Notes under the pieces: model-generated
Database searches by the model: none
What the model was told of the DNA's origin: nothing
What the model saw: only the letters and a program-made list of their open reading frames with translations
Part shown: piece by piece, positions 1 through 64,000 of the stretch
How the letters are laid out: every line of letters starts with the position of its first letter
How positions within the stretch are numbered: the first letter of the stretch is position 1
Program-made: the position numbers and the translations under genes
Source of the DNA: an uncultured Chlamydiales bacterium
GTDB taxonomy: Bacteria; Chlamydiota; Chlamydiia; Chlamydiales; JAAKFR01
Length of the DNA: 64,000 bases
NCBI GenBank assembly: GCA_963699155.1
Contig: OY969414.1
Span: forward strand, 1,029,327 to 1,093,326
Reading direction: 5' to 3'

Positions 1-648
1 GGAGAGGCTCTCGTAAAAGGGCTTCGACGATGCGCCCATGGCTCTGTTGTTAATTTGAGCACCATTGGAGCTCAATTTCCAAGCGGTGGTCCCCTCACAG
101 GGTTGCATCGACAAGAAGAGCGGCTCAATCAACTGAACCAGCTCCATATTCTCCATCTGAGGCCAGGCTATTTCATGGAAAATCTCTTCCGCATGATCCC
201 TAGCATCCTTCAGACGGGTAAATTCCATAGCCCAATTAAACCCCACATAGCCCTGCCAATGGTAGCAACACCCGATATTGCGATGCGCGCAGCAGAAATA
301 TTGGATCAGTGCGATTTCAAGGGAGATACCATTTATGAATTGGTCGGTCCGCGTCCAGTCACGTTGCAAGAAGCCGCTCCCATCTTGGGACAAGCGATCG
401 GCAAACCTAATCTCTCCTACGAGCTTCAATCGATAGAGGAGGCGCGCAAAGAAATGATAGAATGGGGCATTCCTCCTAAAGTGGCTGCAGACCTCCTCGA
501 GATGTACGAGGCAATCAATAAGGGTTACTTTCTTCCGACGCAAAAATTGACCCCCAATCAGCATGGGACAATAACTCTCGAAGAGTTTGCAAAAATCTTC
601 GCAAAGGAATATAAATCTGAGGCAGAAAAGATGAGAATTCCTATTTAG
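1..648 (+). CDS. NmrA-like NAD(P)-binding oxidoreductase, 5' end cut by the window edge
   Basis: Frame 1 is open from nt 1 (GEALVKGLRRCAHGSVVNLSTIGAQ...) into the listed 55..648 ORF. The LHLRPGYFMENL segment and C-terminal layout resemble the NmrA/isoflavone-reductase-like family (from memory). Confidence 0.55.
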   Translation, partial: GEALVKGLRRCAHGSVVNLSTIGAQFPSGGPLTGLHRQEERLNQLNQLHILHLRPGYFMENLFRMIPSILQTGKFHSPIKPHIALPMVATPDIAMRAAEILDQCDFKGDTIYELVGPRPVTLQEAAPILGQAIGKPNLSYELQSIEEARKEMIEWGIPPKVAADLLEMYEAINKGYFLPTQKLTPNQHGTITLEEFAKIFAKEYKSEAEKMRIPI

Positions 649-657
649 AGGGGTTTT

Positions 658-1263
658 ATGGCAAAACTCTATTATCGTTATGGGACTGTCGGCAGTGCAA
701 AAACACTGAATCTTCTTGCAGTGGCTCACAATTACCGGCAACAGAATAAAAGAGTTTTGTTGATTAAACCGGCTCTCGATGTGCGTTTTGGGAAAAATAA
801 CATCAAATCGCGGGCCGGCCTTGAAAAGGAGGCCGACATTCTGGTCGATGAGAAGACCAATCTCCTCCAGTGTCACTTTGTCGAAATCGATTGCATCCTG
901 GTCGATGAAGCGCAGTTTCTGCCAGCTTCGATTGTCGATCAGTTCCGCACCATCACCCACAAGCTCGACATTCCGGTGATCTGTTATGGCTTGCGCACCG
1001 ACTTTCGCACGAAACTCTTCGAGGGGTCAAAGCGTCTCCTCGAGCTTGCCGATTCGATCGAAGAGATCAAAGCAACCTGCCATTTTTGCAATAAGAAAGC
1101 GATCATGAATCTGAAGCATGTCAATGGCAAAGCCAATATCTCGGGACCTAGCATCCAACTAGGTGCTGAGGAGAGCTACTACCCTTCCTGCTTCCACTGC
1201 TACACTCTGCATCTCGAAGAGGCGGGAGAAATTCCTGTTGAAGAAAGCCTGGCGCTGGTCTGA
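658..1263 (+). CDS. tdk: thymidine kinase
   Basis: 201 aa. N-terminal P-loop-like YGTVGSAKT, VDEAQF, and C-terminal Cys pairs (CHFCNKKA ... CFHC) are typical of type II thymidine kinases. Confidence 0.9.
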   Translation: MAKLYYRYGTVGSAKTLNLLAVAHNYRQQNKRVLLIKPALDVRFGKNNIKSRAGLEKEADILVDEKTNLLQCHFVEIDCILVDEAQFLPASIVDQFRTITHKLDIPVICYGLRTDFRTKLFEGSKRLLELADSIEEIKATCHFCNKKAIMNLKHVNGKANISGPSIQLGAEESYYPSCFHCYTLHLEEAGEIPVEESLALV

Positions 1264-1329
1264 AGAAAGCCTGGCGCTGGTTTGAAGAGAGCCTGACTTT
1301 GGTCTGATGAAAGCCTTGCGCTGGTTTAG
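1241..1329. repeat. four tandem copies of a 22-23 bp unit spanning the tdk stop codon
   Basis: Read directly: AAGAAAGCCTGGCGCTGGTCTG / AAGAAAGCCTGGCGCTGGTTTG / AAGAGAGCCTGACTTTGGTCTG / ATGAAAGCCTTGCGCTGGTTTAG. The first unit encodes the last tdk codons plus TGA. Confidence 0.9.
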
Positions 1330-1335
1330 CTGCTC

Positions 1336-1734
1336 CTATGTGCCTAGATAGAAAGGGCCGCTAGAGGGCGGTATGCTCTGCCTCTCTTGGCGAGGGATAA
1401 ATCCAAAATAATTAGGGTCAAGGTTGAGCGATTCTTTCTTGGGACAGAAGTAACGCCCTGAAAGTATGCCTATAATCAGAAGAGGAACTCCTGAAGCAGC
1501 ACCTGCGATGATGTACCACTTGTATTGGTCCAATAGAGGGAGACCATGCTGGGCAATCCAGCCGCTACTGGTAAAATTACCCGTCAAATAGAGGGCGATA
1601 ATACCACCTATTACAATGGCGAAAACGGCTACGACCGCGCCCATTATTTTTTTGCGTCGATCACACCAGTTGTGTTTGGGTTCTATCAAAAGAGTTTCAG
1701 AAACAGTGTCTACTCGCTGACTGGTGGAAGCCAT
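1336..1734 (-). CDS. small membrane protein with two closely spaced hydrophobic segments (Inc-like topology)
   Basis: 132 aa. The hydrophobic stretches IMGAVVAVFAIVIGGIIALYL and WYIIAGAASGVPLLIIGILSG are separated by about 20 residues. No family recognised. Confidence 0.5.
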   Translation of the reverse strand: MASTSQRVDTVSETLLIEPKHNWCDRRKKIMGAVVAVFAIVIGGIIALYLTGNFTSSGWIAQHGLPLLDQYKWYIIAGAASGVPLLIIGILSGRYFCPKKESLNLDPNYFGFIPRQERQSIPPSSGPFYLGT

Positions 1735-1996
1735 ATTTTTCTCACTTTTTTTGCTTTATCTCCCTTAATTATAAAAATTTCATATTAAAACTTGATAAAT
1801 TTTTCTACTATTTTTGCAAAACGCTCATGTTAAGATAGTTAAAAAAGCATTAAGAGAAGAATGTGAGAGATAAACTGTTGTTTTTCAACAAGTTAAAATT
1901 TCTTTGCGCATTTGGGTTAAAAAGGGCGATAATCATATTAGGAGATTTTTGAAAACGAAGGCTTTATGACGTAAGTCACGATCCAAGGAGGGGGAT

Positions 1997-4144
1997 ATGA
2001 AAGAGAAAGGTGGACTAAACATCCTAGATGCTCTGGAAAACCTCAACACGCTTGTTGATGCCGATTCCTTAGATGAAATCGAGCTGAGTGAGGATGCCCT
2101 ACTGATTCCGCGTAAGGGGGCTGAAGGAGAGGAAAGAGGGGAGCTCTTCTGGATGAAGGCGGGTCCCAACGAGGAGACATTGGCTGTCATCCGAGAGACT
2201 TTCCGCTCTGTGCATGCCTATTTACAGACCTTCTATGCCAAGATGAAAAAGGGTGGCGATACAAAGCGATTAGTCGAAGGGATCAATACGGTAATGGTGC
2301 TTGTTGGTGAAGCTGCCAAAAAGCTGGAAACCATGGGAACCCTCTTTAAGCAGCGGATCGCCGAATTTGAAGAGTATAAGCAGCTCCAGAATTTCTATCG
2401 CAATCGTGTCATTAAAGAGTCTTTCCGGGAATTTGCTAAGATCCCGATTCCCCATGTGAAGGGGGAAGTATTGCCTGAGCAAAAAGAGGCCGAGGAGGAG
2501 CTACAGGCCCTCTTAGGTGAGGAAGAGGTCCAAGAGATAGCGGGTGTGCATCTCTTGAATGATCTCGAGGTGATCAAAAGAGATCATCTCTACGAGCTCT
2601 TCTACCTCACAAATGAAGCGGGCCACCACTTCTACACCTATGAGCTTGCGCGCAATATCAAACTGGCCTGTGATTTCGGAGAGTATACTGAAGAATATTT
2701 TGGAGAAGATCCTCTTCTTCAGATCAAGAATTGGGAAGATAAGATTCTCCACCTCAAAGCCGAAACTCTCTTAAAACGTTCTCGTCGTCTGATTGAAAAA
2801 TTCTATGAGGAAGCGCTCCATTATAAAGAGATGGATCTGGTGGTTACGGTCCACAATGCGCTCATGGCCCTCATGTTAGCCTCCAATCCTCGCAATTTGA
2901 TCCGCCAATTCTCTCTCAAAGGCTGCCACCTATACTTTAATGACTTTCTTCTCTTTTTGCGCTCCACTCTTCTCAATAGAGAATATCAGAAATTTGTTCT
3001 TTATAGCCCGCCTGTCGGTCAACCCTTCTTTCAAACCCTCCTCGAGCTGGTCAATAGCTTATGTGCCCATCTCTATACGCTTCCCGCTTTTGAGGAGGAG
3101 ATAGGGGCCGCATTCAAGCAGATTGTTGCTAGAGTCCAACATCATCCTAGTAAATTAGTTTCTGAAGAGTTGGCTGAAGCGAGCAGCGCGTTGAGAGAGG
3201 CTTTGAAAAAGCATCCCAACGGTCCTGTTTTTAAAGCAGTCGATATTGTACGAGAAGAGGAGTCGCATATTTTTGATGCCCTGCACCAAGGAAATATTCC
3301 CTCAACAGAAGTGTCGCTTGAACGGGGTGGTGAAGAGATCACGATTTTAAGAATGGCCTGTCCCACCATTCAAGAGATGATTAACCATGCAAATGTTGTG
3401 GAAGAATTTAAAACACTCCTTCTCGAATTAGATGCGAAGAAAAAACTTTTGATGATCAACTTTCAAGATCGCACCTCGTGGAGAGAGCATGCCCGCTCAC
3501 TTGCTCTTGAAGATTTGGCTAGACAAGCCGAATTTGCTGAATCACTGAGTGTAGTGACCCTCGCCAAAGAGACCGATTTTTATAATCAAACAGCCATCTA
3601 TCAGGAGCTGGATGATGTGGCCACATTTATCCACTATTTTTATGATCATCTCGGAGATGAAGCCACAGGTTATTATTTCCCACCCTTCATCAAAAAAGTG
3701 CTCTTTCCTGGCTGGATCAAAGAGATGCTGTCACTTGTCCATGAAAACATTTTTGAGGGGAAAAAGCAACTTTCGTTCCTAGAGCGGCTCGATTTCATAG
3801 AACTGGCCTATCATTTCATCAGCTGGAAACTGATCGAAATCACCCAACCTAACTATCTCTGTTTTTGCTCAAAGGATGGGCTCGACATCAGTGCGACATC
3901 GAGTGTCGGCTTTACAGCCCTCTTGGGAATCGTCCATCATAAGCGGTGGAAGCAGACCGATTTCGACCGTTTGAATACCCTTCTTTTTGGACCCACATTG
4001 ATGATCCGTGAGAGATCAGTGCATCCGGAAAGATTGGAGCGTTTAATCTCGATGATCGCCCTTCTAGAATCCCGAAAGAGCCATCTCAAGAACTTTGCTC
4101 CACTCTTCGAAAAGGAAGTTTGGGAGTTGGCGATCAAACTTTAA
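1997..4144 (+). CDS. hypothetical protein (715 aa, predicted helical), no family recognised
   Basis: Long uninterrupted ORF with GGAGGGGG Shine-Dalgarno just upstream of the ATG. Only short spurious ORFs lie antisense to it. Confidence 0.6.
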   Translation: MKEKGGLNILDALENLNTLVDADSLDEIELSEDALLIPRKGAEGEERGELFWMKAGPNEETLAVIRETFRSVHAYLQTFYAKMKKGGDTKRLVEGINTVMVLVGEAAKKLETMGTLFKQRIAEFEEYKQLQNFYRNRVIKESFREFAKIPIPHVKGEVLPEQKEAEEELQALLGEEEVQEIAGVHLLNDLEVIKRDHLYELFYLTNEAGHHFYTYELARNIKLACDFGEYTEEYFGEDPLLQIKNWEDKILHLKAETLLKRSRRLIEKFYEEALHYKEMDLVVTVHNALMALMLASNPRNLIRQFSLKGCHLYFNDFLLFLRSTLLNREYQKFVLYSPPVGQPFFQTLLELVNSLCAHLYTLPAFEEEIGAAFKQIVARVQHHPSKLVSEELAEASSALREALKKHPNGPVFKAVDIVREEESHIFDALHQGNIPSTEVSLERGGEEITILRMACPTIQEMINHANVVEEFKTLLLELDAKKKLLMINFQDRTSWREHARSLALEDLARQAEFAESLSVVTLAKETDFYNQTAIYQELDDVATFIHYFYDHLGDEATGYYFPPFIKKVLFPGWIKEMLSLVHENIFEGKKQLSFLERLDFIELAYHFISWKLIEITQPNYLCFCSKDGLDISATSSVGFTALLGIVHHKRWKQTDFDRLNTLLFGPTLMIRERSVHPERLERLISMIALLESRKSHLKNFAPLFEKEVWELAIKL

Positions 4145-4165
4145 ATGAAGCTATTCACAATTCTC

Positions 4166-4225
4166 CGTGTGCTCTGTGCTCTCTGTGGTAAAATAAAAAA
4201 AACACCACAGAGCTCACAGAGGTGG
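4166..4225. repeat. REP-like palindromic element (copy 1) between convergent genes
   Basis: Arms CTCTGTGCTCTCTGTGGT / ACCACAGAGCTCACAGAG flank an A-rich loop. Its reverse complement nearly matches the element at 44383-44456. Confidence 0.8.
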
Positions 4226-4235
4226 GCTCTGAAAG

Positions 4236-5765
4236 TTACATTTTAAACTTATAGATCGCCTGATACTTATCGGTCAGGTAATTGAGATAGGGTTTTTCGG
4301 AAAGAGTTTCGCGGTCGATCCGCTTCAAGAGCTCTTTTGCAGAGAAGATCTTTCCGTGCTGGTGAATATGGGTGCGTAACCATTCACGCAAGAAGAGAAG
4401 CTCACCTGCTTCCACTCTTTTTTCCCAATCGGGAAAATCTTTCTCAAAAGCCTTAAAGAAATGGGAGGCGTAAAGATTGCCGAGTGTGTAAGTGGGGAAA
4501 TAGCCAAAAGCACCCATCGACCAATGAATATCTTGTAGACAGCCCTCACGATCGGTGGAGGGGGTGATTCCCAGATAGGTTTGCATCAAGCTATTCCATG
4601 CTTCAGGCAGCTCCGATACATGTAGAGTCCCTTCGATGAGCTGCTTTTCCAGTTCAAAACGGATAATGACATGGAGAGAGTAGGTGACCTCATCGGCCTC
4701 TACCCGGATAAAGGTAGGGGAGACGCGATTGATGGCACGGTAGAATGGATCGAGTGTGACCGGTTCCAACTGCTTAAACTGCGCCTTGAGTGAGGGGAGG
4801 AAGTATTTCCAGAAGGGTTTACTTTGGCCAATGCGTGTCTCCCATAACCGAGACTGACTTTCATGAATTCCTAAAGAGACGGCCTCACATAGGGGGGAGC
4901 CATAATATTCAGGCAGAAGGCCCATTTCATAGAGGCTATGTCCTCCTTCATGGAGCACAGCGGAGATCGAATCGAAGAGAGAGGTGCGGTGGATCCGCGT
5001 GGTGACACGGCTGTCAGAAGGGTGGATTGACATGGAGAAGGGATGGTTAGAGAGATCGAGTCGCCCCTTTTCTTGGTCATATCCCATTGCGGCGAGAATC
5101 TCCCTACCAAAGGCGAGCTGCTTTTCAGCCGGAAATTTTCCATGCAGAAAGGAATCATCCACCTGTTTGCTCGCCACAATCTGTCCAAGCAAGGTTTTGA
5201 GAGATTTTTTCAGCTTGGAAAAGAGCGCATCGATTTCTGCAGTTTTTGCTCCTGGCTCAAAACAATCTAAAAGGGCATCGTAAGGGTGTTCTTTAAAACC
5301 GAGGTAATCGACCTTTTGGCGACAGAGATCGATGATCCGCTCAAGATAGGGTGCAAAGTCTGCAAAACGATCGACTTTCTTTGCTTCTGCCCATGCCACA
5401 ATCGCTTCAGAGCTTTGACGGGCAAACTGTTTGACAAAAGTGTTAGGAAGGGCAATTGCTTTTAGGAAATCTCTCCTCCATTCCCGGAGGGCCGCTTTCT
5501 GCTCCATGGTCAAATCTTTAGCTAAAACGGTACCTGTTTCGAGATCGATCAGCTTCGACAACGCTTTCTGGAAGGTCTTTCCTATCCTTTCTTTGTGGGC
5601 CAGACTGGCCATCATCTCTAATTGATCGGCACGCACCACATTGCCTTGTTTGGGCATGTAGGTTTCTTGATCCCACTCCAGAAGATGTGAAATGCTATCG
5701 AGTAGTCGGATCTTTTTCGAGAGAGAAAAGAGAAGTTGGTAATCTTTCTGTGACTGTTGGCTCAT
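4236..5765 (-). CDS. M32 metallocarboxypeptidase (carboxypeptidase Taq family)
   Basis: HEGGHSLYE zinc motif, IRVEADE, DIHW and GYFPTYTLG motifs. The listed ORF runs to 5921, but homologue-like N-terminus MSQQSQKDYQLL...EWDQETYMPKQG favours a start at 5765 (or 5777). Confidence 0.85.
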   Translation of the reverse strand: MSQQSQKDYQLLFSLSKKIRLLDSISHLLEWDQETYMPKQGNVVRADQLEMMASLAHKERIGKTFQKALSKLIDLETGTVLAKDLTMEQKAALREWRRDFLKAIALPNTFVKQFARQSSEAIVAWAEAKKVDRFADFAPYLERIIDLCRQKVDYLGFKEHPYDALLDCFEPGAKTAEIDALFSKLKKSLKTLLGQIVASKQVDDSFLHGKFPAEKQLAFGREILAAMGYDQEKGRLDLSNHPFSMSIHPSDSRVTTRIHRTSLFDSISAVLHEGGHSLYEMGLLPEYYGSPLCEAVSLGIHESQSRLWETRIGQSKPFWKYFLPSLKAQFKQLEPVTLDPFYRAINRVSPTFIRVEADEVTYSLHVIIRFELEKQLIEGTLHVSELPEAWNSLMQTYLGITPSTDREGCLQDIHWSMGAFGYFPTYTLGNLYASHFFKAFEKDFPDWEKRVEAGELLFLREWLRTHIHQHGKIFSAKELLKRIDRETLSEKPYLNYLTDKYQAIYKFKM

Positions 5766-6879
5766 TGTTAGACTCATTGCGTTTAACGGGTGAATTGAAA
5801 TTCCATTGGCGATGGACACGCTCGGGAATATTGACGAGGATCTCCCGCACATCGGTCTCTCCCCACTGCGCGACGATTTCAGGGGAAAGTGCATCTCCAA
5901 AGAGGGTAATCTCATCTCCAATTTCAGCTTCAGGGATATCGCTGAGGTCGATCATCATAAAATCCATGCAGACGGTCCCAATCATCGGTGCGCGCTTACC
6001 TTTCACGAGCAGATAGCCTTTATTGGAAAGGCTTCGATGAATCCCATCATGGTAACCGACAGGCACTACTCCGATGCGGCCCTCTTCTTTTTCGAAGGTA
6101 TAGGTACAGTTGTAACCAACTGTTGCGCCTTTTTGACAGCGGCTGATCGAGGCCAGTTTTGTGGTGAGCTTCAGAGTGGGTCTGGAACCATTGAGACAGA
6201 TGCCATAGCCAAAAACGCCGAGGCCAATGCGTACCAAATTACAAAAAGGCAGCGGAAAACGGACCGCACCGCCTGAATTGGCAGCGTGGATCCAGCGAGG
6301 GAGAATGGGAAGTGTGTCGATGAAGCTTTTGAATTGCTGAATTTGGGTGCGCGTAATTGGGTCGAAGGATGCTGTTTCAGCTGCGACAAAATGGGTCAAC
6401 ACCCCTTCTAGATAGAGATGGGGGCTATTTTGGATCGCTTCATAAAGTGAGAATGCCTCTTGCATAGAGGCGCCGAAGCGGTTCATCCCTGTGTTGAGGT
6501 GAAGATGGAGAGGGATCTGCCGGCGATACTTTTTTCCTGCATCGGCTAAAGCAACGATCTCATCTAAGTTGCTGACAGCGGGTGTTAGCTCATAGCGGGC
6601 TGCAAGATCGGCCTCAAAAGGTGGTGTCGAAATGACAAAGATGGGAAGTTGGATACCGCTTTCTCGTAGCCCAATCCCCTCCCAAACATGGGAAACGCCC
6701 AAGTAGGGAATTCCTTTGGTGACCGTTTTTTGGATAAATTTGGAGAGAATTTGGCTGTCTGTTCCATATCCATTCGCTTTGACCATGACCATCAGATGGC
6801 CAAAAGTAGATGTTAATAGATCGAGATTATGAGCGATCGCATCGAGGTCGACCGTTAAAAGGGCACTAGAGCTTGGCAT
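5695..6879 (-). CDS. alr: alanine racemase
   Basis: PLP-lysine motif VVKANGYGTD and overall Alr layout. It carries a C-terminal tail of about 35-40 aa beyond the usual end, overlapping the next gene's start. Confidence 0.9.
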   Translation of the reverse strand: MPSSSALLTVDLDAIAHNLDLLTSTFGHLMVMVKANGYGTDSQILSKFIQKTVTKGIPYLGVSHVWEGIGLRESGIQLPIFVISTPPFEADLAARYELTPAVSNLDEIVALADAGKKYRRQIPLHLHLNTGMNRFGASMQEAFSLYEAIQNSPHLYLEGVLTHFVAAETASFDPITRTQIQQFKSFIDTLPILPRWIHAANSGGAVRFPLPFCNLVRIGLGVFGYGICLNGSRPTLKLTTKLASISRCQKGATVGYNCTYTFEKEEGRIGVVPVGYHDGIHRSLSNKGYLLVKGKRAPMIGTVCMDFMMIDLSDIPEAEIGDEITLFGDALSPEIVAQWGETDVREILVNIPERVHRQWNFNSPVKRNESNNEPTVTERLPTSLFSLEKDPTTR

Positions 6880-7945
6880 ACTTATATCCTAATACCAGAA
6901 GAAGAGCTGTTTGCGGAAGAATAATTGCAAGGAGAGGGGGTAAAACTTGGCTCTCTCCCAGGATGACAGAGGAATTCATCAGAGTAAAATAGGCGATCAT
7001 GCCGAAAATACTGAGAGCATAGATCAGATAGACTGAGAGGGTGCGGCTGAATCGGAGACAGAAAGGGGCAGGAGCGATCACTGCCAATAAACAGATGAGC
7101 GGTACTGTTAATTTAAAAAAGAGAAATGAGGCCGCTTCCGCTTCACGGTCTGTCATTTTGGCAAGGCCGATCTTTTTCCAACCTAGACTATGGAAGAGCT
7201 GGGTGATCGACTGCATCCGCGGAGGATGGACCGCATTGAAGAGAGACTCCATATTAAAGCGCATGTGGGGGAAAAGAGAGCTCTCATAGGAGGTCGTTTT
7301 GATCAGCTCGCCCTCTGAGGAGCGTTTCAGGGTGTCGACAGTGGTACCGTAAGGGACCTTTTCATAAGGATAGAGGGTTTCGATTTTCAAAATATGGTCG
7401 CAGCTTTTTAACCAATAGGCATCGTGCAAGATTTTTTGAGCTGCATCATAGGTCTGAAAGAGAAGAATCGAATTGTCTTCTAAAACGAGCGCATTTACCG
7501 GTTTACTTTCCATGCTCTTCGTTTGAGTTTTGAAAAACTGACTCTCAAAAAAATCAATTTGATTGAGGCAAAAAGGTTGCAAACATTGAAAATTCAGGTA
7601 AAGAAAAATAGCGCAGACAGCAGCGGCCCCGAGGAATGGCCTCAGGAGATTTTTCAGAGGGATGCCGCCCGTGGCAAGAGCGACAATCTCGAGGCGTAAA
7701 TTTGCCGTTGTCAAAACCTTGATAGTCGCCAATAAAATGGCGATCGGAATCAAAATATCGGCACGTTTAGTGAATTGACAGCCATAATAGGCGAGTAGGT
7801 GGAGGAGCGAAATCTGATGATTTTGGAAATCTTTCGTATGGATCGAGTAATCGATCAAGACATAGACGAAATAAAAACAGCTAATGAAGAGGCAAAAGAC
7901 CTTCAAAAACTCTTTAAGGAAATAACGTTGCCAGATCCGGTTCAT
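6866..7945 (-). CDS. LptF/LptG-family LPS export permease
   Basis: YjgP/YjgQ-like topology, N-terminus MNRIWQRYFLKEFLKVF. Start chosen at the internal Met giving an ATGA overlap with the upstream paralogue; the listed extension to 8095 overlaps that gene. Confidence 0.75.
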   Translation of the reverse strand: MNRIWQRYFLKEFLKVFCLFISCFYFVYVLIDYSIHTKDFQNHQISLLHLLAYYGCQFTKRADILIPIAILLATIKVLTTANLRLEIVALATGGIPLKNLLRPFLGAAAVCAIFLYLNFQCLQPFCLNQIDFFESQFFKTQTKSMESKPVNALVLEDNSILLFQTYDAAQKILHDAYWLKSCDHILKIETLYPYEKVPYGTTVDTLKRSSEGELIKTTSYESSLFPHMRFNMESLFNAVHPPRMQSITQLFHSLGWKKIGLAKMTDREAEAASFLFFKLTVPLICLLAVIAPAPFCLRFSRTLSVYLIYALSIFGMIAYFTLMNSSVILGESQVLPPLLAIILPQTALLLVLGYKYAKL

Positions 7946-9063
7946 TCGATACCTCGATTCACTCGCCTGAGCGTGGCTAGAGAGGCTATCATGATGAGAG
8001 CGTGGGGAGCTAAAAAGAGGGTCGATGAGAGTAGTGGAAGATGGTCGAGATCTTTGCCGATGCAGAAGGAGATCAAGCCGAGTGCTCCCAAACACAAAAC
8101 GGTCCAGATACCTCTTTTCGACCTCTGACGGCTGATCTCCATTCCAGAGGCGACTCCCATGAAGGTGAAGGTGAAGGCGGCGATGCCCACCGAGAGGCGC
8201 CGTGCCACTTCAGACTGGCATTTTTTAAATACCTTCTCCATTTTTGGCTCTTGGACCATCTGCCCTTTTGCATCGGCCATTCTCGCTCTGAGTAAGCTAA
8301 ATTTGAGATGATCGTTGGAGATCTTCCATCCCGTTTTGCGCAACAGTGCCGCAAATTGGGGAGCCGATGAGGACATCCACTCCTGATGCTCGAGAATGAT
8401 ATTGTCCCGCTTCCGATCCGAAGGAGAGCTCGAAATCAAGCTGACTTGTCGTGCAATCAGTTCACCCTCTACCATTTCAACCTTTTTAGCGATACAGAGG
8501 CTCAACCGTTTGGCTGAAAGACTTTGGAGGGCAATGATCAGATCTCCGGCTGCCTCTCCATTGCGAATGGGGTCCATCTGGATAAAGGCATTTTGCAGAC
8601 GAGCAATTTTGGCACTCTGAAGCAATAACAATGGATTGACGGAGGTCAGATCGTAGACCATTTTCCGCGTCGCCAAATGAGAGGCAGTGGCCATCTCAGA
8701 GCTGACATAGAAGGTTCCCAACGCCAAGAGAGCGCTGGCGATCAAGATGGGCGACATCAGTTTTCGCAGCGAAATCCCGCCAGCCCTGAAGGCCGTCAGC
8801 TCCCCTCCATGCGAGAGGCGCTGGAAAAGAATCAGGGCCGAAATCAGACAAGAGATCGGGATCGCGATCGGCAAGATGTAAGGAACCTGATAGAGCGTAA
8901 ACAGCGCAATATGCGCTAGCGGCGCCCCAATCGTCGCAAAGTAGGCAATCTCCTCCAGTCGAATCACCAACAGTATCGCAATGAACGAGACAACCGCCAA
9001 CCCCAACACCTTCAAATAATTTCTTAGCAAATACCACCAAAAGATCGGCATAGCTGAAAGCAT
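7942..9063 (-). CDS. LptF/LptG-family LPS export permease
   Basis: 373 aa. N-terminus IFWWYLLRNYLKVLGLAVVSF, multiple TM segments, paired with the adjacent paralogue as in lptFG. Confidence 0.75.
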   Translation of the reverse strand: MLSAMPIFWWYLLRNYLKVLGLAVVSFIAILLVIRLEEIAYFATIGAPLAHIALFTLYQVPYILPIAIPISCLISALILFQRLSHGGELTAFRAGGISLRKLMSPILIASALLALGTFYVSSEMATASHLATRKMVYDLTSVNPLLLLQSAKIARLQNAFIQMDPIRNGEAAGDLIIALQSLSAKRLSLCIAKKVEMVEGELIARQVSLISSSPSDRKRDNIILEHQEWMSSSAPQFAALLRKTGWKISNDHLKFSLLRARMADAKGQMVQEPKMEKVFKKCQSEVARRLSVGIAAFTFTFMGVASGMEISRQRSKRGIWTVLCLGALGLISFCIGKDLDHLPLLSSTLFLAPHALIMIASLATLRRVNRGIE

Positions 9064-9113
9064 AAAGGATAAAAGATAAAGGATGAAGGGCTATTTTAAT
9101 CCATCCTCACTCC

Positions 9114-18056: not shown

Positions 18057-19131
18057 AATCCCCGTAGGCAGCCTTGGAGTTGACGGCGCTAAAATCCCCG
18101 TAGGCATTCTAGGCGCTACCGGCATGGTAGGGCAGAAATTTGTCGAACTGCTCCACCACCATCCCTGGTTCCAAATTACTGCTGTAGCAGCTTCAGATAG
18201 GTCATGCGGCAAACCCTATAAAGAGGCCGCTACCTGGAGGATGTCTACGCCGCTTCCCGCCGAGGTGGGCAATCTTACAGTCAGCTCCTGTGATTCTGAT
18301 CTGCCCTGTAAAATCGTTTTTTCGGCTCTTGACGCCTCTGTGGCGGGAGAGATAGAGACAAAGTTTGCTAAAGCAGGCTACTTTGTCATTTCCAATAGTC
18401 GTAATCACCGCCTCGACCCAGATGTGCCTCTCCTTATCCCTGAAGTTAATCCCAGCCATCTTGAGCTTATAAAAACCCAATCTCATGCACCTGGAATGAT
18501 CCTCACCAATCCTAATTGCTCTGTGATCGGCCTTGCCACCGCACTCAAGCCGCTTGATGATTTCTGGAGCGTTGAACAGGTCCACGTCACTACTTTACAG
18601 GCTGTTTCAGGAGCAGGTTATCCAGGCGTGCCTAGCTTTGACACACTCGACAATGTGATCCCCTATATCGCAGGGGAAGAGGAGAAAATTGAGACAGAAC
18701 CTCTAAAAATCCTGGGCACCTTGCGAGGACGCACCATCATGCGCCACCCCATGCGTCTCAGCGCACAGTGCAACCGAGTCAGCGTCGCCGATGGACATCT
18801 AGCCTGCGTCTCAGTGAAGTTGAAGAAACGGGCTGCCTTTGACGAGATGGTGGAAGCCTGGAATCAGTTCACAGCAGCTCCTCAGAAGCTTCAGCTACCC
18901 TCAGCGCCTAGACAGCCGATCATCTATCACCCTGAAGACAATTATCCTCAACCCAAGCTCCACCGCCATTTAGAAAAGGGAATGGCTGTTTCTGTAGGCA
19001 GACTCCGCCCCTGTCCACTTCTAGATTGGAAATTTACAATTCTCTCCCACAATACGATCCGGGGAGCTGCAGGTTGTGCAGTGCTGAATGCGGAGCTTCT
19101 TTACTCCACCTTTCTTAAGAAGACGATGTAG
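18025..19131 (+). CDS. asd: aspartate-semialdehyde dehydrogenase
   Basis: GILGATGMVGQKF Rossmann motif, active-site NPNCSVIG, LQAVSGAGY. Start uncertain: ATG 18025 overlaps ftsH by 32 nt, and the listed ORF begins at 17953. Confidence 0.85.
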   Translation: MDATSGSAQPKIPVGSLGVDGAKIPVGILGATGMVGQKFVELLHHHPWFQITAVAASDRSCGKPYKEAATWRMSTPLPAEVGNLTVSSCDSDLPCKIVFSALDASVAGEIETKFAKAGYFVISNSRNHRLDPDVPLLIPEVNPSHLELIKTQSHAPGMILTNPNCSVIGLATALKPLDDFWSVEQVHVTTLQAVSGAGYPGVPSFDTLDNVIPYIAGEEEKIETEPLKILGTLRGRTIMRHPMRLSAQCNRVSVADGHLACVSVKLKKRAAFDEMVEAWNQFTAAPQKLQLPSAPRQPIIYHPEDNYPQPKLHRHLEKGMAVSVGRLRPCPLLDWKFTILSHNTIRGAAGCAVLNAELLYSTFLKKTM

Positions 19132-22100
19132 GCTTTGGAATCTGGATCAGAGGGCTCAACTTCGCGCACCGTGGCGTCGTTGCAGTGGAGCCAGCGCTCC
19201 TCTCCCGCCGTCAGATCTCTCACATCGGCCGTATAGTGGCCTCCATCAATGCTGCTGCCAAGGTGGTTGATGAAAGCGATGATCTCATACTCATCCCCTT
19301 GGACCGTCACTCGACGATCTGCAGGGAAGGCCACAGCACAGTCGAGTTTCTTTAGTTTATTTTCAAACCGTTTCAGATGGATGATGAGAGTGTCAGGGGA
19401 AGCTTCGATTTTGATCGCTAATTCAAAACGATCTACCGTAAGCTTCTTATTCACGACACAGGGCTCGTTCTTTTTCTCGGGAAGGAAGTAACCATCGATG
19501 AGTTCTTGGAAGCTTTTTCCCTCTTCAATTGCTATGGAAAGATGATTAGTAGAATTTTCCCCACTCTTATGTCCACCCTCTCCTTTTCCTGGAATCTTAT
19601 AGGAAATATAATTATAGGTTACCATGGGTCTCCAGTCGAGCTGGTCCAAAAGAAGGCATAGAAGGTCATGGGCATCGTGCTGAGCCGTTTCGCTTCCTTC
19701 TAAAATCGATCCTGCTCGCAGGAGGAAGATCTCTTTACGGAGTTTAAGCAGGGCCGTCTTGCTTCTTTGCTCGATAGCTTCAGACAAAAGAGCAAACTTA
19801 TTTGTGGCTAATGCCCTCAGAGGCTGCAGATAGTAGAGTGGCTGTAGGCAGGCGTTGAGATAGCAGCTGTTGCCGATGTTGGTAAGGCCAGAAGGTCCTG
19901 TTACTGCCTCGGCACTCTCTTCTTCCTCGCTAGCAGTGTCATAATTTTCATCGGCAGCAGAGTTTGGGGGTGGTGCAGCGCTGTCAGGACGGGCAATCTC
20001 GCAGATCTCAAAGTCGAAGTTGAGCGCTTGAAGTTCCCGAGCCACATGGATGAGATCGAGCTTGGCTAGGGTACTATCAGAGATAGGCCTAAGGGCATCT
20101 AGCTTTTTATAGATCTCCAGAGTCGTTGTTTCAAAACCTTTTAAGGAGAATGTAGCTTGGGTGGAATCATAAAATTTTGTCGAGAGGCGATTACGTTGAT
20201 CGAGAAAGCCCTCTTTCTTGAGTGCTTGAAAAATTTCACGACCCCCAAGATGAGCTGGAGTGAGCCGAGTCGGAGTGGTTGCTTCTGCATGAAAAGAGGC
20301 CCCCTTCTTTTCTAAATAGGCATAGACAAAGATGATCTTTCTTTCAGTAAACAACCTGAGGAATTGACTTTTCCCGAGAGCTTCACATGCTTCTTTGGTC
20401 TTTTTTCTCCATCCCTTAGCATCTGGATTTGTTGCCTTTTTCCAGAGCATTCTCAAGTAATCCTGAGATTGATGAGTGGAGAGAGCTGCCCGGAGGTTTC
20501 TCGCTGCGTTGAGGATCTGGGAACAGGCATCGCGTGTATGCTGGCCAAAATTCTCTTTCACATGGTAGAGACGAGTGGTTTTGTCATCATATTTAACAAT
20601 GTCACAAGGCTCGATGTTGTTCGGTAAGATTTGATCGAATACCAGGTAGTTCTTGTCGGAAAGATAGGATCTGCAATAGGTCTCCTCATCTACAGCTTTC
20701 CCCCTACTGTCACAGAGCTTTTCCAAATAGGTCAAGAAGGCAGCTTCCTGGCCCTTGAGCTCTTTCCAGAAAGGATAGGCAGCTGGATTGAGAACCTCTC
20801 CACTCTCTTCGAGGATAGGGCGCTCCTCTTTTAGGGCATCTACAATGGCCTGATGATCATTTGGAAAGGCCTTTTTCAGCCGCGCTATCACTGAACCTGG
20901 AGCGGGTTGCAGCGCTTTTTCAATGGCGCCTCGATGGGTGGCGATGAGGGGCAGCTCAAGGATGGCGCCTGAAAGTCGCGATTGCTGAACTGTTCCCTTG
21001 TCTGAAAGGTAGCTCATCTTTTCTTCATAGAGACTATCCATGAATTTCCGGATCCCTTTGCCGCCGACAAAGGCTTTGACATCGGTCTCTTTCACCTTAT
21101 CTTCAACTGTGTTGCCCATCCAGGTTCTGGGCAGTTGTCCTCCATCGGTACGTTTTAAAAGCCTCGCTCTCAATATGGTGCGAAAGTCGTCAATGAGTAA
21201 AGCATTATAGTCTGCGGTGAGCTGATACCACTTTCCTCGAATTTTAAAGTAGCTTTCATCTTGATAACGGACCTCTGCTTCTAAGCAGTCGATCAGACAC
21301 TCCTCGTGGAGTCGCTTGGCCTGATCGACAAACCTCAATTGGCCTTCCCGCCAAATGGATAAAAAGGTGTCGGAAGTGCGGCTGGGGTTGTCCTGCTCCA
21401 TTTTTTCCACAATTTCCTGCAGGGTGGGTGGCCTGGCAGGAAGATCATCTTTGAAACGGCCTTTCTTGGCGTACTGGATGGCAAACTGATCGGCCGATAG
21501 AAATTCATAGACAAAGCGGTGGCGGAAGGAGGCGGGGAGAGGCTCCCCCTCCTGATAGGCCTTCCAGATGGCTTCTACCAACTCTTGATCGAGTGTCGAA
21601 GCATCGACCTGCGCAGGTTGGACGAAGTGGAGAAATTCAAATAGTGGATCGGGAACAACCGCTTTCCCATCCGTCCCGAAGGTGGGCTCTCGATGGGTAT
21701 ATTGATAGAAGAGGCGAAAAATCGCTGGATAATCTTCGATCGCAATCCGTTTGACGATACGCAGTAAGCCTCCCATCGTCACTTTGACAACAGGAGCTTT
21801 AGATTTTTTGGTAGAGGAAAAAGGGGGTAGGCCCAAAAGTGCGGCATTGGATTTGACGGAGCACTGGATCGATTCCACCAGGTAATAGAGGGTGGATATT
21901 TTGTAGAGCTCCTCACCCGAGGGATGGAGTAACTTTTCTTCGAGATTGGGACCGACGAGAGGCCTTCTGCACAGTTCGACAATGTTCTTGGGGTCTAGAA
22001 GATATTCAGCGATGCGTGCCGGATAGCCTTGATGGACACACCCTTTAATCACCCGGAAGGCTTGGCCAGAACTGAGGACCACAATTTCCCGCTCTGGGAC

Positions 22101-22427
22101 CTTGCGGTAATAAAAGAGAAGGAACTCCGTTCCTCTCTTCTTTTTGAGAGGGGGTTTTTCTAGCTCTTCCTCCTTCTGCGCCTCTTCATTCAACTTTTTG
22201 ACGAGATCAGGGAGGATGGCGATCTTTTTCGCATAGACTTTGAGCTTATAGTCAGGACTTTGGAATTCACAAGGAAGAATGCCAAACTCGCGGTGATGGG
22301 GTGCCATCACAGCCTTGACTACTTTTCCCAATTTAGTTTCAGTTGTCCCGACTCGGCGAAGATCCAGCCACTGCATAGAGAGTGGCTGGACATTTAGGTG
22401 TTGGGTCTTGGACGATGGAGAGGACAT
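19101..22427 (-). CDS. large protein with C-terminal USP/UCH-type (C19) deubiquitinase domain and an N-terminal region of about 840 aa resembling the TIGR04141/DUF6119 family
   Basis: Cys box GLTNIGNSCYLNACLQ (19842-19889), QHDAHDLL, LIIHLKRF, His box YEIIAFINHLGSSIDGGHYTADV...WLHCNDATV. The N-terminal motif EPCDIVKYDDKTTRLYHVKENFGQHTRDACSQILNAARNL resembles the E.cD...HvK...S.l.Q signature (from memory). Confidence 0.85.
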   Translation of the reverse strand: MSSPSSKTQHLNVQPLSMQWLDLRRVGTTETKLGKVVKAVMAPHHREFGILPCEFQSPDYKLKVYAKKIAILPDLVKKLNEEAQKEEELEKPPLKKKRGTEFLLFYYRKVPEREIVVLSSGQAFRVIKGCVHQGYPARIAEYLLDPKNIVELCRRPLVGPNLEEKLLHPSGEELYKISTLYYLVESIQCSVKSNAALLGLPPFSSTKKSKAPVVKVTMGGLLRIVKRIAIEDYPAIFRLFYQYTHREPTFGTDGKAVVPDPLFEFLHFVQPAQVDASTLDQELVEAIWKAYQEGEPLPASFRHRFVYEFLSADQFAIQYAKKGRFKDDLPARPPTLQEIVEKMEQDNPSRTSDTFLSIWREGQLRFVDQAKRLHEECLIDCLEAEVRYQDESYFKIRGKWYQLTADYNALLIDDFRTILRARLLKRTDGGQLPRTWMGNTVEDKVKETDVKAFVGGKGIRKFMDSLYEEKMSYLSDKGTVQQSRLSGAILELPLIATHRGAIEKALQPAPGSVIARLKKAFPNDHQAIVDALKEERPILEESGEVLNPAAYPFWKELKGQEAAFLTYLEKLCDSRGKAVDEETYCRSYLSDKNYLVFDQILPNNIEPCDIVKYDDKTTRLYHVKENFGQHTRDACSQILNAARNLRAALSTHQSQDYLRMLWKKATNPDAKGWRKKTKEACEALGKSQFLRLFTERKIIFVYAYLEKKGASFHAEATTPTRLTPAHLGGREIFQALKKEGFLDQRNRLSTKFYDSTQATFSLKGFETTTLEIYKKLDALRPISDSTLAKLDLIHVARELQALNFDFEICEIARPDSAAPPPNSAADENYDTASEEEESAEAVTGPSGLTNIGNSCYLNACLQPLYYLQPLRALATNKFALLSEAIEQRSKTALLKLRKEIFLLRAGSILEGSETAQHDAHDLLCLLLDQLDWRPMVTYNYISYKIPGKGEGGHKSGENSTNHLSIAIEEGKSFQELIDGYFLPEKKNEPCVVNKKLTVDRFELAIKIEASPDTLIIHLKRFENKLKKLDCAVAFPADRRVTVQGDEYEIIAFINHLGSSIDGGHYTADVRDLTAGEERWLHCNDATVREVEPSDPDSKAYIVFLRKVE

Positions 22428-22428
22428 T

Positions 22429-24528
22429 TCATGCCGCCGGTGCCGCCATGGTTGCTTTTCGGCTCAGTTTGAGCTGGCCTCGCTCATTGATATCGAGGAC
22501 CTTGACATTGATCATTTCGCCCTGCTTGATATGCTCGAAGATGTTTTCGACGCGCGTCTGGGAGAGCTCAGAGATGTGGCAGAGTCCCTCCTTGCCGGGA
22601 AGGATCTCGACGAAAGCACCGAAGGCGACGACAGAGGTCACCTTGCCTCGGTAGACTTTGCCAATCTCGACCTCGCCAGTGAGACCTTCTATGATCTCTT
22701 TGGCACGCTTCATCGACTCAGGATTGCTCGAGGCAATGCTGATGAGGCCCGAATCATTGATATCGATGTCAACGCCGGTCTCTTCGATAATCTGACGGAT
22801 CTGTTTGCCCCCAGGACCGATGACGATAGCAATTTTGCTCGGATTGATCCGCATTGTTTCAATGCGTGGGGCATAGATCGACATCTCTTTTTTGGAATGG
22901 GGAACGATCTCCAGCATCTTTTTCAAGATATGGATGCGTCCCTCTTTCGCTTGCTCCAGCGCGGCTTTCATGATCGCGAGGGTAATTCCTTCGACCTTGA
23001 TATCCATTTGGAAGGCGGTAATGCCCTCAGAGTCGCCGGTGATTTTGAAATCCATGTCTCCTAGAGCATCTTCTAGGCCCAAAATATCGGAGAGGATGGC
23101 CACTTTTTCGCCTTCTAAAATCAGCCCCATCGCAATACCAGCGACAGGTCGCTTGATCGGGACACCTGCATCCATCATCGCCAGACAGCCGCCACAGACA
23201 GAAGCCATCGATGAGGAACCATTCGATTCTGTGATGTTCGATTCCAGACGTATCGTATAAGGGAAATCATCTAAGGAGGGGATAGCTGCTTTTAACGCTC
23301 TTTCTGCCAATTTGCCATGTCCCACTTCTCTTCGGCCAGGTGCACCGATCCGTCCCACTTCACCTACAGAGAAGGGGGGGAAGAAGTAGTGGAGATAGAA
23401 ACGGGCGAGCCCTTCGCCGTTGAGATCCTCAAAGCGCTGTCCCATGCTCTCGCCACCCAGTGTACAGACAGCCATTGTCTGCGTCTCCCCACGGGTAAAG
23501 AGGCAGCTTCCATGGGTACGTGGGAGGATATTGGGCTCAATGTCGATGGGACGGATCTCTTTCACACTGCGACCATCGGCGCGCACCCCTTTCTCGAGGA
23601 TGAGCTCCCGCATATATTTTGAGGAGATCTGTTTATAGGCCGTCTTGACAGCGATCTCAGAATAGGCGCCGCCCCCTTCAGGGGCCAAATGTTGCAAGAC
23701 TTTCTCTTCAATCGAACCGATCGACTCCTCTCGCTCTTTTTTATTGGGAATGCTGAGCGCTTTTTTGAGCGGCTCGGCAGCGAGATGTTCGACAGCAGCG
23801 ATTAAATCGTGCGGCAAAACGCGCAAGTCTTCTAAATTTTTGCTCTTTCCCACTTCTGACTGCCACTCGTGCAAGCCTTTGCAGATTTGACGGATCGCCC
23901 GATGACCCGTTTCGATCGCTTCGAGCACCTGCGCTTCTGTCAGAAAGTCGCAATAGCCCTCGATCATCAAAATGGCCTCTTCTGTTCCCGCCAGCAACAG
24001 GTCGAGTTTCGAATTCTTCATCTCTTCGAGAGTGGGGTTGATGCAGAAAGCACCATCGACAAAACCTACCCTCACACCCGCTACAGGCTTGATGAGGGGG
24101 ATGTCGGAGATGACGAGCGCTGCCGAAGCAGCGCAGATCGCCAGGGGGTCAGGGCTGTTAGATCCATCGTAAGACCAGACATAGGCCAGCACTTGGACTT
24201 CATTATAATAGCCTTCCTGAAACATCGGACGGATGGGGCGATCGATCAGACGACAGATTAAAATTTCCCGTTCGGCAGGCCGGCCCTCTCTTTTGATGAA
24301 TCCCCCGAGCGTTTTTCCCGCTGAGAAGAACTTTTCCTGATAGTCAACCCGCAAAGGGAGAAAATCGACCTCCGCATCGGGTTTTGGAGCCGCACATGCG
24401 GTGGCAAAGACGATCGTTTCTCCCTGTTTTACCAGGACAGCACCGCCAGCTTGTTTGGCAATTTTTCCCGTCTCGAAAGAGAGCTCTTTTTGATCAGTTA
24501 GCTTGATAGTTTTAAATTTACGTTCCAT
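22429..24528 (-). CDS. pnp: polyribonucleotide nucleotidyltransferase (PNPase)
   Basis: Two RNase PH domains, KH (IGPGGKQIRQI) and S1 (GKVYRGKVTSVVAFGAFVEILPGKEGLCHISE) domains. Located downstream of rpsO. Confidence 0.95.
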   Translation of the reverse strand: MERKFKTIKLTDQKELSFETGKIAKQAGGAVLVKQGETIVFATACAAPKPDAEVDFLPLRVDYQEKFFSAGKTLGGFIKREGRPAEREILICRLIDRPIRPMFQEGYYNEVQVLAYVWSYDGSNSPDPLAICAASAALVISDIPLIKPVAGVRVGFVDGAFCINPTLEEMKNSKLDLLLAGTEEAILMIEGYCDFLTEAQVLEAIETGHRAIRQICKGLHEWQSEVGKSKNLEDLRVLPHDLIAAVEHLAAEPLKKALSIPNKKEREESIGSIEEKVLQHLAPEGGGAYSEIAVKTAYKQISSKYMRELILEKGVRADGRSVKEIRPIDIEPNILPRTHGSCLFTRGETQTMAVCTLGGESMGQRFEDLNGEGLARFYLHYFFPPFSVGEVGRIGAPGRREVGHGKLAERALKAAIPSLDDFPYTIRLESNITESNGSSSMASVCGGCLAMMDAGVPIKRPVAGIAMGLILEGEKVAILSDILGLEDALGDMDFKITGDSEGITAFQMDIKVEGITLAIMKAALEQAKEGRIHILKKMLEIVPHSKKEMSIYAPRIETMRINPSKIAIVIGPGGKQIRQIIEETGVDIDINDSGLISIASSNPESMKRAKEIIEGLTGEVEIGKVYRGKVTSVVAFGAFVEILPGKEGLCHISELSQTRVENIFEHIKQGEMINVKVLDINERGQLKLSRKATMAAPAA

Positions 24529-24613
24529 TCAATATCCATAGAAAGGGGGCAAGAGACAGAAAAGACCCCAAATGTTTCTGAAAAAACCTTAAACGAAAAA
24601 GAAAGGTAAGAAA

Positions 24614-24883
24614 TTATTTTCTTAGATTGAGTCTCTTAATGAGGTTTTTGTATCGTTCGGTATCGGTAGAGTTCAAATATTCCAGCAGTTTGCGGCGCTG
24701 GCCCACCAGTTTTAAAAGAGCTAGTCGAGAATTGTGGTCTTTTGGAGCTCTTTTTAGGTGGTCTGTCAGCTCTGCGATACGCTCTGTTAAAATCGCAATT
24801 TGAACGTCTGCCGATCCAGTATCTTTTTCGTGCAGTTGAAATTTCTTGGTGATTTCTTCCTTTGTGCCTTTATCTAGCGACAT
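24614..24883 (-). CDS. rpsO: 30S ribosomal protein S15
   Basis: [36 protein letters not shown]...[29 protein letters not shown] is a canonical S15 sequence. Start taken at the second Met of the listed ORF. Confidence 0.9.
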
Positions 24884-24954
24884 GTAGAGCATCTCCCTAT
24901 ATTTTTATGCTTCTGAACATCCATTATACCGCAAATTCTGTTTTCAGTGAAGGA

Positions 24955-25194
24955 TTAAACTTTGGAGTCTAAGATGACTTCAATGTAAGCCTGATGCGTC
25001 GGGGAATTGCTGGAGTGCATCACCACTTTGAAGGGGATGGTGATCTCACCCCGCTCTTTTGCCGCCGCCAATTCTTTGTGTATGATTTTTTTTAATTCTT
25101 CTGAAACAGGCTCGAAACGATATTTTGAGAGCATTTTTTCAATGAGCAGCTGTTCATGATTGCGATCGATCTCTTTGCCGTAAAAGTGTTCCAT
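24955..25194 (-). CDS. hypothetical small protein (79 aa)
   Basis: ORF only; no family recognised. Confidence 0.4.
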   Translation of the reverse strand: MEHFYGKEIDRNHEQLLIEKMLSKYRFEPVSEELKKIIHKELAAAKERGEITIPFKVVMHSSNSPTHQAYIEVILDSKV

Positions 25195-25207
25195 TGGATA
25201 TAACAGA

Positions 25208-25918
25208 ATGATTACTCAAGAGGAGCGTATGCAAAAAGAGACCACTTATCAAGAAAAAATTCGTATAGTTGAACCTTGGTTAGAAGAAATTATAGATGTA
25301 GTAAAAAAAGATTTAAAAAACGAACACCTTAAAGCAGATAAGCCGTTTTGTAAAAAATATTTTTTAGGGAAAAATCCGGCACAACTTTCTGTGAAGGAGA
25401 TGGCTGATGCCTATCGGGTCGATATCGCTCAAGGAAATGTGGGCTTAGGTGAATTCATTGCGACTCGCTGGCTTCTTCGCCATACAGATATCTATGCCTA
25501 TTTCGAGGAGAAAATTAAGGGAGTCAGTGAGGATTTTGAACAATTGGACCAATTGCCCCAAGAGCTCTCAGATAGTCTCATGCTCTCTTCAGTGAAACAT
25601 TTTGGCGCGAAAAAGAGCTACCTCTTTGCCATCTTTAACTCGGTTGTCTTCCCTCCCACAACCTATAGCCGTTTAAAAGAGCTTGCCCTACAAGAAAGGG
25701 AATCTACAGAGAAAGAGGCGGCTGCTGAGAAAATAAAAGAGACAGTCGAAACGATGCAAGCAAGGCATGTGCGTGAGATGACAGCCCTCACAGATCGTTA
25801 TGAAAAAAAGTTGCTCGGTATGCAGAAAAAATATCTCAATGATGTTGCAGGGTTGAAAAAACAGATCGCCCAACTGCAGAAGAAGTTGTCATGCACGAAC
25901 ACGACATCGCCTTTATGA
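25208..25918 (+). CDS. hypothetical protein with C-terminal coiled coil (236 aa)
   Basis: ORF with plausible coding composition; no family recognised. Confidence 0.55.
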   Translation: MITQEERMQKETTYQEKIRIVEPWLEEIIDVVKKDLKNEHLKADKPFCKKYFLGKNPAQLSVKEMADAYRVDIAQGNVGLGEFIATRWLLRHTDIYAYFEEKIKGVSEDFEQLDQLPQELSDSLMLSSVKHFGAKKSYLFAIFNSVVFPPTTYSRLKELALQERESTEKEAAAEKIKETVETMQARHVREMTALTDRYEKKLLGMQKKYLNDVAGLKKQIAQLQKKLSCTNTTSPL

Positions 25919-25938
25919 ATGAGGCACCAAAAATTATC

Positions 25939-26406
25939 ATGCCCGAAGATGATATCGCCTTCATGAAAGAGGCGCTGAAAGAGGCGCGCAAGGCTTATAA
26001 GGAAGGGGAGGTGCCCATCGGTGCGGTATTGGTCTTTAATCAGAAGATCATTGCTCGGGGCCACAACCAGGTGGAGCTTCTCAAAGATGCGACAGCGCAT
26101 GCGGAGATGCTCTGCATCGGCAGCGGGGCGCAAGGCTTAAGTAATTGGCGCCTTCTCGATACAACTCTCTACAGCACCGTCGAACCCTGTTGTATGTGTG
26201 CTGGAGCGATGTATCTCTCCCGTATCAAGCGGCTTGTTTGGGGAGCTCCCGATCTACGTCATGGGGCTAATGGCAGCTTTGTCGACCTCTTCGCCCTCAA
26301 ATACCCCACTCATACCATCGAGATCACCTCAGGTATTCTAGCTGAAGAATCAAAAGCACTCATGCAGGAATTTTTCCGTGACCGAAGAAATCAAAAAACT
26401 GATTGA
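25939..26406 (+). CDS. tadA: tRNA-specific adenosine deaminase
   Basis: HAEM...PCCMCAGAM zinc-binding CDA motifs. Start uncertain (25891 or 25939) because the N-terminal DIAFM(N/K)EA segment is duplicated. Confidence 0.85.
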   Translation: MPEDDIAFMKEALKEARKAYKEGEVPIGAVLVFNQKIIARGHNQVELLKDATAHAEMLCIGSGAQGLSNWRLLDTTLYSTVEPCCMCAGAMYLSRIKRLVWGAPDLRHGANGSFVDLFALKYPTHTIEITSGILAEESKALMQEFFRDRRNQKTD

Positions 26407-26608
26407 AGAGATGGTCTCAAGCCAAGAGACCAAGCTACTTTCCTGTGGCCGCATGCTTGTGCCGCGTCTCACTACTGAAGATGTGTTGCAGCCAAATGAC
26501 TATCCGGAGCTCGAAAATAACCCCTATTTTCGTTACGAAGAAGGGATTTTGGCGGGCATGCAGACGATCCGTACAGCCCTCTTGGCCTATTTCAAAGAGA
26601 AGAGTTGA
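26378..26608 (+). CDS. hypothetical small protein (76 aa)
   Basis: ORF only; overlaps the tadA end by 29 nt. Confidence 0.4.
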   Translation: MTEEIKKLIEEMVSSQETKLLSCGRMLVPRLTTEDVLQPNDYPELENNPYFRYEEGILAGMQTIRTALLAYFKEKS

Positions 26609-27121
26609 CTACATTTCTGTGATATAGTCTCTTCTATCTAAACTTGCCTCGAACCGTTTTTTTAACTCCTCATTTAAGAAGTAGTGGATCTGCCGCTTGC
26701 CATTATTAGATAAGGCAATCAGGTACATATTGACTCCTGTGATTTCATCATGCTGGCCTTTCGTCTGATAGAATTTCCCTGATGTCTCAAATGAATAGTG
26801 GGGTTTAAATTGGTCTTTGTAATGTTCAATGACTCGCATCAAAGGCCTTCGATCTTTGAAGTGTTTTACGATCAAAGCCACTGCAGCGATCAAGCTGGCA
26901 GCGGCGACACCTCCGCCTGCCCAGATTAAGCTTTTGATCGTTGTGAGGGAGAGTGTTCCCATTTGGGGCCAAAAATTGAGGAGTTTCTGTTGATGCAAGA
27001 GAGCGATCACCCCAATCGCGCAAGTAATTAGAGCGGCTGATCCCAATAGAGAGAGGATGATTTTATGTGGGGTGAAGGATCCGGTGTGGTAATGGATTTC
27101 CGGGCTGATGGGCTGAGTCAT
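26609..27121 (-). CDS. membrane protein, paired-hydrophobic-segment (Inc-like) family, paralogue A
   Basis: N-terminus MTQPISPEIHYHTGSF followed by two hydrophobic segments about 18 aa apart. Paralogous to 27147..27629 and 36955..37428. Confidence 0.55.
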   Translation of the reverse strand: MTQPISPEIHYHTGSFTPHKIILSLLGSAALITCAIGVIALLHQQKLLNFWPQMGTLSLTTIKSLIWAGGGVAAASLIAAVALIVKHFKDRRPLMRVIEHYKDQFKPHYSFETSGKFYQTKGQHDEITGVNMYLIALSNNGKRQIHYFLNEELKKRFEASLDRRDYITEM

Positions 27122-27146
27122 ACTCTTCCTTAAAAGTTAAAAAGAT

Positions 27147-35577: not shown

Positions 35578-37013
35578 TGAGTGAATTGCAAATCTTGCGA
35601 GATCTCGCAGAGAAAATCATGCGGGAGAGGGGACTAGAACCCGATTTCCCCCCTCAGGCAAAACAACAGCTTGCCCAGATCCATGGTCCTGCCTCCTCTC
35701 CCAAGGAATGTTCGGACCTTCGTCATCTTCTCTGGTGCTCGATCGACAATGATTCCTCGCTCGATTTGGACCAGCTGACCTACGCGGAAGGCTCTTCTCT
35801 TTGGGTGGCCGTCGCTGATGTCGACGCTATAGTTGCCAAGGGCACACCTCTCGATCAGCACGCCCAAAAAAATACGACCTCTGTTTATACGCCTGCTCAA
35901 GTTTTTCCGATGCTGCCCGAACAGCTCTCGACCAATTGGACTTCACTCAATGAAAATCAAGATCGTGTGGCCCTTGTCACTCAGATTGCTCTCGAAGAAA
36001 AGGGAGCCATCACCTCCTCCTCCATTTTTTTAGCGACGGTGCGCAACTATGCAAAATTGACTTATAACGGGGTGGGTAAATGGCTAGAAGGGAGTGGTCC
36101 ACTTCCTGATAAGATTCAAAAAGTTTCCCACTTAGAAGAGAGTTTACTCCTCCAACATCGACTGGCGCAGCTGCTGAAAAAAAGGCGAGAAGAGGCAGGA
36201 GCGCTCCTTTTAGAAACGGCGGAGGCGGAAGCTGAAGTTGTGAACCAGCAGATCGTCATTAAGGGACAAGAGCACAATTTCGCCCATCAGCTCATTGAAG
36301 AGTTCATGATCGCAGCCAATATCGAGATGGCGCATCATCTCCAAAAGGCTTCGCTGTCTAGCTTAAGGCGGGTCGTGCGCACTCCAAAAAAATGGGAACG
36401 CATTGTCGAAATTGCAGCTGAATTGGGAGAGAAGCTCCCTGATGAGCCCGATGCGCAAGCGCTCAACCAGTTTTTGATCAAAAGGCAGAAGGCCGATCCG
36501 CTTCGATTCCCTGAGCTCTCACTCAGCATGATCAAACTGTTGGGGAGGGGAGAATATATCGTCCAAACTCCCGTAGAGAAGCCTATCGGCCACTTCAACC
36601 TAGCTCTGAAAAATTATACCCATTCGACAGCACCCAATCGCCGCTTTCCCGATCTTGTCGCCCATAGGCAGCTCAAAGCCTTTCTTTGCCAAGAAGACCC
36701 ACCCTATTCTACTGACGAACTTCTGCAGTTAGCAAAGCACTGCACTGATCAAGAGGATGCGGCGACAAAGGTGGAAAGACAGTTGAATAAATCGGCAGCT
36801 GCGATCCTCCTGGAGCCCCAAATAGGCGCTGTTTTTCCAGGTATAGTCTCGGGAGTTAGCTCAAAAGGGAGCTGGGTGAGGATCTTTCAGCCTCCCATCG
36901 AAGGTAAAATCGTTCAGGGATTTGAAAAGCTTAAAGAGGGAGACCAACTCTCCGTTAGGCTGCTGAGAGTAGATGTGGAGAGGGGATATATTGATTTTGC
37001 TCGAGTTCAATAA
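35577..37013 (+). CDS. RNB-domain exoribonuclease (RNase II/R family) with C-terminal S1 domain
   Basis: IDNDSSLDLDQ, YTHSTAPNRRFPDLVAHRQL (RNB motif IV-like), and a C-terminal S1-like segment FPGIVSGVSSKGSWVRI. Confidence 0.85.
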   Translation: MSELQILRDLAEKIMRERGLEPDFPPQAKQQLAQIHGPASSPKECSDLRHLLWCSIDNDSSLDLDQLTYAEGSSLWVAVADVDAIVAKGTPLDQHAQKNTTSVYTPAQVFPMLPEQLSTNWTSLNENQDRVALVTQIALEEKGAITSSSIFLATVRNYAKLTYNGVGKWLEGSGPLPDKIQKVSHLEESLLLQHRLAQLLKKRREEAGALLLETAEAEAEVVNQQIVIKGQEHNFAHQLIEEFMIAANIEMAHHLQKASLSSLRRVVRTPKKWERIVEIAAELGEKLPDEPDAQALNQFLIKRQKADPLRFPELSLSMIKLLGRGEYIVQTPVEKPIGHFNLALKNYTHSTAPNRRFPDLVAHRQLKAFLCQEDPPYSTDELLQLAKHCTDQEDAATKVERQLNKSAAAILLEPQIGAVFPGIVSGVSSKGSWVRIFQPPIEGKIVQGFEKLKEGDQLSVRLLRVDVERGYIDFARVQ

Positions 37014-37428
37014 AAAGATGGCCCTCTTGGTAGAGATGGATGGTTTTCCGACCATTCTCGCAAAATAAAACGCCGTAAACATCTGCCTTCCCATCTAAGA
37101 AAGCATTGTATGCTGGGCTGAGAGCGACAGGTTGCTCTTTTTTAAGCCACTCCTCCTTATTCCTGATAGCCTCGTCCACATAGCTTTCCATTTTCTCCAT
37201 CTCATCGTCTCTCTTGGCCAACATCACAATCAGGATGACCATCTCAATAGAGATCGCTCCAGCGCCACAGGGTAAACAAGCTATATGGTTTGGAAAAGTG
37301 CCAAGGAGGCCGGCTACAAGAAGGGTAAGGCTGACCATACCTACTGCGGTCAGCGGCTTGACATGGCTGGAAGTAAGGTGCTGGGGATGATAGATAATCT
37401 CCACCTGCGAAGAAATAGGGGATGACAT
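36955..37428 (-). CDS. membrane protein, paired-hydrophobic-segment (Inc-like) family, paralogue C
   Basis: MSSPISSQVEIIYHPQHLTSSHVKPLTAVGMVSLTLLVAGLLG... has the same layout as 26609..27629. The 3' end overlaps the RNB gene convergently by 59 nt. Confidence 0.5.
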   Translation of the reverse strand: MSSPISSQVEIIYHPQHLTSSHVKPLTAVGMVSLTLLVAGLLGTFPNHIACLPCGAGAISIEMVILIVMLAKRDDEMEKMESYVDEAIRNKEEWLKKEQPVALSPAYNAFLDGKADVYGVLFCENGRKTIHLYQEGHLFIELEQNQYIPSPHLLSAA

Positions 37429-37448
37429 CCTTCTAGTATAACTTATTT

Positions 37449-40076
37449 TTATTTATAAATTATTAATCGATTCATCATTTCTGCGGGGTGAAGGGCTTTG
37501 ACTCCGAGACCATGTTCGATCTGTTGGCGACATGAGAAGCCTGAGGTGACGATGGGGAGGTTTGGGAGGGAGCGAATCTGAGGAAAAAGGCCATTTTCAG
37601 CGATCGCCATCGACATCTCGTAATGGTTCTCTTCGTAACCGAAGGAGCCGGCCAAGCCACAGCAGCCTGATTGGCTGAGGATAAGATTGGGAAATCGATT
37701 TTTCAAAGAAGCGTGAGAGAAAAGGGCCTGTTCATGACAGTGAGGGTGGTAAAAAAAGGAGTCTTCATAGCTCTGAGGAGGCAGGATTTCTTCAATCGGA
37801 AAGGCTTTAATTGAGCTACCTATCAGAGAGGAGTAATCATCTTGGAGAGCACTTAGACAGCTGGGTTCCAGAACAACGAGGGGACCTTCCACCTGTTTCA
37901 GACGCTCGGCCAGCTGCTCCGCCTGCTTCTTGGCCTCTTTCAACATTCCAGCAGAGAGAAAAGGCCTTCCACAGCAGAAGGGAGGGATAACGGTAACCTG
38001 GAAGCCAGATTTTTCTAAGAGCTCAACTGCAGCGATACCGATTTCGGGGTGGTAATATTCGGTGTAGGTATCGACGAATAGGGAGACTTTCTCTTTCCCT
38101 TTTTTGGCAGTATGGCCTTTCCACCAAGTGGTGAACCGTTTTTTAGAAAGAGAGGGCATGGCTCTTTCCGTTGTGATTCCTATCGCTTTGAGGAATGGTT
38201 GAGCCAACTTTAAAAGGGGAGGAAACTTCGATCCCCATGCCGATAAGCGGTGCAGATTGCCAAAGAGACGATTTTTAAGAAAATAGCCCTCCTTTTCTTG
38301 GTATTGGTAGAGCTGTTCGATCTTCATTTTCGCCATATCGACTTGGGAGGGGCACTCCTTCTTACATCCTTTGCAAGCAAGACAATAGTCGAGGACATCG
38401 AGAAGACCCTTTCCTGTCCATTCTGAAAGAGGGATTTGCTTATTGAGGATGGAGCGGAGCGATTGGGCGCGTGCCCGTGTCGAATGCTTTTCATCTTTGA
38501 AGGCTTGGAAGGAGGGGCACATCAGTCCGCTCTGTTTTCGGCACGCCCCATTTCCATTGCAGAGGTCGGCGGCGAGGTGAAAACCACCTTCTGGCTTGAA
38601 ATTGAGAAAGGTCGGAAAATCGGTGGGATGGCTGATCTGCAAATCCTGAGTGGGTATTCTGCCTTTGACAATTTTACCTGGATTCATCAGGTTGATCGGG
38701 TCAAAAGCCTCTTTGACTTTCACCATAGCGGCATAGGTTTCGGAGCTGAAAAAATGGGGATTCAACCATGAGCGAATTAACCCATCACCGTGCTCGCCCG
38801 TCAAGGTGCCCCCAAGAGTACGCACGAGATCGGCCACTTGAGGCATGATCGTAAAGATCGATTGCATCTCTTGAGGATTGCTCACAGTGACGTAGGGGCG
38901 AATGTGGAGGCAGCCATCACCTGCATGCCCGTAAATATTCATCTTCCAAGGGACAATTTTTTTAAGCTGCCTAACCATAGAAGCGAGCTGATTAGGTGGG
39001 ACTGCGAGATCTTCGATAAAGGCGATTGCACGGGTATAGCTGCGGCGTGAAAGGAGGAGGCCGAGACCTGACTTGCGTAAAGCCCAGACCTCTTCCTGAG
39101 TCGATTTTGCAAGAAGCTCGCGTTGATGGGGAAAGAGTTTGGGAGGCTTTTCAGATTCATATTCGGCAATCAGCAGAGGTGTAGGTTCGAAATCGAGCCA
39201 AGAAAGATGCCCTTTCAAAGCTGGTGAGAGGCGGCCCATGGTGATGATTTCAGTATCGATCATCTCTAAAGAGATGGGCCGGCTCTCTAAAATGTGAGGG
39301 ACAGCTTCGAGACAGGCTTCTTGGGTGGGGAAGGGGAGAAGAATCAGAGAACGCTCTCGGAGCTGTGGTGAGAGCTTCAATTTGATGGCGGTAAAGAGCC
39401 CTAGAGTGCCCTCTGAGCCTACCATCAGCTTTGCGAGATTGCGCGGTTTCTCCAGCAAGGTATAGAGTGGATAGCCTGAGCTACTGCGGTGGAATCGTGG
39501 TGGATCTCGAATCTCAGGAAGTTGGGGCCAGTCGCTGGTTTCGTCCAGCCAAACAGCCTTCCCATTGGAGAGAATAAGCTCGAGACCCAGCACATGATCG
39601 ATCATGCTGCCATATTTCAAATAGTGCGATCCTGCCGCATTGGTGGCGCACATGCCACCGATCGTGGCACGGTTCCCGGTCGAAGTGTCGGGTCCTAAGC
39701 GCAACTCATTGGCAGCGACCATCTGATTCAACTGATCCTGGATGACACCTGGTTCGCAGATCGCATAGCCTTCTTTGGGATTGTACTCCAGGATGCGGTT
39801 GAGATACTTGCTAGTGTCGACGATGATGCCTTCTCCAAGGCATCCTCCGGCGATGCCGGTAGCTCCGCCACGAGGAATAATGGGCAGATGGCACTCTTGG
39901 GCGGTGCGGACTATTTCGAGAAGATCCTCTTTGGTGCGAGGAAGGGCGATGCAGTCGGGAGTCACTTGGAGGATGGAGGCATCGACACTGTAATAGTGGC
40001 GCGCCATGAGATCATCGCGCACCTCACCCTCCATGCGCTTTCTAAGCAGGGCTGCTGCCGTTTCTTTGGAACTCAT
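37449..40076 (-). CDS. FAD-linked oxidase fused to an Fe-S/CCG-domain module (GlcD-GlcF-like, YdiJ-type)
   Basis: N-terminal FAD-binding PCMH-type region (PRGGATGIAGG). Central CxxCxxCxxxCP ferredoxin-like motifs (CLACKGCKKECP). C-terminal Cys-rich CCG-like repeats. An alternative start at 40034 avoids the astB overlap. Confidence 0.85.
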   Translation of the reverse strand: MSSKETAAALLRKRMEGEVRDDLMARHYYSVDASILQVTPDCIALPRTKEDLLEIVRTAQECHLPIIPRGGATGIAGGCLGEGIIVDTSKYLNRILEYNPKEGYAICEPGVIQDQLNQMVAANELRLGPDTSTGNRATIGGMCATNAAGSHYLKYGSMIDHVLGLELILSNGKAVWLDETSDWPQLPEIRDPPRFHRSSSGYPLYTLLEKPRNLAKLMVGSEGTLGLFTAIKLKLSPQLRERSLILLPFPTQEACLEAVPHILESRPISLEMIDTEIITMGRLSPALKGHLSWLDFEPTPLLIAEYESEKPPKLFPHQRELLAKSTQEEVWALRKSGLGLLLSRRSYTRAIAFIEDLAVPPNQLASMVRQLKKIVPWKMNIYGHAGDGCLHIRPYVTVSNPQEMQSIFTIMPQVADLVRTLGGTLTGEHGDGLIRSWLNPHFFSSETYAAMVKVKEAFDPINLMNPGKIVKGRIPTQDLQISHPTDFPTFLNFKPEGGFHLAADLCNGNGACRKQSGLMCPSFQAFKDEKHSTRARAQSLRSILNKQIPLSEWTGKGLLDVLDYCLACKGCKKECPSQVDMAKMKIEQLYQYQEKEGYFLKNRLFGNLHRLSAWGSKFPPLLKLAQPFLKAIGITTERAMPSLSKKRFTTWWKGHTAKKGKEKVSLFVDTYTEYYHPEIGIAAVELLEKSGFQVTVIPPFCCGRPFLSAGMLKEAKKQAEQLAERLKQVEGPLVVLEPSCLSALQDDYSSLIGSSIKAFPIEEILPPQSYEDSFFYHPHCHEQALFSHASLKNRFPNLILSQSGCCGLAGSFGYEENHYEMSMAIAENGLFPQIRSLPNLPIVTSGFSCRQQIEHGLGVKALHPAEMMNRLIIYK

Positions 40077-41346
40077 AGAAGGATCCTAGCTGGAGAATTT
40101 GGGTGAGAGCGTCAAGGCTTTGTTTGACTTCATCAAAAAAGAGAGGATCGAGCAGATCCGCAGCGGTGAGGCTTTCGCGATAATAGCGTTCGATCCACCC
40201 TACAAGGCTCTGGTAGAGCGTTTCATCCAAACGAATAGAGGGATGAACCCGACTCTTCTCTTCACTATTGAGAACAATGCGGAGTCGCAAACAGGCGGGG
40301 CCGCCTCCATTGCGCATGCTTTCGCGCACATCAACGAAGTAGACTGGTAAAGGAAGCCATTCCAAAAAGAGGCTCTCACATTCCCTGGGAGCGATCAGCA
40401 CATCCTCTCCATTCGGCAAAGTGACAATTTGGGAGTTAAAAAGGTAGCTGTTGACAGCTTTTTCGACAGGAATCATCTCTTCTGTCACGCAGATCGTTTG
40501 CAGAGGAGATTTTTCATTGATCTCCACCAAGACCTTTTCTGTCTCGACAAAAGCCTTCTCATGATAGAAAAAGTGATTGCGATTGCCCACAGAGATGACA
40601 TCGTTATGAAAGACCCCCTTTTCGATGATCTCAGGGTTCTGCATTGCAAAGATCACTCTTTGAGGTGGGAGTCGATTCTGCCTGGCAATGGCTTCTGAGG
40701 CTTCCCGAGCTTGGCGAAAAGGAAAGTGGTGTTGGGTGGGATCAAATGCGCTTCGTCCATAGACGAATAGATGTGTTCCACCCATTCCATAATCGCTACA
40801 AAAACGGGTGTGATTAGCAGCCCCCTCATCGCCAAAGTTGCCTCCATGAGGCAATGGAGGGTGGACCACAAAAAGGCTCTCATCGGGAAAAAGTATCCTA
40901 AAAAGCCGATAACTCTCTTCCGCCTCCACCGTACGGTGGAACTGACTCTGCAAATTAGCGATCGAGAGGTGCACTTTGCCATCCTCGCTATCACAAGAGG
41001 GTGAAACAGTCGCGCAATTCGCTGCCCACATCGAAGCAGCTGAAGAGAGCTGCTGTACTAACAGAGGAGAAGTAGTCGCTGCTTTTTCAAAAACAGCTCT
41101 GTCATTACCTTCAAAACCCAATCGTCGCAAGATTCCAATAGCAGGTCTCATCCTAGGCGGCAGAACAGCCTGCGGAACCCCCAAATCTGCCAAGAATTTC
41201 ATCTTCCTCAGCCCCTGAAGAGCAGCCGCTCTGGGATGGGAAACCTCCAGCCGATGTTCCATCGACGCCAAATTCCCATAGGCATAGCCTCCATAGTGGT
41301 GCGTCGGCCCAACCATTCCATCAAAATTGATCTCTTCCCATTCCAT
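40042..41346 (-). CDS. astB: N-succinylarginine dihydrolase
   Basis: EINFDGMVGPTHHYGGYAYGNLAS, GDEGAANH, FHNDVI, NGGGPACLRLR: near-collinear with E. coli AstB as remembered. Confidence 0.9.
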   Translation of the reverse strand: MEWEEINFDGMVGPTHHYGGYAYGNLASMEHRLEVSHPRAAALQGLRKMKFLADLGVPQAVLPPRMRPAIGILRRLGFEGNDRAVFEKAATTSPLLVQQLSSAASMWAANCATVSPSCDSEDGKVHLSIANLQSQFHRTVEAEESYRLFRILFPDESLFVVHPPLPHGGNFGDEGAANHTRFCSDYGMGGTHLFVYGRSAFDPTQHHFPFRQAREASEAIARQNRLPPQRVIFAMQNPEIIEKGVFHNDVISVGNRNHFFYHEKAFVETEKVLVEINEKSPLQTICVTEEMIPVEKAVNSYLFNSQIVTLPNGEDVLIAPRECESLFLEWLPLPVYFVDVRESMRNGGGPACLRLRIVLNSEEKSRVHPSIRLDETLYQSLVGWIERYYRESLTAADLLDPLFFDEVKQSLDALTQILQLGSFYEFQRNGSSPA

Positions 41347-41391
41347 CTATGTTCTAGCCAAAAAGATAATTAGAGGGGGTTTGTTTTTCAT

Positions 41392-42852
41392 CTACGTCCT
41401 AGCCAAAAAAGTGATTCCGGGGGTCTGTTCTTTCGGGAGGTGGATCCCCTCGCTCACTAGAGAGGCGACAGGATAGGAGCAGTAGTCGGCAGCGTAGTAG
41501 CCGCTGGGTCTGTGGTTACCGCTGATGCCGACGCCGCCGAAGGGAGCCTTGCCGCTGGCCCCTGTTGTGGGGGCATTCCAGTTGATGACGCCGGCGCGCA
41601 CCTGTTGGTAAAACTGGTGGAACTTTTCTTTGCTGCGGCTGAGCAGGGCGGCGACAAGGCCGTAAGCGGTGTTATTCGCTTCGCGGATGGCCTCTTCGAA
41701 GGTGGGGACGCGGATGACTTGGAGAAAGGGGCCGAAGAGCTCCTCGTCGCGGCGGTGGGTGACTGCGGTGACATCCATGATGCCGGGTGTGAGAAGGGGC
41801 CGATTTTCGAGAAGCTGGCGCATCTCGAGAAGACAGCGTCCCCCGCTTGTGCCTAGCATGGCCTGCGCATTCAAGAGCTTTTCTGCGCTGGGAAGTGAAA
41901 TCACTGGACCCATAAAGGGCTCAGGTTGCTGCATATAATGTCCTACTTGGATTGAAGCTGCCATGTGAGTGAGAACTTTGAGTAGTTCATCCCCTTCGCG
42001 CCCCTCTAAGAGAATTAATCGGCGGGCGCAGGTGCAGCGCTGTCCGGCTGTCAAAAATGCGGAATGGATCGTCAGATAGGCGGCAGCTTCAAGATCAGAG
42101 ATGTCGCTGATGACCAGAGGATTATTACCGCCCATTTCGAGGGCAATGATCTTTTCGGGATGCCCTTTAAAGGCATCCATCAAAATAAGCCCTGTGGGAT
42201 AGCTACCTGTGAAAAAAAGGCCATCAATTTGGGGATGATGTGCGAGATGGTGGCCCGTTTTAGCTCCACCCTGGATAAGGTTCATGACCCCTTTGGGAAG
42301 CGTTTCCCAATAAGAGACCATCTTTTCGCTCACTTTGGGAGTCAGCTCACTACCTTTGAAGACGACTGTATTTCCTGCGAGAAGAGAGGGAACGATATGA
42401 CCATTCGGTAGATGGCCCGGAAAGTTGAAGGGGCCAAAGACAGCAACAATGCCATGCGGCTTATGGCGGAGCTGCAACGAGGAGACTCCCATTGGAAGCT
42501 CCTTAAAGGGGCAACGCTCTCGGTAGGCCTCGATCGAAGTGGTCACCTTGTTGACCATATTAGCGACCTCTTGCTTCGATTCCCAGAGAGGTTTTCCTGT
42601 TTCTTGCGAAATGGTCTCGGCTAGATCGTCCTTCTTTAACTTCTCCACAAAATGAAGCAGATGGCCTATCCTCTCTTCATGCGTCAAGCTAGACCAAGCC
42701 GGAAAGGCCGCTCTTGCAGCTGTGACAGCCTCATTGACCTCGTTAGATGTGGCCTCATTTCCTTGCCATATCGGGGCGCCCGTCACGGGATCTTCGGAAA
42801 CGAAGCGCTCTCCGACTCCCTCGCGCCATTCTCCTGCAATGTAATGTGGCAT
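41392..42852 (-). CDS. astD: succinylglutamate-semialdehyde dehydrogenase
   Basis: Aldehyde dehydrogenase fold with ELGGNNP-like EMGGNNP and catalytic GQRCTCARR. Sits next to astB. Confidence 0.85.
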   Translation of the reverse strand: MPHYIAGEWREGVGERFVSEDPVTGAPIWQGNEATSNEVNEAVTAARAAFPAWSSLTHEERIGHLLHFVEKLKKDDLAETISQETGKPLWESKQEVANMVNKVTTSIEAYRERCPFKELPMGVSSLQLRHKPHGIVAVFGPFNFPGHLPNGHIVPSLLAGNTVVFKGSELTPKVSEKMVSYWETLPKGVMNLIQGGAKTGHHLAHHPQIDGLFFTGSYPTGLILMDAFKGHPEKIIALEMGGNNPLVISDISDLEAAAYLTIHSAFLTAGQRCTCARRLILLEGREGDELLKVLTHMAASIQVGHYMQQPEPFMGPVISLPSAEKLLNAQAMLGTSGGRCLLEMRQLLENRPLLTPGIMDVTAVTHRRDEELFGPFLQVIRVPTFEEAIREANNTAYGLVAALLSRSKEKFHQFYQQVRAGVINWNAPTTGASGKAPFGGVGISGNHRPSGYYAADYCSYPVASLVSEGIHLPKEQTPGITFLART

Positions 42853-42918
42853 GCTATGTCACCTTTTTCCCTTTATTTAACTTGTTAATCATTTTTTTTC
42901 TTCATATAAGCGCGAAAT

Positions 42919-44304
42919 ATGGACAACAAATTTGATGCGATCGTCATCGGGACGGGTCAATCAGGACCGAATCTTGCTAAAAAATGTGGTGAAAAGGGAT
43001 GGCGGGTGGCGATTATCGAAGAGGGCCACTTTGGCGGTAGTTGTATCAACACAGGGTGTACCCCCACTAAAACGCTCGTAGCTCACGCAAAAATTGCCGA
43101 GTCGATCCGTAGGGCCGGCGAGTTTGGCATCGAGGTTGGCGCGCCGCATGTCGATTATGCAAAGGTCAAGAAGCGAGTCGATGGGATCGTCCAGTCTAGG
43201 AGCCACTGGGTCAAACAATCTCTACAAGAGACCCCCAATTGCACACTCTTCGAGGGGCATGCCGCTTTTGTCGATCCCTACCATGTCCAAGTCAATGGCA
43301 TTCTTCTAGAAGGGAAAAAGTTTTTCCTCGATGTGGGAGCCAAACCGCATGTTCCTCCCATTCCCGGCCTCGATAAGATCCCTTATCTGACAAACATCTC
43401 ACTTTTAGCGCTTGAGACACTCCCACAACATCTTCTCATTTTGGGAGGCGGCTATATCGCTCTCGAGTTTGGCCAGATCTACCGCCGCCTCGGCAGCCAG
43501 GTCACCATTCTTCAGCATGGCCCCCGCATTATGTCAAAAGAGGATCCCGACATTTCTGAGGCGATCCACAAGTTCCTCGAGAAAGAAGGGATCAAAATCG
43601 TCACAAATGCGAAAGATTTAGAGATTCTACCCTCTAGCCGCGAAGGGCAGATCAATGCACGCACAACAGTGGGTAACATTACTGGCTCGCATCTGCTCAT
43701 TGCCACAGGTCGTATTCCCAATACAGACCGTTTGGGAGCAGAAAAAGCTAACATTTCACTCGATAAAAAAGGCTTCATCATCGTCGACGATTCCTTACGC
43801 ACCTCACAGCCCCACATCTGGGCGCTCGGTGATTGCAACGGACGCGGTGCCTTCACACACACCTCTTACAACGATTTTGAAATAATCGCCGCAAACCTCT
43901 TTGAAAATGGCTCTCGAAAAGTGAGCGACCGAATCCCCATCTATGCCCTCTTCACCGACCCTCCACTCGGCCGTGTCGGCCTAAACGAGAGCCAAGCCTC
44001 CCACCTCGACTACCATGTCGCCATCCTCCCCATGTCCTCCATCGCCCGTGCCCGCGAGAAAGGCGAAACAGAGGGCTTCCTCAAAATCCTCGTCGATCCC
44101 CGCACTGACCAAATCCTCGGCGCCTCCTTCCTCGGCACCTCCTGCGACGAGGTGGTCCAGCTCATCGCCGCCCTCATGTCTGCCAAAGTCCCCTACACCC
44201 TCCTCCAGCACACCGTCTTCATCCACCCCACCATCACCGAATTCCTCCCCATCCTCCTCACCACCCTCACCGAAAAAAAGGAACCGCTGCCAACCGTTCG
44301 CTAA
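42919..44304 (+). CDS. pyridine nucleotide-disulfide oxidoreductase (RclA/mercuric-reductase-like, dihydrolipoyl dehydrogenase family)
   Basis: DAIVIGTGQSGP FAD motif, redox-active GGSCINTGCTPTK, second Rossmann ILGGGYIALE, C-terminal dimerisation HPT motif. Confidence 0.85.
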   Translation: MDNKFDAIVIGTGQSGPNLAKKCGEKGWRVAIIEEGHFGGSCINTGCTPTKTLVAHAKIAESIRRAGEFGIEVGAPHVDYAKVKKRVDGIVQSRSHWVKQSLQETPNCTLFEGHAAFVDPYHVQVNGILLEGKKFFLDVGAKPHVPPIPGLDKIPYLTNISLLALETLPQHLLILGGGYIALEFGQIYRRLGSQVTILQHGPRIMSKEDPDISEAIHKFLEKEGIKIVTNAKDLEILPSSREGQINARTTVGNITGSHLLIATGRIPNTDRLGAEKANISLDKKGFIIVDDSLRTSQPHIWALGDCNGRGAFTHTSYNDFEIIAANLFENGSRKVSDRIPIYALFTDPPLGRVGLNESQASHLDYHVAILPMSSIARAREKGETEGFLKILVDPRTDQILGASFLGTSCDEVVQLIAALMSAKVPYTLLQHTVFIHPTITEFLPILLTTLTEKKEPLPTVR

Positions 44305-44382
44305 CTAACCTGAGTTAACTAAATGCCTTTGGAAGGGGGTGAGTAATCAAAAAGTGGAGGTAAGGCGCCAACAGTGCCGAGC

Positions 44383-44456
44383 CCTACCCTCCCTCTGTGA
44401 GCTCTGTGGTATTTTTTAACACCACAGAGATCACAGAGCACGCAGAGGGGGTAGGT
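44383..44456. repeat. REP-like palindromic element (copy 2)
   Basis: CCTACCCTCCCTCTGTGAGCTCTGTGGT, loop, ACCACAGAGATCACAGAGCACGCAGAGGGGGTAGG. The core is nearly identical to the reverse complement of 4166-4225. Confidence 0.8.
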
Positions 44457-44568
44457 CGTTAAGATAGGTACCCCCGCTCTTTAACTACTTACGGTCAGGG
44501 CTCTATCTTAATAAGACTTTAATAATAAAATATTAAAATAAACTGTGCTTTAATAATGGAGGAAAATT

Positions 44569-44838
44569 GTGGCTCTTTCTGTTTGTACATGTATAGAAGG
44601 GAAGGATACCTGGCCTAGCTATGGTCCCTGTAATAAGAAGGTTCTAGGGGCGCTTGCTGCGGATGCACTCATTGTCATCGCTCTTATCGTTATCGGGAGC
44701 CTTGCTTGCAGTGGCATACAAAACCTCAGCATGCTCGGAAAAACTGGAGGATTCCTCATGATCGCGGGAGGGGTAACTCTCGTTTGCATCGATGTGGCGG
44801 TTCAATATGCTTTTACTAAGGGTGGTTGTTTTAGGTGA
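44569..44838 (+). CDS. small membrane protein (89 aa, GTG start) with two adjacent hydrophobic segments
   Basis: GGAGGA Shine-Dalgarno 7 nt upstream of the GTG. Hydrophobic stretches ALAADALIVIALIVIGSLA and GGFLMIAGGVTLVCIDVAV. Confidence 0.45.
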   Translation: MALSVCTCIEGKDTWPSYGPCNKKVLGALAADALIVIALIVIGSLACSGIQNLSMLGKTGGFLMIAGGVTLVCIDVAVQYAFTKGGCFR

Positions 44839-45838
44839 ATGAGTAGTAGCGCAAGGTGTCGCCGGTAGAGAGACGGAGGGTGTGGGCCACTTCGGGTGAG
44901 AGGATGGCGCCGTTGGGGGTGATTTGGAGGGTAGCGAAGGTGGCGCGGAAGTCGAGGCGGTTGTTGGTGAGGATGGCGAGCTGGCCGTTGGGAGTGGGTT
45001 GGAGTGCGGCGATGGGGATAGTTGCGCTGGAAGCGATGGCATCGATTTCGGCTGTGGGAGCGTAGAGGTGGGGACCGCTATCGAAGAGATCGACGTAGCG
45101 GGTTTGGCGGAAGCCCTGCTTGAGAAGGATCTTTTGGGCGCCGAGGGTGTCTGGGTGGGGATGGCCGATGACTTCTTGGGCGTTAGGGGGAAGAAGTTCG
45201 ATGTAGAGGGGATGTTTGGGGAAGAGTTCTCTGATTGTCTGGTAGTGCCGGGAACGGAGAAGGTCAGCTTCTGGAAAGTCGATGCCGAAGAAGGGGCGGC
45301 CGACCCTATCCCAAAAGGGTGAGATACCATTGTAATTGATGCCGCGCAGCTCTGCGATGATCGTGGAGGCAAACCTTTCCCTAAAACTGGCGATAAAGAG
45401 GAAACGGGTGAGGGAGAGGAATTTGCCAAGATGCTTCTTGCGTAGACCGGGTGCGAGGAAGAGAGTTCCAATTTCGGTCGGTTTTTTGTGAGCCTGGACA
45501 AGGTGCAGCACGGGCGTTTTGCGATCGATGTTTAGAGTGGGAGAATGTAAGGGTTCTTCGATGATGTGATAGATGTAAAAGGGCTCATCGAGACCGATCC
45601 GTGAAATAATTGCCGAGGTTCCGACCACCTCTCCCTCCCATTCCAAACAGAAGAGGTAGGTCTGATTGGTTACGCGATCGATCTTTTCCTGAAAGGAGGA
45701 GAGCGACCGCTCGATCTTCTGCTGGAGCCTTCTTGCATCACGTGGTAGCGAGGTGATGCCATAGGCAGCCTGGTCAGCAAAACGGATCAGCGCGGGAAGG
45801 TCATCCAACGTAGCGGGTCTGAGGAGGGGTAGGCTCAC
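44831..45838 (-). CDS. astA: arginine N-succinyltransferase
   Basis: LLRPATLDDLPALIRFA...GITSLP, LFLAPGLRKKHLGKFLSLTRFLFIA, ISPFWDRVGRPFF, and LFDSGP are collinear with E. coli AstA as remembered. Confidence 0.85.
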   Translation of the reverse strand: MSLPLLRPATLDDLPALIRFADQAAYGITSLPRDARRLQQKIERSLSSFQEKIDRVTNQTYLFCLEWEGEVVGTSAIISRIGLDEPFYIYHIIEEPLHSPTLNIDRKTPVLHLVQAHKKPTEIGTLFLAPGLRKKHLGKFLSLTRFLFIASFRERFASTIIAELRGINYNGISPFWDRVGRPFFGIDFPEADLLRSRHYQTIRELFPKHPLYIELLPPNAQEVIGHPHPDTLGAQKILLKQGFRQTRYVDLFDSGPHLYAPTAEIDAIASSATIPIAALQPTPNGQLAILTNNRLDFRATFATLQITPNGAILSPEVAHTLRLSTGDTLRYYSFT

Positions 45839-47193
45839 AGCTGCCTCAACGTCTTCTCGAGAATTTCGGCCACCTGATCGATATCATCAGGCGTGACTCC
45901 ACCTGCGGGAATCAGAAAGCGGAGCCGGGTGGGATGAGAGCCGGCAGTAAAGGTGATGACTCCCGCCTCAAAAAGGGCTTTGGCAAAGTGGACCACCCTA
46001 TCTTTATCCCCTTTGAAAGGGGTGCAGGCGATCATCAAGCCGTGGCCAAATGGTCCTTCCAATTTATCGGGGTAGCTGTTTGATAGCTGCTGGAGATGGT
46101 CGACAAACTGTTTTCTCAATGTCATATTCTTCCCCTTTATCCCTAAATAGCCATCGTCGACAAGACTTTTGAGGAGCGCCTGACTGACATGGATGGAGGC
46201 AGTGGAAGAGATAAAGGTTTGTGAGATGAGCCCTGGCTTCGGACGCATCTCTTTGTTGAAAAGAGTGGCGCATGCTTGTAGAAGTTTTCCACAAGTGACC
46301 ACATCGACATATTCTTCGATGCCGAAATGTTGGAAGGCGAAGAGGTGGTCTGTTCTTCCAAAAGTTTGCACCTCATCGACCAAGATAGCTATTCCCTGCT
46401 CCTTCAATATTTTGAGCAGGGCAACGAAAAATTCCTGCTTCCCAGGATAGGCACCCGCTTCACCCAAAATGAGCTCGAAACACATGCAGGCATACTCCCC
46501 AGGGTAGCGCTGGAGAAAATTTTCGAGTGTGCGGACAGCGCGATCAGTGCTCCCTTTGGGATCGCGCCAGTCATAAAAGGGGATATAATCGACATGCATC
46601 AACGGAGGAAGTCCTTGGCGGAAATCGGGCTTATCGGTGATCTGGGACAAGGCTAGCGTTCTTCCCATAAAACATTTTTCGAAAGCTAAGAGGCGGTGAG
46701 CGGGCGATTTTTTTTGAAAAACGAGCTTTAGGCCATTTTCATTTGCCATGGCACCCGACGTGGTGAGAATGCAGTGATCCATTCCTGAATAGCGTGTCAG
46801 CAGTTGGATGAAGTGATAAGCATCGCGATTTTGCTGTAGGTTACCCTGCATGGAGATATCTTGGATGCTCGCATCGAGGGAGGCCTCAGCCACAAGGGGG
46901 TGGCAATGTCCCCAGTGAGTTCCGATGCCACTAATAAAATCATACTTAACGCTGCCATCTGCGAGCTCGACGAGAGCACCATTTCCGATCCCGCTTCCCA
47001 AATAGGGGTAGAAGAGATTCTGCCCGCGGAGAATGGCTATCGTCTGGATCGCCTCTTCGTAGCTGACTTTCAGCTCTTGCTCTGGGGGGCGAATGGCGCG
47101 GATCGACTTGCGGTGTTTATCTAATGCCTCAAGGATCTCTCGCTTCCCTTTTTGAAAGGCGGGGTCATTATATAGCGCTTCAGCTGTGAGCAT
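45835..47193 (-). CDS. class-III (PLP) aminotransferase, candidate succinylornithine transaminase
   Basis: ILVDEVQTFGRT and a downstream TCGK PLP-lysine context. ATGA overlap with astA. Substrate assignment rests on operon context only. Confidence 0.75.
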   Translation of the reverse strand: MLTAEALYNDPAFQKGKREILEALDKHRKSIRAIRPPEQELKVSYEEAIQTIAILRGQNLFYPYLGSGIGNGALVELADGSVKYDFISGIGTHWGHCHPLVAEASLDASIQDISMQGNLQQNRDAYHFIQLLTRYSGMDHCILTTSGAMANENGLKLVFQKKSPAHRLLAFEKCFMGRTLALSQITDKPDFRQGLPPLMHVDYIPFYDWRDPKGSTDRAVRTLENFLQRYPGEYACMCFELILGEAGAYPGKQEFFVALLKILKEQGIAILVDEVQTFGRTDHLFAFQHFGIEEYVDVVTCGKLLQACATLFNKEMRPKPGLISQTFISSTASIHVSQALLKSLVDDGYLGIKGKNMTLRKQFVDHLQQLSNSYPDKLEGPFGHGLMIACTPFKGDKDRVVHFAKALFEAGVITFTAGSHPTRLRFLIPAGGVTPDDIDQVAEILEKTLRQL

Positions 47194-48340
47194 CTTTCTT
47201 CCCTATTTTAATTTTATCTAAAGCAATCTCTTTCAGAAAAAGGGTGGTGAGCTGAGCCCTTTCAGAGAGGCTGTTCACGTCGAGGTACTCATTTTCCGTA
47301 TGGATCTCTCCTCCAAGGGCACCTAAAGTGTCGATCGTAGGAACACCCTTTGAAGCAAAAGTGTTGCCATCACAGACTCCGCCTGTTGCTCTCCAACTGA
47401 TATCGAGGTCGATTTGAGCTCCGCATCGGCGCAACTCATGCAACAAGCTTTCGGTGGTGGGGTCGAGCGGTTTTGGTGGGTTCCACGTGAGATGCTCCAA
47501 TTCGAGACCTAATCTGCTGGTTAAAGAGGTGAGTCTCTCTCTGATCTCCACTAATTTTTGGAGAGTATCGGTGCGCACATTGAGGCCACATTCCGCATAA
47601 TCAGGGATGATATTGAAGGCTTCACCCCCCTTGACAATGCCAACGTTGACGATATCTCCTTGTGAGGGCTGATGCCATTGTTCACTCTCAACAATCAAAC
47701 GGGCGAGAGGATAGATCGCATGTTTTCCTTCGGCAAACCCTCGGCCCGCATGCGCTCTCTTCCCACGTGATCGAATCATGAAATTGGCAGAGCCTTTCCG
47801 TGAACTGACGAGGGCTCCATCAGGAAGCGCCGGCTCGAAAAGAAGTGCGAGATCGCATCGCTCAGCACACCCTTCTATAAAGGCTTTCGAATCAGGAGAG
47901 CCGACCTCCTCATCGGGGTTTAAAAAAATTTCCCAGCCTATCTTATCAGCACACGGAAGCTTTTCGAAGGCTTCCACTGCTTTCAACAAGATCACTAAAC
48001 CCCCTTTCATATCAGTGACGCCCGGGCCTCGCAGTCGATTTTTATCGATCCATGTTGTGGTTTGGAAAGGATCTTCTTCTGGAAAAACTGTATCGAGGTG
48101 GCCTCCCAAAAAGAGTTGAATGGGCGCCTTTTCTCTTTTTTTGAGGAAAAGACCGAAATTTTCACCGCATGGAACCCTTTGCATCAGGTCAGGTTGCAAA
48201 ATCTGGAATGCGGTTTCGATTTTTTTTGTCAGCTTTTCGAGCCCCGCATGATTCTTTGTGTGCGAATTAATCTGGGCCCACGCACTTACAAGGGTGCACA
48301 TTTCTTCCAATTCGGCGCTTGGCTTGCGATCTTTTTTCAT
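47180..48340 (-). CDS. M20-family metallohydrolase (CPG2/ArgE/DapE-like), candidate desuccinylase
   Basis: GGHLDTV, GPGVTDMKGG, NPDEEVGSP metal-ligand motifs. First gene of the M20-aminotransferase-astA operon. Confidence 0.8.
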   Translation of the reverse strand: MKKDRKPSAELEEMCTLVSAWAQINSHTKNHAGLEKLTKKIETAFQILQPDLMQRVPCGENFGLFLKKREKAPIQLFLGGHLDTVFPEEDPFQTTTWIDKNRLRGPGVTDMKGGLVILLKAVEAFEKLPCADKIGWEIFLNPDEEVGSPDSKAFIEGCAERCDLALLFEPALPDGALVSSRKGSANFMIRSRGKRAHAGRGFAEGKHAIYPLARLIVESEQWHQPSQGDIVNVGIVKGGEAFNIIPDYAECGLNVRTDTLQKLVEIRERLTSLTSRLGLELEHLTWNPPKPLDPTTESLLHELRRCGAQIDLDISWRATGGVCDGNTFASKGVPTIDTLGALGGEIHTENEYLDVNSLSERAQLTTLFLKEIALDKIKIGKKDAHS

Positions 48341-48435
48341 TATTTTTTAAACTATCCTAAACAGTGTTGTTTTGACAAATATTTTTCCTTGACCTATGAC
48401 TGGTTTTATATTGATCAGCCGGTCTGTAGTGTCGC

Positions 48436-48651
48436 ATGGAAAGGCGTGAGGGAGATAAAACGAAAAAGGGACGACGTGTGAAAAATAAGATTGTGAATTT
48501 GAGAGAAGATCATACTTGTTACATTTTAATTACTTGCGGTAAACCCTCGGCAGATGGAAAAATGGCTGTGGAAATGACCTATGAAGGCGATCCCACTCTA
48601 GCCTCTTATCTGCTGGAAACTGCGCGCATCGATCCAGAAGAAGAGACCTAA
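48436..48651 (+). CDS. hypothetical small protein (71 aa)
   Basis: ORF only; start uncertain. Confidence 0.35.
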   Translation: MERREGDKTKKGRRVKNKIVNLREDHTCYILITCGKPSADGKMAVEMTYEGDPTLASYLLETARIDPEEET

Positions 48652-48706
48652 TTCAGATAGGTCTATCAAGCAGAGCGAGATCACCTGAAGAAGAGTTTGG
48701 GATACC

Positions 48707-49795
48707 GTGAACTTAGCTGTTGCATCAGAAAAAAGATCCTCATCACTTTCAATAAGCGCCCTCCTCTTACGCATGCTTCCAAAGAAAGCAACGGCGCGTG
48801 CCCTTTTTTGGGGATCGCTTCCTAGCCTCTTCTTACTGTTTACTGTGGCCATTGCCTCTCTGAAATCCACTCTGGTCATTCCCTATTTTCCTTGGATCAT
48901 CTTGACAATGGGGATCCTCTCTCTCCGTTTTAAAACAGGCGGGATTGCCATCAGCTATACCCTCCTGGGAGCCCTCCTTTTGTGGCAGATCGCACAGACG
49001 GAGAGCTCCGAGCGGCTCTGGTTGATGGGACTCTTTTTTAATACGGCGCTCACTCTCTATATCGGCTTGCTTGCCAGCGAAGAAATTGAGGATTGCTTCC
49101 ATGAACTTCAGGAAATGAGCGAGAAGCAATCGGCCTCTCTTCTGAAAATGGAAGAGGCGATCCTTCAGGCCAAACAAGAGGGCGCCTCCCATGAAAGAGA
49201 GCTTGAAGAGGAGATCAAAAAACTTAAAGAAGAAGCGGAACAGCGGCGCATTGAGCGGGTCCGAGATCACAACCGATTCGAACTCATCCAGTCAGAAATC
49301 GATCTGCTGACCGCGCAGAAAGAGGAGTTTATAAAGGAAACTCGACAAGCGCGTGTAGACCAGCAAGCCGCTGAACAAAAAGCATCTGAGGCAGGCGAAA
49401 CGCTCCGACAAATGGCCATGCACTCCCAAGAAGAGATCATTCGTCTTCAGCAACGGGCGCCTGTTGTGATTGAAAAAGAGGTCGCCGTTTCTTCAGAGGA
49501 TCCCGCCAAGGTAATAGAGCTGGAAAAAGCAATCAAGCTAGCCGAGTCACACTATGCGCAGCTGCGCACGCAATTCCAAGAAAAAGGAGAGATCCTCTCC
49601 CAAACACGCGCAGAGATCTACCAATTGCAGGGGCAGTTGGAAGTTCTAGAGAAAGAGAACTCCTCACTCCTGCTTAACCCCGACCGTTCTGAGGCTGCTG
49701 CCCTTGAGCAAGAGGTCGATCGGCTGATCAGCAAGATAGTATCTCTCGAAGAGGAGATCGCCCAGTTAGAAGCGATTATCTCGGCCCTTACTTAG
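48707..49795 (+). CDS. membrane-anchored coiled-coil protein
   Basis: N-terminal region with about 4 hydrophobic segments, followed by about 230 aa of E/Q/K/L-rich coiled coil. GTG start listed; ATG at 48773 is an alternative. Confidence 0.6.
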   Translation: MNLAVASEKRSSSLSISALLLRMLPKKATARALFWGSLPSLFLLFTVAIASLKSTLVIPYFPWIILTMGILSLRFKTGGIAISYTLLGALLLWQIAQTESSERLWLMGLFFNTALTLYIGLLASEEIEDCFHELQEMSEKQSASLLKMEEAILQAKQEGASHERELEEEIKKLKEEAEQRRIERVRDHNRFELIQSEIDLLTAQKEEFIKETRQARVDQQAAEQKASEAGETLRQMAMHSQEEIIRLQQRAPVVIEKEVAVSSEDPAKVIELEKAIKLAESHYAQLRTQFQEKGEILSQTRAEIYQLQGQLEVLEKENSSLLLNPDRSEAAALEQEVDRLISKIVSLEEEIAQLEAIISALT

Positions 49796-50915
49796 TGGGT
49801 TCGGAGAACTTTAGTGCAAATTGCGAGATGAGCCTCTCAACATACTCTTTTTTTTCCTTTAGTGAAGCTTCCATTGGATCGATCTCTCTTTTAAATGTGG
49901 CTAATTGGCGCACGTAGGATTCGGGTGAGAAGGCGTCAGTTGGTTCCGATCGGATCGAATCTTCTTTCTCTTGGGGCCAGGTAGCAGCAACGATGCACGA
50001 AGGGCCAAACGGAATGGTTTGGAGAAAAAGGTTCTCTAGCCAGTTTTCTCCTAAGATAAGACCCTCGAACGTTTCCATGGCAGAGGAGGGTGTGACCAAC
50101 TTGGCTTCACCCCAGCATAGTGTCAGAGGTCTTTGCACTTTAGTGATCTCTTCCTTTTCCTGATATTCCGTGTAGTCGAGATGGAACTTCAGATCTACAA
50201 TATTTTTGACTCCACCGAGTTGTAAGGTCACTTCGATGGAGGAGGCACTGTGTGATATATAGGTCTGGAAATTGTTACTCTTGCTTTCATAGATGACAAA
50301 GGTGGGATGGGGCCTCAGTTTCCACCCTTCTTTGGCTTGGATTGTATAGGTCACGAGACTCCCTTTGGCTGTGGATGTACCTTGTGCATGATACTGAGGT
50401 GAAGAGACTCTTCTCTCGATGACTTTGACCTCTTTCTTGGCAAAAGTAACACTGCTAGTTCCAGGGCTTGCTGGGAAGTATCCCAACCAGGCTTTAAAGA
50501 GGGTGGTCACTGTTTGTGTGGAGGTCATTTTGCTCCATCCGTTACCCCAACGTACTGACAGTTCGGCTTCTTCATAGACATATTGGTAGATATCTTGGGC
50601 AAAAGGGGGCAGGGGAATATGAAACTCGAGGCGGGAAACTGTCTTAGAAATAGGGGGATATTCCCCACCTCTCACCTTTAAGGAAGGTTCAAAACCCTTA
50701 GTGGTACTCCAGGCAAATTTTCCTTCAAAAACAATACGTACCTTTTCTGCAGAGCGGGAAACAGCCAAAAATTTGGGCACTCCGGTGAGCTGCGGCGCAC
50801 TACCATAAGAAAGTGAACCTAGGAGTTTTTGAACCCGTTCGGGGATTTTCGATTTTCTCCTGTTCCCCTTGGTCTGTGCCAAAGGTGACATTGACAATAG
50901 AAAAGAATTCGCCAA
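49788..50915 (-). CDS. hypothetical protein (375 aa); possibly the frameshifted distal part of the IS-disrupted gene
   Basis: Long ORF. Its first 115 nt overlap, in another frame, the tail of the interrupted ORF ending at 50800. Confidence 0.5.
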   Translation of the reverse strand: MANSFLLSMSPLAQTKGNRRKSKIPERVQKLLGSLSYGSAPQLTGVPKFLAVSRSAEKVRIVFEGKFAWSTTKGFEPSLKVRGGEYPPISKTVSRLEFHIPLPPFAQDIYQYVYEEAELSVRWGNGWSKMTSTQTVTTLFKAWLGYFPASPGTSSVTFAKKEVKVIERRVSSPQYHAQGTSTAKGSLVTYTIQAKEGWKLRPHPTFVIYESKSNNFQTYISHSASSIEVTLQLGGVKNIVDLKFHLDYTEYQEKEEITKVQRPLTLCWGEAKLVTPSSAMETFEGLILGENWLENLFLQTIPFGPSCIVAATWPQEKEDSIRSEPTDAFSPESYVRQLATFKREIDPMEASLKEKKEYVERLISQFALKFSEPTK

Positions 50916-51222
50916 TGTTTTGATCTTGCTTCAGTTCTTGCCACTTCTTCACAAGTGAGTCGTGGAAAGCACTTTTCAGATTTTCTATCAGAAGCTTGAT
51001 GCTCCGAGCAGCTTTGTATCGCCACCATTTTTTTGGACACAAATTTGCTTAAATTTTTTTCTTTTCACACCCACAAATGGGCTCGTTTTTAACTTTCGTC
51101 CCATTTACACCTAAAGCCATACTAATCTCCCTATACATGTATATACACATGCACGCGCACGCGGGGGGGGGGCTTTCACCTCTTTTTCCATCATTTCCTC
51201 AAATGACAATCTCTGCTACTAT

Positions 51223-52235
51223 TCACTCGCCAGAATAAAGTAGCCGTGTTCTTCCTTTCGCGAGGGGGCACGGTGAAATTCCCACTTCGTTTTGCTGCCA
51301 GAATAAAGTAGCCGTGTTCTTCCTTTCGCTCAGTAAACCCGTTGTAATTTTTGATTCGAGTACGTTATTCCCTTCTTCATACTGTCTTCTAGCCTCTTTT
51401 GGAGAATGATACCTGAGTTTCTCCAGTAGCCAGTTTTCATTGTATGCTTCTATAAATCCCGATACTGCTCTTCGAAAATCTTCTATGCTGTGATACTGTC
51501 TTCCGTGTACAATCTGTTCCTTAAATGTCCTGTGAAACCTTTCTATTACTCCATTGGTTTCTGGTTCTTTCACAAATCCTTTACTTATGCTTATTCCCCA
51601 ATATTGTGCCTGTCGTATAAATCCTTCTGACATAAATTGTGAGCCGTGGTCTACACGAAGCTTTACTCCTCGTGCAACGCCTTGTCGGGTGCTCCCAAAC
51701 ACTTTTTCTACGGCTTGTGTGAGTGCTTCTATTGCGGCATAACGTCTCCTCTTTTTGTCACGTGCCAACCTAGACACTCTGCATTCCAGTGCTCAATTAC
51801 CCCGAAAAACCACACCCAACCATCTTCTAGGGTAAATACTTTTGCAGCATCTGTCCCCCACATAACATTTGGGGCATCGGTTGTGATCCTACCTTTATGT
51901 AACTTGTCTTTTCCTCGTTCAGATCGATAGGGGGAAAGAAGCTTGTGCTTTCTCATCGTATTCAAAACACGGTTTCTGCCCACTGTTAGATTCTTAATCC
52001 GCTTCAATCTGGCATGTATTTCCCGATGGCCTTCTCCCTGAAAATGGCTTTCCTGTATATCGGTGACAATAGCTTTCACAAGCTCTTCATCCGAAATTTT
52101 CGCCCGTCTTCCTCTTTTTGTTCCCTGTTCTCTTTTTCTTGAATAGTAAAGCGATGAGCGCGGACATTTCCAAGCAGCGCACACTCTTTTTATTCCATAT
52201 TTAAGATGTGTTGTGGGGGAGATTTTCTCACTCAT
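51223..52235 (-). pseudogene. IS transposase OrfB (DDE/rve integrase core) split by a -1 frameshift near an A5 run
   Basis: WGTDAAKV (D), VDHGSQF (D), ETNGVIERFHRTFK (E). The two listed ORFs (51729..52235 and 51223..51777) join as GWHVTKRGD|RYAAIEAL at GACAAAAAGAGGAGACG. Confidence 0.8.
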
Positions 52236-52555
52236 TTCTTGGATCTCCCCATACGAAAAGTTGGTGCTCTATTTGCCTTTATCGCGAGTAGCTCATTTTC
52301 CATAAGCAGTTCCCCAAGTCTCTTCTTGGCGTTGTCTAGTTCTTGCTCTAAAGGATCTTCCGCTCGCGCTTTCAGTCCTGATTCCATTCCTTGCAGCGCC
52401 TTATCATGCCATTCCTCTAAGATATAGACTTCTATGCCTAACTCTCGGCTCAATCCACTTATAGACTCTCCTTTAAAGATGCGAAGTACAACTTCTATTT
52501 TGCGAGATGCTGTCCAACGTTTGAATCGGCCATTTTGTTCCACGCTTTGTTCCAC
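52232..52555 (-). CDS. IS transposase OrfA (helix-turn-helix)
   Basis: 107 aa. RWTASRKIEVVLRIFKGESISGLSRELGI HTH followed by a leucine-zipper-like helix. ATGA overlap with orfB. Confidence 0.85.
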   Translation of the reverse strand: MEQSVEQNGRFKRWTASRKIEVVLRIFKGESISGLSRELGIEVYILEEWHDKALQGMESGLKARAEDPLEQELDNAKKRLGELLMENELLAIKANRAPTFRMGRSKK

Positions 52556-52804
52556 GATAAATCTCCTGTTTTTTCCGGTCTTTTATCGCAAATTCGTGTC
52601 CAATGTTCAAGGTGGCAGTATATGCTCCGAGCAGCTTCTATCTTCACATCCTTATGCTTTTGATCTTTAATGAGCGCATCAGCCTGCGTCCCCAATCTAT
52701 TTAAGGTCTCGCTGAGTGTGCTTTGTGCTGGATCACTGAGATAAGGGGATAGATAAGTGAAATTCAATGCACTACTTGGAATTGCTGCTGCGGCCATGTC
52801 AACC

Positions 52805-52912
52805 TCATTTTTTGGCGATTTCTGTTAATTGCGAGGTGAGGCTGGCTAACTTCTCTCGTCTTTTTCTAGCCTCACCCTCGTGATAATTGATCTCTTTCTG
52901 TAATTGAGCCAT
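52805..52912 (-). CDS. possible 35-aa micro-ORF
   Basis: GAGGAG Shine-Dalgarno directly upstream of the ATG. Encodes MAQLQKEINYHEGEARKRREKLASLTSQLTEIAKK. Its TGA sits 7 nt before the ATG of the next gene. Too short for the ORF track. Confidence 0.3.
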   Translation of the reverse strand: MAQLQKEINYHEGEARKRREKLASLTSQLTEIAKK

Positions 52913-52973
52913 GCTCCTCAGTTTTGGCTCAGGTGATTGGTCTAGCTTTGCTTCTGATTGTCTGATCGAGTAC

Positions 52974-53132
52974 TTATCCATTCAGATTTTCTATCAGCGG
53001 CTTGAGGCTCCGCGCGGCTTCAATTGTCTCATGCCTTACTTTTTTACCCCTAATGAGCCCATCCGCGTCGCTCCCTAATTTATTTAAGGTTTCTTGAGGC
53101 GTTGTCCCACTTGGAAGTGCTAATACTGCCAT
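52974..53132 (-). CDS. 52-aa protein paralogous to the N-terminus of the IS-disrupted gene
   Basis: My translation is MAVLALPSGTTPQETLNKLGSDADGLIRGKKVRHETIEAARSLKPLIENLNG. It is collinear at DNA level with 52797..52623 plus 51014..50985. Confidence 0.4.
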   Translation of the reverse strand: MAVLALPSGTTPQETLNKLGSDADGLIRGKKVRHETIEAARSLKPLIENLNG

Positions 53133-53194
53133 GTCAACCTCCTAAAAAAAAGAATGAACTTGTCAAATTATAAATTATTTATCAACATATTCCT

Positions 53195-54559
53195 ATGAAA
53201 CGTCTCCTTCTGACCCTCTCTGTTTTTTTAGCGATGACCGCCTCTGCTGCAGAAGAGGAAGTGAAAGGGGCGGGTAAAGAGGAAGCCAAGGAAAGTAAGG
53301 AGAAAGAAGGAGAAGAGGAGAAGAAAGAGGACAAAGAAGAAAAGAAAGAAGAGAAGGAAGAAAAAAAGGAGAAAAAAGAAGAAAAGAAGGAGGAAAAAGA
53401 GGAATTTCTTGTCGACTTCCGAACAAGAAAATGGACGGGAAGTTGGAGGGGACGCCGTGATTGGTTACGCGCTTATGGGATCGAAATTGAAGCGGAAGTA
53501 GTGTTTGATGATACATGGAACCTACACGGAGGAAAAAGGCGTACACCTTTTTATGGCGCTCCCGCTGTCACCTACTCTCTTTCCTCGCTGTTTGATTTCG
53601 ACAAAATGGGCTGGATCTGTGGAGGATCGTTTTTTTTCAAGTTCATGGGCCATCATGGCAAACAGCCCACGAAAGAGTATATTGGTGCTTTTGTGACTGT
53701 CAATGACCTAGAAGCGCCTCCGTACGATCAGATCTATGATTTTTGGTATAAACAAACCATTGGTGATGAGCTCTGGGTCCTAGTCGGCAAGAGCGATGCT
53801 TATGAGAATTTTACCCGAGCGGATCAAGCGGATCTCTTTCTCAATGATGCCTACACTGACATGCCGAGTATTTTCCATTTTCCAGCCTACCCCAACCCAG
53901 CGATGTCGCTGATTGGATCGGTCACCTCTTCCAATTTAACATTTACAATGGCAGTTTTTGATGGATCTGAAGCTCATGGTTTTTCCACGGGGAGAGCGGG
54001 AATTTTTGGCCATTTTTTTAACCATCTTTCCCACCATGCCTTTTTGATTGGTGAGGTGGATTGGCGCTGGGAAATCTGCAACTCCTGCTGGCCAGGACAT
54101 ATCGATGTGGGAGTTTGGCGACACACGGCAAGATTCGATAAATTTGCAGGGGGGCACAAACGCGGAGTCGATGGCTTTTATCTCGTCTTTGAACAATTTA
54201 GAGTGCTCGGCAAATATGGCATTCTCGACAAAAAAGTGGGCCTGCTTCTGGAATTTGGAGTCACAGATCCCACAGTCAGTCCAATCCATTATTCATGGAT
54301 TATTGCCGCGACGTTGCAAGGCATCTCAGCCTGGAGGCCCTACGATAGTCTCGGAATAGGGATGGAGCGCGTTGATTTTACAAGAGTCCATGAGGCTGAT
54401 TTTACAGAACCTTATGAAGCTTCGTTTGAAATTTTCTACACTTGGCAGCTGACCGGATGGGCATGGATAAAGCCTGACTTTCAATACATCGTTCATCCAG
54501 GAGGAATGGGTCTTCCAAATGCCTCTGTCATTTCGCTCCGCTGCGCCATAGAATTTTAA
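53195..54559 (+). CDS. OprB-family (carbohydrate-selective-type) outer-membrane porin with an N-terminal E/K-rich extension
   Basis: Signal peptide MKRLLLTLSVFLAMTASA, about 45 aa of EEKKE low complexity, and a C-terminal signature IKPDFQYIVHPGG...ISLRCAIEF resembling OprB (lqPdlQyvinPgg). Confidence 0.7.
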   Translation: MKRLLLTLSVFLAMTASAAEEEVKGAGKEEAKESKEKEGEEEKKEDKEEKKEEKEEKKEKKEEKKEEKEEFLVDFRTRKWTGSWRGRRDWLRAYGIEIEAEVVFDDTWNLHGGKRRTPFYGAPAVTYSLSSLFDFDKMGWICGGSFFFKFMGHHGKQPTKEYIGAFVTVNDLEAPPYDQIYDFWYKQTIGDELWVLVGKSDAYENFTRADQADLFLNDAYTDMPSIFHFPAYPNPAMSLIGSVTSSNLTFTMAVFDGSEAHGFSTGRAGIFGHFFNHLSHHAFLIGEVDWRWEICNSCWPGHIDVGVWRHTARFDKFAGGHKRGVDGFYLVFEQFRVLGKYGILDKKVGLLLEFGVTDPTVSPIHYSWIIAATLQGISAWRPYDSLGIGMERVDFTRVHEADFTEPYEASFEIFYTWQLTGWAWIKPDFQYIVHPGGMGLPNASVISLRCAIEF

Positions 54560-54596
54560 TTAATTGACATAATGCGAAAGAAATATTACAAGGCAT

Positions 54597-56909
54597 TTGT
54601 TTGAGGGCAATATTTTGCATATCCTTCTTGAAAGTTTAACAGATCTTGGAAAGCTTTTTCTCAGTTTAGCTCCCTTTCTTCTTTTAGGCCTCTTTTTGGC
54701 AGGCTTACTCCATGTCCTCGTCTCTAAAAAGCAGGTCGCCTATCTGGGTGGTGATCCAGGTTTGAAAGGCATTTTCAGAATGTCGCTGCTAGGCGTTACG
54801 CTTCCTGTCTGCAGCTGTGGCGTGGCGCCGGTGGCGGTCGAGCTCAAAAGAAAAGGAGCCTCACTCCAGTCGATCATTTCCTTTCTGATTCTGGCCCCTG
54901 AAACCTCTATCGATACGATTTTGGTGACCTGGGGGCTATTAGGACCTGCGATGGCGATCACACGACCTATTTGTGGTTATCTTCTCGGTATTATCGGTGG
55001 CTTTTTTGGGATTGGCTTACTGAGGGAAAAGGATGAGACCCAGGTGAAAGAACCAGTGAGGCACGAGTGTGAAATCTGTCATTCTCACGATTCAGAGGAG
55101 CTGGACGAGGAGGAGGGATATGTTGGTTTTAAAACATTCTCGCACTCCTTTCAAGTTTTGCCCTCGCGCTTTTATCATTGGGTATCGAGTTCTCGTTTTT
55201 TTTACGCTTGGTATCGCCCACGCCTCTTAGACAACGAAAAAATTGCCCCATATCGGCCGGAAGGAAGTTTGACATTAACAGCCATCCTTCGGCGTATTTT
55301 TCACTATTCTTATGGCCATCTTGCTGATGATATTCTACCCAGTCTTCTCACAGGCCTTGTCATCACTTTTTTTCTTTTTCTCATCCTTCCCAACGATCTC
55401 TCCCGATTCGCCATTATTAAACATGGCTTATTTCCTTATATCCTCATGTTTTTAGCGGGGATCCCTTTGTATGTCTGCGCTTCCGAAGGAACTTTGATGG
55501 CAGCAGCTTTTATCTATAAAGGGATTAGTCCTGGTGCTGCACTTGTTTTCCTGCTGACAGGACCGGTCAGCAATATCCCGACAGTAGTTATTTTGATGCG
55601 CTACTTTGGAAAAAAATTTGTTCGGATCTATCTCTTAGTGGTCATGATTGGTGGTATCCTCTTTGGAATCTTGTTCGACTACTTCTTGAAAGCGACCCAT
55701 TTCGAAGTAAAGACCGCTTTGGAATCCAGACAGCCCTTAGCACTCGCTGTGATGTGGATTTCAGCCTCTCTTCTCATTTTTCTGGCCATTTATCGCTTTT
55801 TTTGGGGCCATCTCAAAGAGGAGTTTGTCGTTTTATGGTCATCAGTTAAAGATGGACTACCCCTCTTCAGTGGACTCGATGGTTCCCAACCCTGGTACCG
55901 CCATTTTGGCTGGCGTTCGCGCTGGATACGTTATCTGGTGATTTTAGCTGTGATTCTTTATATCGCTTCAGGCTTATCAGTTGTTCCCATTGGGGGAAGC
56001 GGTTATGTCAAAGTATTCGGAAAGGTGGTCTGGCGGGATTGGCAGCCCGGGCTTTATTACCGCCCCCCCTATCCTTTCTCAGTCCTAGACATTTGGTTTC
56101 CAACCTTCCCCATTGACATCGTGGTCCAATGTGACAATAAAAAGAAGAGTGTTGAAATGCTTTCGGGGGATGAGTTTTTAGCCTCCCTCGCAGCCTCGAT
56201 TCAATATGTGATTCGCGATCCTTACCGTTACTATTACCAGATCAATCAGCCAGAAAATATGGTGAGAAATTTCCTCCAAGAGAGTCTTACAGAGGTGACT
56301 GCTCAGGAAGATTTTATAGCCATAATGACTTCAAGGAGAGGAAGCTATCAAAGAAATGTCGAAAAAGGGTTGATGGAAGCCTTCAATATCGAGGAGAGAA
56401 AAAGGGGACTGGAAAATCTGGGCGTTGAAATTGTCTCTGTCAATATTTTGAAGCTCACTCCTCCGAAAGAAGCACTTCCCGCTTTCCAGGACGTGGTTTC
56501 TGCACGCGAAGATCGAGAGACCTATAATTTAAGAGCTCTTAGTTCACTGATTAGGACTATCTTAACAACGAGGGGTCAAGCTAACTTTGAACTGGCCAGA
56601 GCTGTTGCAGAAGCGTATACAGAAAAAGTGAAAGCGCATGGAAAATTAGAAGAGATCACTGCACTGAGCGCTGTCGTTTCTAAACAGAGAGAGATACTGG
56701 AAAATTTACTCTGGCTCCAAACCTCTGAAAAGGCGCTCTCAAAATCGGAACAAGTCTATTTCTTACCTCCAGGTAGCCCACCTCAGAAATTTACACTGTG
56801 GAGGGGAAAGGGTGAACTTTTAGAAAATAAAGAAAAACTCAAATTGAAGCCTATTAAGAAAGAAGAAGAGAAGAAAGATAAAAAGGAAGAGAAGAAACAG
56901 AATGAATAA
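54597..56909 (+). CDS. fusion of a DUF318/SO_0444-like putative metal permease with a C-terminal SPFH (band 7, HflK-like) domain
   Basis: N-terminal multi-TM permease with a PVCSCGVAPVAVEL motif. From about aa 440 there is a TM plus SPFH region (GYVKVFGKVV..., GVEIVSVNILKLTPPKEALPAFQDVVSAREDRE). K/E-rich tail. TTG start, no nearby ATG. Confidence 0.7.
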   Translation: MFEGNILHILLESLTDLGKLFLSLAPFLLLGLFLAGLLHVLVSKKQVAYLGGDPGLKGIFRMSLLGVTLPVCSCGVAPVAVELKRKGASLQSIISFLILAPETSIDTILVTWGLLGPAMAITRPICGYLLGIIGGFFGIGLLREKDETQVKEPVRHECEICHSHDSEELDEEEGYVGFKTFSHSFQVLPSRFYHWVSSSRFFYAWYRPRLLDNEKIAPYRPEGSLTLTAILRRIFHYSYGHLADDILPSLLTGLVITFFLFLILPNDLSRFAIIKHGLFPYILMFLAGIPLYVCASEGTLMAAAFIYKGISPGAALVFLLTGPVSNIPTVVILMRYFGKKFVRIYLLVVMIGGILFGILFDYFLKATHFEVKTALESRQPLALAVMWISASLLIFLAIYRFFWGHLKEEFVVLWSSVKDGLPLFSGLDGSQPWYRHFGWRSRWIRYLVILAVILYIASGLSVVPIGGSGYVKVFGKVVWRDWQPGLYYRPPYPFSVLDIWFPTFPIDIVVQCDNKKKSVEMLSGDEFLASLAASIQYVIRDPYRYYYQINQPENMVRNFLQESLTEVTAQEDFIAIMTSRRGSYQRNVEKGLMEAFNIEERKRGLENLGVEIVSVNILKLTPPKEALPAFQDVVSAREDRETYNLRALSSLIRTILTTRGQANFELARAVAEAYTEKVKAHGKLEEITALSAVVSKQREILENLLWLQTSEKALSKSEQVYFLPPGSPPQKFTLWRGKGELLENKEKLKLKPIKKEEEKKDKKEEKKQNE

Positions 56910-57828
56910 CGATGAAATCAGACAGACCAGAAAACAACAACGGGGCATACTTTGGACGATCGTCATCGTAATTTTGATCCTCATTCTCTTCTCCTGTTTC
57001 TTTATCGTTGATGAAACTCAATTTGGTGTAGTCACCCGTTTTGGAAGGCCACTTGCGCCTGTCCGAACTTCGGGACTCAATGTGAAATTGCCTTGGCCAA
57101 TCGATTATTCTATCATCTTGGATCGACGGATCCTTCAAACAGCTTTGCCAGTACAAGAGCTTCTTACTTCCGATCAAAAAAATGTCAATATGACCAGTTT
57201 CGTCCTCTGGCAAATTACCGATCCCACACTCTTCGCAGCTACAATGCAGGATCTCAAGACTGCTGAGACGCGACTCAGCGACATTGCCATTGCTCAAATT
57301 GCGATTTCCGTGGGAAAGGTCCCCTTCAATTTGATCATCAACTTAGAAGGAGGAAAAAGTGCAATGGCTCGTATTCTCAAGGAAGCTTCAGATGAACTAA
57401 GCAGAGTGGCCAAAGAGTTTGGTATCGACATCCGTGATTTGGGAATTACTAGTTTCCTTTTACCTCCGCAAAACAGAACGAGTGTCATCGAAAGAATGGT
57501 TGCTGATCGCAACCGTCTCGCTACTTTTTACCGGTCCAGTGGTACAGAAGAGGCGTTGAAAATTGAAGGAGAAGCGGCAGCAGAGCATGAAAAGATCTTG
57601 GGCAAAGCGCATGGAGAAAGTACGGCCATCAAAGGGAGGGGAGAGGCTGAGGCGCTAAAAATATTGGCAGAGGCCTACCGTCAAGATCCCGAGTTTTATT
57701 TTTTTATCCGTTCCTTGGACTCCTATGAGGCGATCATTGGCAAACAGAGTACAGTCTTTATTGAGGCTGATTCTCCCTTACTCAAATATTTTAATGGCAC
57801 CGGCGCTAAGGAATTGCTAAAGGAATAG
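56902..57828 (+). CDS. SPFH/band-7 protein, HflC-like
   Basis: N-terminal TM, FIVDETQFGVVTRFGRPL, and C-terminal GEAEALKILAEAYRQDPEFYFFIRSLDSYE matching the remembered HflC GDAEAAKLFADAFSKDPDFYAFIRSLRAYE. Confidence 0.8.
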   Translation: MNNDEIRQTRKQQRGILWTIVIVILILILFSCFFIVDETQFGVVTRFGRPLAPVRTSGLNVKLPWPIDYSIILDRRILQTALPVQELLTSDQKNVNMTSFVLWQITDPTLFAATMQDLKTAETRLSDIAIAQIAISVGKVPFNLIINLEGGKSAMARILKEASDELSRVAKEFGIDIRDLGITSFLLPPQNRTSVIERMVADRNRLATFYRSSGTEEALKIEGEAAAEHEKILGKAHGESTAIKGRGEAEALKILAEAYRQDPEFYFFIRSLDSYEAIIGKQSTVFIEADSPLLKYFNGTGAKELLKE

Positions 57829-57830
57829 AT

Positions 57831-59006
57831 ATGGCTGAAAAAAATCTACCTCGCAATGTCGTTGTCATCCGTTCTCTGTTTGATTGGTCACACAACCATC
57901 CTTTCAAATTTTTCGGCATCTTTGTCCTGATTATCTTGCTGATCAGTTTATTCTTTGTTCCTTTTGAAATTAATCTCCAACAGCTTGGTGTCATCCGTCG
58001 TTTTGGGCGCTATATCGGTCACGTGGATAGGCCCGGCCTTAATTTCAAAGTTCCTTGGGGCATTGATCATCTCACTAAGGTAGAAGCAAGAACGGTATAT
58101 GATCTCCAGCTGATTTCTGAAAAGAGAAAGGATGGCAAGAGTGCCCTGGAATATTTTTCCGGGGATGAGAATCTGATCGATGTCAGTTGCATCATTCAAT
58201 ACCAGATAACTAATCCTGCAAATTATCTTTTTCAAATGGCTAAACCCAGAGAAATTTTGCTCAGCTTACTGAAAGAAGCTTTAGTTACTGAAATGTCCAG
58301 AAGAAGCCTAGCAGAAATCATCTCGATCAATAAAGGAATCATCCAGGATGCGATTCAAGACTCATTGAATCGGGATGAGCAGATCTACCAAATGGGAATC
58401 GAGTTGGTCTCTGTCAATCTCGACGACCTTCAACCTCCTCAAGAAAGTTTGCCAAGTTTTATGGATGTCATCGATGCTAAGGAAGATAAAGAGCAAGTGA
58501 TCAATCAAGCCCAAGCCTATAAAGAAAATGTCGTTGCTGAAGCGAGTGGTTTTGCAGCCCGTCTCGTCGATGGAGCCAAAGCCTTTGCAGCGACTGCGAT
58601 TCTGCAGGCGCATGGCGATGCGGAGAGATTTCAATTTCTCCTAGCACAAAAAAAGAGTGCACCCCAGGGAACAAGAGTAACCGAATATTATCGCACCATC
58701 AATCCCATTCTTTCTCAGGCAGCGATCTATGTTCTTAGGCCCCATCAAGGAGCGCATATCGAAGTCAATCTCCTCGATCATATTTTGCCTGAACTTCCAA
58801 AGTTTGAGAAAATTCTTGCCGAAAAAGGAAAGCACCAAGAGCGTACTCCAGGAATGGGTGGTCTTCAGCAAAAGGAGGGTCAGGTTGACCGTATGCCAGG
58901 AACGGGCGGACATCGTGAACCGGGAGGGCAAATTGAACATGTAGAACTGCCTACGACAACCAAGCCGATTCCCGCTTCAGAATTGAAGGAGGCACCTTAT
59001 GAATGA
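57831..59006 (+). CDS. SPFH/band-7 protein, HflK-like
   Basis: TM + LGVIRRFGRYIG...GLNFKVPWGID. SFMDVIDAKEDKEQVINQAQAYKENVVAEASG...AHGDAERFQFLL resembles the HflK C-terminal region. Confidence 0.75.
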   Translation: MAEKNLPRNVVVIRSLFDWSHNHPFKFFGIFVLIILLISLFFVPFEINLQQLGVIRRFGRYIGHVDRPGLNFKVPWGIDHLTKVEARTVYDLQLISEKRKDGKSALEYFSGDENLIDVSCIIQYQITNPANYLFQMAKPREILLSLLKEALVTEMSRRSLAEIISINKGIIQDAIQDSLNRDEQIYQMGIELVSVNLDDLQPPQESLPSFMDVIDAKEDKEQVINQAQAYKENVVAEASGFAARLVDGAKAFAATAILQAHGDAERFQFLLAQKKSAPQGTRVTEYYRTINPILSQAAIYVLRPHQGAHIEVNLLDHILPELPKFEKILAEKGKHQERTPGMGGLQQKEGQVDRMPGTGGHREPGGQIEHVELPTTTKPIPASELKEAPYE

Positions 59007-59463
59007 GGATGATTCTAAGCAATTCCGCTTCGCTAAATTGCAACAAAATGTGACCTTACGTCGGGGCACTGTCTACCGCTACTTGAGTTCTTCCTTGCAG
59101 TTGTTGATGCTTGGCAATGCAGGTGGGATCGGTTTTGTCATCGGTTTTTTTCGAACTGGAACTGAACCTCCTATGGCACACCTGCTATCCATCGTCTCTG
59201 TCATTTTTTTTCTTTTTGGCATTCTCTTTTCTGCAGGATCGGTCATCTGTGTTGCCTCTCTTGCCATGAAAGAGGCACACGATGCCGAAAGATCTCTGAT
59301 CAACATTGTCTACAATAAGATCACGTATGAAGAAGCTGTTCTCAATCTGGAGCAGAGACCGCCTGGGGCTGCAGCGGGAGCTATGCTCTTTGGACTGGCA
59401 AGCATTTCCTGTCTCATTCTTGGCGCTATCATTGGCATGATATTAATTGTTTCCTATTTTTAA
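58999..59463 (+). CDS. small integral membrane protein (154 aa)
   Basis: Three hydrophobic segments. 8-nt overlap (ATGAATGA) with the HflK-like gene suggests translational coupling. Confidence 0.5.
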   Translation: MNEDDSKQFRFAKLQQNVTLRRGTVYRYLSSSLQLLMLGNAGGIGFVIGFFRTGTEPPMAHLLSIVSVIFFLFGILFSAGSVICVASLAMKEAHDAERSLINIVYNKITYEEAVLNLEQRPPGAAAGAMLFGLASISCLILGAIIGMILIVSYF

Positions 59464-59469
59464 AGGCTT

Positions 59470-60477
59470 ATGAAAATAAAAATTTTGATAGCTCTCCTCC
59501 TCACATTGTCTCTCACTGCTGCAAAAGCAAAAGCAAAAGAAAAAGAGATCGCTGTTTGTACGCAAGGGTCAACCGTCAGTTACTTCTGGAATAGTTTGTA
59601 CGCAGGAATTGAAAAAGCTGGGAAAGAGTGGGGTGCCAAGCCAGTTTTTTATGGAAGTTTTGATTTTCAAGTTAAAGAGATGCCTCGCTATATCGAAGAA
59701 GCGATCAAAAATAATCCAGCAGGACTCATTGTGAGTATTCCTGATGCCGACCTCGTCAGAAAATCGATCGAGCTGGCTCATGCAAAAAAAATTCCCATCG
59801 TCGCAGTCTATTCGGGAGAAACTGATTTTGAAGAGTTAGGGATTCCCCATTTCGTTGGCATCCCTGCTGAAGCTACGGGTCTCATTGTTGCAGACCGCTT
59901 GCTAGAGGCTGGAATGACCCATATTCTGATCGTGTTAGAAAATGAACCAGATATTTCAAGTCTTTTATTACTCAAAGGAATGCGAAAAAAGATTGAAGAG
60001 TCGGGGAAAAAACTTACCGTTTTAGAGGTGGGAGCCTACTCACCTGCTACGGCTTCTGCTACGATTTCGTCCACCATGCTGATGGATGAGACCATCGATG
60101 GGGTCTTCTCTTTCACAGCGCTCACGGCCCTTTCGACGATTTTGGCTTTAGAAGCGAATGAAACTTATGGATCGACCAAATTTGCGACCTTTGACTTTTC
60201 ACCTCACGTTAAAGAAGGCATTCTGGGTAAAAAGATCCTCTTTGCCGTGAGTGAGCAGCCTTTTATGGAAGGCTACTTGGCTATGTCTCTACTATCTGCC
60301 CCCCCAGAGACCGATGTGAGAACCTTTTTTAAGAATCTCAACCAAATAGGCCAACACGACTTTTTCCCCAAAGGGAGTTTAGCCTATCAAAGTTTTCAGC
60401 ACCCTGGAGCTTTCCTCTATACAGGACCGATCTTCATTACCGAGGAGAATGTCGAAAACTATGCGGAAAATTTCTAA
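59470..60477 (+). CDS. periplasmic binding protein, type-1 (sugar-binding/LacI-like fold), orphan
   Basis: Signal peptide MKIKILIALLLTLSLTAAKA and PBP1-like alternating beta-alpha pattern (GLIVSIPD..., IPIVAVYSG...). No cognate sugar ABC permease or ATPase nearby. Confidence 0.65.
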   Translation: MKIKILIALLLTLSLTAAKAKAKEKEIAVCTQGSTVSYFWNSLYAGIEKAGKEWGAKPVFYGSFDFQVKEMPRYIEEAIKNNPAGLIVSIPDADLVRKSIELAHAKKIPIVAVYSGETDFEELGIPHFVGIPAEATGLIVADRLLEAGMTHILIVLENEPDISSLLLLKGMRKKIEESGKKLTVLEVGAYSPATASATISSTMLMDETIDGVFSFTALTALSTILALEANETYGSTKFATFDFSPHVKEGILGKKILFAVSEQPFMEGYLAMSLLSAPPETDVRTFFKNLNQIGQHDFFPKGSLAYQSFQHPGAFLYTGPIFITEENVENYAENF

Positions 60478-61288
60478 ACAAGATGTAGATCGCAAAGCTG
60501 AGAGCACTGATCCAGAAAGAGACTGGCCAATTCGTGAGATAAGAGAGAATAATTCCCATCCAAACCACAAAGAGCGCAATTAAGAGGGAAAGGATAATCC
60601 CTGACCAAAAGGTGCGCGTACAGCAGAGAGCCGAAGCGGCTGGAGCGACGAGCAGAGTAAAGACAAGCAAGATACCGACAACTTGACTCGCCACCGTGAC
60701 AGCGAGAGCGAGAAGAATAAAGAAGGAGGTAGAAACAAGTTTAGGTGAGACACCTTTGGCTTCTGCAACATCGGGCATGATGGAGACAAAGAGTAGTCTT
60801 CTAGCTAATAAAAAAAGGGCTGCCAAAGAGATCACAGAAAAAAAGATCATGTGGTGGATGAGCTGATCGGAGACACCAAAAAGATCACCAAATAAAATCG
60901 CCATCGCCTGTCCCGCATAGTTGGTATAAAAGTGGAGGAAAAGGATTCCAAGGCCTAAGGAAAAGGAGAGGACCATTCCTATAGCTAGATCACTTTTGGC
61001 GAGTTTTTCTTCTAATGTGCCCATACCCAAAGCAGCAAAAAGGGTCAGTAAAAACTGCCCTACCTCGGGGGAGAGTTTGGCTAATCCTGCTCCAGCAGCT
61101 CCGGCAAAGGCAATATGACTTAAAGCATGGCTTGCAAAAACTTGACCTCTCAGCACGATAAAATAACCGATGAGGGCGGAAACGATAGCTGCAAGGCTGC
61201 CGGCAAGGCAGGCATTTTGGATGAAATCATAAGAGAAAAATTCATGCAGACTATTCAAAGCTATTCCTTGGGTTCGAATGAGCAACAA
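60437..61288 (-). CDS. metal (Zn/Mn/Fe) ABC transporter permease, ABC-3 family
   Basis: 283 aa, 8-9 TM segments, ZnuB/TroC/YtgC-like sequence character. Follows the ATPase gene directly. Confidence 0.85.
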   Translation of the reverse strand: MLLIRTQGIALNSLHEFFSYDFIQNACLAGSLAAIVSALIGYFIVLRGQVFASHALSHIAFAGAAGAGLAKLSPEVGQFLLTLFAALGMGTLEEKLAKSDLAIGMVLSFSLGLGILFLHFYTNYAGQAMAILFGDLFGVSDQLIHHMIFFSVISLAALFLLARRLLFVSIMPDVAEAKGVSPKLVSTSFFILLALAVTVASQVVGILLVFTLLVAPAASALCCTRTFWSGIILSLLIALFVVWMGIILSYLTNWPVSFWISALSFAIYILFRNFPHSFRHSPR

Positions 61289-62002
61289 TCACTGCTGACT
61301 CTCCGCTTGATAGAGACTTTTAAACTTTTCTAGAATGGCCCCTTCATTGATGATGGTTGCCTCGCCGTGGGCAATACAGATCATGCGGTCCAACTTATCC
61401 CCGAGAAGCTCGATCTGATGGGTCGTCATCAAAACTGTAATCCGCAGCTTCTTATTGATCATTGTGATCAATTCGATGATTTTTTCATTCTGATGAGGAT
61501 CTAAACTACTTAAGGGCTCATCGAGAAGGAGAATTTTGGGATTTCCCAAAAGAGCTCGTGCGAGAGATAATCTTTGTCTCTCTCCTCCTGAGAGTTGTAG
61601 ATAAGGGCGATCGATGATCTCTTCCAGATGGACCAGCTCAATTACATCCTTAATCTGATGCTTCTTGACATGGTTCAAGAAGGGAATTCCCCAACCTAGG
61701 CCGCTTGCGGCAGTTTCCAAGAGAGTTCTGCCACTGAGGGGAAAGGTTTCCAATTCATGGGGCATTTGAGGCATATATCCGACATCGGGGTTTCCCCGTT
61801 CCGCAGATCGGTTGCAGACGTAGAGGTTCCCGCAGACGGGGGAAATCAATCCGAGAATGGCCCTGAGCAAGGTTGTTTTGCCCGATCCATTGGGCCCGAC
61901 AATGGCGATAAATTCCCCTTGATCGATCTCCATCGAAAAATTCTGAAAGATGATATGCCCATCAAAGGCAATTTTCAGTTGATCCCATTTAATCGAGTTC
62001 AC
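61289..62002 (-). CDS. metal ABC transporter ATP-binding protein
   Basis: Walker A GPNGSGKTT, signature LSGGERQR, Walker B LLLDEP. A GTG start at 62002 gives a GTGA overlap with the upstream binding-protein stop; the listed ATG at 62041 would overlap by 43 nt. Confidence 0.85.
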   Translation of the reverse strand: MNSIKWDQLKIAFDGHIIFQNFSMEIDQGEFIAIVGPNGSGKTTLLRAILGLISPVCGNLYVCNRSAERGNPDVGYMPQMPHELETFPLSGRTLLETAASGLGWGIPFLNHVKKHQIKDVIELVHLEEIIDRPYLQLSGGERQRLSLARALLGNPKILLLDEPLSSLDPHQNEKIIELITMINKKLRITVLMTTHQIELLGDKLDRMICIAHGEATIINEGAILEKFKSLYQAESQQ

Positions 62003-62853
62003 AGAGCCTTTTCCAAAGATTCGAGTTGAGAGGTCATCCACTGCACATAGGTGGTACCTGCCGGTTGTGTTTCAGTCATGCCAACAACAGGGATTCCATG
62101 TTGCTGTGCGAGAGCGATCATTTTTTTTGTGTAGGCATTAGTAACCTGAATATTGTAGATCAGAGCCTTGACTTTTTTTTCTTTTAGATAGCTTTCAAAT
62201 TCTTTAATGTCTTTGACCGACGGCTCAGTATCATTCATGATGCTAGTCTGAAATCCTTGCCCCAACATCTTGAGGCCCAACGCATCTGCCATATCATTGA
62301 AGAGAGGCTCAGTGGCTAAGACTGCCGTTCCTGCAAAGCGAGTACGGATCCTTTCAATGAGTTGAGTAAGAGGGCGATAACTCTCTTGGAACTGCTTCAA
62401 ACGGATTGAAAAGTATTCTTGCTGTTCCGGAACGAGCACTGTCATTTTTTCGGTAAAGGCTTGAGCGAAGAGAGGCATCGTCCTTGGGTCATACCAAATA
62501 TGGGGATTGTCGCCCTCTTTTCTCCCCAGCAAATCGGCGACAACTATGATTGCTGAGGGATGGTGGCCCGCCGCTTCCACCAATTGTTTCACCCAAGGGT
62601 CATAGTCTAAGCCATTATAAATGAGAATTTCGGCATGAGAAATTGCGATATCTGTCTTGGCGGAATTGCTAAAAAGATGGGGATCTTGCATTGGGTTATT
62701 CAAAATCGTCTTCACGTCGGCATAGGGACCAGCGATCTCTTGCGCCAAAATGCCATAGAAATTCTCCGCAGCAACAACCCCAACCTGTTTTGCATCAATA
62801 GTTCCGTTTCCTAGTAGTGCCAAAAAACAGAGCAAAGTACCAATTTTCAACAT
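61999..62853 (-). CDS. metal ABC transporter substrate-binding protein (ZnuA/TroA/YtgA-like)
   Basis: Signal peptide MLKIGTLLCFLALLGNG, NPHIWYDP motif, cluster-A-I SBP layout. The listed ORF extension to 63114 overlaps the upstream gene and is rejected. Confidence 0.85.
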   Translation of the reverse strand: MLKIGTLLCFLALLGNGTIDAKQVGVVAAENFYGILAQEIAGPYADVKTILNNPMQDPHLFSNSAKTDIAISHAEILIYNGLDYDPWVKQLVEAAGHHPSAIIVVADLLGRKEGDNPHIWYDPRTMPLFAQAFTEKMTVLVPEQQEYFSIRLKQFQESYRPLTQLIERIRTRFAGTAVLATEPLFNDMADALGLKMLGQGFQTSIMNDTEPSVKDIKEFESYLKEKKVKALIYNIQVTNAYTKKMIALAQQHGIPVVGMTETQPAGTTYVQWMTSQLESLEKAL

Positions 62854-62902
62854 ACTTTGCCTTGTAGAGCAACTAAGCTTTATTGTCCACGTCGAAGATG
62901 GT

Positions 62903-63760
62903 CTATTCCGAAGTGTCAGCTTCTTCAACGACAATTGTGGGTTGATAGTTATCCAAGACAAAACATAAAGCTCTTGAAAAAGGCGCCAAGATATCCTCTG
63001 CAGCTTTTTCTTGAATCCCAATTTCGATGATTGCGTCGAGAAGAGGATCCCATCTATCTGAGATATCATGAGACTGCTTGAACAGTTCAGTCCGCTCTTG
63101 TGCGTTAGCCCCATTCCATTTCGCTACGAGATGCTGTGCGAGACGAAAATAGAAGGTTTTGCTTTGACTGATATTGTCAACACGGATGCCTCCCTGAACG
63201 ATCAGATCTCCTCTTCCATCTCGCACCACTCCGATATCTCCAGAAAAGACATAGGTGTTTGTTCCTGCTGCCGTGGTGAGCACTAAACTGGAACCGATGT
63301 CCAAAATAGCTGTATACAGAGCATTGATCGTGTAGAAGACAGGAAATAAGTAGGAAGAAGATATGACGGCAGGAGTAATGAAGAAGAGTCCACAGGTATT
63401 GCGGTCAAATTGGTCTTGTGTCATTTCGAGCATTTCCAGACTCTCTTTCGGGATGGGAGTAAATCTTCTACTTTTGCCACATGAGGTAAAGCAGCAACAA
63501 TAGGCTCTTGAGAACATTTTCCATGGATGGCAGAGAATATAGGCTGCCAAATTCATTACGCTGTTATTGCATCTCGGCAAACAACAGAGTTTCCCCCTTC
63601 TTGCTCTCTGGGGAATCGGAAGTTTAGCTAACTCTGTTAAAAACTCATCGAATACTTTACCGAGCTCTTGTTCTCTCGAAACTCGCTCGTCATGGGTGAG
63701 CCTAGGATGAACATAGCTCCCAAACAAATTGGGAGAGGTCGAGCTACTAATAGAGGCCAT
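62903..63760 (-). CDS. hypothetical protein with an N-proximal cysteine cluster
   Basis: 285 aa. KLCCLPRCNNS ... YCCCFTSCGKS, followed by one hydrophobic segment. No family recognised. Confidence 0.5.
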   Translation of the reverse strand: MASISSSTSPNLFGSYVHPRLTHDERVSREQELGKVFDEFLTELAKLPIPQRARRGKLCCLPRCNNSVMNLAAYILCHPWKMFSRAYCCCFTSCGKSRRFTPIPKESLEMLEMTQDQFDRNTCGLFFITPAVISSSYLFPVFYTINALYTAILDIGSSLVLTTAAGTNTYVFSGDIGVVRDGRGDLIVQGGIRVDNISQSKTFYFRLAQHLVAKWNGANAQERTELFKQSHDISDRWDPLLDAIIEIGIQEKAAEDILAPFSRALCFVLDNYQPTIVVEEADTSE

Positions 63761-63817
63761 AATAATAGAATCCTTATATAAAATTTTTTAAAAATAATTT
63801 TTATTACTTAAAAAATT

Positions 63818-64000: not shown

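Follow-up and report, generated by a model that had tools for sequence, protein, structure and literature searches.

A predicted USP-type deubiquitinase joined to a DUF6119 module in an uncultured Chlamydiales bacterium

The window considered here, a stretch of 64,000 nucleotides from an uncultured Chlamydiales bacterium, encodes a large two-part protein. As judged from sequence, its C-terminal 262 residues have been shown to be a USP-type cysteine protease domain with intact catalytic residues. At the level of the modeled fold, its N-terminal 814 residues were shown to be an elaborated DUF6119 module, with a highly conserved acidic/lysine core after an RdgC-like fold. The best reading, to which we give slightly better than even chances, is a probably secreted deubiquitinase (DUB) directed at host ubiquitin, with the module giving nucleic-acid-related targeting or activity. 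Nor is the fusion confined to its source genome: it belongs to a sizeable family that pairs this module with one of two unrelated types of ubiquitin-removing enzyme. USP effectors in chlamydia-like bacteria are already known, and the fusion family itself appears to be undescribed in the literature.

The gene and its position downstream of pnp

The protein is encoded by a single uninterrupted reading frame of 3.3 kb with an ATG start. The gene and its upstream neighbors are as follows:

24614..24892, minus strand: rpsO (ribosomal protein S15; Pfam Ribosomal_S15), first gene of the putative transcription unit
22429..24528, minus strand: pnp (polynucleotide phosphorylase, 699 aa; Pfam RNase_PH twice, PNPase, KH and S1), immediately upstream of the fusion gene
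22425..22431, minus strand: junction TGAAATG (pnp stop 22429-22431, one spacer base, ATG 22425-22427), reading ...GCA TGA A ATG TCC...
19101..22427, minus strand: coding sequence of the DUF6119-like/USP fusion protein, 1108 aa plus stop (reading-frame list, translation, N-terminal conservation)
22383..22427, minus strand: leader, residues 1-15, polar, Ser/Thr/Pro-rich, lacking acidic residues and mostly poorly modeled; a possible secretion signal

The public annotation begins at M18 and gives a protein of 1091 aa. The alignment favors the start at 22427, since the residues upstream of M18 (VQxLS[M/I]QW) are kept in homologues, M18 is replaced by Ile in one homologue, and the closest relative opens with MSSPPI where this protein has MSSPSS. 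All peptide motifs quoted in an earlier note on this DNA were found in the translation.

That note had also placed the ATG 1 nt after the pnp stop codon and suggested cotranscription with the rpsO-pnp genes. The abutment is real: it is read in the sequence and is the same in an independent assembly (contig L003, 99.994% identical over 17.6 kb, pnp junction included). A scan of the junction found no terminator or promoter-like site between pnp and the fusion gene, and promoter-like sites were found near rpsO at 24951-24923 and 25317-25289. The operon link was nevertheless over-read. The closest relative, whose pnp is 84% identical, retains a canonical terminator for pnp and has the fusion gene 3.4 kb away with its own upstream region, and the fusion gene is absent from each of 80 other chlamydial pnp loci. 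By these comparisons, the abutment is an arrangement peculiar to the source lineage rather than a conserved association. In the source genome, the fusion gene would have lost its upstream spacer and the pnp terminator, and therefore would most likely depend on read-through from the rpsO-pnp promoter for its transcription and on coupling for its translation.

The two parts of the protein

The earlier note had recognized a USP/UCH signature at the C-terminus, and this identity was borne out. The features of the domain are:

19104..19889, minus strand: USP (peptidase C19) catalytic domain, residues 847-1108 (PF00443, PDB sequence matches, Foldseek)
19863..19865, minus strand: codon of catalytic Cys855, in the Cys box GLTNIGNSCYLNA; invariant in a 5-protein alignment and aligned to the USP15/USP8 Cys box
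19236..19238, minus strand: codon of catalytic His1064, followed by the aromatic gatekeeper Tyr1065; invariant in the same alignment
19176..19181, minus strand: codons of Asn1083-Asp1084, the third catalytic residue position, in WLHCNDATV; invariant in the same alignment

PF00443 (UCH/USP) matches residues 847-1103 with 95.2 bits against a cut-off of 23.9 (E 6.3e-27), and a PDB sequence search with the domain returned USP15/8/12/2. All catalytic positions were intact when checked by alignment: within the Cys box, Asn850 corresponds to the oxyanion-hole residue, and Asn1083-Asp1084 align to the W..FDD/ND motif of USP15/USP8. An aromatic gatekeeper has been used as a criterion for USPs (PMC10643670), and GH[YFW] was found in 56 of 57 USP-bearing relatives. 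The predicted fold is that of a canonical USP, superposing on the USP46/12/21/2 catalytic cores (Foldseek E ~1e-15, TM 0.6-0.7). The domain is strongly divergent, with 24-30% identity to its nearest relatives beyond the fusion family.

The preceding region had been described as about 840 aa long; this was adjusted to a structured module of 814 aa plus an acidic, Pro-rich linker of ~32 aa:

22143..22382, minus strand: small alpha/beta N-terminal domain, residues 16-95, specific to the chlamydial family and opening with a VQxLS(M/I)QW strand (alignment and model)
21138..22142, minus strand: DUF6119 front half, residues ~96-430, most likely an RdgC-like fold, with inferred boundaries (Pfam DUF6119, Foldseek)
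20703..21137, minus strand: mainly helical insert, residues 431-575, of varying length or duplicated in relatives (model secondary structure)
20292..20702, minus strand: most conserved core, residues 576-712 (E581, Y584, D598, E606, D609, K624, Q637), a candidate PD-(D/E)xK-like nuclease or DNA-binding center
19986..20291, minus strand: C-terminal helical part of the module, residues 713-814, closing with the conserved strand F(E/D)F(E/K)ICEI (alignments and confident model)
19890..19985, minus strand: linker, residues 815-846, acidic, Pro/Ser-rich, low-complexity and not conserved (alignment gaps)

A relationship to DUF6119/TIGR04141, which the earlier note had offered with low confidence, proved sound. 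Both curated thresholds were passed (PF19614, 60.8 bits against 27, best over residues 261-418; TIGR04141, 38.1 bits against 35), and true full-length DUF6119 proteins were retrieved with the module as query. These scores, like that of PF00443, lie far outside what chance would produce. Stand-alone DUF6119 proteins align to it only from about residue 95-114 onward. The helical insert is a natural gene split site in some relatives (split versions L101/L102). Residues 813-846 were modeled with pLDDT below 50, and BLAST found no match between this linker and that of the homologue L001. The literature on DUF6119/TIGR04141 holds no published function.

The module was modeled with confidence (pLDDT 94.4, pTM 0.86). 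Its sole significant PDB match is E. coli RdgC (Foldseek, 2owl_B, E 2e-4, probability 1.00, ~310 columns), with a modest TM-score of 0.36 normalized to RdgC, and models of phage RdgC match it at probability 0.99-1.00. The conserved core maps to DUF6119 HMM positions 374-426. Among 106 sequences, D598 and E606 are invariant, and E581, Y584, D609, K624 and Q637 are at least 90% conserved. In the model, the core runs helix-strand-strand-strand-helix-...-strand (H581-586, E594-596, E610-613, E617-624, H629-650, E697-705). The suggestion of a D/E...K nuclease-like signature is consistent with this topology and with the invariant residues, but it is unproven: H or Q stands where the (D/E)xK motif would have its acidic residue, Foldseek matches of the core to Hjc and Can2 are weak and local, and sequence searches of the module detected no nuclease family.

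The fusion family and its proposed function

The module has 476 relatives. Among the best 150 of them, most are proteins of 1000-1650 aa with a USP or a probable OTU-like domain; 107 have a C-terminal extension (about 57 USP, about 42 a domain X), and some members keep the module without any DUB. The fusion family amounts to roughly a hundred clusters at 50% identity. Domain X is probably an OTU-type DUB by its sequence: it shows a Cys-loop/His-loop pattern, OTUD5 aligns with it in register, and OTU is the sole Pfam family matched by several members (6 of 11), all below curated thresholds. USP and X heads are interleaved on the module tree, which argues that they have been swapped repeatedly on the same module. 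All DUB-fused members whose origin could be assigned are chlamydial, and one family member is named as from a Chlamydiae MAG. The window PNPase is at most 81% identical to those of chlamydial MAGs. In a second genome, the fusion gene is syntenic, between pnp and ftsH. Between syntenic orthologues, the fusion protein is 48% identical, against 84% for pnp and ftsH, and the module is better conserved than the DUB (50% vs 42%). The gene evolves fast but has a native composition, its GC and GC3 being the same as in neighboring housekeeping genes. Neighborhoods across the family (about 10 contexts) are heterogeneous. In the source genome, an LRR-NEL (IpaH-type E3 ligase) gene lies 5.4 kb from the fusion gene, in keeping with a host-ubiquitin setting.

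Bacteria are not known to have ubiquitin. Chlamydiae live inside ubiquitin-using hosts and possess a type III system. The protein would be a product of an obligate intracellular environmental chlamydia, its USP domain cleaving ubiquitin, or a ubiquitin-like modifier ending in Gly-Gly, from eukaryotic host proteins. In the chlamydia-like Simkania, USP effectors have been documented as active (PMC10643670). The fusion protein is probably exported, most likely via the type III system. Its polar, acid-poor leader shows neither a Sec signal nor a clear transmembrane segment and has a mean pLDDT of 61 over residues 1-10 (below 50 for residues 1-3), and family N-termini are enriched in STPNQ (39% vs 25% overall) and poor in D/E (8.6% vs 14.1%), a composition that is not specific for type III secretion. 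Since the same module carries a USP or a probable OTU-type DUB, with repeated exchange, the DUB may be regarded as an exchangeable catalytic head, and the module would provide targeting or a second nucleic-acid-related activity, either DNA binding or possibly cleavage.

An unlikely alternative, yet the strongest of the rivals, is that the module has lost any ancestral nucleic-acid function and serves folding, localization or protein interaction, so that the DUB alone matters. Other bacterial DUB effectors are also large, with non-catalytic parts for localization (SnUSP1-3, PMC10643670; TssM, PMC10719079), and the H or Q in the (D/E)xK motif and the lack of a detectable nuclease family fit this view. 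However, no positions in the protein are better conserved than the putative active-site residues among about 100 divergent members, stand-alone DUF6119 proteins among them; this argues against a decayed site. The stronger conservation of the module than of the DUB, and its retention in members without a DUB, point the same way.

Slightly less probable again is an intrabacterial conflict system, in which the module would be a DNA-sensing or DNA-cutting defense or mobile-element protein inside the chlamydial cell and the DUB would regulate it or cleave a bacterial or phage ubiquitin-like conjugate, as DUB-type peptidases do in Bil or CBASS-type systems. The DUF6119/TIGR04141 family is described as sporadically distributed, and the fusion gene is fast-evolving and patchily present. 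A stand-alone member sits among a serine recombinase, an Mrr-type nuclease and DNA methyltransferases; a 41% homologue is part of a ParA/primase/integrase element that also bears Schlafen-AlbA_2, AAA ATPase and M78-HTH genes; a 46% homologue is flanked by transposases; and another (P0057) adjoins IS remnants and a DUF1016 nuclease gene. Against this, many copies occupy ordinary chromosomal positions, no matches were found among sequenced plasmids or phages, no PADLOC model matched the window gene, and no ubiquitin-like, E1 or E2 gene was adjacent in the contexts examined. USP and OTU are eukaryote-facing DUB classes, whereas known bacterial ubiquitin-like systems use JAB/MPN-type peptidases, and the placeable DUB-fused members belong to chlamydiae, whose hosts use ubiquitin.

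The eukaryote-like USP domain, the differing annotated start and the split versions elsewhere could suggest eukaryotic contamination, a chimera of the assembly, or a gene in decay that no longer yields a single protein. This is essentially refuted by the intact reading frame, the agreement of two independent assemblies, GC and GC3 equal to those of the neighbors, synteny in the second genome, the invariant catalytic residues, and an architecture common to about 100 clusters.

Comparison with known systems

Among the closest known systems are SnUSP1-3 of Simkania negevensis (PMC10643670). Like the window protein, these are eukaryotic-type USPs of a Chlamydiota member, with canonical active-site residues and an aromatic gatekeeper, large and multi-region, with host ubiquitin as presumed target. 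They differ in having the USP near the N-terminus (about residues 170-530) rather than as a short C-terminal domain, in having hydrophobic membrane-anchoring regions, which the window protein lacks, and in lacking a DUF6119 module; their activity has been shown, whereas that of the window USP is predicted. Burkholderia TssM (PMC10719079) is likewise a bacterial USP-class DUB, shorter than typical eukaryotic USPs and fused to a non-catalytic domain. Its partner is an unrelated Ig-like domain, and it lacks the Fingers subdomain, whereas the window model aligns over whole USP cores including the fingers region.

Stand-alone DUF6119/TIGR04141 proteins (about 520-610 aa) are homologous to the module over both halves and share the invariant D/E/K/Q core, but have neither the 95-residue domain at the N-terminus nor the C-terminal extension, carry no DUB and are missing most of the helical insert. 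They are found in other bacteria, where they sit in mobile-element or restriction-modification settings; these settings, also seen for some homologues of the fusion, fit a role of the ancestral module in intrabacterial conflict. RdgC of E. coli and Pseudomonas (PDB 2owl, 2owy) binds DNA, forms rings and is associated with recombination. The likeness of the module to RdgC and its phage homologues extends over the whole RdgC chain (Foldseek probability 1.00), with no relationship at the sequence level, and RdgC, unlike the window protein, is a stand-alone protein of ~300 aa without nuclease-like core or DUB. Residues 576-712 resemble the alpha-beta-beta-beta-alpha-beta core of PD-(D/E)xK nucleases (Hjc, Can2) in order and in the placement of E, D, E, D and K; with H or Q at the (D/E)xK acidic residue and no significant structural or sequence match, membership is unproven. 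As for OTU-type bacterial DUBs (ChlaOTU, Legionella Lot proteins), the window protein has no such domain, but its relatives bear, where the USP sits, a domain of ~330 aa with an OTU-like Cys loop (T.GDG.C..HA), a variable loop and a His loop (HY), its Cys loop being parted from the rest by a long insertion and its OTU matches falling below curated thresholds.

The fusion gene behind pnp and its USP domain

The gene at 19101-22427 on the minus strand is one uninterrupted ORF of 1108 aa with an ATG start, and all the peptides quoted from it in the earlier note are found in its translation. The protein consists of an N-terminal module (residues 1-814), a linker and a C-terminal USP domain (residues 847-1108). 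The USP signature, first read from the sequence by eye, was borne out in a proper alignment, which also showed the catalytic triad to be conserved. PF00443 (USP/UCH, peptidase C19) matched residues 847-1103 with 95.2 bits against a cut-off of 23.9 (E 6.3e-27), and the match covered profile positions 2-253 of 254. In an alignment of five full-length homologues, the oxyanion-hole N850 and the catalytic C855 of the Cys box (GLTNIGNSCYLNA), the QxDAHE-type motif and the His box GGH1064-Y1065-TA were all invariant. The His box holds the catalytic His and the aromatic gatekeeper that follows it, a residue used as a criterion for USP enzymes (PMC10643670). Also invariant was the motif of the third catalytic residue, WLHCN1083-D1084-ATV, which aligns with W.YFDD of USP15. 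The Cys box aligns with USP15 and USP8, and in a phmmer search of the PDB both catalytic boxes aligned to human USP15, USP8, USP12 and USP2. The predicted fold agrees with these alignments. The USP region of a first AlphaFold model (pLDDT 70-88) was matched by Foldseek to the whole cores of USP46, USP12, USP21, USP2, USP18, USP30 and others, with E of 3e-15 to 1e-13 and target-normalised TM of 0.6-0.7; the length of the alignment points to a full fingers subdomain. On every feature that can be assessed in silico the domain belongs to the USP family, and deubiquitinase (DUB) activity is predicted.

The public annotation of the protein (P0001) is 1091 aa long and begins at M18 (22376 rather than 22427). 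The homologues favour the start at 22427: the VQxLS(M/I)QW segment spanning M18 is kept in them, the M18 position is Ile in the family protein P0005, and the closest relative begins with MSSPPI where the window protein has MSSPSS. By this conservation the annotated start appears to lie 17 codons too late, and the start-codon annotation is corrected accordingly. The ATG at 22427 lies on the same strand as pnp, 1 nt past its stop codon, just as had been noticed (junction GCA-TGA-A-ATG). This junction is not an assembly artefact, since a contig assembled independently from run ERR11523669 (L003; 99.994% identity over 17.6 kb) shows the identical arrangement.

Co-transcription of the fusion gene with rpsO-pnp in the window genome is plausible because a scan of the window sequence found no terminator-like or promoter-like site at the junction and good minus-strand promoter-like sites occur only upstream of rpsO. 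The flanking genes were identified by Pfam as rpsO, pnp, asd, ftsH (916 aa) and tilS. Together with the PNPase, which shares 66-81% identity with its counterparts in 80 uncultured Chlamydiales, Parachlamydiaceae, Waddliaceae and related MAGs, they indicate that the host is an uncultured environmental chlamydia. A genome-collection scan with the fusion protein gave no match; a second, with PNPase as the query, provided the taxonomy and found no further copies beside pnp. The closest homologue (P0002, 48% identity) occupies the corresponding rpsO-pnp ... ftsH-tilS interval on a contig of 2.6 Mb (L001), where three other genes and a 486-nt AT-rich spacer lie between pnp and the homologue. There, pnp is followed by a textbook intrinsic terminator (6590-6640; AAAGCCCGCCTCT-TTTA-GAGTCGGG-T9) that has no counterpart in the window. 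The linkage to rpsO-pnp is not conserved in relatives, neither in L001 nor in any of the 80 other chlamydial pnp neighbourhoods, which were covered for 8 kb on each side. The abutment on pnp stems from a lineage-specific rearrangement and does not reflect conserved functional coupling, and the operon aspect appears real but idiosyncratic. The locus documents an accessory gene captured into a core housekeeping operon, apparently via terminator loss.

Identity between the window and L001 is 100% for rpsO, 84% for pnp, 84% for ftsH, 61% for tilS and 48% for the fusion protein (module 50%, USP 42%), and the GC and GC3 of the fusion gene are those of its neighbours. The gene is a long-standing one in the window lineage and is evolving fast; recent horizontal acquisition is ruled out by the native GC and GC3 and by the synteny.

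Several smaller features of the locus were also observed. A perfect 9-bp hairpin with an 8-nt loop (22364-22389, minus strand; CCAGCCACT / AGTGGCTGG) begins 40 nt after the pnp stop codon, and its loop holds the alternative annotated start codon (M18, 22374-22376). It found no support as a conserved RNA element (fold z = -2.3; absent from L001). The hairpin could be a remnant of, or a substitute for, the 3' structure that pnp has lost, or it could have arisen by chance from the conserved QPLSMQWL codons. Scanning the window for Rfam families and tRNAs gave no match. The 3' ends of the fusion gene and the convergent asd (ORF 17953-19131, plus strand) overlap by 31 nt (19101-19131), with no terminator-like site between the two genes. 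In its longest form, the asd ORF runs into the end of ftsH as well; the public annotation takes a later asd start (368 aa). In L001, a 277-aa protein with weak U-box/RING matches is encoded at 135-968, about 9 kb upstream of the homologue.

The N-terminal module

The N-terminal region had been assigned with low confidence to DUF6119/TIGR04141, and the assignment was correct because both curated thresholds were passed: DUF6119 (PF19614) scored 60.8 bits against a threshold of 27, and TIGR04141 (NCBIfam) passed marginally with 38.1 bits against 35. The homology with such proteins is collinear: a query with the module retrieves P0141, P0145 and P0158, proteins that match PF19614 positions 2-519 of 524, and conserved D, E, K and Q residues are common to the window module and full-length DUF6119 members. 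The architecture is atypical. Stand-alone DUF6119 proteins are typically about 520-630 aa long (544-611 aa in those compared); the chlamydial module has 814 aa and is fused to a USP. Its additions are an N-terminal domain of 95 residues, a helical insert at 431-575 and, at the C-terminal end, an extension that covers 713-814. The window module is a derived DUF6119 subfamily rather than a typical member.

Word-indexed searches with the full-length protein, the USP alone and a profile of the module returned 5-6 relatives each, including only five proteins with the module-USP architecture, and left the family badly under-sampled. When residues 1-814 were run exhaustively with HMMER against 1.84 billion cluster representatives, 476 relatives emerged, of which 96 had E <= 1e-30. 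The module had no match in plasmid and phage collections or in PHROGs, and PADLOC-DB gave 0 families at E <= 1 for the fusion protein. No traceable family member carries a functional name; one, NGX60077.1, which bears the domain X described below, is publicly named 'hypothetical protein [Chlamydiae bacterium]'. P0153 is not a stand-alone DUF6119 protein but the front half of a split family gene. In this split gene (L101 1206-4831 and L102 365-3990), the break falls exactly in the helical insert and separates an RdgC-like half of 544 aa from a 625-aa product with the conserved core and USP. The identical split occurs in several metagenomes, and it may be a genuine two-gene version.

The fold of the module was predicted with AlphaFold. 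A first run with a 5-sequence alignment gave pLDDT below 50 for residues 1-496; with a 68-sequence alignment, residues 1-814 were modelled with a mean pLDDT of 94.4 and pTM of 0.86. The single significant Foldseek match in the PDB was E. coli RdgC (2owl_B; E 2.2e-4, probability 1.00), spanning the full 301-residue chain in about 310 columns, with a TM normalised to RdgC of only 0.36. The next match was Pseudomonas RdgC (2owy_A, probability 0.99), and a viral structure library yielded five phage models named RdgC or 'recombination-associated protein' (probability 0.66-1.00, several 0.99-1.00). No RdgC Pfam match was found, and PDB sequence and profile searches with the module and with its core returned nothing meaningful. 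Given a modest TM-score and the lack of any relationship in sequence, the predicted resemblance to RdgC is claimed at the level of the fold and not as family membership.

The best-conserved positions fall in a core that corresponds to DUF6119 profile positions 374-426. Across 106 family members, stand-alone proteins included, D598 and E606 are invariant, and E581, Y584, D609, K624 and Q637 are at least 90% conserved. The elements of the core are as follows.

Core elements of the module in the confident AlphaFold model (residue numbers of the fusion protein)
581-586, helix that contains E581
594-596, strand, followed by D598
610-613, strand preceded by P607-C-D609
617-624, strand that ends in H622-V-K624
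629-650, long helix that contains Q637
697-705, strand after a helical insert

Exchangeable C-terminal heads

C-terminal extensions of 120 aa or more are present in 107 of the best 150 of the 476 relatives. A USP profile derived from close relatives recognised a USP head in about 57 of these 107, with a GH(Y/F/W) His box in 56 of the 57. About 42 carry a different domain of ~330 aa, here called domain X. The combination of module and USP is not universal, as Pfam finds a USP in none of eight tested members; domain X goes unrecognised by Pfam. Near-invariant blocks of domain X are T.GDG.C..HA..G, YW(L/F)S..EL...A and V(V/I)IFH.G..HY.RC. The domain was rejected as a divergent USP (hhalign probability 0.3%). 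The only Pfam family matched by more than one X member was OTU (PF02338), with 6 of 11 members and a best E of 0.004. The X profile aligns its Cys and His loops with those of human OTUD5 (E 0.15) and also matches a viral RNA-polymerase fragment of ~175 aa (E 0.47), which we take to be a nairovirus OTU. Domain X is probably an OTU-type DUB, these matches being sub-threshold.

A few members are two-headed, with a pair of USPs in P0128, a pair of X domains in P0113, and an X domain and a USP in P0129. Partial remnants of X are seen in some long USP members (P0080 and P0108), and other members lack a head entirely. In a rough neighbour-joining tree built from the module, proteins with a USP fall into at least two clades and those with X into several, two of which are nested in the USP clade of the window protein; stand-alone DUF6119 proteins lie outside. 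By this interleaving of USP and X members, the DUB head has repeatedly been swapped or lost while the module stayed constant. Such repeated exchange is a strong sign that the combination of module and DUB is itself under selection. In environmental chlamydiae the family comprises about a hundred clusters at 50% identity, and in it a USP or a probable OTU is welded to the same large module of bacterial origin.

Genomic company, proposed host direction and comparison with known systems

No recurrent partner gene was found beside the family members whose contexts were examined, and no ubiquitin-like, E1 or E2 gene adjoins any of them. Some family genes adjoin pheS-rplT-infC, in the company of IS remnants and of genes for a DUF1016 nuclease and RhuM. 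In L098 (9268-16535), tandem module-X paralogues (1218 and 1175 aa) lie between dnaN and a RecF-like ATPase gene; the first starts 53 nt after dnaN, another insertion directly behind a housekeeping gene, and L090 has the same tandem arrangement. A 46% homologue lies between transposases. A 41% homologue (L084 1-21455) is on a probable mobile element with ParA, a primase-DnaB helicase, an integrase, Schlafen-AlbA_2, HicB, HATPase_c_4, an ATPase_2 AAA protein, an M78 peptidase, HTH_3 and DUF4258. One stand-alone DUF6119 gene (L099 2001-8762) lies between genes for a large serine recombinase, an Mrr_cat/NA-iREase1 nuclease and two N6/N4 DNA methyltransferases, which is a restriction-modification or mobile-island context. 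Another (L103) comes after a T2SS/type IV pilus-secretin cluster that includes a weak match to the ComP_DUS pilin. A 36% homologue (L086; GCA_020049755.1, contig JAHZTO010058279.1) comes from an assembly of >58,000 contigs, possibly a eukaryotic host containing a chlamydial symbiont.

The mobile-element contexts favour the main rival explanation, in which the fusion protein has kept a role inside the bacterial cell, in defence or in mobile elements, that came down from stand-alone DUF6119 proteins. This role sits poorly with the DUB classes that were chosen (USP and OTU), with the absence of Ubl partners beside family genes, with the restriction to chlamydiae of those fused forms that could be placed and with the many copies at ordinary chromosomal sites. 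The fusion protein is most economically read as a host-directed DUB, since a eukaryote-type USP that appears catalytically intact is found in an obligate intracellular bacterium, active USP effectors have a precedent in Simkania, the head is interchangeable, the protein evolves fast, and bacterial Ubl machinery is absent nearby. A NEL ligase gene in the neighbourhood argues for the same reading. It encodes an 820-aa protein (window 11244-13706, plus strand; 5.4 kb from the 3' end of the fusion gene) with leucine-rich repeats and a C-terminal NEL domain (PF14496, 105 bits, E 3.5e-30), the architecture of IpaH/SspH-type bacterial E3 ubiquitin ligases. By its predicted domains, this gene shows that the organism carries other tools for host ubiquitin in the same neighbourhood. 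The window ORFs at 1997-4144 (plus strand, 715 aa) and 9114-11177 (plus strand, 687 aa) matched nothing in Pfam at E <= 1e-5. In family members, the first 25 residues are rich in S/T/P/N/Q (39% vs 25%) and include few acidic ones, and Sec signals and clear transmembrane segments are absent; such a polar leader is compatible with type III secretion and not specific to it.

The module is probably more than a scaffold, since conservation is higher in it than in the DUB and peaks at the putative active-site residues of the module. In a host-directed DUB, it most likely binds, and perhaps cuts, nucleic acid and would thereby direct or complement the DUB. A bolder form of this reading, which we consider unlikely, has the module injected into eukaryotic hosts as an active DNA-binding or DNA-cutting unit aimed at chromatin or at cytosolic or organellar DNA, with the obligatory, interchangeable head (USP or OTU) erasing ubiquitin flags on damage or protein. 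If true, effectors of the 'nuclease/DNA-binder plus deubiquitinase' type would form a new class, recruited from a protein of bacterial defence or of mobile elements, and DUF6119/TIGR04141 would gain a first function. More generally, the family makes it possible to test whether nucleic-acid recognition is linked to the removal of ubiquitin when hosts are manipulated.

Bacteria use deubiquitinases as key tools to survive inside eukaryotic cells, and enzymes of the USP type were for a long time believed to be almost missing from bacteria. Burkholderia TssM had long been cited as the only bacterial USP-type effector (PMC10719079), and since 2023 three active USP enzymes have been known in the chlamydia-like Simkania negevensis (PMC10643670). 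Because of the Simkania enzymes, a USP in a chlamydia is not new by itself. The earlier note knew of no described fusion of this kind, and full-text literature searches likewise yielded nothing on the function of DUF6119/TIGR04141, on RdgC-like-DUB fusions or on the module-DUB family. The novelty would lie in the pairing, within bacterial DUB effectors, of exchangeable heads with a partner module that is new, conserved and DNA-binding-like. For DUF6119/TIGR04141, the RdgC-like fold and nuclease-like conserved core provide a first structural hypothesis, with concrete residues for mutation. In a PD-(D/E)xK enzyme, an alpha-beta-beta-beta-alpha-beta order is expected, strand 2 beginning with D and strand 3 carrying (D/E)xK. 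The acid of this motif is H or Q in the core described here, whereas D609 and K624 are at least 90% conserved in the window family.
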